From Candidatus Aminicenantes bacterium (GTDB lineage: Bacteria; Acidobacteriota; Aminicenantia; Aminicenantales; Saccharicenantaceae), in the NCBI GenBank assembly GCA_963727095.1, contig CAVSEQ010000005.1, positions 534,952-598,951 of the forward strand: 64,000 bases of DNA. Reading direction: 5' to 3'. Position numbers and translations under genes: made by a program. The notes under the pieces were generated by a model. It was not told where the DNA came from. It saw only the letters and a list, made by a program, of their open reading frames with translations, and ran no database searches. Every line of letters starts with the position of its first letter. Position 1 is the stretch's first letter. This document shows, in pieces, positions 1-64,000 of this stretch.

Positions 1-1516
1 CCATGTCCGCATCGGCGCTGGCGACCGTATAGGCGCCGGCGGCGCCGATGATGGCGGCCCGCTTGAGCTGGGTCGGGTCGGCTTTGTCGACGACATCGCC
101 CGACGTGTGATACCACTTATCGGGCCAGGCGATCATCATGATCCCCGGAACACCGACGCCCCAGTCGTTGAACACCTCGTGGTCGGAGGCGCCATAGTGG
201 GTTTCGATCGAATAGGGGAACGGCTCATCGGCGCCGTAGGGCGCCACGATGCGGACCGGAACGACCCGGCCCGGCGTGCTCCGGTTCTGCAGCCTCTCAC
301 GGTTGGCTTCCCCGACAAACCGGTAGTAATTTTCCATAACATCGTTGATAAAGTGCGGATTGCCGTAGGTCGTCCGCATCAGGCAAAAGAAGGACTGGTT
401 TTTCGAAAGCCACTCGCCGACCATGTCCATATTGATGTTGCAGAGGGTCTTTTCCATGATCTTCTGGTTGGCCTGGACCCATTTGCCGATCCCCGAGAAC
501 TCGGGTCCCCAGATGAAACGGATCGTCCGCTTCGGCTTCGGCAGACGGCCATCGGCGATGAGGGTGTTGAGGATGCGGGCCACTTCGAGAATCGTGGCGC
601 TGCCCGAGATGTTGTCGTTGGCGCCCTGCTTGTTGAAACCTTCGAAGAGATGGGCCGAAAGGATAACCCCCTCGGCATCGGGATCGGTGCCGGGAATGCT
701 GCAGACGACGTTCTCGAGGTCGGCCGTCTCGTATTTGGATTCGACTTGGGCGTGGACCGTGATCTTTTCGCCCGCGAGGAGGCGGCGCTTGAGGAGATCG
801 CCCTCTCGGGCCGAAAGCTGGAAGCCGAACTTCGGGGGCTGCGGCTTGGCCGCGGGTTGGCCGGGCTGGCCCGCCGGCGGTTCAAAGCCCATGCCGCGCA
901 TGGAGATGCCGCTCCACGGCATCTGCAGCGGGTCGAAATAAGGGCGTGACATGGCGATCGCGACAACCCCCAGGGCGCCTTGCTGCACGGCGGTTCCGTA
1001 GGCCATCATCAGGCTTCCCTCGGTGACGACGATCTTGCCCTCGACCTTGGCGTCGACGATGTCTTTCGCGACGCCGCGGCCGACCCAGACGAGGTCCGCG
1101 GTGACGTCGGCGCTGCCGCTTCCCGCGGCCAGCGACGGGAGGATGTCGCGGATGGACGCCAGCTTCGCGCGGCCCGGCTTGACCTCCCAAAGCTCGCCCT
1201 TGATGGCCCGCCAGGCTTGGCCGCCCGGATAGGCGGCAACGTCGACCCCGGCGAGGCCGTACTGTTTCAGCTTGTTGACGACGACTCGGGTCTCAAAAAA
1301 TCGCCCCGTATATTCATCGTCGGTGCGCTCGCGGTTGAAGGCGTTGATCTCCGCGATGGTGTTCCAGGCCGTTTCCCCCGAACTTTCTCCGACGATCTCG
1401 TCCATCTGGCTCTTGGGCAGGAACGTCCAATAGAGCCAGGGCGTGTACTGGGCGAACATCGGCACGGATAACAGGACGACAGCAAGACAAACAAGCCCCA
1501 GCGGCCTTTTCGACAT
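1..1516 (-). CDS. Exported M28-family metallopeptidase with PA-like insert (3' end runs off the window)
   Basis: ATG at 1516 with AGGAGG RBS; signal peptide MSKRPLGLVCLAVVLLS; motifs GANDNISGSA, GPEFSG, NINMDMVG, GASDH, WYHTSGD; frame stays open to base 1. Confidence 0.85.
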   Translation of the reverse strand, partial: MSKRPLGLVCLAVVLLSVPMFAQYTPWLYWTFLPKSQMDEIVGESSGETAWNTIAEINAFNRERTDDEYTGRFFETRVVVNKLKQYGLAGVDVAAYPGGQAWRAIKGELWEVKPGRAKLASIRDILPSLAAGSGSADVTADLVWVGRGVAKDIVDAKVEGKIVVTEGSLMMAYGTAVQQGALGVVAIAMSRPYFDPLQMPWSGISMRGMGFEPPAGQPGQPAAKPQPPKFGFQLSAREGDLLKRRLLAGEKITVHAQVESKYETADLENVVCSIPGTDPDAEGVILSAHLFEGFNKQGANDNISGSATILEVARILNTLIADGRLPKPKRTIRFIWGPEFSGIGKWVQANQKIMEKTLCNINMDMVGEWLSKNQSFFCLMRTTYGNPHFINDVMENYYRFVGEANRERLQNRSTPGRVVPVRIVAPYGADEPFPYSIETHYGASDHEVFNDWGVGVPGIMMIAWPDKWYHTSGDVVDKADPTQLKRAAIIGAAGAYTVASADADM

Positions 1517-1620
1517 AACGACCTCCTCGTTTGGGCGCGGCTGCGTACCCACGCACGCCCGGGCGAAAAATATGAATTTTAGGATATATACCTAGCACCG
1601 GGGCATGTCAACAGGCGGGC

Positions 1621-1932
1621 CGGCAGGGAGCGGCAGGGAGCGAGGTTTTCGGAGCGACCATTAAAAGTGCGGCTGAGCGACTCGAAGCCGCACTTTTAAG
1701 AAACATCTTAGAACAGGTCTTACCTCTTGGCCTCACTGGTGGGAAAGATCTTGAAACGCGTTTCTGATCTTTCTTCGGCACGGAGCGGCAGGGAGCGGAT
1801 TCTCGGGAGCGACCAACAAAAGCGTGGCGGAGCGGCACGGAGCCACGCTTTTGGGATGTATCTGAAATGGGTTCTGGGGCTTTCTCAACGCCTCACTGAT
1901 GGGAAATATCTTGCACGACTCTTTGATTCTTC
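1621..1932 (+). repeat. Two tandem ~155-bp units of an intergenic palindromic mosaic family
   Basis: Head motif CGGCAGGGAGCG..GGAGCGACCA at 1631 and 1786, each followed by a perfect 12-14 bp hairpin and then CCTCACTG(G/A)TGGGAAA(G/T)ATCTTG. Confidence 0.85.
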
Positions 1933-1967
1933 TCATAGCCGAACCGGCCCGGTCGGAAACGCGGCGG

Positions 1968-2546
1968 TCAGTCCTTCGCGACCTCCCCGATCAGAAGGAC
2001 CGTCCGGCCCCTGACCTCGTTCAGGACTTCGGCCATGGCCAGATAGATGGCGGACAATCCGCATGCGATGCCTTCGAAGCCGGCGATCTTCCCGACAACC
2101 GCTGAGCCGGTCCAATCCCTGGCCGCAAGCAGCCAAAAGAGCACGGTCAGGCTCAAGAAAACGAACTGGACGACGCGGTTCTTGCCGAATGTCCCCAGCC
2201 ACATGAAGAACGTGAAGAGTCCCCAAAGGAATAAGTAGCAGCCCATGAACGGAGCGGGGGTGGCCGCACCGCTGGGAGCGTTCAAGCCTGGAATGACCCA
2301 AATCGCGACGATCGTCAGCCAGAACAGTCCGTACGACGTGAATGCCGTCGTCCCGAAGGTGTTCCCTTTCTTGTATTCCATGATGCCGGCGATGATCTGG
2401 GCGATCCCTCCGTAAAAAATCCCCATGGCGAGAATCACACTGCTCACGGGGAAGAAACCCGCGTTATGAATGTTGAGAAGGACGGTTGTCATGCCAAATC
2501 CCATCAGTCCGAGCGGGGCGGGATTGGCAAGCGTATTGTTGTCCAT
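1968..2546 (-). CDS. satP: Acetate/succinate uptake transporter, SatP/YaaH (GPR1/FUN34) family
   Basis: LANPAPLGLMGFGMTT signature, GNTFGTTAFTSYG, about six hydrophobic helices. Confidence 0.92.
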   Translation of the reverse strand: MDNNTLANPAPLGLMGFGMTTVLLNIHNAGFFPVSSVILAMGIFYGGIAQIIAGIMEYKKGNTFGTTAFTSYGLFWLTIVAIWVIPGLNAPSGAATPAPFMGCYLFLWGLFTFFMWLGTFGKNRVVQFVFLSLTVLFWLLAARDWTGSAVVGKIAGFEGIACGLSAIYLAMAEVLNEVRGRTVLLIGEVAKD

Positions 2547-2624
2547 AGCGATGTTCCTTACGAGTGGGATAGGAGTCGGAGCCGTATAGTATGTCCGGAC
2601 AGTCCGAATTGTCAACAAAAGAAG

Positions 2625-2673
2625 GGGCCAGGTCTATTTTTTGCTACTTTTTGGCAGAAAGTAGACCTGGCCC
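2625..2673. repeat. Inverted-repeat element (GGGCCAGGTCTA...TAGACCTGGCCC), probable bidirectional terminator after fbaB
   Basis: ~20-bp imperfect arms with T-rich tails on both strands; near-identical inverted copy at 9061-9109. Confidence 0.75.
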
Positions 2674-2681
2674 TTTTTTAT

Positions 2682-3732
2682 TTAGGCGATTGTGACGTCC
2701 TTGTCCGAATAGACGTCCTGGACGGCGTTGAGGAGCTCGATGCCGTCCTTCATGGCTTTTTGGAACGATTTTCGTCCCGTGATCAACCCCATGCCGCCGG
2801 CGCGCTTGTTGATGACCGCCGTGCGGACGGCCTGGGCCAGATCGTTCTTGCCGGACTCGCCTCCCGAATTGATGAGGCCCGCCCGGCCCATATAGCAGTT
2901 GATGACCTGGTAGCGCGTCAAATCGATCGGATGGTCCGTCGTCAATTGGGTATAGACGCGATCGTCCGTCTTGCCGAAGCCGAGGGCTTTGAACCCGCCG
3001 TTTGTTTCCGGCTGCTTTTGCTTGACGATGTCGGCCTGGATCGTCGCCGCCAGATGGTTGGCCTGGCCCGTCAGGTCGGCGGCCAAGTGATAATCCTTGT
3101 CCTTCTTAAATGCCGCGTTGCGAAGGTACGCCCAGAGAACGGTCACCAGGCCCAGGCTGTGGGCATGGCTGAACGCTTCGCTGACCTCGCTGATCTGCCG
3201 GTCGCTCTCGGCCGAGCCGAAATACACGGTGGCGCCCACGGCCACGCCGCCCATGTCGAAGGCCTGGTCGACTGACGCGAATTGGATCTGGTCGTACTTA
3301 TTGGGGTAGGTCAGGAGCTCGTTATGGTTGATTTTCAGGATGAACGGTATCTTATGGGCGTACTTGCGGGCGACCGATCCGAGAACTCCCAATGTCGAGG
3401 CAACGGCGTTGCAGCCGCCTTCGACGGCCAGCTTGACGATATTCTCAGGGTCGAAATAGATGGGATTGGCCGCAAAAGCCGAACCGGCCGAATGTTCGAT
3501 GCCTTGGTCCACGGGCAGGATAGATAAATATCCGGTCCCGGCCAGGCGGCCGGTGTTGTAAATTGTCTGCAGATTTCTCAGAACGGCCGGGGGCCTGTCC
3601 GTTTTCGCGAGGACCCTGTCCACGAAATCCGGCCCAGGCAGGTGGAGGAAGCTCTTGTCGACGGTTTTGCACATCGTGGCCAAGTAAATTGTCCGCCTCG
3701 GAGCCCAGAAGCTGTTTCGTTTTTTCATTCAT
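2682..3732 (-). CDS. fbaB: Class I fructose-bisphosphate aldolase (DhnA/FbaB type); apparent +1 frameshift near 3674
   Basis: [39 protein letters not shown]; natural N-terminus [19 protein letters not shown] lies in another frame. Confidence 0.9.
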
Positions 3733-3879
3733 GGCCCACCCCCGAAGTTCCCCGGCCTGAGAGCCCGTGCCGCCTCCCTTTTACACTTAGCCTTACCGTC
3801 TTCCGGACGCTGCGCCGCGCTCCGGCCAGTCCACTCCGCCCAGCCCGGGTCACGCCGCGCGGAAATCGGACCGAGACCG

Positions 3880-4365
3880 TCACTTCATTTCGACTTTGAC
3901 CTCATTCAGCCAGATGCCGTGGATGTTGCACCGCTCAGTGGCTTTCAAAACGTCCGGCATCGACTTCAGGTCGAAGGTAGCAACCGGCGCGGGGTCCGTC
4001 GCCTTGAAGGTTTTCTCGCCGAGCTTGTTGCCCATCCCGTCCTCGAGCCTGATCCACATGATCCAGTGCGGCTTCTTGGGATCCATCGGATGATTGTCGA
4101 CCTTGACCGTAACCTTCATGCCCATGCCCGCCATCTCGTAATTGACCTGGGGGACATGCGTCTGCGCGACCTGGGCGTTCCAGGGTCCGAAAAAGTCCTT
4201 CGTGTACGGCTTATCCTGCTTGTACTCGCCGGCGGCCTGGCCGCTCATCTGAGCGAGGCTCGTGCCTCCCGCGGGGACCGCCGACTTGTCGCGCGACGTG
4301 GGCGTCAAAAAGACGACCGTCGCCACGAAAACCACCGCGAAAAAAAGAATACTGCGATACTTCAT
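3880..4365 (-). CDS. 1Fe superoxide reductase (neelaredoxin)-like protein with N-terminal signal/anchor
   Basis: THVP, HPM..PHWI, RCNIHGIW give 4 His + 1 Cys; hydrophobic N-terminus; AGGAGG RBS. Confidence 0.8.
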   Translation of the reverse strand: MKYRSILFFAVVFVATVVFLTPTSRDKSAVPAGGTSLAQMSGQAAGEYKQDKPYTKDFFGPWNAQVAQTHVPQVNYEMAGMGMKVTVKVDNHPMDPKKPHWIMWIRLEDGMGNKLGEKTFKATDPAPVATFDLKSMPDVLKATERCNIHGIWLNEVKVEMK

Positions 4366-4620
4366 ATCACCCCTCCTGTTGCCGGGTTCTGCCGCCCAGC
4401 GCATTTCCAATATAGCAGAATCCGCGCGAATTTCCAGACCCCCGCCGGCTTGATCCTTCGAGATAAACGCAGACCTTCTTAGCCGGTTTTGAGACACCGC
4501 GAGAAAATAAGGCCTCTAGAATCCTGAAAAAAAGTGCATGCTATTCACGGCCGTCAGGCCCCGTCGCCATAAATACGCAAGCGCGAAAATCAACCCGATG
4601 GCGCACACAGGCGCCCCGGG

Positions 4621-5082
4621 TTACTCGTCGCAGGGTGGGCAGACTTCGAGCAGGCTGATCTTGGCCAGCCGACGCGCGAACCGCTCCTCTCCGCTGTATC
4701 GTGCCTTCAGGAAAGTTTGAATCAGGTCCCACGCCAGAGCATGGCCGACGACACGGCCGCCGAGGCACATGATATTCATGTCGTCGTCCTCAACTCCTTG
4801 ATGGGCGGAGAACCCATCGTGGATGAGCGCCGCGCGGGCGCCCGCGACTTTATTCGCGGCGATGGACGCGCCGACGCCGCTTCCGCAAACGGCAAGGCCG
4901 CGCTCGACCTCCCCCGCTGCTACGGCGCGAGCCAGCGGGACGATATAATCAGGATAGTCGTCCCCCGCCTGCCATTGTGTCGCGCCGAAGTCCCTGATAT
5001 CGTGCCCGTCCGCCCTCAGGAGCTCAACGATCTTTTGTTTCAGCTCGAATCCGCCGTGATCACAGCCGATACCGATTTTCAT
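4621..5082 (-). CDS. rpiB: Ribose-5-phosphate isomerase B
   Basis: MKIGIGCDHGGFELK, DDYPD, CGSGVGASIAANKV. Confidence 0.92.
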   Translation of the reverse strand: MKIGIGCDHGGFELKQKIVELLRADGHDIRDFGATQWQAGDDYPDYIVPLARAVAAGEVERGLAVCGSGVGASIAANKVAGARAALIHDGFSAHQGVEDDDMNIMCLGGRVVGHALAWDLIQTFLKARYSGEERFARRLAKISLLEVCPPCDE

Positions 5083-5153
5083 GTTCCCCTCCGCGGCTCT
5101 ATTATACCCGAATTCCGCCGCAGAGACGGGAGGCGGAGACGACCCCGAGGCCT

Positions 5154-6401
5154 TTACATGCCGTACTTGGCGATAATCTCCTGCTTCGTCTTGCCCAGGA
5201 TGTCGAACTTCTTGCCGACCTTGATAAAGGCGGCCAGGGCTTTGTCGAGATGATGGATTTCGTGCCCGGCCGAGATCTGCGTCCGGATCCTGGCTTGCCC
5301 CTGCGCGACGACAGGGAAGAAGAAGCCGATGGCGTAGATGCCTTCGTTGTAAAGCGCCAGCGAAAAATCCTGGGCCAGTTTGGCGTTGAAGAACATGACG
5401 GGCACGATCGGCGTGTCGCCTTCCTTGAGGACGAAGCCGGCTTCCGTCAGGCCCTTGCGCCAGTAGGCGGCGTTCCGCTCGAGCTTGTCGCGCCGTTCCG
5501 TGGACTTGGAGAGGATTTCCATGACCTTGAGGACCCCGGCGACGACGACCGGCGCGATCGTGTTTGAGAAAAGATACGGCCTGGCCCGCTGCCGGCACAA
5601 CTCGACGATCTCGCGGCGGCCGGAGACGCAGCCGCCCGACGCGCCCCCGAGGGCCTTGCCGAACGTCGTCGTGATGACGTCCATTTTGCCCACGACGCCG
5701 CATTTCTCGTGCGTGCCGCGGCCGGTTTTCCCGATGAATCCGCTGGAGTGCGAATCATCGACGAGGATCATGGCGTCGTACTTTTCACAAATGGCGGCCA
5801 TCTCGTCGAGCTTGGCCGTGTCCCCGTCCATGGAGAAAACGCCGTCCGTGACGACCATCTTGAGCCGTTTGTCCGAATGGAGCTGCAGTTTCTCCTCGAG
5901 ATGCCCCATGTCGGAATGCTTGATCGTATCATGCATGGCGCTGCAAAGACGGATGCCGTCCACGAGCGAGGCATGGACCAGACGGTCGGAGATGATGACG
6001 TCGTCCTTGGTCAGGACGGCCTCGAAAACGCCGGCATTGGCGTCCATGCAGGAAGGGAACAGGAGCGTGTCCTCGGTTCCCAGGAATGCCGTCAGCCGGT
6101 GCTCGAGCTCGCGGTGGATGTCCTGAGTGCCGCAGATGAAGCGGACCGACGACATGCCGTAGCCGCGGGTGTCCAGCCCTTCGTGGGCCGCCTTGATGAC
6201 GTCGGGGTGGCTCGAAAGCCCCAGATAGTTGTTGGCGCACATGTTGATGACTTTTTTAAGCGGAGCACCGGTGGGAAATTCGACTTCGATGTCGGCCGCC
6301 TGGGGCGAGTGGATGAACCGCTCCTGCTTGAACAGCCCGGCGTCCTGGATGGCCTTAAGCTGGCCCTGATACGTTTCACGAACCTTGTTGCTGTAACCCA
6401 T
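5154..6401 (-). CDS. kbl: Glycine C-acetyltransferase (2-amino-3-ketobutyrate ligase), PLP-dependent alpha-oxoamine synthase
   Basis: CANNYLGL, SVRFICGTQDIH, TDGVFSMDG, DDSH, TFGKALGGASGG, RPYLFS. Confidence 0.9.
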   Translation of the reverse strand: MGYSNKVRETYQGQLKAIQDAGLFKQERFIHSPQAADIEVEFPTGAPLKKVINMCANNYLGLSSHPDVIKAAHEGLDTRGYGMSSVRFICGTQDIHRELEHRLTAFLGTEDTLLFPSCMDANAGVFEAVLTKDDVIISDRLVHASLVDGIRLCSAMHDTIKHSDMGHLEEKLQLHSDKRLKMVVTDGVFSMDGDTAKLDEMAAICEKYDAMILVDDSHSSGFIGKTGRGTHEKCGVVGKMDVITTTFGKALGGASGGCVSGRREIVELCRQRARPYLFSNTIAPVVVAGVLKVMEILSKSTERRDKLERNAAYWRKGLTEAGFVLKEGDTPIVPVMFFNAKLAQDFSLALYNEGIYAIGFFFPVVAQGQARIRTQISAGHEIHHLDKALAAFIKVGKKFDILGKTKQEIIAKYGM

Positions 6402-6479
6402 GATGTCGACTCCTTATGTCAAGCGGGACGCGGACCCGGGGGGACATGTCCCCATTGTTCCTTCCGCGTCCCTTTTTCC

Positions 6480-6737
6480 CTAGCCCTTTTTCGCGACGAA
6501 CTCTTCGACGAGCTTGACGATCTTGTTGACCGAGTCGAAAGCCTCGGGCGTCGCCTTGTCGTCGGGGATCTGGATCTGATACTTGTTCTCGAGGAATCTT
6601 TTCAACGAGACCATCGAGAACGAGTCCACGATGCCGCCCGATATGAGAGGGGTATCGTAGGTGAGCGGCTCGCTGTCATCTTCGAGATATTCCTTGGTGA
6701 CGTAGGTGAGAACGATGTCCTTCAGGTTTTCCGCCAT
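6480..6737 (-). CDS. Stand-alone acyl carrier protein
   Basis: 85 aa, acidic; GIVDSFSMV phosphopantetheine-Ser motif. Confidence 0.88.
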   Translation of the reverse strand: MAENLKDIVLTYVTKEYLEDDSEPLTYDTPLISGGIVDSFSMVSLKRFLENKYQIQIPDDKATPEAFDSVNKIVKLVEEFVAKKG

Positions 6738-6800
6738 GATCGCGTCTCCTTATCGATATTTCAGAGGGAACACGTACCGCTGGTACATGTCCCCGTCGAT

Positions 6801-8504
6801 CTAATCATTTTCGAGGGTCGATGTGTCGCCGATCTCCTCACCCCACTCCTTGGCGTGGAGAATCCGCCGCATGATCTTGCCGCTCCGAGTCTTCGGGAGC
6901 GACGGCACGAATTCGATCTCCTGCGGCATGGCCAGCGGTGAGAGTTTCTTGCGGATGAAGTTCATGATCTCGAGGTCGAGGTCCTGGCTGGCCGTAAATC
7001 CCGGCTTCAAGGCCACGAACGCCTTGACGACTTCGAGGTTGATCGGGTCCGGCTTGCTGACGACGGCCGATTCGGCCACGGCCGGATGCTCGAGCAGAGC
7101 CGATTCGACCTCGAACGGGCTGACGAGGTGGCCGGCCGTGTTGATGATATCGTCGTCGCGGCCGGCGAACCAATAGTAGCCGTCCTTGTCGAGCCGGGAC
7201 CGGTCCCCCGTGATGTACCAACCGTTCCGGAACTTTTTCTGGAAGGCTTCCTGGTTGTTCCAGTACGTCCTCATCCTCGAAGGCCAGTTGAACTGGAGGG
7301 CCACAAGACCGATCTTGCCGTACGTCGCATAGGGCTCGTTTTTGACCGGGTCGAGGATGGTGCCCGTAATGCCGGGGAACGGCTTGCCCATGGAGCCCGG
7401 CCGGACCTCCATGCCTGGATAATTGCTGATGACGATGCAGCCGGTCTCGGTTTGCCAGTAAGTGTCGTAGAAGGGCTTGCCGAAGACTTTCTGGGACCAG
7501 ACGACGGCTTCGGAGTTCAGTGGTTCGCCGACGCTGGCCAGGTGGCGGAGCGAGGAGAGGTCGGACTTTTTGACGATCTCGTCGCCGGCCTTCATCAGCG
7601 AGCGGATGGCCGTCGGCGCCGAGTACCACATCGAGACGCGCCGTTTCTCGATGAACTTGTACCAGGATTCGGCGGAAAAGCCCGCGTCGAGGACGCACTG
7701 CGTTACGCCCAGCGCGAACGGGGCGATGATCCCGTACGATGTGCCCGTGACCCAGCCCGGGTCGGCCGTGCACCAATAGATATCATCGTCCCTGAGATCA
7801 AGCACCCACCTCGCCGTAAGGTACTGCGAAATGAGTGAATAATGCACATGCTGAACGCCTTTCGGCATCCCGGTCGTCCCCGACGTATAGTGCAGGACCG
7901 ACGGCGTTTCCGCCTTGGCCGGATAGATATCGAAATGTTCGACGGGCGCGGCCTTCTCAAGTGAGAACGGGACCTCCCGGTTCTTAAGCGGCGTGACACC
8001 GTCGTGATCGACGATGATGATGTGCTTGAGATGGGGCAGCTTGTCCAGGATCTTGCGGACCTTGGGGGCGTGCTTCTTTTGCGTTATCACGGCGGTTGTC
8101 TCCGCGTTCGAAAGCCGGACGAACAGCGATTCGTCGCCGAAGGCCGAAAACAGCGGCTGGGCGATGGCGCCGGTCTTGAGAATTCCCAGGAAACCGAGGT
8201 AAAGCTCCGGAATCCGGTCCAGGAACAGGCAGACCCGCTCGCCCGGCTGAATGCCCAGCCCGCGCAGGAAGGCGCCAATGGTATTCGTCGCCAGCCGGAT
8301 GTCGTTATAGGTGTAGGTTTTTTCCACGCCGGTAAAGCCTTCCCAGTAGAGCGCGGTTTTGGCGCCCTTGCCAAGCTGGCAGATCCGGTCCGTGCAGTAC
8401 CAGCCGATGTTGATAGTGTCGCCGGGCTTATAGCCGAGCTCCTTCTCCGCGATGGCCCACGAGAAGTTTTTAACCCGATCGTCGTATGAGCCGATGTTTG
8501 ACAT
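6801..8504 (-). CDS. acsA: Acetate--CoA/carrier ligase (short AcsA-type adenylate-forming enzyme)
   Basis: YTSGTTGMPKG, TADPGWVTG, SVGEPLN, DTYWQTETG, PKTRSGKIMRR. Confidence 0.85.
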   Translation of the reverse strand: MSNIGSYDDRVKNFSWAIAEKELGYKPGDTINIGWYCTDRICQLGKGAKTALYWEGFTGVEKTYTYNDIRLATNTIGAFLRGLGIQPGERVCLFLDRIPELYLGFLGILKTGAIAQPLFSAFGDESLFVRLSNAETTAVITQKKHAPKVRKILDKLPHLKHIIIVDHDGVTPLKNREVPFSLEKAAPVEHFDIYPAKAETPSVLHYTSGTTGMPKGVQHVHYSLISQYLTARWVLDLRDDDIYWCTADPGWVTGTSYGIIAPFALGVTQCVLDAGFSAESWYKFIEKRRVSMWYSAPTAIRSLMKAGDEIVKKSDLSSLRHLASVGEPLNSEAVVWSQKVFGKPFYDTYWQTETGCIVISNYPGMEVRPGSMGKPFPGITGTILDPVKNEPYATYGKIGLVALQFNWPSRMRTYWNNQEAFQKKFRNGWYITGDRSRLDKDGYYWFAGRDDDIINTAGHLVSPFEVESALLEHPAVAESAVVSKPDPINLEVVKAFVALKPGFTASQDLDLEIMNFIRKKLSPLAMPQEIEFVPSLPKTRSGKIMRRILHAKEWGEEIGDTSTLEND

Positions 8505-8524
8505 GAATGCCTCTCTCCTCCGTG

Positions 8525-8908
8525 TTATGGCGCCGCTTTTTCAAGGACCACGACGGCCTTGGCCAGGTCCTTGATATGGGACAACGAAGCTTCCATTCCG
8601 GTTATGCCGTGCGCATCGCAAAATTCACGGACCTTGCCGTGGACAAAGAGTTCCGGCTTGCCCAGGGCGTTGTTGACGATCTCAATCTCATCGAATCGAT
8701 GCCCGCCTGTCCAGCCGGTCCCCATCGCCTTGAGGAACGACTCCTTGGCCGCGAAACGGGCCGCGAAGTGCATGGCCGGGCGGTGCTTGGACTCGCAGTA
8801 TGCGATCTCCCGCGCGGTGAAGAGCTTTTGCTTGAGCCCGCCCGTCCGGGAGAGCTTGTCCTCGATCCGCTCGACCTCGATAATGTCGGTCCCGACTCCG
8901 AAAATCAA
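8525..8908 (-). CDS. acpS: Holo-ACP synthase (AcpS-type PPTase)
   Basis: IFGVGTDIIEVERI, FAARFAAKES, SLSH; probable TTG start at 8908. Confidence 0.9.
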   Translation of the reverse strand: MIFGVGTDIIEVERIEDKLSRTGGLKQKLFTAREIAYCESKHRPAMHFAARFAAKESFLKAMGTGWTGGHRFDEIEIVNNALGKPELFVHGKVREFCDAHGITGMEASLSHIKDLAKAVVVLEKAAP

Positions 8909-9007
8909 CCGCGTCAGCGCCTTTCGTTTTCGAATGCCGCGTGCCCGGGACGGTGCCGTCCCGGACAGCCCGGTGGTGTCTTCCTGGCCAAGGGAAAACG
9001 GAACATT

Positions 9008-9035
9008 ATTATAGATAACGCGCGCCAAATGTCAA
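9008..9035 (-). promoter_or_regulatory. Sigma70 promoter for acpS-acs-ACP-kbl
   Basis: TTGACA-16 bp-TATAAT on the minus strand. Confidence 0.75.
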
Positions 9036-9060
9036 AGCCGGGCGGCGCCCCTCCAAGAAG

Positions 9061-9109
9061 AGGCCAGGTCTACTTTCTGCTAAAAAGTAATGAAAAGTAG
9101 GCCTGGCCT
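9061..9109. repeat. Second copy of the GGCCAGGTCTA inverted-repeat element
   Basis: GGCCAGGTCTACTTTCTGC is identical to the reverse complement of the 2654-2672 arm. Confidence 0.75.
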
Positions 9110-9134
9110 CTTCTTCATTGACCGCTTATCAACC

Positions 9135-9521
9135 TTACAGGCTGTCGATGACTTTGTTGAGTTTGGCCCGGACTTCCTGCCCCAAGGGCTCGAGAGCCGG
9201 GTTCCCGACGGCCTGCATGGAGGCCACAGGATCGATGGCCGCGACCTCGATCCGGCCGTCCGCCGCTTCCTGGACAATGACATTGCACGGCAGCATCAAA
9301 CCGATCTTGTCCTCGGCCAGGAGCGCCTTGTACGCGAACGGCGGGTTGCAGGCACCAAGGATTCGGTAATTCCGGAAATCGGCATTCATTTTCTCTTTAA
9401 GTGTTTTCCTGACGTCGATCTCAGTCAGGACGCCGAATCCTTCTTTCTTGAGCTCCGCCTTCACCTTGTCGACGGCCGCGTCGAACGGTCCGTCGATCAG
9501 TTTACTGATGTAGTAACTCAT
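9135..9521 (-). CDS. DUF302 family protein
   Basis: [26 protein letters not shown]. Confidence 0.88.
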
Positions 9522-9609
9522 CTCAAGGACCTCCCCTTATAAGCATTCGGCCAATGAACGGGGCCATTATAGGGGCAACTCCGGGAAAAGCAAGGGCGCC
9601 TCAGCGCCG

Positions 9610-10371
9610 TCAGGGCTTTCGGCCTAGGAGCCCGAGGGCGTCCTCTTCCCCAAGGTAATGATAGCCTACTAGACGTCCATTAAAAACGATATTGAAGACT
9701 CCGTACGGTGAGGGGGATCGGGCTTGGACATCAGCGGCCGTCCGGAATCTGACAACGCGGGCCTTTATCTTTTTCCTCGACGCCGCATCCAAAAGAATCT
9801 GACACGCGTCCGGATGATAGGGGCATTGGCCCGAGCTGAGAATCGTCAATCCATTGCCGAACCGCTCGGCGCGCGCGGCCCAATCATGAGGAAAAGAAGG
9901 TTTTGGACCCTGCTTGAGCTTCTTGACCATCAGAGTGAAGGAAGGCGGCGCGGAGTCGATGGCTTTGAAGCCGTGGCCTTCGAGAAGTTTTTTCCCGGCC
10001 AGCCAATTTCCCTCGCTCGTCACCATGGCCACTCCAAGCATCCCGGCTTTCCTGGCGTCTTTGACACATTCATCGAGGAGCGCGGCCCCGAAACCCTTTC
10101 CTTTGCTCTTCCCTATGACCCAGAGGCAATGAATGACCATATAGCCCGCGGCATTCACGGCCCGCCAAGCGAATTCGCCGGGGATATACTCGATAAAGCC
10201 GCGCTCCGGCAGCTTGAGCATTTTGATCCGCATCCCCTCATCGAACCGCTCCCTTGCCCAGGCGACCTTGCTGAGAAAGCCCTCAGACTTCCGCTTGCTC
10301 ATGTAACAGAAGAAGCCCGTCTCCTCGACATTCGAGCGGTCAACCGTGATAATCTCTGTCTTCTCCGTCAT
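9610..10371 (-). CDS. GNAT acetyltransferase with C-terminal YoaP-like domain
   Basis: FIEYIPGEFAW, IHCLWV..KGKGFG, QCPY, PSPYG. Confidence 0.82.
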   Translation of the reverse strand: MTEKTEIITVDRSNVEETGFFCYMSKRKSEGFLSKVAWARERFDEGMRIKMLKLPERGFIEYIPGEFAWRAVNAAGYMVIHCLWVIGKSKGKGFGAALLDECVKDARKAGMLGVAMVTSEGNWLAGKKLLEGHGFKAIDSAPPSFTLMVKKLKQGPKPSFPHDWAARAERFGNGLTILSSGQCPYHPDACQILLDAASRKKIKARVVRFRTAADVQARSPSPYGVFNIVFNGRLVGYHYLGEEDALGLLGRKP

Positions 10372-10579
10372 TTTCAGCACCTTTCGGGACCCGGACACGG
10401 ACACCCTCGCCGCCATTTTAACCCAGGTCACCCGTGGCTGCTAGAGGAGGGAGCAAGCGCGGAGGTGCTCCTTAGGCCCTCCCCGAAATTTCTTTTGCCT
10501 GGCTGGCACGTGACCGCTATAATCGGACAGGCGATCCGGCTTGGCGCCGGCGCCATTTTAGAAAGGGAAATCAATCGTC

Positions 10580-11782
<1,203 letters not shown>

Positions 11783-11898
11783 TCCGGGGACACAATATCC
11801 ATTCCCTATTTTGTCTGCCCATAACAGATATCGAGGAGCAATTCCGGAAGCAGGTACTGAATTCCGAATTTCCCGCAGGATTTCGCCGGATCTCGACG

Positions 11899-12671
11899 CT
11901 ATTTCCGGTGGACCAGCGTCACCGAAGCTTGGGCCGTCGGCATAACGATCATCTCGCTGACGTTGACGTGGGGCGGACGTGTCGCGCACCAAACCACGGC
12001 ATCGGCGATGTCGTCAGGCGAGAGCGGCGTCAGCCCCTGATAAACCTTGCCGGCACGCTCCCCGTCGCCGTGGAACCGGACAAGACTGAATTCCGTCTCG
12101 ACCATGCCCGGGGCGACTTCGCTCACGCGGATGGGGGTTCCGTTGAGGTCGAGCCTCAGCCCGCGCGTCAGGGCCCGCACCGCGAATTTCGTCGCACAGT
12201 AGACGTTGCCGTTCGGATAGACCTCGTAGCCGGCGATGGAGCCGATGTTGATGACGTGGCCGGCCCCGCGCGCAACCATGCCCGGGATAACCGCCCGGCT
12301 GACGTAGAGCAGGCCTTTGATGTTCGTGTCGATCATCTCTTCCCAGTCGCTCACAAGACCCTGGTGCAGTTTATCGAGCCCGCGGCTGAGGCCGGCATTG
12401 TTGACCAGGACCTCGATCGCCCGCCATTCCTCGGGCAGCGATGCGACCGCCTTGTCGACGGCCGGCTGGCTGCGGACGTCGAGCGCGAAGTGATGGACAG
12501 GAACGCCGAATTCCTTCCGGAGTTCGCCGGACCAGTTTCTAAGGCGGTCGGCGCGCCGCGCGCACATTAGGATCCTCGACGCCTTGAGCGGCAAATGCCC
12601 GTGCACAGGACTGTCCAATTCCAGCAGCTCGCGCCGCTGACGAAAACGACTTTATCTTTCATGGAATACAT
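11899..12671 (-). pseudogene. YdfG-like NADP-dependent 3-hydroxy-acid SDR; 5' end broken by several single-base indels
   Basis: VNNAG, NIGS, YCATK, PPHVN intact; MKDKVVFVSGAS and AGIGQSCARAF lie in two other frames. Confidence 0.8.
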
Positions 12672-12894
12672 GTTCGCTCTCCTTGTGTTTCAGATGATCG
12701 GATCTAACTGAACTGAGCCTCCACGATGGCGTCGAACATCAGCCGATATAACCCTAACTTCACTCATGGCCCAAGGATATCGAATCGCAAGCACGGTTGT
12801 AAAGCCGCAACCCGGCATTGGCGGCCGCCGCACCTTTCGAAAGGGCAAACAAAACATGATGTCCGGGGCCGGACCGATCGGGCTTGCGACCCGG

Positions 12895-12923
12895 TTGCTT
12901 CGGCCCTCCGCCGGGTTTATACT
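12895..12923 (+). promoter_or_regulatory. Sigma70-like promoter
   Basis: TTGCTT-17 bp-TATACT upstream of GTG 12940. Confidence 0.55.
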
Positions 12924-12939
12924 TTGCTCGAGACCTAAC

Positions 12940-13182
12940 GTGGTTCCGCAGATACCGTACAGAGCGATCGGGATCGGGCTCGGGCTCATCCTCGGCATTT
13001 GGGCGTTTGCTCATGCCGAGACGAGGGGGAAGGCCATTATCGCCGCGGCGATGGCCGTTCTTTTCTTCCTGCCGGTCCTCATCCGGACCTCATGGGCCTC
13101 GACGTTCAGCGGCATCGGCTGGGCGCTTCTCGGCGTGGCGAGCTATGTCTATTTGCGCTGGGCGGGCGTCGCGATTCGATAG
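12940..13182 (+). CDS. Small membrane protein (about 3 TM)
   Basis: Hydrophobic 80-aa C-terminal part of ORF 12766-13182; start inferred from promoter position. Confidence 0.6.
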   Translation: MVPQIPYRAIGIGLGLILGIWAFAHAETRGKAIIAAAMAVLFFLPVLIRTSWASTFSGIGWALLGVASYVYLRWAGVAIR

Positions 13183-13194
13183 AAGGAGGGGGAA

Positions 13195-14841
13195 ATGACA
13201 ACAAAATCCATTCGGCGGCGGGATTTCCTGGGATCGATGCTGGCCGGGCTTCCGCTCGTATCGCTCGATTGGGCGAGCTTTCCGCGGGGCCCGCAAAGCG
13301 CGGCCGACCGGAAACAGGGCGGGAACGACTATGACGCCGTCATCATCGGCGCCGGCCTGGGCGGCCTGAGTTGTGCCGCGGCCTTCGCGCGCCAGGGCTT
13401 CCGGCCGCTCGTCCTGGAAAAGCACATCAAGCCGGGCGGCTATGCCACGACCTTTCATCGTCCCGGGGGTTTTGTGTTCGATGCCTCGCTGCATTCCACG
13501 ACCGTCTCGGCCCGAAACGGCGTCTTCGACCTCATTCCCGGTTTCCCCGAAATCCAGGGCATCGAGTTCGTGCCTCACCACACCCTCTACCGGGCGATCT
13601 ATCCTGACTACGACATCCGCGTCCCGGAACGGAATCTCCCCGCCTACGTCGCCGATCTGGTCGGCAAGTTCCCCGATGAGAAGGCCGGGATCGAAGGATT
13701 GTTCGACGATATGAAGGGGCTCTCGGCCGACATCAGCAAGCTTGCCGCCGCCGGGGACCGCCCTAACATGACCCACTTCGTCCAGGACTATCCTTATCTC
13801 GCCAAGACCATGGGCAAGGCCTGGGGGGCCATGGTGGACGCCCGCCTCAAGAACCCCAAGCTCAAGGCCATCGTCTCCGCACAGTGTGGCTATTTCGGAC
13901 TGCCGCCGTCGAAGCTTTCTCCATACTATTTCGCCCTGCCCACGATCGCTTATCTCGAGAACGGCGGGTTTTATCCGGTCGGCAAATCCCAGAAGATCTC
14001 CGATGCTTTCACGAAATTTATCGAGGACCACGGCGGCAAAGTCATGTTGAGGTCACGAGTCGACAAGATCATCGTGAAAAACGGCGCCGCCGTCGGCGTC
14101 AGGACGACCGATGGCCGGGAGTTCACGGGAAAGGCCGTCGTTTCAAACGCCAACGCACCCGACACGTTCAAGAAAATGCTCGACGAGCCGGACCTCGTCA
14201 AGGCGACCCTGGCCAGGATGGAGAAGCTCAGCATCAGTCTGTCTTCATTCCAGGTCTTCCTCGGCTTGAAGAAAGATCTCCTCCGGGAGCTCGGCATCAA
14301 GGACAGCGAGATCTTCTATAACACCGGCTACGACGTCGAGGAGGATTACAAGGCGATGGTCCGTGGGGATTTCACGAACCCGGGCTTCGGCGCGACCCTC
14401 TACGACAACTTGTACAAGGGCTACTCCCCCGACGGGAAGAACACGCTGTCCATCATGACCCTTCAGGGCTTCGAACACTGGGAAAAGTACACGGACGACT
14501 ATCTTGCCGGGAAAAAGGACGCCTACAATGTCGAGAAGCAGCGGATGGCCGACATCCTGATCGACCAGGCCGAGAAGGTCTTGTTGCCCGGGCTTCGCAA
14601 GGCCATCGAGGTCCGGGACGCGGCGACCCCTCTGACCAACCTCCGCTACACCGCAAACACGCGGGGGGCCATTTATGGCTGGGACCAAACGCTCGACGAC
14701 TCGGGTCCGTCGCGATTCCCCCAGCGGACGCCCGTCAAGAATCTCTATCTCGCCGGCGCCTGGACTTTCCCAGGGGGCGGATACGGCGCCTGCATCCCGA
14801 GCGGCCTTTTGTGCTTCGCCGAAATCATGAAAAGTTGGTGA
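13195..14841 (+). CDS. FAD-dependent phytoene-dehydrogenase/retinol-saturase-like oxidoreductase with Tat signal
   Basis: SIRRRDFL; IIGAGLGGL; ATPLT..RYT...GAIYG; LYLAGAWTFPGGG. Confidence 0.85.
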   Translation: MTTKSIRRRDFLGSMLAGLPLVSLDWASFPRGPQSAADRKQGGNDYDAVIIGAGLGGLSCAAAFARQGFRPLVLEKHIKPGGYATTFHRPGGFVFDASLHSTTVSARNGVFDLIPGFPEIQGIEFVPHHTLYRAIYPDYDIRVPERNLPAYVADLVGKFPDEKAGIEGLFDDMKGLSADISKLAAAGDRPNMTHFVQDYPYLAKTMGKAWGAMVDARLKNPKLKAIVSAQCGYFGLPPSKLSPYYFALPTIAYLENGGFYPVGKSQKISDAFTKFIEDHGGKVMLRSRVDKIIVKNGAAVGVRTTDGREFTGKAVVSNANAPDTFKKMLDEPDLVKATLARMEKLSISLSSFQVFLGLKKDLLRELGIKDSEIFYNTGYDVEEDYKAMVRGDFTNPGFGATLYDNLYKGYSPDGKNTLSIMTLQGFEHWEKYTDDYLAGKKDAYNVEKQRMADILIDQAEKVLLPGLRKAIEVRDAATPLTNLRYTANTRGAIYGWDQTLDDSGPSRFPQRTPVKNLYLAGAWTFPGGGYGACIPSGLLCFAEIMKSW

Positions 14842-14847
14842 GCCGCC

Positions 14848-15414
14848 CTATTTCCAAAGGTGCTCGACAAGGGTCTTGATTCCGATTGCAATCAGGAGCA
14901 CGCCGCCCAAAAGTTCCGCCCGCTTCCCGGCCGCACGGCCGAGGGCCGGACCGAGCTTTGAGCCGATAATCGTGATGATGAAACAGACGCCGCCGATAAC
15001 GAAGGCCGGCAGGAGAATCTGCGCTTTAAGGACGCCCAGGCTTAACCCGACCGCCAGGGCATCAATGCTCGTCGCCGTCGCCAGAAGCAGCAGCCCTATG
15101 CCCTTTGTCCGGTCCGGCCGGCAGGCCCTCTCTTCGTCGCTCTGATGGAATGATTCATAGATCATCCGGCCGCCGATAAAGCCCAGCAGGATGAAGGCCA
15201 CCCAGTGGTCGATGCCCCGGAAAAACCCCAGCAACTCGTCCCCGGCCAGCCAGCCGGCAAGCGGCATCCCGAACTGGAAGAGGCCGAAGAAGAAGGCCAT
15301 CCGGAAGGTCTGCCGATTCGTCAGACCTTTGGGCCCGCAGGCCAGGCCCATGGACACGGCGAAGCAGTCCATCGCCAGCGCTACGGCGATTCCCATGACG
15401 AGAATGAAACTCAT
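14848..15414 (-). CDS. mntP: Manganese efflux pump MntP
   Basis: ALAMDCFAVS, FGLFQ..MP, DHW, ATSIDALAVG. Confidence 0.9.
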   Translation of the reverse strand: MSFILVMGIAVALAMDCFAVSMGLACGPKGLTNRQTFRMAFFFGLFQFGMPLAGWLAGDELLGFFRGIDHWVAFILLGFIGGRMIYESFHQSDEERACRPDRTKGIGLLLLATATSIDALAVGLSLGVLKAQILLPAFVIGGVCFIITIIGSKLGPALGRAAGKRAELLGGVLLIAIGIKTLVEHLWK

Positions 15415-15497
15415 GTTATGTGCCGTCGGGCGCCCATTATACCAGAGCCCCACGGCAGGCAAAAGGAATCCGCTCAGGAGCAAGCGCTGAAAATCGA

Positions 15498-16018
15498 TCC
15501 AGATACTTTGCAGGAATTCCGCTTCGAGTCACTTCGCCGAAAGAACAAAATCCAAGAATCGCCTCAGATATTTCCCACCAGCGAGGCGTCGAGCTTGTCC
15601 GCATTGGAACATAAGAGCGGCCCGATTTAGTACTTTTTTCAGATGTTTCCCAGAATTGCGGCTCCGAGTCACTTCGCCGCAATTCTGATGGTCGTTTCCA
15701 AGAGTCCGCTCCCTGCCGGAGGAAGGCGTGGGAAGGCCGAGCGGCAGGGAGCGGACTCTTAGGAGCGACCAGCACCACCGCAGCTTTGCTGCAGTGGTGG
15801 CACGGCTGCTCATCAAAGCGGCGGTGAGGCCTACCCGTAAGCCCCCGTAGCGGAGGGGGTCCCGGCGCCTGGCGACGGGGGAACCGACGGGACTGGTTCC
15901 CGGGGGAGCGGTAGCGCGGGGGCCAAGGGTAGGCTCACTGCCGCTGAGCGAGGACTGTCCCCGTGCGGGTTTGACTCGCCGGGGCAAACCCGCGACCTGC
16001 CGGAGGGAATACCCCGAG
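15498..16018. repeat. Composite palindromic mosaic between divergent mntP and uvrA
   Basis: Inverted head motifs at 15689-15718 and 15742-15771, several hairpins, and block 15841-15999 closely matching 56382-56552. Confidence 0.85.
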
Positions 16019-16082
16019 CTCTCCCCCTATCGCGAAGTAGGCGCAGGCCGGCCGTGCTATAATAACTAATTAGGCTAAAGGC

Positions 16083-18830
16083 ATGTCGAGCACAGAGAAA
16101 ATCATTCTCCGCGGTGTCAAGGTCCACAACCTCAAGAACCTGGACCTCGACGTCCCGCTCGATAACCTGATCGTGATCACAGGAGTCAGCGGTTCGGGGA
16201 AATCCTCGCTAGCTTTCGATACGCTTTACGCCGAGGGCCAGCGCCGCTACATCGAGTCCTTGTCGTCGTACGCCCGCCAGTTCCTGGAGCGTATGGACAA
16301 GCCTGACGCCGAGCTCATCGAAGGCATCCCGCCGGCTATCGCCATCCAACAGAAAGCGGCGACCAAGAACCCCCGCTCGACCGTGGCCACGGTGACTGAA
16401 ATTTATGATTTTCTGAGGGTCCTCTACGCCCGGATCGGCACGGTCCATTGCCTCTCGTGCGGCAAGCCGGTCAAAAGAGACACGATCGACAGCATCATCG
16501 ACGACCTCGGCCGCCTGGAAAAAGGAACCAAAGCCCTGATCACCTTCGCCTGGCCGGCTGATAAAGCGACCTCCTTGCTCAAAAAGGACGGCTTCGCGCG
16601 GACGATCGTCGCCGGCAAAGTCGTCGAGCTCGGCGACAGTCCCGAGGCCCGAGGTAAGACACCGCTCGAGGTTCTCGCCGACCGTGTGACTATCGGCGTC
16701 GATGAGCGGGAACGTCTCGTGGATTCGCTCGAACTGGCCATGAAAAAGGGAGGCGGCCGGGCCAGAGTTCGGCTCGAGAACGCGGGAGAACTCGCGTTCT
16801 CGGACAAGCTCGAATGTAAGGCGTGTGCCGTCACGTACGACGAACCGTTCCCCAACCTTTTTTCGTTCAACAGCCCTCAGGGCGCCTGCCCCGAATGCCA
16901 CGGTTTCGGAGATCTCGCCGTCATCGACGAGGACAAGATCGTGCCGGACAAGATGAAGACCCTGGAGCAGGGTGCGGTCGAGCCCTGGACAAAACCCCTG
17001 TCCCGCGGCATGCAGCGCGAACTTCTGACCGAAGCCAGACGGCGCCGCATCCCGACGAATGTTCCCTTCAAAGACCTCAAGAAGGAACACCAGCGCTGGG
17101 TTTTCGAAGGCGGGGACGGCTATCACGGCGTCAAAGGATTCTTTGACTGGCTCCAGTCCAAAAAATACAAGGTCCAGGTGCGGGTTCTCCTCAGCCGGTA
17201 TCGGAAGTACGTGCCCTGCGCGGCCTGCGGCAAGACGCGTCTCAATCGGCAGGCCCTGAGCGTCCGGATCAAGGGCATCACCATCGGCGAGTGCGTGCGG
17301 ATGACCGTCGGCGAGGCGTTCGAGTTCTTCAAGTCCGTCGAGTTGGCGCCTTTCGAGCGGCAGGTCGCGGACAAACTCATCCTCGAAATCCAGAACCGTC
17401 TCAAGTTCCTGCTCGAGGTCGGGCTGGACTACATCACTCTGGACCGCATGACGTTCACCTTGAGCGGCGGCGAGGCCCAGCGGATCAACCTGGCGGCGGC
17501 CCTGAGCGCTTCGCTTGTCGGCACGCTGTTCGTCCTCGACGAGCCGTCCGTCGGCCTTCATCCCCGCGACAATCACCGTCTCATCCGCATCCTCCGCTCA
17601 CTCAGAGAGATCGGAAACACCGTCGTCGTCGTCGAGCATGACCCCGAGATCATTAAGGCCGCCGACTATGTCATCGACATGGGCCCGCGCGCCGGTGAGG
17701 CCGGCGGCGAAGTCATGTTCGACGGCCCCTGGGCAAGCTTTCTCAAGAGCCGTAAGTCACTGACATCGAAGTATATGCGCGGCGAGAGGCAGGTTCCCGT
17801 CCCGGCGTCACGGCGGCCGGCCAGGTCCTTCATCGAGATCAAAGACGCGCACAAACACAACCTCAAGCACATCGACGTACGCATCCCGCTCGACGCATTC
17901 ACGTGTGTCACGGGCGTCTCGGGCTCCGGCAAGAGCACGCTCATTTACGATGTCCTCTATCAGGGGTTCGAGGGTCTCAGCGAAAACGGCTTCCGGGAGA
18001 TCAAGGGCAAGGATAAGGTCAGCAAGATCATCATGGTCGACCAGTCGCCTCTCAGCGCTTCGCCCCGTTCTATCCCGGCAACTTACACCAAGGCCATGGA
18101 CGGCATCAGGGACCTCTTCAGCCAGACGCGCGAGGCCCGCCTCATGGGCTTCCGGCCCGGGTACTTCTCGTTCAACACGGCCGGCGGACGCTGCGAAGAC
18201 TGCAAAGGCGCCGGATTCCAGGTCGTCGAGATGCAGTTTCTGTCCGACGTGAGCCTGACATGCGACGCCTGCAAGGGCAAGCGGTTTAAAAGCGAAATCC
18301 TGGATGTCCGTTACGGCGGCAAGAATATCGACGAGGTCCTGGCCATGAGCGTCACGGAGGCTTGCCTGTTCTTCGCCGACCGGCCTGAGATAACCAAAAA
18401 GCTCTATCCACTGGTCGAGGTCGGACTCGGCTACCTCAAGCTCGGCCAGCCCACAACGACGCTCTCGGGGGGCGAGCTGCAACGGATCAAACTCGCCTAT
18501 CACCTGGTCCACGAGAAGGGCAAGAAGATTCTCTATCTCTTCGACGAACCGACGATCGGCCTTCATGCCAATGACGTGGCCGTCCTGCTCCGATGCTTCC
18601 AGAAGCTTGTCAACGAAGGGCACACCGTCGTCGTCATCGAGCACAACCTGGACGTCATTAAGAACGCCGATTACGTCCTCGACCTCGGCCCGGAAGGCGG
18701 AGAGGCGGGCGGGAATCTGGTAGCCCGCGGCACGCCGGAGCACGTTTCGTCGGTACGGGCGTCGATTACGGCGCAGTTTCTGAAGGCTGCTTTGAAGAAG
18801 CCACGACCGATCTCATCCGACGCGGAATAG
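16083..18830 (+). CDS. uvrA: Excinuclease ABC subunit A
   Basis: Two GVSGSGKS Walker A, LSGGE signatures, Zn-finger CxxC pairs, [11 protein letters not shown]. Confidence 0.96.
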
Positions 18831-19021
18831 GACCGCCCGGCTAAACAAGGATCCCCAAGGTGAACCGGGTCTCCACCCGACTCGTCACTGCGGAATATCG
18901 GCGTCTCTCCGCCCGTCGCCTACGGACAACTGCTCAGGTCATTAACGGAAGCTGAATCCCCTGGGCGACTCCTCAAAACCCCCAGCTTGAGGAAGTTCTC
19001 AGACCGTATTCAGACGGATAA

Positions 19022-19214
19022 AGTGTTCTCTTATAGTACACATTATTTAATTAATATCTAATTACTTATATTTAAATCATTTAGTCGCATGTTATATCAT
19101 AGTAGTGTTCATTTATGATGCATATTTGTAAATTGTGCTATTATATTATATTATTCGTAACATAATCATAATAAACATCTTATATTAGTTTCTGGCCCGT
19201 GGCACCTTTCTTGC
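19022..19214 (+). promoter_or_regulatory. Sigma54 (-24/-12) promoter with AT-rich upstream region and candidate enhancer sites
   Basis: TGGCAC-N5-TTGC at 19200-19214; AGTGTTCnnTTAT at 19022 and 19104. Confidence 0.75.
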
Positions 19215-19254
19215 CTTTTAAAACGGCGCAAGGCTAAGGAAGGAGCCATGGACA

Positions 19255-19818
19255 ATGACAAAAAATATTTGTGCCTTTCTCATGCTGACCGCCGCGTTCT
19301 GCGGCATAGTTCGCGCTGCCGATAGCTCGAGCGAAATCCTGGTCACTACCCCAATCGGGCCGTCCATTGCGATTCGGCTCGCTGAAAGCCCTGTCCCTGC
19401 ATACTTGGTCATGGACACGCCAATTCCTGTGAGTGCCCCCAATCTCGCCGGTCCCAGTCTCGCCATCCAAGGCATTGTCCCGGCCTTCCGGCCTTCCATC
19501 AGTTTCGGCAAGGGCTTTTTTGAAGCCAACCTCATCGCCATGGTCGGCCTCAATATCGCCGATTATCTTTCGACCAGACAGGCCCTCAAGTACCCCGGGC
19601 TCCAAGAAACCAACCCTCTTATGAAACCCTTTGTTAAGAGCCCCGCCGCCTTCGCCGCCGTGAAGATCGGAACCACGGCCCTGACCTACTGGAGCTTCAA
19701 GGCGCTCTTCAAGCACAACAGGACCCTGGCCTGGATCATGACCACGGCCTCCAATGCCCTGCTTTCGGTCGTCGTAGCCAACAACCTCAGTCACATCCAG
19801 CAGGCGCGGCTTCGCTAA
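19255..19818 (+). CDS. Exported/membrane protein with DUF5658-like C-terminal domain
   Basis: Signal peptide, Pro-rich linker, NIADYLST...ETNPLM...VKIG. Confidence 0.7.
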   Translation: MTKNICAFLMLTAAFCGIVRAADSSSEILVTTPIGPSIAIRLAESPVPAYLVMDTPIPVSAPNLAGPSLAIQGIVPAFRPSISFGKGFFEANLIAMVGLNIADYLSTRQALKYPGLQETNPLMKPFVKSPAAFAAVKIGTTALTYWSFKALFKHNRTLAWIMTTASNALLSVVVANNLSHIQQARLR

Positions 19819-19829
19819 GGACCCCCTCC

Positions 19830-20042
19830 GTGAATATCTATCTCCAACGTTATCTGGGACTCGACGAACAGCGGGAGTACCGTCAGCCCGCCGGACTGCC
19901 CAGCCTCAGGACGCTTGAAAAAGACTACATCCGGTTCCTGCTCGATGCGACATCGAGAAACATGACGGAGGTCGCCCGGATTCTCTCCATCTCCCGCTCG
20001 AGCCTCTATCATAAGCTCCGCAAATATTCCATCACAGACTAG
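19830..20042 (+). CDS. Stand-alone Fis-type helix-turn-helix protein
   Basis: SLRTLEKDYI...NMTEVARILSISRSSLYHKLRKY. Confidence 0.8.
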   Translation: MNIYLQRYLGLDEQREYRQPAGLPSLRTLEKDYIRFLLDATSRNMTEVARILSISRSSLYHKLRKYSITD

Positions 20043-20156
20043 CCGGGGCGGCCTCCCTCCCCGCTCCGGCCTCCTCGTCTTTCCGGCCGTCCCACTCCGT
20101 CTTGACACCCGGTTTTGCTACGGACTATGATTGCCGCGCATCAAGGAGAGTGGACC

Positions 20157-21125
20157 ATGACCAGGATTATCGCCCGTGCCTTTCTTGCCATAGCTGTGAT
20201 GTCCGGCATCTTGGCGGCTCAAGAAAAGAAACAGGAGGAGCAACCCTGGCAGTGGAGCCTGGAGAAGGTCAAGACGGCCATCGCCAAAGTCCGCGCCGGA
20301 CGGAACCTGACTCCGGACACTTGGCCCAACGGCGCCAAAGCGGCCGTCGGCCTGTCCTTTGATTTCGACGCCGAGACGAGCGCCCTCCGCGATGCCAACC
20401 TTTCGCCGGGGGCTCTATCGCAGGGAGAATATGGGGCCCGGACCGGAGTTCCCAGGATTCTGGCCCTGCTCGACAAATTTTCGATCCCGGCCACATTTTT
20501 CGTGCCCGCGGTTACGGCCGAGCTCCATCCAGCCGAGATCAAGATGATCCTGGCCAAAAAACGCCACGAGATCGCCCTCCACGGCTGGATCCACGAGAGG
20601 AATTCCCAGCTTTCCGAGTCCGACGAGCGGGACCTCATGAAGAAGTCTTTCGACGTCTTGAAGCAGGCTGCGGGGCGCGCCCCGGTCGGCATCCGCACGC
20701 CCTCGTGGGACTTCAGCCCCTCGACCCTGAAGTTGATCCGCGAGCTCGGACTCCTCTATGACAGCAGTCTGATGGCGGACGATCGCCCCTACGAGCTTAT
20801 TGAGGACGGCAAGCCGACCGGCATCGTCGAGCTTCCGGTTGAATGGATCCTCGACGATTACCCCTACTTCGGCTTCGACCGTTTCACGAGCATCCGGCCG
20901 CAAGGCACTCCGGACGATGTTCTCTCGATTTGGACCGCCGAGTTCGATGCGGCTTATAAAGAGGGGACGGTTCTGATTCTAACGATGCATCCCAAGTACG
21001 TCGGTCACCGAAGCCGGACGGTCATGCTGGAGAAGCTCATCCAGCACATTCTCTCCCGCGGCGATGTCTGGTTCGCCACCCACGAGGACATCGCCCGCTA
21101 CGTCCAAAAGGCCGGGGGAAAATAG
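20157..21125 (+). CDS. Exported polysaccharide deacetylase (CE4/NodB, PgdA-like)
   Basis: LSFDFDAE, ATFFVP, HEIALHGWIHE, RTPSW, YDSS, LTMHP; signal peptide. Confidence 0.88.
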   Translation: MTRIIARAFLAIAVMSGILAAQEKKQEEQPWQWSLEKVKTAIAKVRAGRNLTPDTWPNGAKAAVGLSFDFDAETSALRDANLSPGALSQGEYGARTGVPRILALLDKFSIPATFFVPAVTAELHPAEIKMILAKKRHEIALHGWIHERNSQLSESDERDLMKKSFDVLKQAAGRAPVGIRTPSWDFSPSTLKLIRELGLLYDSSLMADDRPYELIEDGKPTGIVELPVEWILDDYPYFGFDRFTSIRPQGTPDDVLSIWTAEFDAAYKEGTVLILTMHPKYVGHRSRTVMLEKLIQHILSRGDVWFATHEDIARYVQKAGGK

Positions 21126-21201
21126 GACCGGCTGATCAGCCCCTCCCGCGAGTTCGCGCTCGGGGCCCGGGGCCGGTTTTCTTCCGGCCGCCGACGCGCT
21201 T

Positions 21202-22290
21202 CTATTTCGCGGCCGGCTCTACCTCGGCTTCGGTTTCCTTCTCGAGGCCGACTTTCTTCCGGATTTCCATCTCGAGCTGGGCCGCCATGTCCTTGTTATC
21301 CTTGAGGAGCCTCTTGACGTTGTCCCGGCCCTGGCCGAGGCGTTCGCCTTTGTAGGAGTACCATGTTCCGGATTTGTCCAGGATTCCCGTTTCAAAACCG
21401 AGGTCGACGAGGTCTCCTTCCCTCGAAATTCCCTCGCCGAAAATAATGTCGAATTGCGCCTCCCGGAACGGCGGCGCCATTTTGTTCTTGACGATCTTGA
21501 CCTTGGCCCGGCTGCCGACGACGCAATCGCCCTCCTTGAGGACGGAAAGCTTCCGGACGTCGATGCGCATCGACGCGTAGAACTTCAGGGCCCGACCGCC
21601 CGTCGTCGTCTCCGGGTTGCCGATGAACATGCCGATCTTCTCCCGGATCTGGTTGATGAAAATGAAACAGGTCTTCGACCGGGCGACGATGGCTGTCAGC
21701 TTGCGCAGAGCCTGCGACATGAGCCGCGCCTGGAGCCCCATGTGCGCGTCGCCCATCTCCCCTTCGAGCTCGGCCTTGGGCACAAGGGCGGCGACCGAAT
21801 CCACGACAACCACGTCCACGGCGCCGCTCCGGACGAGAACCTCGGCGATCTCGAGCGCCTGCTCGCCGTAGTCGGGCTGCGAGATCAGCAAATTGTCGAT
21901 GTCGATCCCGATGCTGGCGGCGTACTTGGCGTCGAGGGCGTGCTCGGCGTCGATGAAGGCAGCCTGTCCGCCCCGCTTCTGGGCTTCGGCGATGACGTGG
22001 AGGGCCAAGGTTGTTTTCCCCGTTGCCTCGGGGCCGTAAATCTCGACGACGCGCCCCCGGGGAAAGCCGCCGATCCCCAGAGCCAGGTCGAACGAGATGG
22101 ACCCGGTCGGGATGGCCGCGACCGGAACGGCGGCGCCTTTCTGGCCGAGCTTCATGACGCTGCCCTTCCCGAACTGTTTCTCTATCTGGGACAGGGCGGC
22201 CTCGATGGCTTTGTTCCTGGACGCCAGCTTTTGTTCCGTGTCGTCGTCTTTCATAACGCCTCCTTGGTCGGACGGATTCTTTTTAACCAT
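21202..22290 (-). CDS. recA: Recombinase A
   Basis: [39 protein letters not shown]; alternative start 22254. Confidence 0.98.
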
Positions 22291-22410
22291 AGGTTGTGAC
22301 TCCTCTCTCTCCCCATCGTGATCATGACCCGCCGCCCTGCCGCATCGAGTTTACCCTTATCGGCGGGCGTTTTTCAATCCTTTTCTTCAGAGCATGCGGT
22401 TCTTCTCCTG

Positions 22411-23157
22411 TCACCGTTGGAGGCGATGGAAGAGCATATCATAATCCTCGATCAGCCCCTCGTCGGCGAAGCTGAAATAGCGGTTGTTGCCGATGATGAT
22501 GTGGTCCAGAACCTTGATCTGGATGACTCGGGCGGCGAAAACGAGGTCGCGCGTGATCTCCTTATCGCAGAGGGAGGGTTCCGGGTCGCCGGAAGGGTGG
22601 TTATGGACGAAGATCAAGGCCGAGGCCTCGTAATGGAGCGCGTCCTTGATCACTTCGCGCGGATACACCGCGCTCGAATCGACGGTTCCTTCGAACAGCG
22701 TTTTCTCCTCGACGACTTGGTTCTTCGTATCGAGGAAAATAACTTTGAACAGCTCGCGCCTCATGTCCCGCAGCGCGTGATAGAGGTAATCGAAGACCTC
22801 CTTGGAGGAGTGACAGACCGGCCGACTCATCATTCTGTCCTTGAGATAACGCCGCGCCACCTCGTGGATCAGTTTGAGTCCGAACACGTTTCGGGGTCCG
22901 ATACCGCTGAGCTTTTGAAGTTCTTGGGCCGGCGCCTCCAGGACGCCCTGGAAAGTCTTGAACTCTCTCAAGGCCTCCTTGGCCGCGGCCTTGCAATCCC
23001 GGCGCGGCGTTCCGACGGTGAGCAGAAGCTCGATGATCTCGTAATCCAGGAACCCGCTGAGGCCGCTCCTCAGGAATTTTTCCCGCAACCTCTCCCGGTG
23101 GCCGGAGCTGTCCGGTCCAAGAGCCTGGGGCTCAACCGGCACCGGGTCCGTCTCCAT
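22411..23157 (-). CDS. radC: RadC-family JAB-domain protein
   Basis: GHRERLR, VYPREV, HNHPSG...S..D, LDHIIIG. Confidence 0.92.
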   Translation of the reverse strand: METDPVPVEPQALGPDSSGHRERLREKFLRSGLSGFLDYEIIELLLTVGTPRRDCKAAAKEALREFKTFQGVLEAPAQELQKLSGIGPRNVFGLKLIHEVARRYLKDRMMSRPVCHSSKEVFDYLYHALRDMRRELFKVIFLDTKNQVVEEKTLFEGTVDSSAVYPREVIKDALHYEASALIFVHNHPSGDPEPSLCDKEITRDLVFAARVIQIKVLDHIIIGNNRYFSFADEGLIEDYDMLFHRLQR

Positions 23158-23219
23158 CCTTTGAAGAGACGTCTGCGAGGCCGGTTTTTCCCAAAGGGAC
23201 CGTTAAATCGACCGGCCGG

Positions 23220-23815
23220 GCCTCGCTCTGCGGCGGTGAGTTTGCCCTTGGCCCCGCGCCGCTCTTCGCGCCCGCTCTCGGGGTGCTCCCTCCGTCAGGT
23301 CGCGGGTTTGCCCCGGCGAGTCAAACCCGCTCGGGGAAAGGCCTCGCTCTGGGAAAAGGCAACTTCTGGGGTCAAACCTACACCTTTCACTTTTTGCCGG
23401 GATCGTAGTCGTGCGGCGGTTTACTTAAAAAGTGAAAAGTGTAGGTTTGACCCCGTTGGGTTTTCCCCACCGTGCCACCACTGCAGCAAAGCTGCGGTAG
23501 TGCTGGTCGCTTCTTAGAATCCGCTCCCTGCCGCTCGGCCTTTCCACGCCTTCCTCCGGGAAACACCCCTGCGGCGGGCGCGAAAACGGAAATCACAGAC
23601 TTGTTCCGGATATTTCCCGGAAGCACGGCTCCTTGCCGCTCCAGCGCGCTCCCGTTGGTCGCTCCCCAGACTCCGCTCCCGGCTGGCCGAGGGGTGTCCT
23701 CGGAGCGAGCATAGAGCGGTAAGCCAATATCGTTTAGGATATTTCTCAAAAGTCCGGCTTCGAGCAGCTCAGCCGTTCTTCTGCTGGTCGCTTCTTAGAA
23801 TCCGCTCCCTGCCGG
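23220..23815. repeat. Composite palindromic mosaic between radC and fadD
   Basis: Three head motifs (23504, 23656, 23785, minus strand), 35-bp hairpin module 23296-23330, 28-bp inverted repeat 23368-23454. Confidence 0.85.
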
Positions 23816-23889
23816 AGACGCCCCATCGGCTCCGGAGCGGGACGGCGTGGAGAATCAACGCATCGAACAGAGAGGATTCCCCGAGGCAA

Positions 23890-25677
23890 CTATTCTTCGT
23901 AAAGAGAATCGATGAGGCCCTGGTACTTTTCTTCGACGAGCGCCCGCCGAACTTTAAGCGTAGGGGTCATCTCGCCAGAGGCGATATCGAAATCCCGCTC
24001 GAGCAAGGCGATCTTCTTGATCCTTTCGTAGGAGGCCAGCTCCGGCGTCGAACGGTTGACCTCGGCCAGGATGAAATCTCGAACATCCTCGCGCCGGCAG
24101 AGTTCGGACCTGTCTTTGAACGGGATATCGTTCGACCTGGCATACTCCTCGAGTCTGACGAAATCGGGAACGATAAGGGCCGAGATAAAACGCTTCCGCT
24201 CTCCGACGACGACGGCGCTCGCGATGTAAGGGTTGAGAACCAGCATGCTCTCGATCGGCTGGGGGGCGACATTCTTGCCCCCGGCCGTGACGATGAGGTC
24301 CTTCTTCCGGTCGGTGATGAAGAGAAATCCGTCGGCGTCGAAATGGCCGACGTCCCCGGTATGGAGCCAGCCGCCTTCCATGATCTCGAGCGTTTCCGCT
24401 TCCCGCTTATGGTAGCCGACCATGATGTTGGGTCCGCGGGCCAGGATCTCGCCGTCCGCCGCGATCTTTATCTCGACACCGGGGATGGTCTTGCCCGCGC
24501 TCCCAAATCGCATAGCCTCGAGCGAGTTGGCAGTTAGAAAGGGAGAGGTTTCTGTCAGGCCGTAGCCGGGCAGGATGACCAGGCCCATCGCGCAGAAGAA
24601 TTCCGTGATATCGGCGGCCAGCGGAGCCCCGCCGCAGGCGAAATATTTCACGCGGCCCCCGGTCTTCTCAAGGATCTTTTCGAAAACCAGACGCCGGGCG
24701 AGGGAAAGCTTGAGCGTCAGGGCTCTCGGGAGGGCCTCGTTACGGATCTTTTTCGCGAGGGCTCTCTTCCCTACGGCCAGGGCCCAGAAAAATATCGCCT
24801 TTTTCAAAGAGGGCTGGGCCAGAACCATGTCCATGACTCGGGCGTACATTTTTTCAAATAGCCGCGGCACGCCGACCATGATCGTCGGCCGCACCTCGAG
24901 GAGGTTCTCGCTCACGGACTCGATGCTTTCGGCGTAGGCGATGGCGGCGCCTTTGTAGAGGAAACCGAAGGTCGCCGTCCGCTCCAGCACATGCGACAGC
25001 GGCAGGAAGGAGAGAATTGTATCGGCCGTACCCCAAGGGATCATGGGCTCCAGGGAACAGAAATTGCTGACGAAGTTATGATGGCTGAGCATGACGCCCT
25101 TGGGCATCCCCGTCGTCCCTGAGGTGTAAATAATCGAGGCCGTATCGGAGGGCAGGACGGCCAGAGCGTTGCGCTCGAACAGTCCGGGGTCGGCATCGGC
25201 GGCCCGTCTCCCTTTGCCCATGACCTCGCCCAGAGTCATCATCCCGGCGGGCTCTTCCTCGTCGATCATGATAAAATGGCGGACCCGGCCCAGCTGGTTT
25301 TGCACGGCCTGCACTTTGAGCCAAAGCTCACGGTTGGAGCAAACGACGATCGAGGCGTCCGAATCATCGATGATGTATCGGATGTGCTCCGGCAAGAGCG
25401 AGGTGTAGATCGGCACCGTCACGCCGCCCGCGCAGAGGATGGCGAAGTCGGTGATGATCCACTCCGGACGGTTTTCCGAAAGGATGACGACCTTGTCGCC
25501 GGGCCTCAGCCCGAGTTCGCATAGGCCCAGGGAAAGATCACGGACGCGTGTCTCGACATCTCTTGTGGACAGGGGAACATAGCGGCCCTCTCGCTTAGCC
25601 ATGAGCAGGTCCGGCCTGGCGTAGAGCCGGCAGGTGTTCAGGAAGAGCCGGCTGAGTGTCGAAACGGCGTCCGTCAT
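23890..25677 (-). CDS. fadD: Long-chain fatty acid--CoA ligase (FAA1/FadD type), paralog 1
   Basis: YTSGTTGMPKGVMLSH, GYGLTE, TGD, TPTLK. Confidence 0.9.
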   Translation of the reverse strand: MTDAVSTLSRLFLNTCRLYARPDLLMAKREGRYVPLSTRDVETRVRDLSLGLCELGLRPGDKVVILSENRPEWIITDFAILCAGGVTVPIYTSLLPEHIRYIIDDSDASIVVCSNRELWLKVQAVQNQLGRVRHFIMIDEEEPAGMMTLGEVMGKGRRAADADPGLFERNALAVLPSDTASIIYTSGTTGMPKGVMLSHHNFVSNFCSLEPMIPWGTADTILSFLPLSHVLERTATFGFLYKGAAIAYAESIESVSENLLEVRPTIMVGVPRLFEKMYARVMDMVLAQPSLKKAIFFWALAVGKRALAKKIRNEALPRALTLKLSLARRLVFEKILEKTGGRVKYFACGGAPLAADITEFFCAMGLVILPGYGLTETSPFLTANSLEAMRFGSAGKTIPGVEIKIAADGEILARGPNIMVGYHKREAETLEIMEGGWLHTGDVGHFDADGFLFITDRKKDLIVTAGGKNVAPQPIESMLVLNPYIASAVVVGERKRFISALIVPDFVRLEEYARSNDIPFKDRSELCRREDVRDFILAEVNRSTPELASYERIKKIALLERDFDIASGEMTPTLKVRRALVEEKYQGLIDSLYEE

Positions 25678-25794
25678 GTTCGCGTCATCGCCTATCTTCG
25701 GATTTGCTTCGCGCCGCCCGGCTGCCGCAGTCCGGGATCCCGGGTCCGGACCACCGGCGAACTCGGACACGAGACAGGGCCATCGGTCGAACCC

Positions 25795-27573
25795 TCATTC
25801 CTTATAAAGCGAGTCGATCACGGCCTTGAACTTCTTTTCGATGAACGTCCGTTTCACCTTGAGCGTGGGCGTGACCTCGCCGGCGTCGATGTCGAAATCC
25901 CTGTCGAGCAGGGCGATGCGCTTGATACGCTCGTAGGACGCGAGGTCGGGCGTCGTGCGGTTGACCTCGGCCAGCATGAGGTCGCGGACCGCCTCGAGCC
26001 TGCAGAGATCGGACCGATCCTTGAACGCGATCCCCTTTGCCCTGGCGAGGCTCTCGAGTTTGTCGAAGTCCGGAACGATGAGGGCGGAAATGAACTTGCG
26101 GCTCCCGCCGACGACGACCGCGTTCTGGATGTACGGGTTCGTCTTTAAAAGGTTCTCGATGGGCTGGGGCGCGACATTCTTGCCGCCGGCCGTAACGATG
26201 AGGTCCTTCTTGCGGTCCGTGATCACCAGGAACCCGTCGGGGTCCAGGTACCCGACATCTCCGGTACGAAACCAGCCGCCCTCCAGAACCTCCCGCGTTT
26301 CCGCCTCGTTCTTGTAGTATCCCTGCATGATGTTCGGGCCCCGGGCCAGGATCTCGTTGTCCGCGGCGATCTTGATCTCGACGCCCGGGACGGGCGCGCC
26401 CACCGTTCCGAACCTGAGGCGGTCGAACGTGTTGCAGGTCAGGACAGGCGATGTTTCCGTCAGGCCGTAGCCTTCGAGAATGGTGATCCCTATGGCGTAG
26501 AAGAACTCGGCCACGTCCTTCGAGAGGGGAGCGCCGCCCGACACAAAGAACTTGACGCGGCCCCCGGTCTTCTCAAGGATTTTGCTGAACACCAGTTTGT
26601 GGGCCAGGTTCCGCCGGACGGCCAGTCCGCGGGAGATCGGCTCTTTCCGAATTTTCCTGGCCCCGTATCTTTTCCCGGTCCGCAGCGCCCAGAAAAAAAT
26701 GCGCCGCTTCAAGGGCGACTGGGCGAGGACGTTGTCCATGACCTTGGCGTAGATCTTATCAAAGAGCCGGGGCACGCTGATCATGATCGTCGGACGGACC
26801 TCGATCAGGTTCTCAGCGACGGTGTCGACGCTTTCAGCGTAGGCGATGGACGCTCCCTTGTAGAGGAAGGAGAACGTCGTCATGCGTTCGAGCACATGCG
26901 TGAGCGGCAGGAACGAGAGGATCGTGTCCGTATGGACGAAGTCCGTAACCGCGTCGAGGGCTTTGCTGTTGCTGACGAAGTTGCCGTGGCTCAACATGAC
27001 CCCTTTGGGAATTCCGGTCGTGCCGGAGGTGTAGATGATCGAAGCCAGGTCGCTCGGCTTAATGCTCATGGCCAGGGAGTCGAAAGCGCCTGGATCGGCT
27101 TCGGCACGCGCCTTGCCGCGGCCCATGAGTTCGCCTAGAGTCAGCACCCCCGCCGGCGCCTCATCCTCGATCATCACGAAGCTCCGCACCTTCGGCAGGG
27201 CGCGGCGCACCGCATCCACTTTGAGCCAGAGGTCCCGCTTCGAGCAGATCACGATCGTCGCGTCGGAGTCGTTGATGATGTATTTGACCTGCTCGGGCGT
27301 GAGCGACGTGTAGATCGGGACCGAAATTCCGCCGGCGCAGAGGACGGCGAAATCGGCCATGATCCATTCCGGACGGTTCTCGGAAAAGATGACCACCTTG
27401 TCGCCCGGCTGGAGCCCGATCTCCCGCAATCCCAGGGAAAGCCGGCGGACGCGCTCTTCAACTTCCGCGGTCGAGAGCGGAACGTATCGGCCGTCCTTTT
27501 TGCCCATCAACAGGTCGCCCTTGACATAGGTGCGGCACGTGTTGAGGAAAAGCTGGGACAGGGTCTCAACCAT
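25795..27573 (-). CDS. fadD: Long-chain fatty acid--CoA ligase (FAA1/FadD type), paralog 2
   Basis: YTSGTTGIPKGVMLSH, EGYGLTETSP, TGD, TPTLK. Confidence 0.9.
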   Translation of the reverse strand: MVETLSQLFLNTCRTYVKGDLLMGKKDGRYVPLSTAEVEERVRRLSLGLREIGLQPGDKVVIFSENRPEWIMADFAVLCAGGISVPIYTSLTPEQVKYIINDSDATIVICSKRDLWLKVDAVRRALPKVRSFVMIEDEAPAGVLTLGELMGRGKARAEADPGAFDSLAMSIKPSDLASIIYTSGTTGIPKGVMLSHGNFVSNSKALDAVTDFVHTDTILSFLPLTHVLERMTTFSFLYKGASIAYAESVDTVAENLIEVRPTIMISVPRLFDKIYAKVMDNVLAQSPLKRRIFFWALRTGKRYGARKIRKEPISRGLAVRRNLAHKLVFSKILEKTGGRVKFFVSGGAPLSKDVAEFFYAIGITILEGYGLTETSPVLTCNTFDRLRFGTVGAPVPGVEIKIAADNEILARGPNIMQGYYKNEAETREVLEGGWFRTGDVGYLDPDGFLVITDRKKDLIVTAGGKNVAPQPIENLLKTNPYIQNAVVVGGSRKFISALIVPDFDKLESLARAKGIAFKDRSDLCRLEAVRDLMLAEVNRTTPDLASYERIKRIALLDRDFDIDAGEVTPTLKVKRTFIEKKFKAVIDSLYKE

Positions 27574-27633
27574 GGCGACCTCCTCTCTGGCTATCGGTCT
27601 TCCTTTATCCCCACCGTGGTTACGGGCGGTCTA

Positions 27634-28258
27634 TCAACCTCCAACGTGCTTCTTTTCATGATCGAGGAGCCAGGCCTTGCGCGACAGGCCTCCGCCGTAG
27701 CCGGTGAGCCCGCCCGAGGCGCCGATCACGCGGTGGCAGGGCACGATGATGCTGACAGGGTTTCTGTGGTTGGCGCCGCCGACGGCCCTCGTCGAACGGA
27801 TGTTACCGACGGAGGCGGCGATTTCCTTGTACGTCGCGGTCTTACCGTAAGGGATGGCGAGAAGGGCTTCCCAAACCCGCTTCTGAAACGTCGTGCCCAC
27901 CAGGCTGAGAGGCACGTCAAAGACGGTCCGCTTGCCTTGGAAGTACTCGTCGAGCTGCTTCAAGCATTCTTGCAGGTGGCGGGGCAATTCCGGCTTCCCG
28001 GCAGTGACGCCTTTCCGTGATTGCGTCCAGTCGTCGATTTCGACGGCAGCGACGCCTCCCATGCTTGAGCCTGTCTTCGAATTCGACAGCCGCGCCACCT
28101 CCCCGTGCCTGCGTCCAGTCGTCGAATGCGACGGCTGTGATGCCTCTTCGCGCATGAATCCGCTCGACGAATTCGAGGGCAGTGATGCCTCGGCCGTCCG
28201 CAACGGTTTTGACCCAGCCGATCGGGGAATTGTACCACCCGGTATGGATTTCAAACAT
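27634..28258 (-). pseudogene. ogt: Methylated-DNA--protein-cysteine methyltransferase with internal 45-bp repeats and a frameshift
   Basis: N-terminus YNSPIG in one frame; GTTFQKRVW, IPYG, RAVG, PCHRV in another. Confidence 0.8.
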
Positions 28259-28459
28259 GTCGCACCGTCCTGCGTCCGGTCGAAGAACGCCCGGCCCACG
28301 ATAATACAAACGGGCTCTGTTTTCAACCGCCGGGGGGGAAGCCGCCGAGCGGCGCTGATCTTGCCCGGCCACAGGGACGCAGGGGAAGCCTCGAGACGAG
28401 CCGTTCGATTGACGGCCTGTATGGCCTATGGTAAAAGCAGAAGAGAAAAGAGAGGTGCC

Positions 28460-29284
28460 ATGAGCGGAAACATTCCGGCCCTGTTCGTGTCCGGGAAAAA
28501 CCTGCCCGAAGCCTGGGAGAAGGCCGTCCTGGCCTGCTGGCAGAACGGAACCGCCATCCGGACCGAATACGACAAACCCGGAGACCCGCCGAGCAAGGAC
28601 TGCACCATGATGTGGACGGTCGAGGACCCCTTTGCGGAACCGCGCATCCACAGGGCCTTCCCCGGAGGGCTGGAGGACCTGGAGGTCTACCGGCAGGAGG
28701 TCGTGGAGGGCGTCCACGATCATTGGATCTGCCCCGAAGAGGGCAAATGGACTTATACCTACCACAAGCGTCTCTTCGCCTACGACATCGAGGGCGAGAC
28801 GATTGACCAGATCAATTACCTAGTTGAGAAGCTCGGCCAGGCTGGGCATTCAAGGCGCGCCCAAGCCATCACTTGGAACCCGAAACTGGACCCGCCGACC
28901 TATGACCCGCCCTGCCTCCAGAGGGTCTGGTGCCGGATGCTCGAGGACGACACGGGGGTTCCCGTCCTCAACATGAACTGTCATTGGCGGTCCCGCGACG
29001 CTTACAAAGCGGCCTATATGAACGTCTTCGCCTTGACCGACCTCCAAAGAGCGATCGCGGGACGGATCAGCGAAAAAATCCGGCGCCCCGTGCGCATCGG
29101 CCGCTATACCGACCTCGTGGACAGCTTTCACATCTACGGATCCTACTTCGGCGAATTCGAGGGGTTCCTGAAGATGGTCGAAAAGAGATCCTTCGAGGAG
29201 AGGACTTGGCCGAGCGCCTACGCCGAACCCATGTTCGAGGAAGCCAGGAGCCGGCTCCGCTTGGAAAAGGCGGAGGGGAAATAG
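28460..29284 (+). CDS. thyA: Thymidylate synthase, archaeal-like type
   Basis: YTYHKRL, SRRA, PPCL, WRSRD....MN, SFHIY. Confidence 0.8.
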   Translation: MSGNIPALFVSGKNLPEAWEKAVLACWQNGTAIRTEYDKPGDPPSKDCTMMWTVEDPFAEPRIHRAFPGGLEDLEVYRQEVVEGVHDHWICPEEGKWTYTYHKRLFAYDIEGETIDQINYLVEKLGQAGHSRRAQAITWNPKLDPPTYDPPCLQRVWCRMLEDDTGVPVLNMNCHWRSRDAYKAAYMNVFALTDLQRAIAGRISEKIRRPVRIGRYTDLVDSFHIYGSYFGEFEGFLKMVEKRSFEERTWPSAYAEPMFEEARSRLRLEKAEGK

Positions 29285-29298
29285 GCGGGCGAGCAGCC

Positions 29299-29928
29299 AT
29301 GCCCGTTGTCCTCTCCGCAGCGGCGATCGTCAGTGCGGCGTTAGCCATCGTTTTCGATCACAAGGACCGGCGTCTCCTTGTCTATGTCTTCAAGCCGCTG
29401 ACCATCGTCCTGATCATGCTCGTGGGCGTCGTGTCGGCTGAGCCTGGATCGGCGGCGTACAGAACATTTATCCTGGCCGGGCTGGCCGCCTCGCTCGCCG
29501 GGGACATCCTGCTGATGCTGCCCAAAAGACCCTTCGCCGCGGGATTGGCCTGCTTCCTCGTGGCTCATGGCTTCTATATCCTGGCCTTCCGCCCGTCGCC
29601 GGGGCATCGCGTCACGCCCGTTCTCCTGCTCCCCTTCATTATTCTTGGCCTTCTTGTATTCAGAACCCTGGCTCCGGTTCTCGGCCGGATGAAGTTTCCG
29701 GTCCTTATTTACGTTGCCGCCATCACCGCCATGGCCTGCCTGGCGGCGGCGCGGTTCGTCGATCTCGGCGGGAGCCGGACCCTGTTCGCGTTTGCCGGAG
29801 CCACCCTGTTCCTCGTCTCCGACAGCGTCCTCGCCTACAACCGTTTCGTCAGACCCTTCAGCGCGGCGCAATTCATCATTCTCGGGACATACTTTCCGGC
29901 GCAGCTCCTCATCGCTCTCTCCGTCTGA
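29299..29928 (+). CDS. YhhN/lysoplasmalogenase-family membrane protein
   Basis: FKPL, GDILL, FLVAH..Y, LFLVSD..LA, YF.AQ. Confidence 0.88.
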   Translation: MPVVLSAAAIVSAALAIVFDHKDRRLLVYVFKPLTIVLIMLVGVVSAEPGSAAYRTFILAGLAASLAGDILLMLPKRPFAAGLACFLVAHGFYILAFRPSPGHRVTPVLLLPFIILGLLVFRTLAPVLGRMKFPVLIYVAAITAMACLAAARFVDLGGSRTLFAFAGATLFLVSDSVLAYNRFVRPFSAAQFIILGTYFPAQLLIALSV

Positions 29929-30020
29929 GATCCCTGGAGCAAGGCCTTCATGAGGCCATTAATTTCCGCTCCGCTGTCGTCGTCCCGCACGAAGTCCCGT
30001 TTTCGGAACTCGGAAGCTCG

Positions 30021-30773
30021 TCAGGATTCGCGGATGGCCTTGCCGTCGATGCCGACGACGACCGTCTTGACCGCCAGCGGCTCGCCCGCGGCCTCGACCG
30101 CCTGCTGAACGAGGCGGAGTAGTCCCGAGCAGCAGGGCACTGTCATGATCGCGACCGTGAGGGACCGCAGGCGGCTCCGCCGGATGATTTCGGCAAGCTT
30201 CTCGACATAGCCGCTGACGTCATCCAGTTTGGGGCAGGCGATGATCAGTTTTTTGCCCCTGAGCAGACTGTTGTGGAAGCCGCCCAGCGCAAATGCCGTG
30301 CAGTCGGCAGCGACGAGGAGGTCGCTCCCTTCAAAATAGGGGGCGAGGGGCGAAACCAGGTGGAGCTGGATGGGCCACTGGCTGAGCTGGGACGGCTCGG
30401 CGCCGGCTGGGGCTTCAGACGCGTCCGGCACGGCGATTTCGCGGGCCTGGCTGCCCGGGCAACCCGTCGCGGGATGAGGGGAGCCGCCCTCGGCGCCATG
30501 AACCCGCGAGGCGGCCTCCCGGCCCCTGGATTTCAGGACATGACCGTAGGCTCTTTTGGCATCATAAGCGGTACTTTCGCGCTCCTCGATGGTGAGGGCG
30601 CCGCTGGGGCAGACGTCGAGACAGGCGCCGAGGCCGTCGCAGAAGATCTCGCGCACGAGCACGGCCTTTCCCTCGGCGTCCAGTTCGAGGGCGCCTTCGG
30701 CACAGGCCGTCGTGCACAGGCTGCAACCGTTGCAAAGCGACCGGTCGATCGAAATAATTTTTCGCTTGGCCAT
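30021..30773 (-). CDS. 2x[4Fe-4S] ferredoxin-domain protein
   Basis: CNGCSLC...C, CDGLGAC...CP, QWPIQL, AADC, ACPKLD, VPCC. Confidence 0.88.
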   Translation of the reverse strand: MAKRKIISIDRSLCNGCSLCTTACAEGALELDAEGKAVLVREIFCDGLGACLDVCPSGALTIEERESTAYDAKRAYGHVLKSRGREAASRVHGAEGGSPHPATGCPGSQAREIAVPDASEAPAGAEPSQLSQWPIQLHLVSPLAPYFEGSDLLVAADCTAFALGGFHNSLLRGKKLIIACPKLDDVSGYVEKLAEIIRRSRLRSLTVAIMTVPCCSGLLRLVQQAVEAAGEPLAVKTVVVGIDGKAIRES

Positions 30774-30867
30774 CTCACCTCTCCTGTGTTTCGTCGGGGC
30801 ACTTCTCTCCGAGCCCATGCATCTATAAGCCCGCATTTTGGGCAGTCCTTTGGCCACTCGTGACCGA

Positions 30868-32133
30868 CTACTGCCCGAATCGGGGGTTCACGACATTGGT
30901 ATAGATCGAGCCGAAGGTGTAACTGATGCCGACGGCCAGGCCGTAGCTGTAGTTTGTCGCCAGCATCTTGCGCTGCAGCAGGATCTCATCGAGCGTCGCT
31001 GCGGCCCGCGGCAGGGAGATCTGATCATGGATGTTTGAATAGCGGCCGCTGAAGTTGATGGCCAGACCACGGAAGAGCTGGAGGGAGACGCCTCCCCAGA
31101 ATTCCAGCCGGTTCTTGCTGAAATCGGTCAGCTCGTTCGACCCCGAGAGCGAAGAGCTGATATTTCCCCAGGGCTCCTTGATGTCCAGCGATACGGACAA
31201 GGTCTGCCCGAGCACACTTTCTTTGGTCTTGAAATAAATCGTCTCTTCATAATACTTGTTGAAGCTGTAGCCGACGCGGTACAGGAACCGCAGCTGGTGG
31301 CGGGTGGATTCGGCGTACGGGAAGAGATTGTACTCGACAGCCGGCGCTGGATTGATGGCCAAGGAGATGTTGCTGTAGGTCGTGGAATAAACCGAAAGCC
31401 ATCCCCCCACGGACCAGTGATCGGTCAGGCTGACGACATATAAGGCCCCGAAGCTCTCGCTGTCGGCCGACGAAAAGATCGTCCCTTCATCCAGGACGAA
31501 CTTGCTGGTATTGACGTTTCCCGACAGGCCCATCCGGAGTTTCTGCTTGGGCGTCACCCTGTTTGCGGAGAACCAGCCGCTGAGAGAGGCGAAATCCTTG
31601 GACTGTTCACCGCTCAGGCTGCCGGAGGCGCCGAGGCTGAACACCCACGAGTTCCAGGAATCTTCCGCCACCTCCGGTTGCACTTTCCTGTCGAAATTGA
31701 TGTTGAGAAAATCTCCGACGGCCGTCTTGGCGGCATAAGGGACGAGGCCCATCTTCAAGACGCGAACCAGCCCCCGGCGTTGCTCGTCGTCCGAATCGGT
31801 CTGGTTGGAGACGTATTTGAGGATGTTCCGGATATCGTAGTAGACGTTCTGACCCATGAAATTCAGGGTGTACTCGCGGCCTCCGCCCCCCGTCGCGTCA
31901 ATCGTCACCAGGATATGGACGTCGGCAGTCTTGCGGTCCCTGACGAAATTCACGAAGGTGATTTCCCGGCGGATATAATCCATGTCGCATTGGTGACAGT
32001 CGAGAAACACTTTGGGCGCCTGCTGCTTGAGGCGCTCGGCGGACGCATCCGGCTGCTGCGCGCCGGCCGAAACAGGGAGGAAAAATAAAAGCGCTCCCGT
32101 CAAGGTAAGCAGGACGTCACGGACCTTCGTCAT
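30868..32133 (-). CDS. Putative outer-membrane beta-barrel protein
   Basis: Signal peptide; alternating aromatic/Gly/Ser strands; C-terminal SYTFGSIYTNVVNPRF. Confidence 0.7.
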   Translation of the reverse strand: MTKVRDVLLTLTGALLFFLPVSAGAQQPDASAERLKQQAPKVFLDCHQCDMDYIRREITFVNFVRDRKTADVHILVTIDATGGGGREYTLNFMGQNVYYDIRNILKYVSNQTDSDDEQRRGLVRVLKMGLVPYAAKTAVGDFLNINFDRKVQPEVAEDSWNSWVFSLGASGSLSGEQSKDFASLSGWFSANRVTPKQKLRMGLSGNVNTSKFVLDEGTIFSSADSESFGALYVVSLTDHWSVGGWLSVYSTTYSNISLAINPAPAVEYNLFPYAESTRHQLRFLYRVGYSFNKYYEETIYFKTKESVLGQTLSVSLDIKEPWGNISSSLSGSNELTDFSKNRLEFWGGVSLQLFRGLAINFSGRYSNIHDQISLPRAAATLDEILLQRKMLATNYSYGLAVGISYTFGSIYTNVVNPRFGQ

Positions 32134-32258
32134 GGCCGGTCTCCTTAGCCGTGTTCCGTCATGAGCAGGCCGGGGGCAGGAACGAGGCGGGGTCAGCGCT
32201 CTGCCGCGGCGCGAACCGCTCGTGAACGGGTTATATTAACAAATCTCGCCCGAAAATT

Positions 32259-32696
32259 CTAGACTCCCGCGGGCCCCCGGGGAGGCCCGGATGAGGCCAG
32301 CCGCATCCTTTCGTGGGATTTCCCGGCTCCGAACCACTCTTGCGCTCCGCGGCCCAGGAGCCCGAGAAGGATGAATATCCCGAGGACCGTGCCGACGGGG
32401 AAAAGGGGAAGCATAAGGACGCCGAGCAGGATTCCCAGCACCCGGCCCCAGGGCCTCCCTTTGGCCACTCCGGCCGCGGTGATAAGCTCGACGATGCCGA
32501 CGGCGGCCGCCAGCCCAAACAACACGAACCCCAATGTTCCGAGAAGCGCGCTCCCCAGAAGGCCGTATCGCTCGCCGCTTAAGCCCACAAACGAGGACCC
32601 GATGATCAGGATGAAGAGAAGCACACCGGCCGTGGCCAGCTTTAAGCAGCCGGCGACGATCAGGCAGGTCCGGGCGGTCTTGACGTTTTCGGGCAT
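32259..32696 (-). CDS. Small integral membrane protein
   Basis: Four hydrophobic segments; PWGR and FPVGT motifs; GGAGG RBS. Confidence 0.7.
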   Translation of the reverse strand: MPENVKTARTCLIVAGCLKLATAGVLLFILIIGSSFVGLSGERYGLLGSALLGTLGFVLFGLAAAVGIVELITAAGVAKGRPWGRVLGILLGVLMLPLFPVGTVLGIFILLGLLGRGAQEWFGAGKSHERMRLASSGPPRGPAGV

Positions 32697-32867
32697 GGCC
32701 TTCCTCCTGGGATATCGTGTGCGCCCATTGTATTACAGGCGGCCCAGCGGGGACAATGCCCCGGCCCCCGAAATCCGCGAAACTTCGATCCAAGGTGGAT
32801 TCTTTCCGGCGCTTTAACATATAATACCCTGAGCCGGCGGTTGTCCGGCCCTAATAAGGAGGTTTTC

Positions 32868-33593
32868 ATGAAAAGATTGTTCGCCGTTCTCGCTATTTTC
32901 CTGGCGTTCGGCGCCGTTCTCCGTGCCGACATCTACATCAAGTCCAATGTCCACACGGACCCCATGTCGATGATGGGCCAGAATCAGCCCGCCCGCGATA
33001 ATGTCCAGGAAGTATGGATGGGGAAGGACATGATCGCCACGATCACGTCGGCATCGATCGTCCTCCTCGACTTCAAGAACAACAAAATGGATATGATCAT
33101 GCCGGCCTCCAAAACTTATGTCGAAACGGCGCTGCCGCTGGACTTCAGCAAACTCTTGCCGCCCCAGGTCGCCCAGATGATGTCGTCTATGAAAAGCTCG
33201 GTAACGATTACGCCCAACGGCCAGACAAAACAGATCGGACAATGGAAGTGCAAGGGATACGACGCGGCAATTTCCATGATGATGATGACGGGCAAGCAAA
33301 TCCTCTGGGCCACCACGGACGTGCCCTTTGACCCCAAGGTTTACATGGAAAAGGCCTACGGCACTCTGCTCAAGACCCAGATGTTCGATGAGACCGCCGT
33401 CAAGGAATACGCGAAGGTCGAAGGCTTCGTTGTCGCATCAGAAATGACCATGCAAGCGATGGGCAGCACGATCCACACGACAACGCAGGTCGCGGAGATC
33501 GCCAAGAAGACCCCGCCAGCAGGCGTCTACGCCGTCCCGGCCGGTTTCCAGAAAACCGACACGCTTTCGATGCAGGATTTGCAGAAAAGATAG
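32868..33593 (+). CDS. Exported DUF4412-like protein
   Basis: Signal peptide; TKQIGQWKCKGY; YAVPAGF; AAGGAGG RBS. Confidence 0.75.
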   Translation: MKRLFAVLAIFLAFGAVLRADIYIKSNVHTDPMSMMGQNQPARDNVQEVWMGKDMIATITSASIVLLDFKNNKMDMIMPASKTYVETALPLDFSKLLPPQVAQMMSSMKSSVTITPNGQTKQIGQWKCKGYDAAISMMMMTGKQILWATTDVPFDPKVYMEKAYGTLLKTQMFDETAVKEYAKVEGFVVASEMTMQAMGSTIHTTTQVAEIAKKTPPAGVYAVPAGFQKTDTLSMQDLQKR

Positions 33594-33630
33594 CCGGACC
33601 GTATCCCGCTCGAGCGCGGGCCGATCGGAT

Positions 33631-34356
33631 ATGGACAAGATCGACCGATTGAACCCACTCCTCGAGGTCCTCAAGTCATCGCCCGACAGGATCAACAAGA
33701 TCTTCGTCCAGAAGGAACGGGGACCGAACCGGATCGGCGAGGTCATCCGTCTGGCGCGCGCCAAATCCATCCCTTTTGTCTTCGTCCCCAGGCAGAAGCT
33801 CGATGAGATCGCACCGCATCACCAGGGCGTGCTGGCCGAGATCGCGCCCAAGGCCTTTTCCTCGCTCGAGGACATCCTGGCCGCTTCAGAGAAGCCCTTT
33901 CTCGTCCTTCTCGACGAGGTCGAGGACCCTCAGAACCTCGGCGCCGTCATCCGAAGCGCCGAAGGGGCCGCCGTCGACGGCATCGTGCTGCCGGAAAGGC
34001 GATCGGCCGGATTGACCGAGACCGTGGCCACCGTTTCCGCCGGCGCCCTGGAGCATCTGAAGGTCGCCCGCGTTACGAACCTCGCCCGCGCCATCGACGA
34101 ACTCAAGCGACGGGGAGTTTGGGTGGTCGGGGCTGAAGGGACCGCCCGCGAGCCCTGGTACGCCTTCGACTACACCCAGCCTGTTGCCATTGTCCTGGGG
34201 TCGGAGGGGCGTGGCCTGCGGCCTGTCGTCAGCAAGGCCTGCGACATTCTGCTGGCCATACCGTTGGCCGGCAAAATCAACTCGCTGAATGTCGCGTCGG
34301 CCGCCTCCGTTTTCCTTTTCGAGGTCGTCCGCCAGCGGCGCCTGCAGCCGGGGTGA
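33631..34356 (+). CDS. rlmB: 23S rRNA Gm2251 methyltransferase (SPOUT)
   Basis: HQGV, EDPQNLGA..R, GSEG.G, SLNVA. Confidence 0.9.
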   Translation: MDKIDRLNPLLEVLKSSPDRINKIFVQKERGPNRIGEVIRLARAKSIPFVFVPRQKLDEIAPHHQGVLAEIAPKAFSSLEDILAASEKPFLVLLDEVEDPQNLGAVIRSAEGAAVDGIVLPERRSAGLTETVATVSAGALEHLKVARVTNLARAIDELKRRGVWVVGAEGTAREPWYAFDYTQPVAIVLGSEGRGLRPVVSKACDILLAIPLAGKINSLNVASAASVFLFEVVRQRRLQPG

Positions 34357-34407
34357 GCGGCATGACCAAGCCAGACTGGGGCAGAAAAGATGGCGCAGGG
34401 GCGTTCT

Positions 34408-34534
34408 CGGAGGAAGGCGTGGAAAGGCCGAGGGGGCACGGACCCCGCCCTAGCGGCGGGGGACCGAGGCCTTTCCCCGAGCGGGTTTGACTCGCCGGGG
34501 CAAACCCGCGACCTGACGGAGAGAATGCCCCGAG
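34408..34534 (+). repeat. Short member of the palindromic mosaic family
   Basis: GGAGGAAGGCGTGGAAAGGCCGAG module plus 35-bp hairpin module at 34481-34515. Confidence 0.8.
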
Positions 34535-34591
34535 CTCGAACCTACGATAAGCCCGCGGGTCGATTCCCGGGGGAAGGCGTTGAGGCGCGGC

Positions 34592-34620
34592 TTGACATGG
34601 TTTGGCCTCGCCCCTAGAAT
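34592..34620 (+). promoter_or_regulatory. Sigma70 promoter for accA-hisS-aspS
   Basis: TTGACA-17 bp-TAGAAT. Confidence 0.75.
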
Positions 34621-34640
34621 AAGCAAGGAAATGTAACCCG

Positions 34641-35608
<968 letters not shown>

Positions 35609-35612
<4 letters not shown>

Positions 35613-36874
35613 CCGAGGACCCCTCCCCCAAAAAAGAGCTCGGCGCCATCAAGGGCACGCGCGATATCCTCCCCAAGGAAGTCGAGTGCTGGCGGGCGGC
35701 GGAGTCCGCCGCACGGTCCATCTTCGAACGTTACGGCTACCGCGAACTCCGGGCCCCTATGTTTGAAGCCACGGAGCTTTTCGAGAAGGGCACCGGCCAG
35801 ACATCGGACATCGTTATGAAAGAAATGTACACGTTCACCGATAAGGGGGGAAGGTCGATCACGCTGCGCCCCGAGTATACGCCGTCCGTCGTCCGGGCCA
35901 TCATCGAGCACCGCCTCGACCTGCAGCCGGAACCCATGCGTTATTACTACGTGGGTCCTATGTTCCGCTATGACAAACCCCAAAAAGGCCGCTTCCGGCA
36001 GTTCCATCAGATCGATATCGAGGTTTTCGGCGAGAAGGACCCGGCGATCGACGCCGAAATCATCGATATGGCCCACACGCTTCTCGGCGAACTTCATGTC
36101 CCGGGCGCGGAAACGTTTGTCAATTCCGTCGGGGATCGGACCTGCCGGCCGGCCTATGGCCAGGCCCTTCGCGAGGCGGCACGACGCCGGCTGCCTGACC
36201 TTTGCGAGGACTGCCGGAGGAAGGCGGAGACCAACCCGTTGCGAATCTTCGACTGTAAGCTCGAGGCCTGCCAGGAAGTGGCGCGGTCCTTTCCGATCAT
36301 TCTCGACTTTCTCTGCGACGAATGCCGCGATCATTTCAAGAAGCTTCTCGGCTACCTCGACCTCCTTCAAGTCCCCTACCGGGTGGAGCCGCGCCTGGTC
36401 AGAGGCCTCGATTACTATACGAAAACGACTTTTGAGATCGTCTCGGGCAGCCTCGGCGCCCAAAACGCTCTCCTCGGCGGGGGGCGGTACGACGACATGA
36501 TGAAGGATTTCGGCGGCCCCGACATCTGCGGCATCGGTTTCGCCATGGGTATGGAAAGGCTTTTGTCCGTGGCCGACATCGCTCCCGAAAAAAGGAATTT
36601 CCTCTACCTCGCCTATCTTGGCGAAGAAGCAAAGAGGGCCGGCCTCGAACTGGCCCGCTTTTTCAGGCGAAACGGCGTCGAATGCCTTATCGAATTCAAG
36701 GACCGCGGCATGAAGGCCCACTTCGGCAGGGCCAACAAGCTCGAGGCCGCCTGGGTCCTTGCGGTCGGCGAGGACGAGCTCCGGAAGGCGCGCTATGGGC
36801 TCAAGGAGATGGCCACGGGCCGGCAGGTCGAAGGCAACCGGGATGAGCTCCTGGCCGTGCTCCGAGGCCGATAG
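35609..36874 (+). CDS. hisS: Histidine--tRNA ligase
   Basis: KGTRD, LRPEYT, GRFRQFHQ, LVRGLDYY, GGGRYD. Confidence 0.97.
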
Positions 36875-36889
36875 CCGTTGGGGAATGCC

Positions 36890-38659
36890 ATGAACCAGCA
36901 CGATCCTGTTCCTGCCAATCTGAAGCGTACGGTCTACTGCGGCGCGCTCAGGGCCGCCGATGAAGGCCGTGACGTCGTCCTCGCCGGATGGGTCCAGCGC
37001 GTCCGCGACATCGGCAACCTTGTTTTCGTCGACCTCCGTGACCGGGAGGGCATCGTCCAGGCGGTCGTTTCAACCGACAGGCCCGACCTGCTCGAAGCGG
37101 CAAAAAAACTGCGTCCCGAATATGTCGTCGCCGTGAAGGGCATCGTCAGGAAGCGCGATGCGAAGTCCAGGAACACCCACATGGCGACGGGCGAAATCGA
37201 AGTCGCCGCATCAGCCCTGAAGGTCATAGCCGCGGCCAAGGTCCCACCGTTCGTCGTCGCCGACCCGGCCCAGGCCTCCGACGAGCTGAGGTTCAAGTAT
37301 CGCTATCTCGACCTGCGCCGCGCCTCCATGCAGAGCAACTTCCTCCTGCGCCATCGGGCCGCCCTGGCCGTCAGGAACTATATGGATGCCCAGGGCTTTC
37401 TCGAAATCGAGACGCCTTTCCTCGGCAAGTCCACGCCCGAAGGCGCCCGCGATTACCTCGTGCCGAGCCGGATCTACAAAGGGCGGTTCTATGCCCTGCC
37501 GCAGTCTCCGCAGCTTTTCAAGCAACTGCTCATGATCTCGGGCTTCGACCGGTACTTCCAGATCGCCCGTTGTTTCCGTGACGAGGACCTGCGGGCCGAC
37601 CGACAGCCGGAGTTCACGCAGGTCGACATCGAGATGAGTTTCGCCGAGCCGGAGAGCATCTTCAGCCTTATCGAAGGACTCATGGTTTCGGTATTTGAGT
37701 TGATCGGCGAAAAAATCGAGACCCCTTTCCCGCGGCTGTCTTACCAAGAGAGCCAGGATAAATACGGCTCCGACAAACCGGATCTGCGCGCCGGCATGGA
37801 GATCCGCGACCTGGCGGCTCTAGCGCCGGGGCTCGGCTCCGAGATCATACAAAAAGCCCTGGATGCCGGCGGGGTCTTGAAGGGTCTGGCCGTCAAAGGC
37901 GCCGGCGGCTGGTCGAGGTCTCAGTTCGACAAGCTCAACGACAAAGCCAAGAATCTCGGGGCCCAGGGAATCTTTTGGGCGAAAAGGGCCGGAGGCTGGA
38001 AGTCCTCCCTCAAAGTCGCCGAGTCAGGACTGGCCCTCATCTGGGATGCCATGGGGGCAGGAGAATCCGACCTCGTGCTCCTCGCCGCAGGAAAAAGGGA
38101 GATGAGCCTCAAGGTCCTCGGCGAGATCCGCAAAGGGTTGATCCCTGAAGCGGTCGAAGGGAAAAAGCTCTTCCGTTTCGTCTGGATCACCGACTTTCCG
38201 CTTTTCGACTGGAGCGAGGAAGAGGGCCGGCTGGTGGCCATGCACCATCCGTTTACGTCTCCTCACTTGGAAGATCTGCCGCTTCTCGAGACCGAGCCGG
38301 GTAAGGTCCGGGCCAGGGCCTATGATGTTGTCCTCAACGGTTACGAGCTCGGCGGCGGGTCCATCAGGATTCACGACATCGACGTCCAGAAACGGGTTTT
38401 CGCCGCCCTCGGAATGACCGAGAAAGAGGCCGAGGACAGGTTCGGATTCTTTCTCGAAGCCCTGCGTTACGGAGCTCCTCCGCATGGCGGCGTCGCTTTG
38501 GGATTCGACCGCCTCGTCATGCTTTTGGCGGGTGAAGAATCGCTGCGGGAAGTCATCGCCTTTCCTAAGACGACCAGCGCCTATGATCTCATGACCGGTT
38601 CGCCGTCCGAAGTGTCCGAACGCCAGCTCGACGAGCTGGGCCTAAAACCAAAATCATAA
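36890..38659 (+). CDS. aspS: Aspartate--tRNA ligase
   Basis: YRYLDLRR, TPEGARD, CFRDEDLRADRQPEF, HHPFT, PPHGG. Confidence 0.97.
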   Translation: MNQHDPVPANLKRTVYCGALRAADEGRDVVLAGWVQRVRDIGNLVFVDLRDREGIVQAVVSTDRPDLLEAAKKLRPEYVVAVKGIVRKRDAKSRNTHMATGEIEVAASALKVIAAAKVPPFVVADPAQASDELRFKYRYLDLRRASMQSNFLLRHRAALAVRNYMDAQGFLEIETPFLGKSTPEGARDYLVPSRIYKGRFYALPQSPQLFKQLLMISGFDRYFQIARCFRDEDLRADRQPEFTQVDIEMSFAEPESIFSLIEGLMVSVFELIGEKIETPFPRLSYQESQDKYGSDKPDLRAGMEIRDLAALAPGLGSEIIQKALDAGGVLKGLAVKGAGGWSRSQFDKLNDKAKNLGAQGIFWAKRAGGWKSSLKVAESGLALIWDAMGAGESDLVLLAAGKREMSLKVLGEIRKGLIPEAVEGKKLFRFVWITDFPLFDWSEEEGRLVAMHHPFTSPHLEDLPLLETEPGKVRARAYDVVLNGYELGGGSIRIHDIDVQKRVFAALGMTEKEAEDRFGFFLEALRYGAPPHGGVALGFDRLVMLLAGEESLREVIAFPKTTSAYDLMTGSPSEVSERQLDELGLKPKS

Positions 38660-38694
38660 CAGATGCCGAGCGGCGAAAAGTGAGGATTGCGCCG

Positions 38695-38997
38695 ATGGCC
38701 AGCGGATACATCATCATCAAGCAGAATCAATACATGCGGCTGTTCAAGAAGGCGGGAGCGACGGACCCCGGTCATGCTCGGCCGACGGCCGACCTCGGCT
38801 TCCGCGAGACGCGCCTTTTCCGGCGGATGGTGGAGAGGCGGGTGTTTGTCGCCGTGGGCGGCGGCGCCTATTACATCGACCTGTCTGCCGCGAGGGAATT
38901 TGTCGTCCGGCGGCGGAAACGGGCTCTCGTCGCATTGGCTCTGGTGTTGGCCGTCGTTCTGGCCCTATTCGTTTTCGGCCGAACAGTTTTCAGATAA
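38695..38997 (+). CDS. Small hypothetical protein with C-terminal membrane anchor
   Basis: Basic ~75-aa domain then a hydrophobic helix; fills the gap after aspS. Confidence 0.6.
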   Translation: MASGYIIIKQNQYMRLFKKAGATDPGHARPTADLGFRETRLFRRMVERRVFVAVGGGAYYIDLSAAREFVVRRRKRALVALALVLAVVLALFVFGRTVFR

Positions 38998-39079
38998 AAT
39001 CCCACTCCCTTTGCGAAAGAGATTTGCGGCATAGCGCCGGAGACGTCCGAACCCTGCCCGAGAGGCCGCGCCGAACGCG

Positions 39080-41653
39080 TCAGGCCGAACGCTCCCTGTA
39101 CCGCCGGGTTTCGGCGATGACCGCCCCGATCGCGGCCAGCACGCTGAAGAGAAAAACGTACCACAAGGACTTCGCCACCAGCGTCCCGGCGGCTTGCGCG
39201 GCGCCGTAGAGCTCGGGCAAGAATGTGTTGCCGAGCGCGCACAGGAGTCCCGTCAGAGCGCCGCTCGCCGTTCCCAACGCGATCCGGCGGCCAAGGCTCG
39301 CTCCACCCGCGCCGATGGCAACGAAGGCAGCCACAAAAACCGGCACCCAAAGCGCGATCCACCAGATGTGTTTGAGGGCCGGCACCGTCCCGGCCGTCTT
39401 GAACCAGCCGTAGTCCAAACCGGCCAGCAATGCCGCCCCGGCCAGAGCCCAGGCCGGAGCATGCGCGTAACGCGGGCTCAGGTCCTTTCGCGCCTCCGCC
39501 CGCAGCCGGATGCGGCGCCTGATCGTCAGAGGGAAGTTATAAAAGGTGTCGAACACGAAATGCTCGAGCCAGGCGCCTTTTTCGCCGAAGATCGGGACGA
39601 TATGGACCGCGCTCGTCGCCCAGTGGGCGGCCATGAACCGGGCCAGGTCCGGATACCGGTAGGCCATCTGAATCGGGAACGCCAGGTAGCCGATATACTT
39701 GAAGAAGCTCAACCCGAAAGCGATGCTGTAATCCTTGAAATTCCGTTCCCGGAGGATGAGCGACGTCGTGTAGATTCCGCGCGCCAGCGAGCCGGGCGAG
39801 ATGGGGATGATTTGGAAAATGCCGAAGATGACCCCCGTCGTCAGGGTCGCCTGCTGCCAGGTCAGTTCCGGATGCAAGCGAACATAAATAAAGGCGACGA
39901 TGAGCGCGACGACGTGCGTCGTCGGCATGAGCAGGAGATGGATGGCCAGGCTCTTCAGATATTTCTGGATGAACGGCTCTTTGAGCTGGCCCGTAATATG
40001 GGCCGCCTCCTCGGGCGTCAGCATGCCGTTTCGTTCGCCCGCAGCCACCATATCGCGCAGCCATTTCTCTCGGGCGGCCGGGTCGAAGTATAGTCGGAAG
40101 GGCCTGACGAAAACAAACGATAAACGGGCCTTAAAGTAGGTTTTGTCCGTAAGAAACCGGTGGAGCCCGGCGGGGAGGACCGAAAGCGGCAGGTGAAGAA
40201 AGTACCGCCATGGCTTCTGGGCGATACGCAGGGCGCGCTGGTCGGAAACACGGCCGGACCGCACCCAGCGTATGAGGGTCTCGGCGATGCGGGCCCGGAC
40301 CGCCCGCAGAAAATAGCGCGGGCTCGTGCGCATCCGGCCGTAGTGCCGCCTCAGGTCTGCGCGGCCCAAAAGGCGCCTGAGGAATGGCGTGAGGAGCGGC
40401 AGCGCCCACACGGGATAGAGCCACCACGTCCGCCCGGGCCAAGCGAATATGAACAGAGCGGGTGTCGCCAGCGGAACGAACGCCAGGAGGAGGAAGAGAA
40501 GCGAAAGGAGCCCGCTCCGATCGAGCCGGGCCGACGCTGTGTCGTCCGTCATGTTGCGGACGCGCCAGCTTTCGCGAAACCCGGACATGACGGCCCGGCG
40601 AAGTTTGGCGCCGAACAGCCGCACGTGATGATACGTGATATCGACGAGCGAATCCCGGTAGGACTTGTCCTCACGTTTAAGCTCTTCCAGGCCGCCCGTC
40701 ATGGTCGCGAACTCTGCCGGATGAATCTTCGCGTAATCTTCGAGCCGGCCGGTATCTCCCTTGTCGAACTGGACCAGCCGGCCCCGGCCGATGCCGCGGA
40801 AGATGAGCTTGAAGTCCGCCGGACACTGCGGCAGGAAGGGCATCAGGGCCATGCCGGCCCTGAAGTCTACGGCGACGAGTCCTCGCCGCGGGTCGGGGTC
40901 GCTCGCCGTGCGCTTCATGGAATTGGGCTGGCTTTTGAGCGACCACCATTCGTATTGACGGGCCAGCTCCTCGGCGCCGATCTCACGCATCAACCGGACC
41001 ATGCGCACCATGAAGGCGTGCTTTGTCCTGTATTCCGGCGATCCGGCGCCGGCCTCGCTCATGCCGGGGCGCCATCGGCGGCGGGCGTCGAGGTCGTCAT
41101 CCACCTCGAGGCGCCACATCCGGCCTGGAATCCACTCGCTGATTTCACCGTAACTGCCGAGCCGGCGATCGATCAACGTTGCGTGAATGTCGGCGATGGC
41201 GTCGTCGCTGCCGAACTCGGCCAGCGCCGCCCGGCGGATGAACTTCTGCCAAATCGCCTGTGAGCGCCCGGCAGAGGCAAGACTCTGGAGGGAGAAAGGG
41301 GCCTGAAAAGCGACGCCGTAAAACAGGTTGCGGACGCGCCGGGCGAACCCTGAAACGGGCACGAGAATTTTAAGGGCATAGACGCGATCCGGCTCAAGTC
41401 CGGAAACCCGCCCGGCAAGGTTTTCGATGGCCAAAAGTCGGACCCGGTAAACCTGGCCGGCGTATCCGCCCCCGGCGTACGACTCGATCTCGAAACGGCC
41501 GCGCGCCAGCCCGTCGGGGAGGACGCTTCGAAGGTCGTATTCCAGGATCGTTCCAGGCTCATACCGGGTGGCATGGATCGGCTTTTGGATCTCCTGATCG
41601 GCGAAGACCTTTTCGAGAGCGCGGAGAGTTTCGATCTGATGCATCTTTGGCAT
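39080..41653 (-). CDS. Large hypothetical: protein-kinase-like N-terminal domain fused to a multi-pass membrane region
   Basis: GGGYAGQVY, YALKIL, SEWIPG, LKSQPN, VAVDF, then many hydrophobic helices. Confidence 0.7.
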   Translation of the reverse strand: MPKMHQIETLRALEKVFADQEIQKPIHATRYEPGTILEYDLRSVLPDGLARGRFEIESYAGGGYAGQVYRVRLLAIENLAGRVSGLEPDRVYALKILVPVSGFARRVRNLFYGVAFQAPFSLQSLASAGRSQAIWQKFIRRAALAEFGSDDAIADIHATLIDRRLGSYGEISEWIPGRMWRLEVDDDLDARRRWRPGMSEAGAGSPEYRTKHAFMVRMVRLMREIGAEELARQYEWWSLKSQPNSMKRTASDPDPRRGLVAVDFRAGMALMPFLPQCPADFKLIFRGIGRGRLVQFDKGDTGRLEDYAKIHPAEFATMTGGLEELKREDKSYRDSLVDITYHHVRLFGAKLRRAVMSGFRESWRVRNMTDDTASARLDRSGLLSLLFLLLAFVPLATPALFIFAWPGRTWWLYPVWALPLLTPFLRRLLGRADLRRHYGRMRTSPRYFLRAVRARIAETLIRWVRSGRVSDQRALRIAQKPWRYFLHLPLSVLPAGLHRFLTDKTYFKARLSFVFVRPFRLYFDPAAREKWLRDMVAAGERNGMLTPEEAAHITGQLKEPFIQKYLKSLAIHLLLMPTTHVVALIVAFIYVRLHPELTWQQATLTTGVIFGIFQIIPISPGSLARGIYTTSLILRERNFKDYSIAFGLSFFKYIGYLAFPIQMAYRYPDLARFMAAHWATSAVHIVPIFGEKGAWLEHFVFDTFYNFPLTIRRRIRLRAEARKDLSPRYAHAPAWALAGAALLAGLDYGWFKTAGTVPALKHIWWIALWVPVFVAAFVAIGAGGASLGRRIALGTASGALTGLLCALGNTFLPELYGAAQAAGTLVAKSLWYVFLFSVLAAIGAVIAETRRYRERSA

Positions 41654-41715
41654 GAAAGTTCTGCCGGAGAGGCCGCCGCCGGCCTCCGCTCGGAAACGTC
41701 ATCCCTGCCCGATAA

Positions 41716-43272
41716 TCATTTGACGTCCGCAACAGCGGCATTGAGCACCGCCTTCGATGTCCGGTCTTGAACGAAGAACGCGACGGCGAGCTTCGTTTTA
41801 TCGATAGCGTACATCTTGACAGGGAACGTAAAGGAATTCTGCTTCTCAAAGTCCGTCAGGAATTGGGCCGTCGCGGCCTCGACGGCCGGAACGCTCATCG
41901 CGAATTTTCCGGCCTTGAGGGCCTCTTCGGTCAGGGTGGCGAAGTCCCGGACGACCATCTTATGGAATAAGATGCCGTTCGAACCGCGGTACTTCACCTC
42001 CTTCTGAACGAGGACCAAGTTGAAGTCCGCACCTGTCACGGACTTGTCTGAAGTGAACTGGACGTTCACGAGGTCGCCTTGAAGAGAGGCCCGGACGGTG
42101 AGTTTGACTTGGGGGACATCAGCGACATGGGCGGCAACGGCGGCGCTGAACTCCTTAAATTTCTCTTCGGCCATGGCCCGGTTGCCGCCGCCGCTTTCGT
42201 TTTTCGTTCCGTCGAAGTACGGCGTCGGCGTCGCGGACACGCCGTAATCGGCGCGCCTCTTTCGCGTGCTGGGACACATCATGGGGTCGGGATTGGGAAT
42301 GGGAAGATGATACTCAAGGATGACAAGGACCCTAGGATCATAGGCCTCGAGCAGTCCATCGAAGGCCAGGTCGACGCCAAGGCAGGGCGGACATTCCGAC
42401 CCTGTGAAGAGCTCCGCCAGGACGGCTTTTCCAGCCCACTTGGCGGGGGGAAGGACCTTCGCCGCCTTGAACGGCAGCTCACGTTGTTGGGCTTCGACTT
42501 TAGCATCGAATCCATTGAGGTTTCCGTACATCTTCTGATAAAGGGCTTTGGCTTTGTCCAGCGAATCCCCATAATTTGCCCCCACGGCTACCAAATATCC
42601 TGCGAGGGCTTCCTTCTGACGCCCGAGAGCGGCATCCAGTTCGGCCTGTGTATAGGCATAGTCGCCGCTCTTGGCGCCGCCGTTCTTCAAATAGTCGGCC
42701 AGGGCCGGCGCCGCTTTGGCCGCATCCGCGTTGCCGAGATAAGCGATCGCTTCCACAAGGTAAAAGTTCGGCCAGTTTCTGTTCAGCACCGGAAGCTGTT
42801 CCGCGGCCAAGGACTTCTGGAACTCCGGATCGCGCGCCGTTTTGATCCCCTGCTCGCAGTAATCAAGCACGGCTTGGAGAAGCTTGCCCTTGTCGAATCG
42901 GGCAGCGTTGGGATGTTTGAGGAGCTGCCAGCTGAACGAATAAAGCAGCGAAATGCGATCGAACCCTTGCACGGAGTTGAGGACCGGCTCCTGGAGCTTG
43001 ACGACCTCGTCCGCAGACACGGCCATTTCGATCTTCACGAATTGAATGGCGCTGTTGAGCCTGCCAAGGTATTGGCTCGTCGGGTACGCGGCCTTGATCC
43101 TCTCCAGTTCTTTCAGCCTGGCAGCCGGGTCCTGGATCCGCAGCGCCTTCTGGATCTCCGCGACCTCAGGCGGCCGCCCTGCGGTCTGCGACTGCTGGGC
43201 CAGTGCAGGTATCGTCAGCGTAAGAAACAGACTAAAAATGACGGCGGCGCAGACGCACATCCGCAGATTCAT
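41716..43272 (-). CDS. Exported helical-repeat protein with thioredoxin-like CPPC domain
   Basis: Signal peptide; ELFTGSECPPC, LEYH..IP.PDP, ATP..FDG. Confidence 0.75.
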   Translation of the reverse strand: MNLRMCVCAAVIFSLFLTLTIPALAQQSQTAGRPPEVAEIQKALRIQDPAARLKELERIKAAYPTSQYLGRLNSAIQFVKIEMAVSADEVVKLQEPVLNSVQGFDRISLLYSFSWQLLKHPNAARFDKGKLLQAVLDYCEQGIKTARDPEFQKSLAAEQLPVLNRNWPNFYLVEAIAYLGNADAAKAAPALADYLKNGGAKSGDYAYTQAELDAALGRQKEALAGYLVAVGANYGDSLDKAKALYQKMYGNLNGFDAKVEAQQRELPFKAAKVLPPAKWAGKAVLAELFTGSECPPCLGVDLAFDGLLEAYDPRVLVILEYHLPIPNPDPMMCPSTRKRRADYGVSATPTPYFDGTKNESGGGNRAMAEEKFKEFSAAVAAHVADVPQVKLTVRASLQGDLVNVQFTSDKSVTGADFNLVLVQKEVKYRGSNGILFHKMVVRDFATLTEEALKAGKFAMSVPAVEAATAQFLTDFEKQNSFTFPVKMYAIDKTKLAVAFFVQDRTSKAVLNAAVADVK

Positions 43273-43357
43273 GGTGCGACCTCCATATCACGAATCGGGG
43301 GGCGGAATCGTCCGCCCCCCAGAACCACCTATCATAGCCGAAAACGGAGGATTCGCG

Positions 43358-44818
43358 CTACTTGGCCTCCGCGCCGGTCATCGGGTCCTTCAGTGCAATT
43401 CTGTGGACCTTGCCGAATTTGTCGAGCGGGCCGGGCCACTTATCGCTGCCTTTGTTGCAGGGATCCCAGTCGCCGACGATCATGATCGCAATGCTCTCGG
43501 GGTGAATGTACTTCCGCGCGGCCTCCTGGACCTTGGCCATCGTCACGGCCTTGATCCTGTCGCGGTAGGTTTTGTAATAATCCATCGGCTTGCCCGTCAT
43601 TTCGAGATTGGCGAAGCTCGACATCGTGGCCTGGGCCGTTTGGAAGGAATCGGCGAAGCTCTCGAGGTAAAAGTTGACGGCCGTCTCCATTTCCCCGTCG
43701 CTGACCGGCTCTTTGCGGATGCGATCCAGCTCGATGAGGATGAGCGAGATCGCATAGCCGACCGTGGCCGACTTCGTCTGCACGTAGCCGGAGAAGGTGC
43801 CGGGGAAACCCCAGCGGTAAGAGAATCGGCTGCCTTGATTATAGGACAGACCCTCGTTCGAGCGGACCTTGGTCGTGATCCGCGAAGAGAAGCTCCCTCC
43901 GCCCAAGATGAAATTCATGACCTGCACGGCGTAATAGTCGGGATTGGAGTCTTCGAGCCCGAGGTGCCCGAGGCTGATGTAGCCCTGGTTGGTGGCTTTC
44001 TGGATGAAATAGACGCCCGGCTCCACTTTGGGGAAGGTCCTGACGAGCGGCGGAAATTGAACGGCATGGTTCTTCCAGCCGGCCGCGAGCTTATTGATCT
44101 TGGCCTTGAGGTCGGCCTTGTTGAAGTCTCCCGAGACGGCCAGGATAATGTTCTTGGGAACAAAGTACGCGCTGTGCGCCGCCTTCAGGTCGGCCATGGT
44201 GATCCCATCATACGTGGCCTTGGTCGGTTCCCAGGTCAGCGGCTGGTCTCCGTAGAGGAGCCGCTCATATTCACGGTTGAGAACCGCACTCGGCTGGTCG
44301 TTGGCCTGGCGGAGCTGGTCGATAAGCCGGGCCTTGGCCAGCTTGACCGCGTCTTCCCGGAATTCGGGATTCATAAGGACGTCGAAGAACGTCGCCAGCC
44401 CCTCGTCGAGATCCTTGGACAGGACCGAGAGCGAAAGCTGAGAGGTCCGCTCGCCGACCATGAAATTCAGGGTTCCGCCGAGGAAATCGATCCGGTCCTC
44501 GATGGTCGACCCGTCCTTGGTCTTGGTCCCGCCCTTGATGAGGGTTCCCCCCATGAGATTCGAAAGGCCGGTCTTGTCTTTGGCGATGTCAAGAGCGCCG
44601 AAGTTGATAAGGGCCATGACGCTGATGAGAGGCAGGCTGTGGTCTTCCTGCACGTACGCCCGCAGCCCTCCGACATATTCGGTCCGGAAAGCCTTGGGGT
44701 CCGGCGGCTGGTAGTTGAGGGCGGGGTACTTGAGCTCGGACGGCCGGGTGGCCTGGGCCAGCCCCAGGGACGCGCAGAGAAGCGAAATCGCGAGAATAGT
44801 TATCAGTGTTCTTTTCAT
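43358..44818 (-). CDS. M16B peptidase, non-catalytic subunit (exported)
   Basis: EDHSLPLI, ILGGGSFSSR...VR..EGLSY; no HxxEH. Confidence 0.88.
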   Translation of the reverse strand: MKRTLITILAISLLCASLGLAQATRPSELKYPALNYQPPDPKAFRTEYVGGLRAYVQEDHSLPLISVMALINFGALDIAKDKTGLSNLMGGTLIKGGTKTKDGSTIEDRIDFLGGTLNFMVGERTSQLSLSVLSKDLDEGLATFFDVLMNPEFREDAVKLAKARLIDQLRQANDQPSAVLNREYERLLYGDQPLTWEPTKATYDGITMADLKAAHSAYFVPKNIILAVSGDFNKADLKAKINKLAAGWKNHAVQFPPLVRTFPKVEPGVYFIQKATNQGYISLGHLGLEDSNPDYYAVQVMNFILGGGSFSSRITTKVRSNEGLSYNQGSRFSYRWGFPGTFSGYVQTKSATVGYAISLILIELDRIRKEPVSDGEMETAVNFYLESFADSFQTAQATMSSFANLEMTGKPMDYYKTYRDRIKAVTMAKVQEAARKYIHPESIAIMIVGDWDPCNKGSDKWPGPLDKFGKVHRIALKDPMTGAEAK

Positions 44819-44829
44819 GGTCGTGCTCC

Positions 44830-46344
44830 TTACCGCCCCATCTTCCGCCGGTAGATGGCCGTGAGACTGTTGTCCTTCACGAGATACTTGGCCGCGACCC
44901 GCTTGATGTCGTCGTTCGTAACTTTCTTGAGGCTTTCAAGGTCCGTGAGGATCGAGCGCCAGCCGCGGCTGAGCTCGGCCCGGCCCACGCGGCCGGCCAG
45001 GCCCATCGTGCTCCCGAGGCTGCGGATGAAATTGGCTTCGGAGCGGTTTTTGGCCTTTTGGAGCTCGTCGGAGGTCACACCTTCGGCCTTGATTTTTTCG
45101 ACTTCGGCCCAGATCTCCTTCTCGAGATCTTCCGGCTTGACTCCTTTGTCGAACCGCGGCGTAGCGCTGAACTGGAATGCGCCGACATACCACTGCGGGC
45201 GGCTCGAGGCCGATGCGTTGACGGCCATTTCTTTATCCCGGACGAGGAGCTTGTACAGCCGGCCGGTGCCGCCTCCGCCGCCGCCAAAGCGCATGCCGCC
45301 CCCGCCCGAGCCGAGGATATCGGCCAGGATGGAGAGGGGCGCCGCGTCGGCCTGACCTTCCTGCGGGGTATGGAACATCATCTGCAGGCTGGTCGGCCCC
45401 GGGCCTTCTCCGTACATCCTTTTTTCGCTGTATTGGGGCGGTTCGCCGTCGCGGATGGGCTCGAGGTCGGGACCCTTGGGGATCCGCCCGAAGTATTTCT
45501 CGGCCATGGCGATGACCGCGGCCGGGTCAAAGTCCCCGACGTAGATCGCGACGCAGTTATTGGGAACATAGTAGCGGTTGTGGAAATCGATGAGATCCTG
45601 CTTCGTCATCTTCCGGATGTCATCCATCCAGCCGACGACTTCCCAATGATACGGCGAAGCGGCATAAAACGCGGCGTTGGCCTGCTCGGAGAAAAAGAAG
45701 CCGGGCTGGTTTTCGCTCAGCCTCCGCTCCTCCATGATGACATCTTTTTCGGAATAGAATTCGCGGAAGTAGGCGTTCAGCAACCGGTCCGACTCGAGCA
45801 GCATCTGGAGTTCGACTTTGTTGGAGGGCAGCGTGACATAATAGCCCGTCGTCTCCTGGCTGGTCGAGGCGTTGAGCGCTGTGCCGCCGTTCTTCATATA
45901 GAGGTTCCAGGCTTCGTCCTTGATGACGAACGGCTTTTCCGCGGCGATCTCCGTGTCGGCCTGCTTCTGGAGGGCATCGATCTTGGCTTTGTCGCCGCCG
46001 TCGGCCTTCCAGTACTTTTCGCGGTAGATTTGGATCATGAGTTCGTCGATCTGGCGGTCGATCGCCGCATCCTTCTCGAAGTCGGTGACGCCCATGACAT
46101 GCGTTCCTTTGAACATCATGTGTTCATGGACGTGGGCGATCCCGGTGATGCCGGGCCGCTCGTTGATGGAGCCGACCTTGAAATAGATGTGGCACACGAC
46201 GCGGGGCACTCCCGGCTTGGGGATCATGAGGATCCTCATGCCGTTCGGAAGGACGTGCTCCTTCACGTCCAGAGTGATCTCGCCCGCGACGGCAAAAGCA
46301 GCGAGAAACACCAGAGCCATGAGAGCTCGAACGATACGCTTCAT
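44830..46344 (-). CDS. M16B peptidase, catalytic subunit (exported)
   Basis: GIAHVHEHMMFKGT (HxxEH), NAST, EKDVIMEERR, YYVPNN. Confidence 0.9.
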   Translation of the reverse strand: MKRIVRALMALVFLAAFAVAGEITLDVKEHVLPNGMRILMIPKPGVPRVVCHIYFKVGSINERPGITGIAHVHEHMMFKGTHVMGVTDFEKDAAIDRQIDELMIQIYREKYWKADGGDKAKIDALQKQADTEIAAEKPFVIKDEAWNLYMKNGGTALNASTSQETTGYYVTLPSNKVELQMLLESDRLLNAYFREFYSEKDVIMEERRLSENQPGFFFSEQANAAFYAASPYHWEVVGWMDDIRKMTKQDLIDFHNRYYVPNNCVAIYVGDFDPAAVIAMAEKYFGRIPKGPDLEPIRDGEPPQYSEKRMYGEGPGPTSLQMMFHTPQEGQADAAPLSILADILGSGGGGMRFGGGGGGTGRLYKLLVRDKEMAVNASASSRPQWYVGAFQFSATPRFDKGVKPEDLEKEIWAEVEKIKAEGVTSDELQKAKNRSEANFIRSLGSTMGLAGRVGRAELSRGWRSILTDLESLKKVTNDDIKRVAAKYLVKDNSLTAIYRRKMGR

Positions 46345-46404
46345 TTTTGCATAAACCTCCTCAATTGTTTTAGACGCGCCTGGAGAAAGAAACTTCCTGG
46401 GCCG

Positions 46405-47523
46405 TCATAGATACTTTTTCCCGCCCGTCTTTTTGAGTGTCTCTACAATCTCTTTAACGCGTTGGTCTTCACGCGCCGAGCAGACCAGCAGGGCGTCATC
46501 GGTTTGAACGACGATGAGATCTTTGACGCCGACCAGGGCCGTCAGCCGGTCGGGATTGTAAACCAAGCAGCCTGTGGCGTCGAGGGCCAGCCCCTTGCCC
46601 CGGACGACATTGCCCGCCTCGTCCCGTTTCCAGATGTCGTACAAGGCAGACCACGCCCCGACATCGGACCAGCCGAAATCGCCCTCGCAGACCATGACAC
46701 CCTGGGCCTTTTCCATCAGGGCGTAATCGATCGAGACGGAGGGAATGTCCTCAAAGATGCGGCGCAGGGCGGACCGGTCGCGGGACGTCAACGCCTCGAG
46801 GGTCCTAGTCCAGAATCCGTAGAGGACCGGGGCGTAGGCCTTGAGATTTTCGGCGAACACGTCCGCCCGCCAGATGAACATGCCCGAGTTCCACGACGAA
46901 TCACCGGCGGCCAGGTATTTCTCAGCCAGGGCGAGCGGCGGTTTTTCCTTGAACGCCCGCACGGGATAAAAGACATCACGGCCGCGCTTGAAGGGCTTGT
47001 CCTTCGCGCAGCGGATGTAGCCATAGCCGGTGGCAGGAAACGTCGGCGTGATGCCGAACGTTACGATGCACCGTTTCTCAATCGCGACCTCCACGGCCGC
47101 GGCCAGCTTGTGCAGGAACTTCTTTGGCTCGCGGATAACATGGTCCGCGGGAAAGATGCCGACCGCGGCTTCCGGGTTGTCGAGGAAGATTTTGGCCGTC
47201 GCCAGCATGAGCGAGGGCGCCGTGTTTTTGGCCAGCGGCTCGACCACGAAGTTGGCCCGGGGAATCTGTGTGAAAATCTTCCGGAGCGACCGGGTTTGGC
47301 CGGCGTCGGCCACGGTCCACACGCGGTCCGTCCGGATCAGGGGCCGGAGGCGGCGCACCGTTTCTTCGATCATCGAAAGGCGGCTGATGATCGGCAGGAA
47401 CTGTTTCGGCCTGGCGGCCCGCCCGAGCGGCCAAAACCGCGTTCCCCTGCCTCCGGCCAGGATGACGGCCCTGACGTCGGGCCGGCCCTGAGGCGATTTC
47501 TTATTCTTGGCTCGTTCGTTCAT
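46405..47523 (-). CDS. manC: Mannose-1-phosphate guanylyltransferase
   Basis: ILAGGRGTRFWP, PKQF, FKEKP, WNSGMF, SIDYA, GWSDVGAW. Confidence 0.92.
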   Translation of the reverse strand: MNERAKNKKSPQGRPDVRAVILAGGRGTRFWPLGRAARPKQFLPIISRLSMIEETVRRLRPLIRTDRVWTVADAGQTRSLRKIFTQIPRANFVVEPLAKNTAPSLMLATAKIFLDNPEAAVGIFPADHVIREPKKFLHKLAAAVEVAIEKRCIVTFGITPTFPATGYGYIRCAKDKPFKRGRDVFYPVRAFKEKPPLALAEKYLAAGDSSWNSGMFIWRADVFAENLKAYAPVLYGFWTRTLEALTSRDRSALRRIFEDIPSVSIDYALMEKAQGVMVCEGDFGWSDVGAWSALYDIWKRDEAGNVVRGKGLALDATGCLVYNPDRLTALVGVKDLIVVQTDDALLVCSAREDQRVKEIVETLKKTGGKKYL

Positions 47524-48887
47524 GCGTTGCCGAGCCTCCGGATGGCGTTGCCGAGCACGTCCCTGACTTTCCTTTGGATATCGGTCAGGTCCTTTTCCGT
47601 GTCGGCCTCGAAACGGAGGACGATGACGGCCTGTGTATTGGAGGCCCGGACCAGTCCCCAGCCGGCTGGGAATTTCGCTCGCACGCCGTCGATGTCGATG
47701 ATGTCGTGGTCGGCAGCAAGGACACGCCGCACTTCGTCCACGATCCTGAATTTCACCTCGTCGGAGGCGTAGATGCGGATTTCGGGGGTGGTATAAGTCC
47801 GGGGGACGTCGTCCAGCATGCGGGAAAGCTTCTTTTCCGAGCGGGACATGATCTCGAGGAGCCGGGCCGAAGAGTAGACGGCATCGTCAAACCCGAACCA
47901 GCGGTCCGCAAAGAAGATGTGGCCGCTCATCTCACCGGCCAGGAGCGCCTTCTCCTCCTTAATTTTCTTTTTGATCAGGGAATGGCCGGTTTTCCACATG
48001 ATCGGCCGGCCGCCGAGTCTCGCGATCTCGTCGTAAAGAACCTTTGAGGCTTTGACCTCGGAAATGACGGCGGCCCCGGGATGCGACGGCAGGATGTCCC
48101 GGGCGAAGATGATCATGAGCTGATCGCCCCAGAGGATATGGCCTTCATCGTCCACGACGCCGAGACGGTCGGCGTCGCCGTCGTAAGCGATCCCGGCATC
48201 GGCCTTGATCTCACGGACCTTTCGGACGAGGTCGCCCATGGCTTCCGGCAGGGTCGGATCCGGGTGGTGGTGAGGGAATCGTCCGTCCATTTCGCAATAG
48301 AGCGGCTCGACCTCGAGCCCCATCCTCTCGAAGAGCGGAACGGCCACAGCGCCGCCCGTGCCGTTGCCGGCGTCCACAACGACCCGGAGCTTTCGACCGA
48401 TCGAGACGCGCTCCATAACGTCGTTCAGATACGAGGTCCGGATATCGAACAGCCGGACAGTTCCCCGGCCTTCGGCAAAGCGCCCTTTCTTGATGATCTC
48501 GTAGATCATCTGGATTTCGCGGCCGTACAGTGTTTCCTCGCCCGCCATCGCTTTGAACCCGTTGTGTTCCGGGGGATTGTGGGACCCGGTGATCATCACC
48601 CCGGCGTCCTTTTTCTGCGTATAGACGGTGAAATAAAGGAGCGGCGTTGGGACGACGCCGATGTCGGTCACTTCACAGCCTGTGGCGACAAGTCCTTTCA
48701 GCAGAGCCTCGTGGAAGGCCGGTGAGCTGAGGCGGCAGTCGCGCCCGAGGGCGACGGTTGTCCGGCCGCGTTCGCGGAAATACGTGCCGAACGCTTTGCC
48801 CAGGAGCTCGACAACGGCCTCGTCGAGATCTTCGCCGACGATCCCGCGGATGTCATATTCTCGAAAGATCTTCGGATTGATCTCCAT
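47520..48887 (-). CDS. Phosphomannomutase/phosphoglucomutase
   Basis: IFREYDIRG, ITGSHNP, DGDADR, GEMSGH, RASNT. Confidence 0.93.
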   Translation of the reverse strand: MEINPKIFREYDIRGIVGEDLDEAVVELLGKAFGTYFRERGRTTVALGRDCRLSSPAFHEALLKGLVATGCEVTDIGVVPTPLLYFTVYTQKKDAGVMITGSHNPPEHNGFKAMAGEETLYGREIQMIYEIIKKGRFAEGRGTVRLFDIRTSYLNDVMERVSIGRKLRVVVDAGNGTGGAVAVPLFERMGLEVEPLYCEMDGRFPHHHPDPTLPEAMGDLVRKVREIKADAGIAYDGDADRLGVVDDEGHILWGDQLMIIFARDILPSHPGAAVISEVKASKVLYDEIARLGGRPIMWKTGHSLIKKKIKEEKALLAGEMSGHIFFADRWFGFDDAVYSSARLLEIMSRSEKKLSRMLDDVPRTYTTPEIRIYASDEVKFRIVDEVRRVLAADHDIIDIDGVRAKFPAGWGLVRASNTQAVIVLRFEADTEKDLTDIQRKVRDVLGNAIRRLGNA

Positions 48888-48954
48888 GGTGGCTCCTTTG
48901 GGGAGAGTCATCGCTCCTGGGAGGCGGACGGGGGTGATCCCGCCTCGCATGGCG

Positions 48955-50577
48955 TCAAGCCGGGCATGTGCCGCCCTTTCTCAGGCGCCGGCGGGCATAG
49001 GTCGCCGCGATGAAGGCGCGGAAAAGGGGATGAGGTGCAAGCGGCTTCGACTTGAACTCCGGATGAAACTGGCAGCCGAGGAACCAGGGATGTCCCGGCG
49101 CCTCGGTGATCTCCACGAGTCCGTAGTCCGGATTCTTGCCGGAGAAGATCAGTCCCGCATCGGAAAGTTCCTTCTCGTACTGCGGGTTGAACTCATAGCG
49201 ATGCCGATGGCGCTCGGAAATCCTGGTCTTGCCATAGGCCTTGAAGGCGAGCGAGCCCTTCTTCAAGACGCAGGCGTATTGGCCGAGGCGCATGGTCCCA
49301 CCCATATCGAATTCCTTGCCGAGCTCGCGCCAGCGGACGACGATTTTATGGGGAGTCTCAGGGTCGAATTCGGTGCTGTTGGCATTGCTCAGTCCCGCCA
49401 CGGAGCGCGCGAATTCAATGACGGCGACTTGCATCCCCAGGCAAATCCCCAAGTAAGGGACCTTGTTTTCGCGGGCATATCCGGCCGCCCGGATTTTGCC
49501 CTCGATGCCCCTCGTCCCGAAGCCCCCGGGAACGAGGATGCCGTCTTTTTCCCCGAGAATCGCGGCGGGGTCACACGTCTCAATGTCTTCGGCCTCGATC
49601 CAGTCGATGTTGACTTTGAGGCTGTTGGCGATCCCGCCGTGGATGAGGGCTTGGTTGAGGCTCATGTAGGCGTCGTGCAGGCCCGCGTACTTGCCGACGA
49701 GGGCGATGTCCACCTCGTCCTTGCGGTTTCTGACCCGCTCTACAAGCGCCTCCCAAAGGGATATGTCCTTCTTCCGTCGCGGCAGCCGCAGCATCCTGAT
49801 GATGATGGCGTCCAGGCCTTCGGCCGCGAAGTTGAGCGGAATCTCGTAGATATTCTGCACGTCCCGAGCCGTGATGACGGCAGCGAGGGGCACGTTGGTG
49901 AACAAGGCGATTTTGGACTTGACGTCGTGCGAGAGCGGGCGGCCCGTGCGGCACAGCAGGATGTCCGGCTGAATCCCGATGGCCCGAAGCTCTTTCACGC
50001 TGTGTTGTGTTGGTTTGGTCTTGAGCTCGCCGGGAGTGCCTACGGACGGGATGAGCGTGAGGTGAACGAAAAGCGTATTGTCGGCGCCCAAGGCCAACCG
50101 CATCTGACGTGTGGCTTCGAGAAACGGCAGGCTCTCGATGTCGCCGACGGTCCCCCCGATCTCGCAGATGACCACGTCGTTGCCTGCGGCCACAGCATGA
50201 AAGGCCCGCTTGATTTCGTCCGTCACGTGCGGAATGACCTGAACCGTCTTCCCGAGATAGTCGCCCTTGCGCTCTTTCTTAATCAGGGACTCGTAAATCT
50301 TTCCCGCCGTCCAGTTGTGCGCCCGCGTCGTGCGGGTCGAAGTAAATCGTTCGTAATGGCCGAGGTCGAGGTCCGTCTCGGCGCCGTCGTCCGTCACGTA
50401 GACTTCGCCATGCTGGAAGGGGCTCATCGTGCCCGGATCCACGTTGAGATAAGGGTCGAACTTCTGGATCGTGATCTTGAAGCCGTGACTCTCGAGAAGC
50501 ATGCCGATCGACGCTGCGGCGATTCCCTTCCCCAGGCCCGAAATAACTCCGCCTGTTACGAAGATGTACTTAGTCAT
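48955..50577 (-). CDS. pyrG: CTP synthase
   Basis: [49 protein letters not shown]. Confidence 0.97.
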
Positions 50578-50609
50578 GGAGTGTTTCTTCCCATCGATTT
50601 CCAACCAGG

Positions 50610-50638
50610 ATTATATGCTTTGCCGCGCATCCGCTCAA
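50610..50638 (-). promoter_or_regulatory. Sigma70-like promoter for pyrG
   Basis: TTGAGC-17 bp-TATAAT. Confidence 0.55.
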
Positions 50639-50780
50639 GTGCACTGAATCGGCGGCCCGCGCGTAAATACTAGTTATCTTATAGGAATTGTAGGTAATAG
50701 CCGGGACCAGGCGGCTGCAACTGGGAATTTGGCTCCCTCCAATCCCACCCTTGAGCCGTCCCCTTACGGTCATCGTGGAT

Positions 50781-51170
50781 TCATCCGACGGCAGGTTCCT
50801 CGGTTCGGGCGTTCGGGGCGGGCACGGGCTGAGTCCGGCAACTGGCGTCCAAGAAGGCGCCTTCTTCTACAATCAGCCTCGGAGTGAGAATGGTCCCAGA
50901 GACGCGGCCTTTGTTGTGGATTTCAATCCGGTCGGTTGCCTGGAGCGTTCCTTTGATCTCTCCATTGATCACCAATTGCCCGACCTTGACGTCCGCCTCG
51001 ACTCTGCCCCTTTCTCCGATAACGAGCAGAGATTCGGAAGTAATAGTCCCCTTAAAACTTCCTTCGATCCGGAAGGACCCTTTAAAGGTGAGGTCGCCGT
51101 TGAACTCAGACTCCATGTCGATGAGGCCGGCCAGCTTGGCTTCGTCCATTTCTCTCGGCTTGTCTTTCAT
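50781..51170 (-). CDS. Bactofilin (polymer-forming cytoskeletal protein)
   Basis: FNGDLTF.GSFRIEGSFKGTI...VEADV...INGEIKG...VSGTI...LIVEEGA. Confidence 0.9.
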   Translation of the reverse strand: MKDKPREMDEAKLAGLIDMESEFNGDLTFKGSFRIEGSFKGTITSESLLVIGERGRVEADVKVGQLVINGEIKGTLQATDRIEIHNKGRVSGTILTPRLIVEEGAFLDASCRTQPVPAPNARTEEPAVG

Positions 51171-52015
51171 AGAGCGGCTCCTTTGACTCTATCATAAATT
51201 CGGTTGAGGTCATCGAGGGAAAAGTAATAGATCTTTAAAACTCCTTTGCTCCGGCTGCCGGAGATAAGGACTTTGGTGCCGAGGATTTTCAGCATCTCTT
51301 CCTGAAGTGCGTGGAGGTCGGGGTCCTCGAGACGCCTCTGGCTGCGAGGAGGCCTTTCCTTCATCCTATTGACCAGGTTTTCCGTATTCCGCACGGAAAG
51401 GCTTTTATCTATGATCTGCCGGCAGGCGTAGAGCTGGGCGGCCACGTCTTCGAGGGCAAGCAGTGCCCTGGCATGCCCCATCGAGAGCGCTCCGTTGTTG
51501 ACATGGTCCTGGATCTCTGCCGGAAGCTTGAGCAAACGAAGATAGTTCGTTACGGAGGTCCTGTCCTTGCCGACCTTTTCCGCCACATCCTGTTGGGTAT
51601 AATGTTGCTCGTCGATGAGCCTTTGGTAGGCGAACGCGATTTCCAAGGGATTTAGCTCTTCCCTGTGCAGGTTTTCGATCAAAGAGACCTCGAGCTGCTT
51701 CTCCTTCGGGATGTTGCGGATAAGGACGGGCAACTTTCTCAGCCCGGCTTTCTGGGCGGCCCGCCACCGCCTCTCCCCGACAATGATTTTGTAATGATCC
51801 TCTTCCGGGACAACGATAACAGGCTGCACGACGCCCGACTCCTTGATCGACAACGCCAGTTCTTCAATGGTTTGGTCGTCGAATCTCATCCGTGGCTGGA
51901 ATGGATTCGGCCGGACCTCGTCGATTTCCACTTCGGCAAAACGTTCTTCCTTAAAAATGCCGAATTCGTCGGGGATGAATGCGCCCAACCCCTTTCCCAA
52001 AGCTTTCTTGTTCAT
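51167..52015 (-). CDS. parB: Chromosome partitioning protein ParB
   Basis: ALGKGL, PNPFQPR, GERRWRA, ENLHRE.L, GHARALL. Confidence 0.96.
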   Translation of the reverse strand: MNKKALGKGLGAFIPDEFGIFKEERFAEVEIDEVRPNPFQPRMRFDDQTIEELALSIKESGVVQPVIVVPEEDHYKIIVGERRWRAAQKAGLRKLPVLIRNIPKEKQLEVSLIENLHREELNPLEIAFAYQRLIDEQHYTQQDVAEKVGKDRTSVTNYLRLLKLPAEIQDHVNNGALSMGHARALLALEDVAAQLYACRQIIDKSLSVRNTENLVNRMKERPPRSQRRLEDPDLHALQEEMLKILGTKVLISGSRSKGVLKIYYFSLDDLNRIYDRVKGAAL

Positions 52016-52767
52016 CTCTGCAGAATCTCCTCTGCCAGATTTAGGTATGCCTCTGCCCCTTTAGATTTTATATCATAAAGGACTATGGGTTTTCCAAAAC
52101 TCGGCGCTTCGGCCAGCCGAACACTCCTGGGGACGATGGACTCGAAGAGAATGCTCTTCAGGGATTTGCGTATCTCTTCGGCAACTTGTTTCGATAAATT
52201 CGTCCTCTCGTCATACATCGTCAGCACGATGCCCTCGATGGCGAGCTTTGGATTGAAGTAGGTTCGGACGGTCTCCAGGGTCTGAAAGAGATCGGGAATG
52301 CCTTCCATACAAAAGAACTCCGTCTGAACCGGGATAATCAAAGAATCGGCCGCGGACAAGGCGTTGATGGTCAGGAATCCGAGCGACGGCGGACAGTCTA
52401 TGATCATAAAATTGAAATACCGGCGCTGTTTTTCCAGGGCCTCTAGCAGCTTTTTTTCTCTGTGCTCGGCCGCATAGAGTTCGGCCTCCGCTCCGGCCAT
52501 TTCGGGCGAGCAGGGGCAGAGATAGAAGTTTTCGAGTTCGGTCCCCTGGACGCAGTCCATCAGGTCCTTGCCGTTCATCAGGGCCTGATAGATGCCCTTA
52601 CCGGGCTCTTTTGGCTTGCCTAGGCCAAGAGTGGACATTCCCTGGGGATCGAAATCGATGAGCAGAGTCCGTCTATTCTTAAGGGCAAGGCAGGCGGAAA
52701 GGTTGATGGCTGTGGTGGTTTTTCCGACCCCGCCTTTCTGATTGGCAACCGCGATTACTTTATTCAT
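52012..52767 (-). CDS. parA: Chromosome partitioning ATPase ParA/Soj
   Basis: [30 protein letters not shown]. Confidence 0.96.
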
Positions 52768-54637
52768 CTTTTATCGGCGTTTCACGTGAAACGGTCTTAC
52801 TATGTGCACCTCTTTTCCGGGCGATCTCCAGATATAGACTGAGATTCGAGACCGCCGCGGGGGTTATTCCTGGGATTAGCCTGGCTTCACGAATGGTCGC
52901 TGGCTTGCGCTTTGCCAACTTTTCTACAGCTTCACGTGTCAGCCCCGGGACGTGCCCGAGGTCGAGCTCAGGCGGGATTTGCATGGAATCGGACTTTATT
53001 GCCTTGGCTATTTCCTTTTCCTGTTTCTTGATATAACCCTCGTATTTCACTTCGGATTCAATACATCTCATCTCTTCGTCATCCAAGTGCTCACGGAGTT
53101 TTTCATATTCTAGCACAGAGTTAAGGCTGTTTTCAGGCATTTTTAGAAAGTTGAACAAGGTGAGGACGTCTCCGGACTTTGTTTTTGTTCTTTTCTTCTT
53201 GAGGAAATCGATTACCTGGGAGAGCTTCGCGCGCTTCTCGAGAAAGGCAACCCAGAGGTCTTCCGAAATCAGGCCCAGATCGTAGCCGTGCTCCATAAGC
53301 CTCTGGTCCGCATTGTCGATCCTCAGCATTAGCCTGTGCTCAGCCATGGAAGTGAAAAGCCTATAGGGTTCGTCGGTTCCTTTGGTGACAAGGTCATCGA
53401 TAAGAACCCCGATATAGGCCTCGTCCCTTCGCAGGACAAAGGGATCCTTCCCCATGATTTTTAACGCGGCGTTAATTCCCGCCATCAAGCCCTGAGCGGC
53501 CGCTTCTTCGTAGCCTGAAGTTCCGTTGATTTGTCCGGCCAGATACAAAGCCTTAATGCCCTTTGTTTCCAGGGTATGGAGGAGTTCCGTCGGGGCGATT
53601 GCGTCATATTCGATTCCGTAGGCCGGCCGGAGGACTTTCGCCTCGTCCAATCCCGGTATTGTGCCGAGAATCTCCTCCTGAACCCTGAATGGCAGGCTCG
53701 AGGACAGGCCGTTGACGTAAACCTCAGCCGTTTCGATCCCTTCCGGTTCCAAAAAAAATTGGTGCCGCGCGTGCTGGGGGAACTTGACAACCTTATCCTC
53801 GATGGATGGACAGTACCTCGGGCCTACCCCGACGATCTTTCCGGTATAAAGCGGCGATTGGTCAAGGTTCTCCCTTATGACGGCATGGGTGGCGCTGTTC
53901 GTGTATCCGACATAGCAGACGACCTTGTTCGTAAGAGGTCTTTTTGTTCGGAAAGAAAATGGTACGGGCGACTCGTCACCCGGCTGAGGGGTGAAGCGGC
54001 TCCAATCGATGCTCCTGCCGTCCAGACGCATCGGGGTCCCCGTTTTCAGGCGGAGCGTTTTGAACCCGAGGCTTTTCAAGTTTTCGGCCAAGTCCAGGGA
54101 GGGCGGTTCGTTGGCCCGGCCGGCCGGATAGCTCCTGAGGCCGATATGAATGAGCCCGTTGAGGAATGTCCCGGGCGTCACAATTACGGCTCGGGCCGCC
54201 AGGCTGGTTCCCTCAAGAGTCCGGATGCCGGAGGCCCGCCCATCCTCGACGACGATCTCCGAAACGATGCCCTGGAAGAGGGTCAGGTTGGGTATTCGCT
54301 CGAGACGGTGCTTCATGGCCAATCGGTAAAGCGCCTTGTCGCACTGGGCCCTCGGGGCTTGAACCGCACCGCCCCGGCTTCGGTTGAGAAGCCGGAATTG
54401 GATGCCCGTTTCGTCGGCCAAAACCCCCATCAAGCCGCCGAGGGCGTCGATCTCCCGAACCAGATGGCCTTTGGCCAGTCCGCCGATGGCCGGGTTGCAG
54501 GACATTTGAGCGATTGTTTCCAGGTGAATCGTAGCCAGGCAGGTCCTAAGCCCCATGGCGCACGCAGCCGCCGCAGCCTCGCAGCCGGCGTGTCCGGCCC
54601 CGACCACGATGACGTCAAACCTCAAGTCGGCTTTCAT
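52760..54637 (-). CDS. mnmG: tRNA U34 modification enzyme MnmG/GidA
   Basis: [46 protein letters not shown]. Confidence 0.97.
52778..52793. promoter_or_regulatory. parS: parS centromere-like site
   Basis: Perfect palindrome CGTTTCACGTGAAACG with the GTTTCACGTGAAAC core. Confidence 0.88.
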
Positions 54638-54646
54638 CGAATTTGA

Positions 54647-56017
54647 CTACTTGCCGACGCAGAAACGGCTGAAAATGTCGGTCATGATATCTTCGGCCTT
54701 GATTTCCCCCGTCAGGCGGCCGACGAGTAGCAAGGCCCTGCGAAGCTCCTCGGCACAAAGCTCCTCGCTGTGCCCGGCGTCGAGAAACTTCTTGGCCTCA
54801 CTAAGGGAGGTCAGGATCCCAATGAGGAGATCCCTCTGGCGGGCATGAAGGATGACGTCCTCCTGGAAAGATCCCGCCGGGACAAAGGCGCGATAAATCT
54901 CCTCTCTCAGCCGGGTCACGTTTGTCCCCTTTAGCGCCGACACCTGAATCGCGGAAGTTTCTGAGGCGGGCGTTTTTAGCCCGTGGAGGTCCATTTTCAG
55001 AGGAAGATCGGATTTATTGACGACAACGATGGCTTTCTTGCCTGTAAAGCGCTTGAGAAGCCGCAAATCTTCGGGGCTCGCCCGGCGCGACCCGTCAAGG
55101 ACGATGAGCAACCCGTCGGCTCCTCGTGCGATTCGGCCGCCCTTGGCAATTCCTTCTCTTTCGACCGGGTGGCTGGGCCTGCCGAGTCCCGCCATATCGA
55201 CGATGTGAAAGACGAAATCCCGGATGATGATCTCTTCTCGCAAATAATCCCTCGTCGTCCCAGGATAGGGAGTCACAATGGCTCTGTCCTCCTCAAGAAG
55301 CGCGTTGAAGAGGGTCGATTTCCCGACATTGGTCCTGCCCACGATGGCCAGCAAAACTCCCTCCTTCATGGCCCGGCCGGTTCCATATGTGGCAACAAGA
55401 CTTTCAACATCGGAAGCGGCCGCCGCCAAGGCCCGCGCGTGCCTGGCGGCAGTAGGCCGGAGCCGTTCTTCGGGGAACTCGATTCCGGCCTCGACCTGGC
55501 CGGCAAGGTGAATGAGGCTTTTCCGGAGCCGGGCAATCCTGCGCGAGAGGCTCCCCGAGAGTTGGCGCAAAGAAACGTGGGCTTGAGTCAACGTCACGGC
55601 GCGGATGAGATCGTTGACGGCCTCGGCTTGCATAATATCGAGCCGGCCGTTGGCGAACGCTCTAAGAGTAAACTCCCCCGGATGGGCCATCCGCGCGCCG
55701 GCTTGGACACCCAGCCGAACGATTTCATCCAAGACGACCGGGCTGCCGTGACAGCTCAACTCGACCACGTCCTCCCGCGTATAGGAGTGCGGCGCCTTGA
55801 AGTATGTAAGAAAACACTCATCGATGACGCCGCCGCTCCGGGCATCGACAATGCTTCCGAGGACCAGGCGTCTCGCGGGAAGCCCGCGTCGTCTCCCGGT
55901 TTTCGCTCGAAACAGCCCCCGGGCCACGCGCAGCGCGTCACCGCCGCTCAGGCGGACAATCCCCAGGCCGCCGGTCCCCGGAGGGGTCGAAACCGCGATT
56001 ATCGTGTCCTCGAGCAT
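54647..56017 (-). CDS. mnmE: tRNA modification GTPase MnmE/TrmE
   Basis: DTIIAVSTPPG, GRTNVGKS, PGTTRD, NKSD, FCVGK. Confidence 0.96.
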   Translation of the reverse strand: MLEDTIIAVSTPPGTGGLGIVRLSGGDALRVARGLFRAKTGRRRGLPARRLVLGSIVDARSGGVIDECFLTYFKAPHSYTREDVVELSCHGSPVVLDEIVRLGVQAGARMAHPGEFTLRAFANGRLDIMQAEAVNDLIRAVTLTQAHVSLRQLSGSLSRRIARLRKSLIHLAGQVEAGIEFPEERLRPTAARHARALAAAASDVESLVATYGTGRAMKEGVLLAIVGRTNVGKSTLFNALLEEDRAIVTPYPGTTRDYLREEIIIRDFVFHIVDMAGLGRPSHPVEREGIAKGGRIARGADGLLIVLDGSRRASPEDLRLLKRFTGKKAIVVVNKSDLPLKMDLHGLKTPASETSAIQVSALKGTNVTRLREEIYRAFVPAGSFQEDVILHARQRDLLIGILTSLSEAKKFLDAGHSEELCAEELRRALLLVGRLTGEIKAEDIMTDIFSRFCVGK

Positions 56018-56244
56018 CAGTATGCCTTTCCAGCCTCACCATTGTAGAAGACCCCGCCGCATTAGTAAATAGAAGCGGCGGCGATCCAATCGAGCAGGAA
56101 GCCAATAAGCGTCCGTTGAGCCGCAGATCTAAAATCAAGGTTGCTGTTCGGGTTGCGGCGAGAAGCGCCCATTTCCCCAAAGACTCAATCCGGATAATCA
56201 ACAGGAATGGGGAATCGACTCAGGAGCAAGTTCGAAGGCTTTAT

Positions 56245-56572
56245 TCGGACATTTACCAGAATTGCGGCTCAGAGTCACTCCGCCTGAATTCTGCTGGTCG
56301 CTTCGAAGATTCCGCTCTCTGCCGTTGGAAAGCCAAGCGGGTGCGGGTGCTGAGCAGAGCGGCGATGATGCCTGCCCGTGAGCCCCCGTAGCGGAGGGGG
56401 ACTCGTCCCGTTCCAGCACGGAACGGGACGGGGGAACCGACGGGACTGGTTCCCGGGGGAGCGGCAGCGCGGGGGCCAAGGGTAGGCTCACTGCCGCTGA
56501 GCGAGGCCGGAACTCGAGCGGGTTTGACTCGCCGGGGCAAACCCGCGACCTGATGTAGGGAAATACCCCGAT
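56245..56572. repeat. Composite palindromic mosaic between jag and mnmE
   Basis: Head+hairpin unit 56257-56324 (minus); 56382-56552 closely matches 15841-15999. Confidence 0.85.
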
Positions 56573-56589
56573 CTCGACCTCAAGGCCTT

Positions 56590-57231
56590 TTACTTGGGAA
56601 CGCGAAAAACCTTGACCTTCTTCAGGAATCCGTCGCCGAGGCTCTCGGTCGTGATTCCGGGAACCTGGTTGACGGCAATATGGATAATCCGCCGTTCATA
56701 GGGATTCAAAAGGTCGAGGATTTCTTCCCGACCCGAATCGGCGACCTGTTCGGCGACCTGCAGGGCATAATCCTTGAGCTTTTTTTCTTTCCTCCGGCGG
56801 TAGAATTCGCAGTCGACTTGGACTTTCACTGTCGAGACTTTGTTCAAAACGTGCTGGAGGGCCAGGAGCAGCGTGCCGTCATTGCGGAGGAGGAGATTCT
56901 TGTCGGGGCCGTCGAAGACGAGTAAGATGATGTCGGGCCGCTTCTTGATGTGATAGGTCAGTTCCAGGGGAAAAACCGGCATAAGCTTGGCAAGGAAATT
57001 CTCGACGGCGTACTCCTCGTCTTCCTTCTTTGGCCAGGCCCGGATGACGATTTCCTTGCCTTTGATGCCGAAGAGCTTGGTCTTCTCAGTGACAATCTCG
57101 TAGTTGAAATTTTCCCGGGGAAGCTTGAGCCGGTGTTCGGCCAGGCTGATGGCCTCCTCAAGGTTCCGACCTTTGTATTCCGGCTTTTCCTCGACCGGAG
57201 TCGCGATAGGCGTCTTATCTCCGTTTTCCAT
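56590..57231 (-). CDS. jag: Jag/EloR/KhpB RNA-binding protein
   Basis: Jag_N (GRNLEEAI), KH-like region, R3H motif YERRIIH; follows yidC. Confidence 0.88.
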   Translation of the reverse strand: MENGDKTPIATPVEEKPEYKGRNLEEAISLAEHRLKLPRENFNYEIVTEKTKLFGIKGKEIVIRAWPKKEDEEYAVENFLAKLMPVFPLELTYHIKKRPDIILLVFDGPDKNLLLRNDGTLLLALQHVLNKVSTVKVQVDCEFYRRRKEKKLKDYALQVAEQVADSGREEILDLLNPYERRIIHIAVNQVPGITTESLGDGFLKKVKVFRVPK

Positions 57232-58870
57232 CAGACTCTCGCTTTTGCTTGGCCATCCATCGGTTCATGAGTGCCTGCTGGCCGATCTGGAGGACGTTCG
57301 TCGTCAGCCAGTAGAGGACCAAGCCGCTCTGGAAATTCATGAAAAATATCGTCATAACGAAGGGCATGATCAGCATCATCCGCGCCTGGGACGGGTCGGC
57401 GGATGTCGGTGTCATCTTTTGGGTGATGAACTGCGTGACTCCCATCAGGATCGGAGTCACGTAGATTGGATCCTTCATGGACAGGTCCGCGATCCACAGG
57501 ACGAACGGGGCATGCCGGAACTCGACCGAAGCCACCAGCATTCGGAAAACACCCCAAAATACGGGGAGCTGAATAAGGAGCGGCAGACAACCCCCGGCCG
57601 GATTGACGCCGTGCTCCTTGTAGAGCTTCATCATCTCTTCGTTCATCGCCCGGCGCTGGGCGATGTCGGTTTTGGCTTTCTTGTACTTTGCCCGCAGCGC
57701 TTTGACCTTGGGTTGGAGCTCGGCCATCTTGGCCATCGACTTCGTCGAGCTCCAGGTCAGAGGGAAGAATATGATTTTGATCGCGATCGTCAGAAGGATG
57801 ATGGCGACGCCCCAATTCGGGACGAGCTTATAAAAATATCTTACGACAACCAGGAGGATTTCGGCGATGCTGCCGAAAATCCCGAAGTTGATGATCCTCC
57901 GCGTCTCATGCCCGAAAGCCCGGAGGTTGTCGCTGGCTTTGGGTCCGATAAAGGCCTGCCGGGGGAGGCTGACGGCCAGAAAATAGACCGCCTTCGGTCC
58001 GGCCATTTCCTGGAGGAAAACGGCCTGGCCTTTCTGGGCCTCGGGGACGAAAATTGCGGCAAAGTAGTTTTCTTCATAGGCCGCCCAGTCCACGAAATTG
58101 AAGGCGCTCGTCTCGAGTTTGAATTTTCGCTCGTCCATCCGGAAGACCTTGCCCCCAGAATAGACGGCGGCGCCGGTGCTCGCGGTAAACCGCTGTTTCA
58201 TCTCGGCGGGAGAGGGGTTGCCGATGCCGGGTCCCCAAATCACGGAGGGAACGATGTCCTGGCCGTTCTTGGCAATCCGGATGTCGATTTCCATCTGGTA
58301 CGTGCGGGCGTCGAACCGGAACGTCTTTTCGGCGCGGATGGACTTGCCGTCGGAATACGTGAATCGGATCGTGCCGTCCTTTCCGTTCGCGAGCGTCAGA
58401 TCCTTCGGCGACGCCTCGAAAAAAGCGTCGTTTAAGGCTGTGGCGACGGCCGGGTCATCCGTCTTCACCATGAAGGGGTATCGGTTGACCTGCGCCGATT
58501 CGGCGGAGACAAGTTCATATCCCTCATTCTTGTCGTTCTGGTATTTCTTGAGCTTCCAGCTTTTGAGTGCGGCGCCCTTGTTGCTCCAAACGGCGTGGTA
58601 GAGGGGAGTGTCGACTTCAATCTTCTCATCAGCCTGAGCGGCCGTGGGTTTTCCCGCCTCGCCGGGGCCGGCCGGAGTCGCGGCGGCTTTCGTCTCAGGC
58701 TGCTGCTGCGCCGGAGGCTGAGTCGCGGGCGGCAGGATTGTCTGCGGGGCCGTCTGCGGGGAGGTCGCGGGCTGCGACTCGGGCTGGGGCTTCGATTTGA
58801 CAAAAAGAAGCTGATACCCCACGAGGACCAGGAAGGACAGAACAATCGCGGCAATCAGTCGTTTTTCCAT
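57215..58870 (-). CDS. yidC: Membrane protein insertase YidC
   Basis: NWGVAIILLT, LQPK, NPAGGCLP, GLVLYW. Confidence 0.96.
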   Translation of the reverse strand: MEKRLIAAIVLSFLVLVGYQLLFVKSKPQPESQPATSPQTAPQTILPPATQPPAQQQPETKAAATPAGPGEAGKPTAAQADEKIEVDTPLYHAVWSNKGAALKSWKLKKYQNDKNEGYELVSAESAQVNRYPFMVKTDDPAVATALNDAFFEASPKDLTLANGKDGTIRFTYSDGKSIRAEKTFRFDARTYQMEIDIRIAKNGQDIVPSVIWGPGIGNPSPAEMKQRFTASTGAAVYSGGKVFRMDERKFKLETSAFNFVDWAAYEENYFAAIFVPEAQKGQAVFLQEMAGPKAVYFLAVSLPRQAFIGPKASDNLRAFGHETRRIINFGIFGSIAEILLVVVRYFYKLVPNWGVAIILLTIAIKIIFFPLTWSSTKSMAKMAELQPKVKALRAKYKKAKTDIAQRRAMNEEMMKLYKEHGVNPAGGCLPLLIQLPVFWGVFRMLVASVEFRHAPFVLWIADLSMKDPIYVTPILMGVTQFITQKMTPTSADPSQARMMLIMPFVMTIFFMNFQSGLVLYWLTTNVLQIGQQALMNRWMAKQKRESDGKRR

Positions 58871-58882
58871 ATAAACTACCTC

Positions 58883-59092
58883 TTAAGGGACTGGGTCGAT
58901 TCCGCCTTCGTGAAAGGGATGGCATCGCAATAGACGGCGCATGCCCATGGCCGTTCCCCTGAAAAAGCCGTGCTTGGCGATGGCCTGATAGGCGTACTCG
59001 GAGCAACTCGGATAGAAGCGGCAGTGCGTGCCCAAAAGCGGAGACAGGAGCGCTTGGTAACCTCTGATCAAGAAAAGCACTGCAGTTTTCAT
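58883..59092 (-). CDS. yidD: Membrane protein insertion efficiency factor YidD
   Basis: [21 protein letters not shown]. Confidence 0.95.
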
Positions 59093-59445
59093 GATACCGT
59101 GCGTTCCCGGGCGATCGTCCGCAGCGCCTCCGCGTAACCGGCTTCGAGATCGGCCGGGCAGAGCGCCACGATCTCCTGGCGGGCGATGACGATCAGATCG
59201 GTGGGACGGGCGATGGCCGTTTTGTTCCGTCGAAAAATCTCCCTCATCCGCCTTTTGACCATGTTGCGCACGACCGCGGGGCCGACCTTACGACTGACCA
59301 CGACGGCCAGCCTGGAGAAGCCCAACTCATTGGTACGGTACACCAAAGTGAAATATCGGCCACGAAAACGGCCGCCGTTTTTATAAAGGCTTGTAAAATC
59401 CTTGGCGCTGCGGATCCGCTCGCGACGCGTCAGACGTTCATTCAT
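59089..59445 (-). CDS. rnpA: Ribonuclease P protein component
   Basis: [23 protein letters not shown]. Confidence 0.93.
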
Positions 59446-59579
59446 CCGACAGAAACGCGTTTTCTGCCTTTGCGCCGTCTGCTTTTAAGGACTTCCTGGC
59501 CGCCCTTGGTTTTCATGCGAACACGGAACCCGTGCGTTTTCTTTCTTCTTCTGTTGTTCGGCTGAAACGTTCTCTTCAT
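59442..59579 (-). CDS. rpmH: 50S ribosomal protein L34 (not in the ORF track)
   Basis: Hand translation [45 protein letters not shown]. Confidence 0.97.
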
Positions 59580-59605
59580 GACCCTAAACCGCCTTTAAAG
59601 TCAGT

Positions 59606-59634
59606 ATCTTATCCGAAGAATCCAGGCCTGTCAA
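59606..59634 (-). promoter_or_regulatory. Sigma70 promoter for the rpmH operon
   Basis: TTGACA-17 bp-TAAGAT. Confidence 0.7.
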
Positions 59635-59807
59635 GCCTTGATTGGGGAGGCCTCTATCCTGGGCACCCCCCGGCGGCTCTCCCCCGCGGCACACAACCGG
59701 GGGAGGAGGACTCCTCGTTTTCCGGACGCCGGAACGAGCACCGCTTGGGGGATTCCCGAAAACGGTCCAACTTTATAAACTCCAAGGCTTTAGCCATAAT
59801 TTAGGCG

Positions 59808-59836
59808 TTGACTCCTCTGGGGAATTCCGTTATAAT
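59808..59836 (+). promoter_or_regulatory. Sigma70 promoter for carD
   Basis: TTGACT-17 bp-TATAAT, ending 8 bp before the ATG. Confidence 0.78.
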
Positions 59837-59844
59837 GGGAGCCA

Positions 59845-60363
59845 ATGGACTCCCTGAAAATCGGCGATAAGATCATCTATCCCAACCAGGGGCTCGGCGT
59901 CATCGAAGCCATCCGCGAAGATTCCTACAACGGAGAGCACTTCAAAGTCCTGCACCTGAGGATCATCGCGAACAATACTCTGGTCCAGGTTTCGAGGGCC
60001 ACGGCCAGCGAGATCGGGATCCGAAGGCCGATTGACGAAGGCGCTATCAAGAAGATCTTTTGGTTCATGAGGAACGGCCCCGTCGATGTCACGATGGACT
60101 GGAAAGGCAGGTACAAAGAACACGTCAACCTGATGAAGTCGGGCACGCTCATGGACATGGCCATGGTCCTCAAGAGCTTGTTCTACCTCAGCCTGATCAA
60201 ACCTCTTTCCTTCCGGGAAAAGAAGATGATGGAGAAAGCCAAAGAGCTCATCGTTTCCGAAATCTCGGAATCGTCGGACCTCAAAGTCTCGACCGTCGAG
60301 CACAAGCTTTTCGACAGCCTGTCCCGCTGCTTCAGGGACGCCAAGCCGCGGGTCGCCGCCTGA
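59845..60363 (+). CDS. carD: CarD/CdnL-family RNA-polymerase-binding regulator
   Basis: IGDKIIYPNQGLGVI, IGIR, DWKGRYK, LSFREKKM..KA. Confidence 0.88.
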   Translation: MDSLKIGDKIIYPNQGLGVIEAIREDSYNGEHFKVLHLRIIANNTLVQVSRATASEIGIRRPIDEGAIKKIFWFMRNGPVDVTMDWKGRYKEHVNLMKSGTLMDMAMVLKSLFYLSLIKPLSFREKKMMEKAKELIVSEISESSDLKVSTVEHKLFDSLSRCFRDAKPRVAA

Positions 60364-60376
60364 AACGGACTTCAGG

Positions 60377-61645
60377 ATGTTGCTGCCCGCCGTAATCACA
60401 TTCCTGCTGTGCCTTCTTCTAGGGGCCTTTTTCGCTGCATCGGAAACGGCGTTCATCGGGGCGAACCCCATTTCTCTCGAGTATTACGAGAAGAAGGGAT
60501 CGAGGCGGGCCGGCCTCGTCCGCGGCATCCTCGCCCGGGTCAATGAATTCCTGGTAACGATCCTCGTCGGCAACACTTTGGTCAACGCTGCGGCCGCCTC
60601 CATCGCCACCTCCGTTTTCGTGACGCTCGTTCCCGACAAGAACAAAGCCGTCCTGCTGGCCACTCTGACCGCGACCACCTTTATTCTCATCTTCGGCGAG
60701 ATCAACCCCAAGACGTTCGCAGCCCACAACCCCGTGCGGACGGCGCTCTTCGTAAGCTACCCGATCAAAGCCCTTATGATCGTCCTCTTCCCCGTCATCA
60801 AGATCTTTTCTCTTATCACCGGCCTCCTCATGCCGTCCTCCCGCCCGAGATCGACGGGCCCGGCCCGCCATCCGAACGAAGAGGAAATTCGGCTCGCCAT
60901 CCTGTCCGGAAGCCGCGGCCTGTCGGCCCTGCGCCGAAAGATGATCTCGGGTGCGCTGGATATCAGCGCCCGCCCCGTGAAGGAGGTCATGGTGCCAAGG
61001 CCCATGGTGAAGGCGATCGAGATCGAGGCGTCCCTGGAGTCCATCGTCCGAGTGATCGGATCGGCAGGTTTCTCGCGTTATCCGGTTTTCAGGGGGCGGC
61101 TCGACAATATCGAGGGCCTCGTCAGGACGAAAGACATAATCTCTTATATAATTGATAACAAAGAGTTTAACATCAAGTCCGTTCTCCGCCCGGCCCTCTT
61201 CGTGCCCGAGCTGGCCTCGCTCGAAAACGTCCTCCTCCAAATGCAGGAGAAGGCGGTCCACATGGCCTTCATCGTCGATGAATTCGGCAACATGGAGGGC
61301 ATCGTCACGCTGGAGGACATCATCGAGGAGATCGTCGGCGAAATCCAGGATGAGCGCGAGGGCAAAGCCGAGGACATCGTTATTCACCTCGACGACGCCT
61401 CCTACCTCATCAAAGGGGCGGCGCCGGTCAAGGAGGTCAATGTCCGGCTGCCTCTGGGCATCCCGGAAAAGGGCGAGTACACGACGATGGCCGGCTTTTT
61501 CCTCTCCGAGTTCGGCCGGATCCCCCGCGAACATGATTCCCTGGAATTCACGGGACACCGCCTGACCGTCGTCCGGATGAACAAGCGCCATATCAGTCTG
61601 CTCCGCATCGATCGGACCGGAGGGAAAGGACCTGCCGTCCCATGA
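60377..61645 (+). CDS. CNNM/CorB (DUF21-CBS-CorC) membrane protein
   Basis: FFAASETA, LVGN, FGEINPK, FSRYPV, VDEFG..EGIVTLEDIIEEIVGEI. Confidence 0.92.
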   Translation: MLLPAVITFLLCLLLGAFFAASETAFIGANPISLEYYEKKGSRRAGLVRGILARVNEFLVTILVGNTLVNAAAASIATSVFVTLVPDKNKAVLLATLTATTFILIFGEINPKTFAAHNPVRTALFVSYPIKALMIVLFPVIKIFSLITGLLMPSSRPRSTGPARHPNEEEIRLAILSGSRGLSALRRKMISGALDISARPVKEVMVPRPMVKAIEIEASLESIVRVIGSAGFSRYPVFRGRLDNIEGLVRTKDIISYIIDNKEFNIKSVLRPALFVPELASLENVLLQMQEKAVHMAFIVDEFGNMEGIVTLEDIIEEIVGEIQDEREGKAEDIVIHLDDASYLIKGAAPVKEVNVRLPLGIPEKGEYTTMAGFFLSEFGRIPREHDSLEFTGHRLTVVRMNKRHISLLRIDRTGGKGPAVP

Positions 61646-62094
61646 AAACCGTCGCCCTTAACAAACATGTCTCACACGATTACCAGATCCTCGAAACGTT
61701 CGAGGCCGGGCTCGCGCTGCAGGGCAGCGAGGTCAAGGCCATCCGGGAAGGCCGGGTCAGCCTCAAAGAAAGCTACGCGGAAATCAAGAAAGGCGAGGTT
61801 TTTCTCGTCAAGTGCCATATCAGCCCGTATGAAGCAGCCAATATTTTCAACCATGAGCCTCTGCGCGACAGGAAGCTGCTGCTGCATCGCCGGGAGATCA
61901 GGCGATTGACGGGCAAGATCCAGGAGAGAGGCCTGACTCTCGTCCCGACAAAGGTCCTGATCAACGACAAAGGCAGGATCAAGGTGGAGATGGCTCTCGT
62001 TCGCGGAAAACGCGAATACGAGAAACGGGAAGCCATCAAAAAGCGGGATACGGATCGCGAAATCCGGTCCGAAATCAAGAAGCGTCTGCGCTGA
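61642..62094 (+). CDS. smpB: SsrA-binding protein
   Basis: FEAG..LQGSEVKAIR, HISPY, RKLLLH, GLTLVP. Confidence 0.96.
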   Translation: MKTVALNKHVSHDYQILETFEAGLALQGSEVKAIREGRVSLKESYAEIKKGEVFLVKCHISPYEAANIFNHEPLRDRKLLLHRREIRRLTGKIQERGLTLVPTKVLINDKGRIKVEMALVRGKREYEKREAIKKRDTDREIRSEIKKRLR

Positions 62095-62117
62095 GTGAAC
62101 CCGAGGTTGGGACGGCC

Positions 62118-63095
62118 TCAGGCCTTGCCGGAAACAAACCGAAGAGCCAGAGCCATGGCCTCCGTCATGCTTCGGGGATCGGCCAGGCCTTTGCCCGCGA
62201 TGTCGAAAGCCGTACCGTGATCGGGTGAGCTCCGGACGAACGGAAGCCCGAGGGTCACATTGACGCCCGAAGCGAAGGCTTCGAGCTTAAACGGAATCAG
62301 TCCCTGGTCGTGATAGAGAGCAATGACCAACGTGTCTTCGCGGCCGAGGGCCTTGAGAAATACGGTGTCCGGTGGATAAGGCCCGCTGACTCGGACGCCC
62401 AGACTCCGTGCCGCCTCCACCGCGGGCCGTATGTCATTTTCGTCCTCGGCGCCGAGCAGCCCCGCCTCGCCCGCGTGAGGGTTCAACCCGGCGACAAGCA
62501 GTTCGACCGGACCGCCTTCGAGTTTCTTGAGGCAGGCGTCGAGATTGCGGAAGTATGCGACGAGGACGTCCCTCGTGATCCTGGCCAGCGCCTCCTTCAG
62601 GGGCACATGATGGCTGAGAAGGGCGACCTTGAGCGCCCGCGACCAAAAGGACATGATTGCGGCGGGATAGAATTGCTCCAGGAATTCCGTGTGCCCACGC
62701 CACGGGACCCCGGCCATGTTCCAGCCGGCTTTGGAAATCGGGGCCGTGACCACGGCGTCGAGACGACCGTTCCGTGCCGAGGCGACGGCCTCTTCGAAGA
62801 ATCGGAAAGAGGCCCGGCCGTTTTCGGGGGTGGGCCGGCCGCGAACGGCGCCGGCTCCGGGAATGGGGATGTCATGGAGGAAAAGGCCGGGACGGGCCGG
62901 AACGTCGGGGAGCCACGGCTCGGAGTCCCACGCCATTCCGAGTGCGGCCGCTTCGTTCGCGATAACGCGGGCGTCGCCGAAGAGGACGTACTCCGCGGAC
63001 CCGCCGGCCGGATTGCGGGCGACCGATTTCAGGACAATCTCCGGCCCGATTCCGCCCGGATCGCCGAGCGTCACACCGATCCTGGGCGGCGTCAT
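62118..63095 (-). CDS. pdxA: 4-hydroxythreonine-4-phosphate dehydrogenase (PdxA family)
   Basis: GDPGGIGPE, GHTE, GLNPHAGE, YHDQGLIP, SPDHGTAFDIAG. Confidence 0.93.
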   Translation of the reverse strand: MTPPRIGVTLGDPGGIGPEIVLKSVARNPAGGSAEYVLFGDARVIANEAAALGMAWDSEPWLPDVPARPGLFLHDIPIPGAGAVRGRPTPENGRASFRFFEEAVASARNGRLDAVVTAPISKAGWNMAGVPWRGHTEFLEQFYPAAIMSFWSRALKVALLSHHVPLKEALARITRDVLVAYFRNLDACLKKLEGGPVELLVAGLNPHAGEAGLLGAEDENDIRPAVEAARSLGVRVSGPYPPDTVFLKALGREDTLVIALYHDQGLIPFKLEAFASGVNVTLGLPFVRSSPDHGTAFDIAGKGLADPRSMTEAMALALRFVSGKA

Positions 63096-63442
63096 TTTTT
63101 CTTTTTGGTTTCGTCGTCCCCCGCCGGCTCCGGGACTTCATTCACTTTGTAGAGGTACCGGATATTGCTCTTATAGATGAGCAGGTTGGGGGCGTTGTCG
63201 CGATTCAGCTTGATGCAATTCCTGTCGTACCACTCGATGTACCCTTCGGCCACTTCGCCGTCGATGAAAACGACGCCCATGGGGGTCTTCTTATTCATCT
63301 GCTTGAGGTAGTAGTAGTTTTCGGCGAACGTGTCCGTGGGCGGGTGCATCTTCCGGTGCGCCGCTTCCTTTTCCCTTTCTTTGTCCAGGCTCATTCTCTC
63401 TTTGATCTCGGAAAGATCAGGCCGGATGAGTTTCCTGTTCAT
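63092..63442 (-). CDS. hfq: Hfq-like (Sm-fold) protein
   Basis: YLKQM..KTPM.V...DG....GYIEWYD...LLIYKSNI. Confidence 0.75.
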   Translation of the reverse strand: MNRKLIRPDLSEIKERMSLDKEREKEAAHRKMHPPTDTFAENYYYLKQMNKKTPMGVVFIDGEVAEGYIEWYDRNCIKLNRDNAPNLLIYKSNIRYLYKVNEVPEPAGDDETKKKK

Positions 63443-63493
63443 AGGGTCCTCTCCAACGTTAAGGATGGGTAGGAGCTGCTGCCTTTGTTGTTT

Positions 63494-63522
63494 ATCCTAG
63501 CACGAATCCCGCAGGATTGCAA
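63494..63522 (-). promoter_or_regulatory. Sigma70 promoter for hfq-pdxA
   Basis: TTGCAA-17 bp-TAGGAT with extended TG. Confidence 0.6.
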
Positions 63523-63644
63523 GGCCGTTCGGACCGGCCGCAATCTTGAAACCGCCACGGAACTCCTTGATATGCAAGTTGTTACGCGCCACACAGGGCG
63601 GGGGACAACCGGCCGTGATCGATCACAGGAACGGCGCCCGCCGT

Positions 63645-64000
63645 TCACTTCTTCACGTAGTCGGAGAACGTAATGTTTTTGTTCTTAAGGCTGATGCCCA
63701 TAGACCGGTCAAGACCCGCCAGCGAAGCGTTGTAGGCGACGATCGCGTTGAGCTCGGAGATCCGGGCGGCGGAAAGGTCGCGCTGGTAGGAGAGAACCGT
63801 GTAGTTCGTGCTTTGTCCGACCCGGAATTTTTCCTGCTCGGTCGCGACCTTTTGCTCGGCGAGCTCGCGGGCCACTTTATAGGCGAGGATCCGCTTGAAG
63901 TTGGCTTCGACGTTGCGGACGGCATTCTTGATTTCAAGGAAAACCTGCGCCTGCTGGTTTTGGAGGGTGAGGACCGCCTGCTGGAGGGTGAGTTTAGCTT
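63645..64000 (-). CDS. TolC-family outer-membrane efflux protein (3' end only)
   Basis: EIKNAVRNV...ARELAEQK...EQEKFRVGQST...YQRDL..AR..E..A..YN. Confidence 0.8.
   Translation of the reverse strand, partial: AKLTLQQAVLTLQNQQAQVFLEIKNAVRNVEANFKRILAYKVARELAEQKVATEQEKFRVGQSTNYTVLSYQRDLSAARISELNAIVAYNASLAGLDRSMGISLKNKNITFSDYVKK

Follow-up and report, generated by a model that had tools for sequence, protein, structure and literature searches.

A conserved operon of an acetate-type ligase, a stand-alone carrier protein and a Kbl paralog suggests an ACP-dependent variant of the Tdh/Kbl link

Genes and signals at the locus

The operon lies in a window of 64,000 nucleotides (the whole stretch of DNA that was analysed) from an Aminicenantes metagenome-assembled genome (MAG) that is 92.8% complete. 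Open reading frames and their translations place four genes on the minus strand, in the order acpS, ligase, carrier protein and Kbl, behind a sigma-70 promoter (Table 1). The original prediction of a four-gene, same-strand operon with gaps of 20-80 bp held, the measured gaps being 20, 63 and 78 bp, and the promoter, described there as near-consensus, is in fact perfect. A scan of positions 1800-9700 gave 10 promoter-like sites versus a shuffle mean of 2.8, and no Rfam family matched the leader or the rest of the window. No terminator-like site was found between kbl and rpiB, which are possibly co-transcribed; rpiB was not found adjoining the cluster in the other loci compared. The interval between kbl and satP holds rpiB, a desulfoferrodoxin-like gene and a class I aldolase gene. 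satP, expected about 2.6 kb downstream on the same strand, was found there, with its own promoter-like site at 2615-2588.

Table 1. Features of the operon and its 3' flank
Feature	Positions	Strand	Remarks
Promoter TTGACA-16 nt-TATAAT	9008..9035	-	sigma-70-type; 12/12 hexamer positions; ~93 nt 5' of acpS start
acpS, holo-ACP synthase	8525..8908	-	127 aa from TTG at 8908 (likely start)
AMP-forming acetate-type ligase	6801..8504	-	567 aa; short B. subtilis AcsA type; proposed acetate:holo-ACP ligase
Stand-alone carrier protein (ACP)	6480..6737	-	85 aa; Ser39 (DSF motif) in GGIVDSFSMVSLKRFLE
Kbl1, Kbl-type alpha-oxoamine synthase	5154..6401	-	415 aa; PLP lysine K249
rpiB	4621..5082	-	71 bp 3' of kbl
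satP, acetate/succinate channel	1968..2546	-	NF038013, 271.7 bits vs cut-off 50

The long acpS reading frame spans 9028-8525 and matches PF01648 (63 bits) and TIGR00516 (88.7 bits; cut-off 59.8). Because the family match begins at residue 41 of this frame, the TTG in Table 1 is the likely start. A profile search of the 92.8%-complete genome returned the cluster acpS as its one AcpS-type gene; the only other PF01648 match is a 261-aa open frame at C5:835320. Being the sole copy, acpS is not dedicated to the cluster. acpS adjoins the ligase in 75 of 98 related loci.

The ligase, the carrier protein and Kbl1

The ligase exceeds the cut-off of the acetate--CoA ligase model NF003313 (746.7 versus 729 bits), and among solved structures it matches 9g79 best (Acs, 572 aa; 566 bits). 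When aligned with S. enterica Acs (2p2f), it shows a retained acetate pocket (W350=W414, V252/T253=V310/T311, V325=V386), the pocket tryptophan included, as had been predicted, together with the catalytic Lys543 (=Lys609) and Arg518 (=Arg584). From the pocket we infer that the enzyme activates acetate. The same alignment places Leu460 at the position of Arg526 and leaves a gap at the Arg191/Arg194 loop. Leu460 is present in all 83 cluster ligases (W350 in 75, with Phe in the remaining 8); Leu also occupies this position in 24 of the 67 nearest 500-700-aa representatives and hence is not cluster-specific. One study describes the Arg526-equivalent residue as stabilising the thioester-forming state, and the R528A variant of M. 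thermautotrophicus Acs as unsaturable for CoA (PMC10455477). The cluster ligases form a tight group, with 222 of 567 positions at least 98% conserved and the nearest full-length 50%-cluster representatives at most 50% identical.

The carrier has a pI of 4.5 and is less acidic than the AcpP of the same genome, whose canonical acpP lies ~53 kb past the window's end (fab/PKS annotation covered window positions 1-14000). It has no Pfam match, and its NCBIfam matches are all sub-threshold. Modelling confirmed the carrier fold (AF2 pLDDT 83), and the top Foldseek matches of the model, PigG, PltL, DltC and an aminoacyl carrier protein (TMq 0.69-0.87), are the same set that profile matches to the PDB return. 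In fold and profile the protein resembles carriers charged by stand-alone adenylating enzymes. Across 32 sequences neither Ser39 nor the helix flanking it varies.

Kbl1 scores 564.4 bits against NF005394 (cut-off 460) and 433-453 bits against solved Kbl structures (E. coli 1fc4 and Cupriavidus 7bxp among the Kbl systems). In the tree it forms a single, slowly evolving, separate clade (SH-aLRT 100). The PLP lysine and further columns are invariant in both Kbl1 and canonical Kbl, whereas 11 positions are fixed differently, several of them beside the PLP-stacking His, and Kbl1 carries a 5-aa N-terminal insert and a conserved, Lys-rich 17-aa C-terminal tail. Canonical Kbl is encoded beside Kbl1 in 30 of the 98 loci; in 19 cluster-bearing relatives, the source genome among them, no Kbl other than Kbl1 is encoded.

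Conservation and the likely pathway

A gene-order survey, which the original prediction had proposed, found the order kept: the ligase-ACP-Kbl1 trio is complete in 90 of the 98 loci, and ACP and Kbl1 occur together in 95, the other three stopping at a contig end; at least six contigs are shared by the two sets of loci. Record labels at these loci range over Bacteroidales, Zixibacteria, Ignavibacteriales, Delongbacteria, Cloacimonadales and other Acidobacteriota, but they are taken from MAG record titles and could be mistaken. Of 12 loci in other classes of the phylum, 9 keep the trio, at 56-76% identity. Among 41 relatives, ligase and ACP are both present in 32 and both absent from six; two have ACP only and one, at a contig end, ligase only; the cluster-less genomes among them have no other Acs-type gene at E<=1e-60. 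ACP and Kbl1 occur without the ligase in four loci (L027, L028, L074, L096), and two of these genomes (93-94% complete) yielded no ligase at E<=1e-30; acetyl-ACP there would need another source or sink. Recurrent neighbours are limited to canonical kbl, satP (27/98 loci, directly 3' of kbl in many relatives), a porin-like gene, a Pat-like acetyltransferase gene (15/98) and tdh; in L107 an ActP/MctC-like symporter gene adjoins the cluster.

Since both enzymes pass NCBI's curated equivalog cut-offs (acetate--CoA ligase; glycine C-acetyltransferase), ordinary CoA chemistry is a live, if unlikely, alternative: a normal acetyl-CoA synthetase would scavenge acetate, a CoA-dependent Kbl would act with Tdh, and the carrier would have some other role, such as that of a regulator or of a carrier in an unrelated acyl transfer. 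The closest solved structures, bona fide Acs and Kbl, are consistent with this, as are the retained Lys543 and Arg518 and the housekeeping status of acpS in the source genome. Acs genes typically have Pat-like, SatP and ActP-like neighbours, so that the nearby acetate transporters and Pat-like gene are equally expected of an ordinary enzyme. Such chemistry nevertheless leaves unexplained the carrier gene that 90 of 98 loci have between ligase and Kbl1 and that, bar contig ends, is never apart from Kbl1, the fixation of Kbl1 as a distinct clade retained alongside canonical Kbl, the confinement of the ligase to ACP-bearing relatives (with the one contig-end exception) and the conservation of the carrier (56-95% identity across lineages with the cluster, with an invariant Ser39 helix).

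No tdh lies within the 64-kb window, and matches to Zn-type Tdh are all below cut-off and outside the window. The absence noted earlier holds for the window only: an SDR-type L-threonine 3-dehydrogenase is encoded on contig C2, and 40 of 41 relatives, cluster-less ones included, have one. Of the 98 loci, 12 contain tdh, which lies immediately 5' of acpS in four with Zixibacteria or Ignavibacteriales labels (L069, L072, L103, L110), and five cluster-less relatives have canonical kbl 2-9 kb from tdh. In light of the SDR-type tdh in the genome, its relatives and some loci, the module is best regarded as a variant of the Tdh/Kbl pathway and not as something apart. Two copies of thrC make the proposed new route to threonine unnecessary, and with Pta, AckA and ThrC encoded no pathway gap demands an ACP route. 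What endures of the predicted ligase-ACP-Kbl logic is the conserved unit, the distinct Kbl, a carrier of the adenylating-enzyme type and the acetate pocket; the dedicated PPTase and the absence of tdh do not.

On sequence grounds, we give about an even chance to the operon encoding an ACP-dependent form of the Tdh/Kbl link, which ties threonine and glycine to a C2 unit (acetate). In its favour count the synteny and co-occurrence, the distinct Kbl1 clade, the link to tdh, the carrier's fold, the Leu at the Arg526 position of a ligase that keeps its acetate pocket, and the adjacent acetate carriers; against it count the loci that lack the ligase and the SDR-type Tdh of cluster-less relatives. 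AcpS would turn the 85-aa carrier into holo-ACP, and the ligase would adenylate acetate and pass the acetyl group to the pantetheine thiol, the presumed acceptor, yielding acetyl-ACP. Kbl1 would take acetyl-ACP instead of acetyl-CoA in the reversible reaction acetyl-S-X + glycine = 2-amino-3-ketobutyrate + HS-X, and the genome's SDR-type dehydrogenase would join 2-amino-3-ketobutyrate to threonine. External acetate would enter via SatP or ActP-like carriers, be activated with ATP and reach Kbl1 on the swinging arm. The acetate-consuming direction is slightly favoured; if it applies, an unfavourable condensation would be driven without tapping the acetyl-CoA pool.

The same parts could run the other way, although we consider this improbable: Tdh would oxidise threonine, Kbl1 and the holo-carrier would produce glycine and acetyl-ACP, the reversed ligase would convert acetyl-ACP, AMP and PPi to acetate and ATP, and SatP would export the acetate. 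The linkage of tdh to the cluster and Kbl1 being the only Kbl in 19 relatives fit this direction; the four ligase-less loci are easier to picture if Kbl1 makes acetyl-ACP, and the cluster carriers are, by record titles, anaerobic lineages. ActP-like symporters and Pat-like regulators, which are tied to acetate uptake in E. coli and Salmonella, nevertheless lie nearby; Pta and AckA already yield ATP from acetyl thioesters, and no evidence of a PPi supply was found. An AMP-forming Acs working towards ATP, documented in Syntrophus aciditrophicus, also counts for catabolism, but that enzyme is described as having a CoA-binding loop, whereas the cluster ligase is gapped at the Arg191/Arg194 loop.

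A ligase, a carrier and an alpha-oxoamine synthase are also the typical layout of specialised lipid or metabolite clusters. Acetyl-ACP and glycine might give 2-amino-3-ketobutyrate, whose decarboxylation to aminoacetone would supply aminopropanol or pyrazine-type signals outside central metabolism, a prospect to which we assign very little weight. The patchiness of the cluster within the phylum (32 of 301 genomes) and signs of cross-phylum transfer (ACP identity 75-85% to records labelled other phyla versus 58-73% in other classes of its own phylum) are compatible with it. Yet the cluster has no recurrent tailoring, export or regulator genes, the unusual conservation of the three proteins fits core metabolism better, and Kbl1 takes the place of canonical Kbl in the 19 relatives.

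Comparison with known systems

No published description of a ligase-ACP-Kbl module was found in the literature searched, and the conserved operon may represent a carrier-protein form of a textbook pathway that has yet to be described. Among the systems closest to the proposed ACP-dependent link is the textbook pathway itself, Tdh/Kbl threonine degradation (E. coli, Cupriavidus), which shares the equivalog-level Kbl match, the PLP lysine and an SDR-type Tdh, in some phyla beside the cluster. The cluster differs in that Kbl1 belongs to a paralog clade with its own substitutions, insert and tail, and adjoins the carrier always, bar contig ends, and usually the acetate-type ligase and acpS too.

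Bacterial serine palmitoyltransferase (SPT) modules (Caulobacter, Sphingomonas) use an acyl-ACP synthetase with a dedicated ACP and thus share the combination of adenylate-forming ligase, small dedicated carrier and alpha-oxoamine synthase. Kbl1, however, stays far under the cut-offs of three SPT models (230-306 versus 500-670 bits), the ligase pocket is closed by Trp and of acetate rather than long-chain type, and no ceramide-pathway genes were seen in the annotated flanks. AMP-forming acetyl-CoA synthetases (B. subtilis AcsA; S. enterica Acs with Pat; E. coli acs-actP) resemble the ligase in pocket, catalytic residues and overall score, and in the Pat-like, SatP and ActP-like genes that recur near the cluster; unlike them, every cluster ligase has Leu for Arg526, and in the 41 relatives, bar the contig-end case, it occurs only with the ACP.

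CitC of citrate lyase and MadH of malonate decarboxylase, both acetate:HS-ACP ligases, are earlier cases in which a carrier-protein thiol is acetylated at the expense of ATP. They are members of other protein families, and their substrate is a modified prosthetic group inside an enzyme complex; citrate lyase and malonate decarboxylase genes were not seen in the annotated flanks. The carrier itself is closest in fold and profile to those of PigI/PigG, PltF/PltL, DltA/DltC and the glycine:[carrier protein] ligase system, and, as there, the presumed loading enzyme is an adenylate-forming neighbour. The cargo of those carriers is an amino acid, supplied by A-domain or aaRS-like enzymes, whereas next to this one lies an enzyme of Acs type that has an acetate pocket.

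Layout of the operon and its surroundings

All genes of the operon are on the minus strand of the window (G000:C5:534952-598951, where G000 is the source genome and C5 one of its contigs). The original prediction of a four-gene operon behind its own promoter proved accurate, as judged from open reading frames, translations, family matches and a promoter scan. Gaps of 20, 63 and 78 bp separate acpS from the ligase gene, the ligase gene from that of the carrier protein (ACP), and the ACP gene from kbl, whose product is termed Kbl1. The TTG codon is the probable start of acpS because family matches begin at residue 41 of the long frame. Downstream, kbl and rpiB are 71 bp apart, and no terminator-like site was seen between them; beyond rpiB come genes for a desulfoferrodoxin-like protein and a class I aldolase, and then satP. 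The desulfoferrodoxin-like frame occupies a place between kbl and satP in some relatives as well (e.g. loci L013 and L044).

Features of the operon and its neighbourhood (window positions unless a contig is named)
Feature	Position	Strand	Basis or remark
Sigma-70-type promoter, perfect TTGACA-16-TATAAT	9035-9008	minus	sequence scan
acpS	long ORF 9028-8525; probable start TTG 8908	minus	ORF and family match
Acetate-type ligase, 567 aa	8504-6801	minus	
Carrier protein, 85 aa	6737-6480	minus	
Kbl1, 415 aa	6401-5154	minus	
Desulfoferrodoxin-like ORF, 205 aa	3880-4497	minus	C-terminal iron-binding domain only, 40 bits (cut-off 62)
ORF, 128 aa, directly upstream of operon	9135-9521	minus	no family hit; recurs in 7 related loci
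ORF, 273 aa, beyond the 128-aa ORF	9610-10431	minus	weak GNAT hit, 23 bits
YdfG-like short-chain dehydrogenase, 3 kb upstream	11899-12618	minus	246 bits (cut-off 411)
Porin-like protein, 420 aa	G000:C5:523801-525054 (L118:3772-5058), about 10 kb before the window		weak DcaP hit, 25.6 bits, below Pfam cut-off

Between the operon promoter and the 128-aa frame, which we take to be DUF302-like, lies a palindromic hairpin. It is one copy of a roughly 50-nt palindrome (core GGCCAGGTCTAC..GTAGACCTGGCC, flanks AAGAAG/CTTCTT) that is found in the window at 9050-9100 and 2626-2672, just upstream of the promoter-like sites of both acpS and satP. A shared operator for these two genes is ruled out, since both hairpins are copies of a palindrome scattered through the genome: it occupies dozens of intergenic sites in G000, with 142 matches (12-mer, at most one mismatch), many of which are the two arms of a single copy. 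The element resembles the REP/MITE type and may act as a terminator. No riboswitch was detected in the 93-nt leader, no Rfam family reaching its gathering score anywhere in the window. No recurrence of the YdfG-like gene around the cluster was seen in other loci; the substrates of E. coli YdfG are 3-hydroxy acids and L-allo-threonine.

Conservation and spread of the gene set

Gene order was surveyed in 98 loci, 18 cut from relatives and 80 drawn from a scan of species genomes for the ACP pattern, with at least six contigs, recognised by their identical lengths, in both sets. The trio of ligase, ACP and Kbl1 is complete in 90 of the 98 and acpS adjoins it in 75, so that the gene order on which the original prediction depended is conserved, with the reservation that the counts are not independent because many loci come from closely related genomes. 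Contig ends account for the incomplete trios of L040, L060, L090 and L105, and ACP and Kbl1 occur without the ligase in L027, L028, L074 and L096. The trio is also kept in nine of 12 additional loci drawn from the phylum's other classes, at 56-76% identity. Among the matches listed in the ACP-pattern scan of species-representative genomes, at least 586 of 598 stretches were confirmed.

Among 41 relatives, ACP and ligase are both present in 32, neither is present in six, ACP alone is found in two (G028 and G036) and the ligase alone in one (G035, 83% complete, with the ligase at a contig end). No other Acs-type gene was found in the cluster-less relatives at E<=1e-60. The two genomes of genus g11, which have acpS, ACP and Kbl1, yielded no ligase at E<=1e-30. 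In one of them an IS200-like transposase gene (L028:9302-10006, minus strand) adjoins acpS, which hints at ligase loss by rearrangement in this genus.

The ACP is carried by 32 of 301 genomes in an even sample of the phylum. It is 58-73% identical to its counterparts in other classes of the phylum, as against 75-85% to those in records labelled as other phyla (Bacteroidales, Zixibacteria, Delongbacteria and others), where the taxon names are MAG record titles, which can be wrong. Since identity is higher across phyla than across the classes of its own phylum, these sequence comparisons suggest that the module has moved between phyla, mislabelled MAGs possibly contributing. AcpS shows normal divergence (37-86% identity).

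A dedicated phosphopantetheinyl transferase does not hold for G000: the operon acpS is the only AcpS-type gene there, and the one other PF01648 match belongs to an open frame of 261 aa. Five genomes with labels of other phyla were compared. One has no AcpS-type gene besides the operon copy; in two, where a second AcpS is encoded elsewhere, the operon copy is an extra one and a dedicated enzyme does hold; and the two that have no acpS adjoining the locus have a single AcpS elsewhere.

Kbl1 and a possible threonine dehydrogenase link

Kbl1 scores above the cut-offs of the Kbl models NF005394 and TIGR01822 (564.4 bits against 460 and 559.2 against 493, respectively) and matches solved Kbl structures with 433-453 bits. 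Residues K249, H143, D215, H218 and R373, presumably equivalent to those of E. coli Kbl, are invariant in an alignment of Kbl1 with canonical Kbl, the second, non-cluster type, and the PLP machinery is thus intact. BioF or sphingolipid (SPT) identity is ruled out, as BioF and SPT models fall far below their cut-offs (230-306 bits against 500-670 for SPT) and the ligase pocket is acetate-sized.

A canonical kbl flanks the cluster in 30 of the 98 loci, and three canonical copies (396-428 aa long) score 582-625 bits on the Kbl model, above Kbl1. When 76 cluster copies are compared with 26 flanking canonical copies, 11 positions are fixed differently in Kbl1, including F115/P116/C118/M119 and V142 beside the invariant H143, and Kbl1 has in addition a 5-aa insert near the N-terminus and a conserved Lys-rich C-terminal tail of 17 aa. 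In a 58-sequence tree, for which only half of the 415-aa Kbl1 rows and none of those from relatives' loci were used, the Kbl1 copies group into a single clade (SH-aLRT 100, stem 0.46) whose internal branches are short. By these sequence criteria Kbl1 is a paralog, outside the orthologous group of canonical Kbl. Three canonical kbl genes that coexist with a cluster have one in-frame stop each (G023:C104:8067-9251, G013:C2:415846-417030 and G038:C12:190723-191907), which could be gene decay or assembly error.

The original prediction saw no tdh gene with the cluster. This stands for the Zn-type Tdh, of which G000 has none above cut-off (best 188 bits against 458), but G000 encodes an SDR-type L-threonine 3-dehydrogenase (SDR-Tdh) on contig C2, with 444 bits to solved TDHs, and 12 of the 98 loci contain an SDR-Tdh homologue, which immediately precedes acpS in those labelled Zixibacteria and Ignavibacteriales. 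SDR-Tdh is present in 40 of the 41 relatives, cluster-less ones included; five of the latter have one canonical Kbl each (58-60% identical), 2-9 kb from tdh. Kbl1 is the only Kbl (E<=1e-90) in 19 cluster-bearing relatives, G000 among them, and 13 have both types. From this sole-Kbl status and the tdh counts it seems that Kbl1 can take the place of canonical Kbl alongside Tdh, which would make the module a variant of the Tdh/Kbl pathway, the view we prefer. Bypass of a threonine auxotrophy as a necessity is ruled out, given that thrC is found twice above cut-off in G000.

Contig C1 of G000, outside the window, has a second small ACP-like frame and another AMP-binding ligase gene about 2.4 kb apart (G000:C1:102860-106957). 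The match to the frame covers 54 residues at 37% identity and includes an in-frame TAA; the nearby ligase shares 28% identity with that of the cluster. At a distance of 44 kb there is also an alpha-oxoamine synthase with 35% identity to Kbl1 (G000:C1:58163-59209), and together these may be a separate acyl-carrier module.

The ligase, the carrier and the choice of thiol

The ligase passes the NCBI acetate--CoA ligase model NF003313/PRK04319 by a narrow margin (746.7 bits, cut-off 729), and its nearest solved structure is 9g79 (Acs, 572 aa; 566 bits). By alignment, V252/T253, V325 and W350 preserve the acetate pocket (V310/T311, V386 and W414 of S. enterica Acs), and K543 and R518, the equivalents of the catalytic and acetylated Lys609 and of R584, are likewise kept. 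Among 83 distinct cluster ligases, W350 is found in 75, with Phe in the other eight, and K543 in 81. The pocket supports a role for the ligase in acetate activation.

All 83 have Leu (Leu460) at the position of S. enterica Arg526, which is Arg in the three solved Acs aligned. This Arg is described as highly conserved and as stabilising the thioester-forming state, and the R528A variant of M. thermautotrophicus Acs showed no saturation with CoA (PMC10455477). Leu460 cannot serve as a mark unique to ACP loading, its equivalent being present also in 24 of the 67 nearest full-length representatives, and it is thus a weak pointer only. Since none of these representatives exceeds 50% identity to the query ligase, the cluster ligases are a tight group.

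The carrier matches neither PF00550 nor any other Pfam family at E<=0.001, and its NCBIfam matches are all below cut-off, the best being ACP_for_OlsHI (56.3 bits against 130). Its AF2 model (pLDDT 83) has a helical carrier fold in which helix 39-52 begins at Ser39; this residue and the helix that follows, SFSMVSLKRFLENKY, are invariant in 32 carrier sequences. Foldseek gives TMq values of 0.87 to PigG and 0.83 to PltL, and the best fold and profile matches (PigG, PltL, DltC and an aminoacyl carrier protein) are all charged by stand-alone adenylating enzymes. The carrier has Lys-Arg where AcpP of G000 is acidic. A predicted complex of two Kbl1 with the ACP scored 0.13 (mark 0.32), a value that tells in neither direction on binding.

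The simplest interpretation has the carrier as the thiol that connects ligase and Kbl1. The ligase would convert acetate, ATP and holo-ACP to acetyl-ACP, Kbl1 would interconvert acetyl-ACP plus glycine and 2-amino-3-ketobutyrate plus holo-ACP, and Tdh would connect 2-amino-3-ketobutyrate to threonine; we infer both the holo-carrier as putative acceptor for the ligase and the use of acetyl-ACP by Kbl1. Ordinary CoA chemistry, with the carrier as an accessory, competes seriously with this reading, since each enzyme passes curated models for enzymes that use CoA.

Gene neighbours are as expected for an acetate-handling enzyme regardless of the thiol acceptor: satP in 27 of the 98 loci, a porin-like beta-barrel gene in 23 (Bacteroidales-labelled ones included), a Pat-like ADP-forming-ligase/GNAT protein in 15, and an ActP/MctC-like symporter upstream of the ligase in L107. 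Clustering of the flanking frames of all 98 loci yielded no other partner in more than 16 loci beyond satP, the porin-like and Pat-like genes, canonical kbl and tdh. The 420-aa porin-like protein, encoded near the cluster also in L022, L066 and L108, has a signal-peptide-like start and aromatic C-terminal residues and looks like an outer-membrane beta-barrel; in G000 a formate--tetrahydrofolate ligase gene comes after it. G000 has in addition canonical acpP, as well as ackA and pta, which rule out the module as the only acetate-thioester route; a PduL-type enzyme was not found in this genome.

As to direction, we lean slightly towards acetate consumption, because uptake-type transporters adjoin the cluster and because an unfavourable condensation would benefit from an ATP-to-AMP drive combined with a swinging arm. 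The catabolic direction is a slightly less likely alternative, supported by the loci that have ACP and Kbl1 without the ligase and by a precedent for reversed Acs in Syntrophus. A bolder scheme, which we hold to be rather unlikely, would make ligase, dedicated carrier, Kbl1 and SDR-Tdh a channelled acetyl-ACP shuttle apart from the acetyl-CoA pool, running from external acetate and glycine to threonine or in reverse with ATP conserved. It would then be a module for C2 assimilation or fermentation that has so far gone unrecognised and has passed horizontally between anaerobes of sediments and digesters in several phyla.

In textbooks both Kbl and Acs are CoA enzymes. If carrier-based chemistry is correct, a widespread pair of paralogs would work on a dedicated carrier instead, and annotation as 'acetyl-CoA synthetase' and 'glycine C-acetyltransferase', on which metabolic models of Aminicenantes, Zixibacteria, Bacteroidales and others depend, would give a wrong picture of how many uncultured anaerobes metabolise acetate, glycine and threonine. 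The module is widespread in such organisms, and a direct test of the hypothesis would need four proteins, all small and soluble. The arrangement of ligase, dedicated ACP and alpha-oxoamine synthase is known from long-chain sphingolipid synthesis; full-text searches outside subscription journals yielded no counterpart for a two-carbon unit linked with Kbl and Tdh. Unlike the long-chain ligase of the bacterial module of SPT, ACP and acyl-ACP synthetase, the cluster ligase has an acetate pocket with Trp, and the same logic would, if the proposal is right, reach down to the two-carbon unit in central metabolism.
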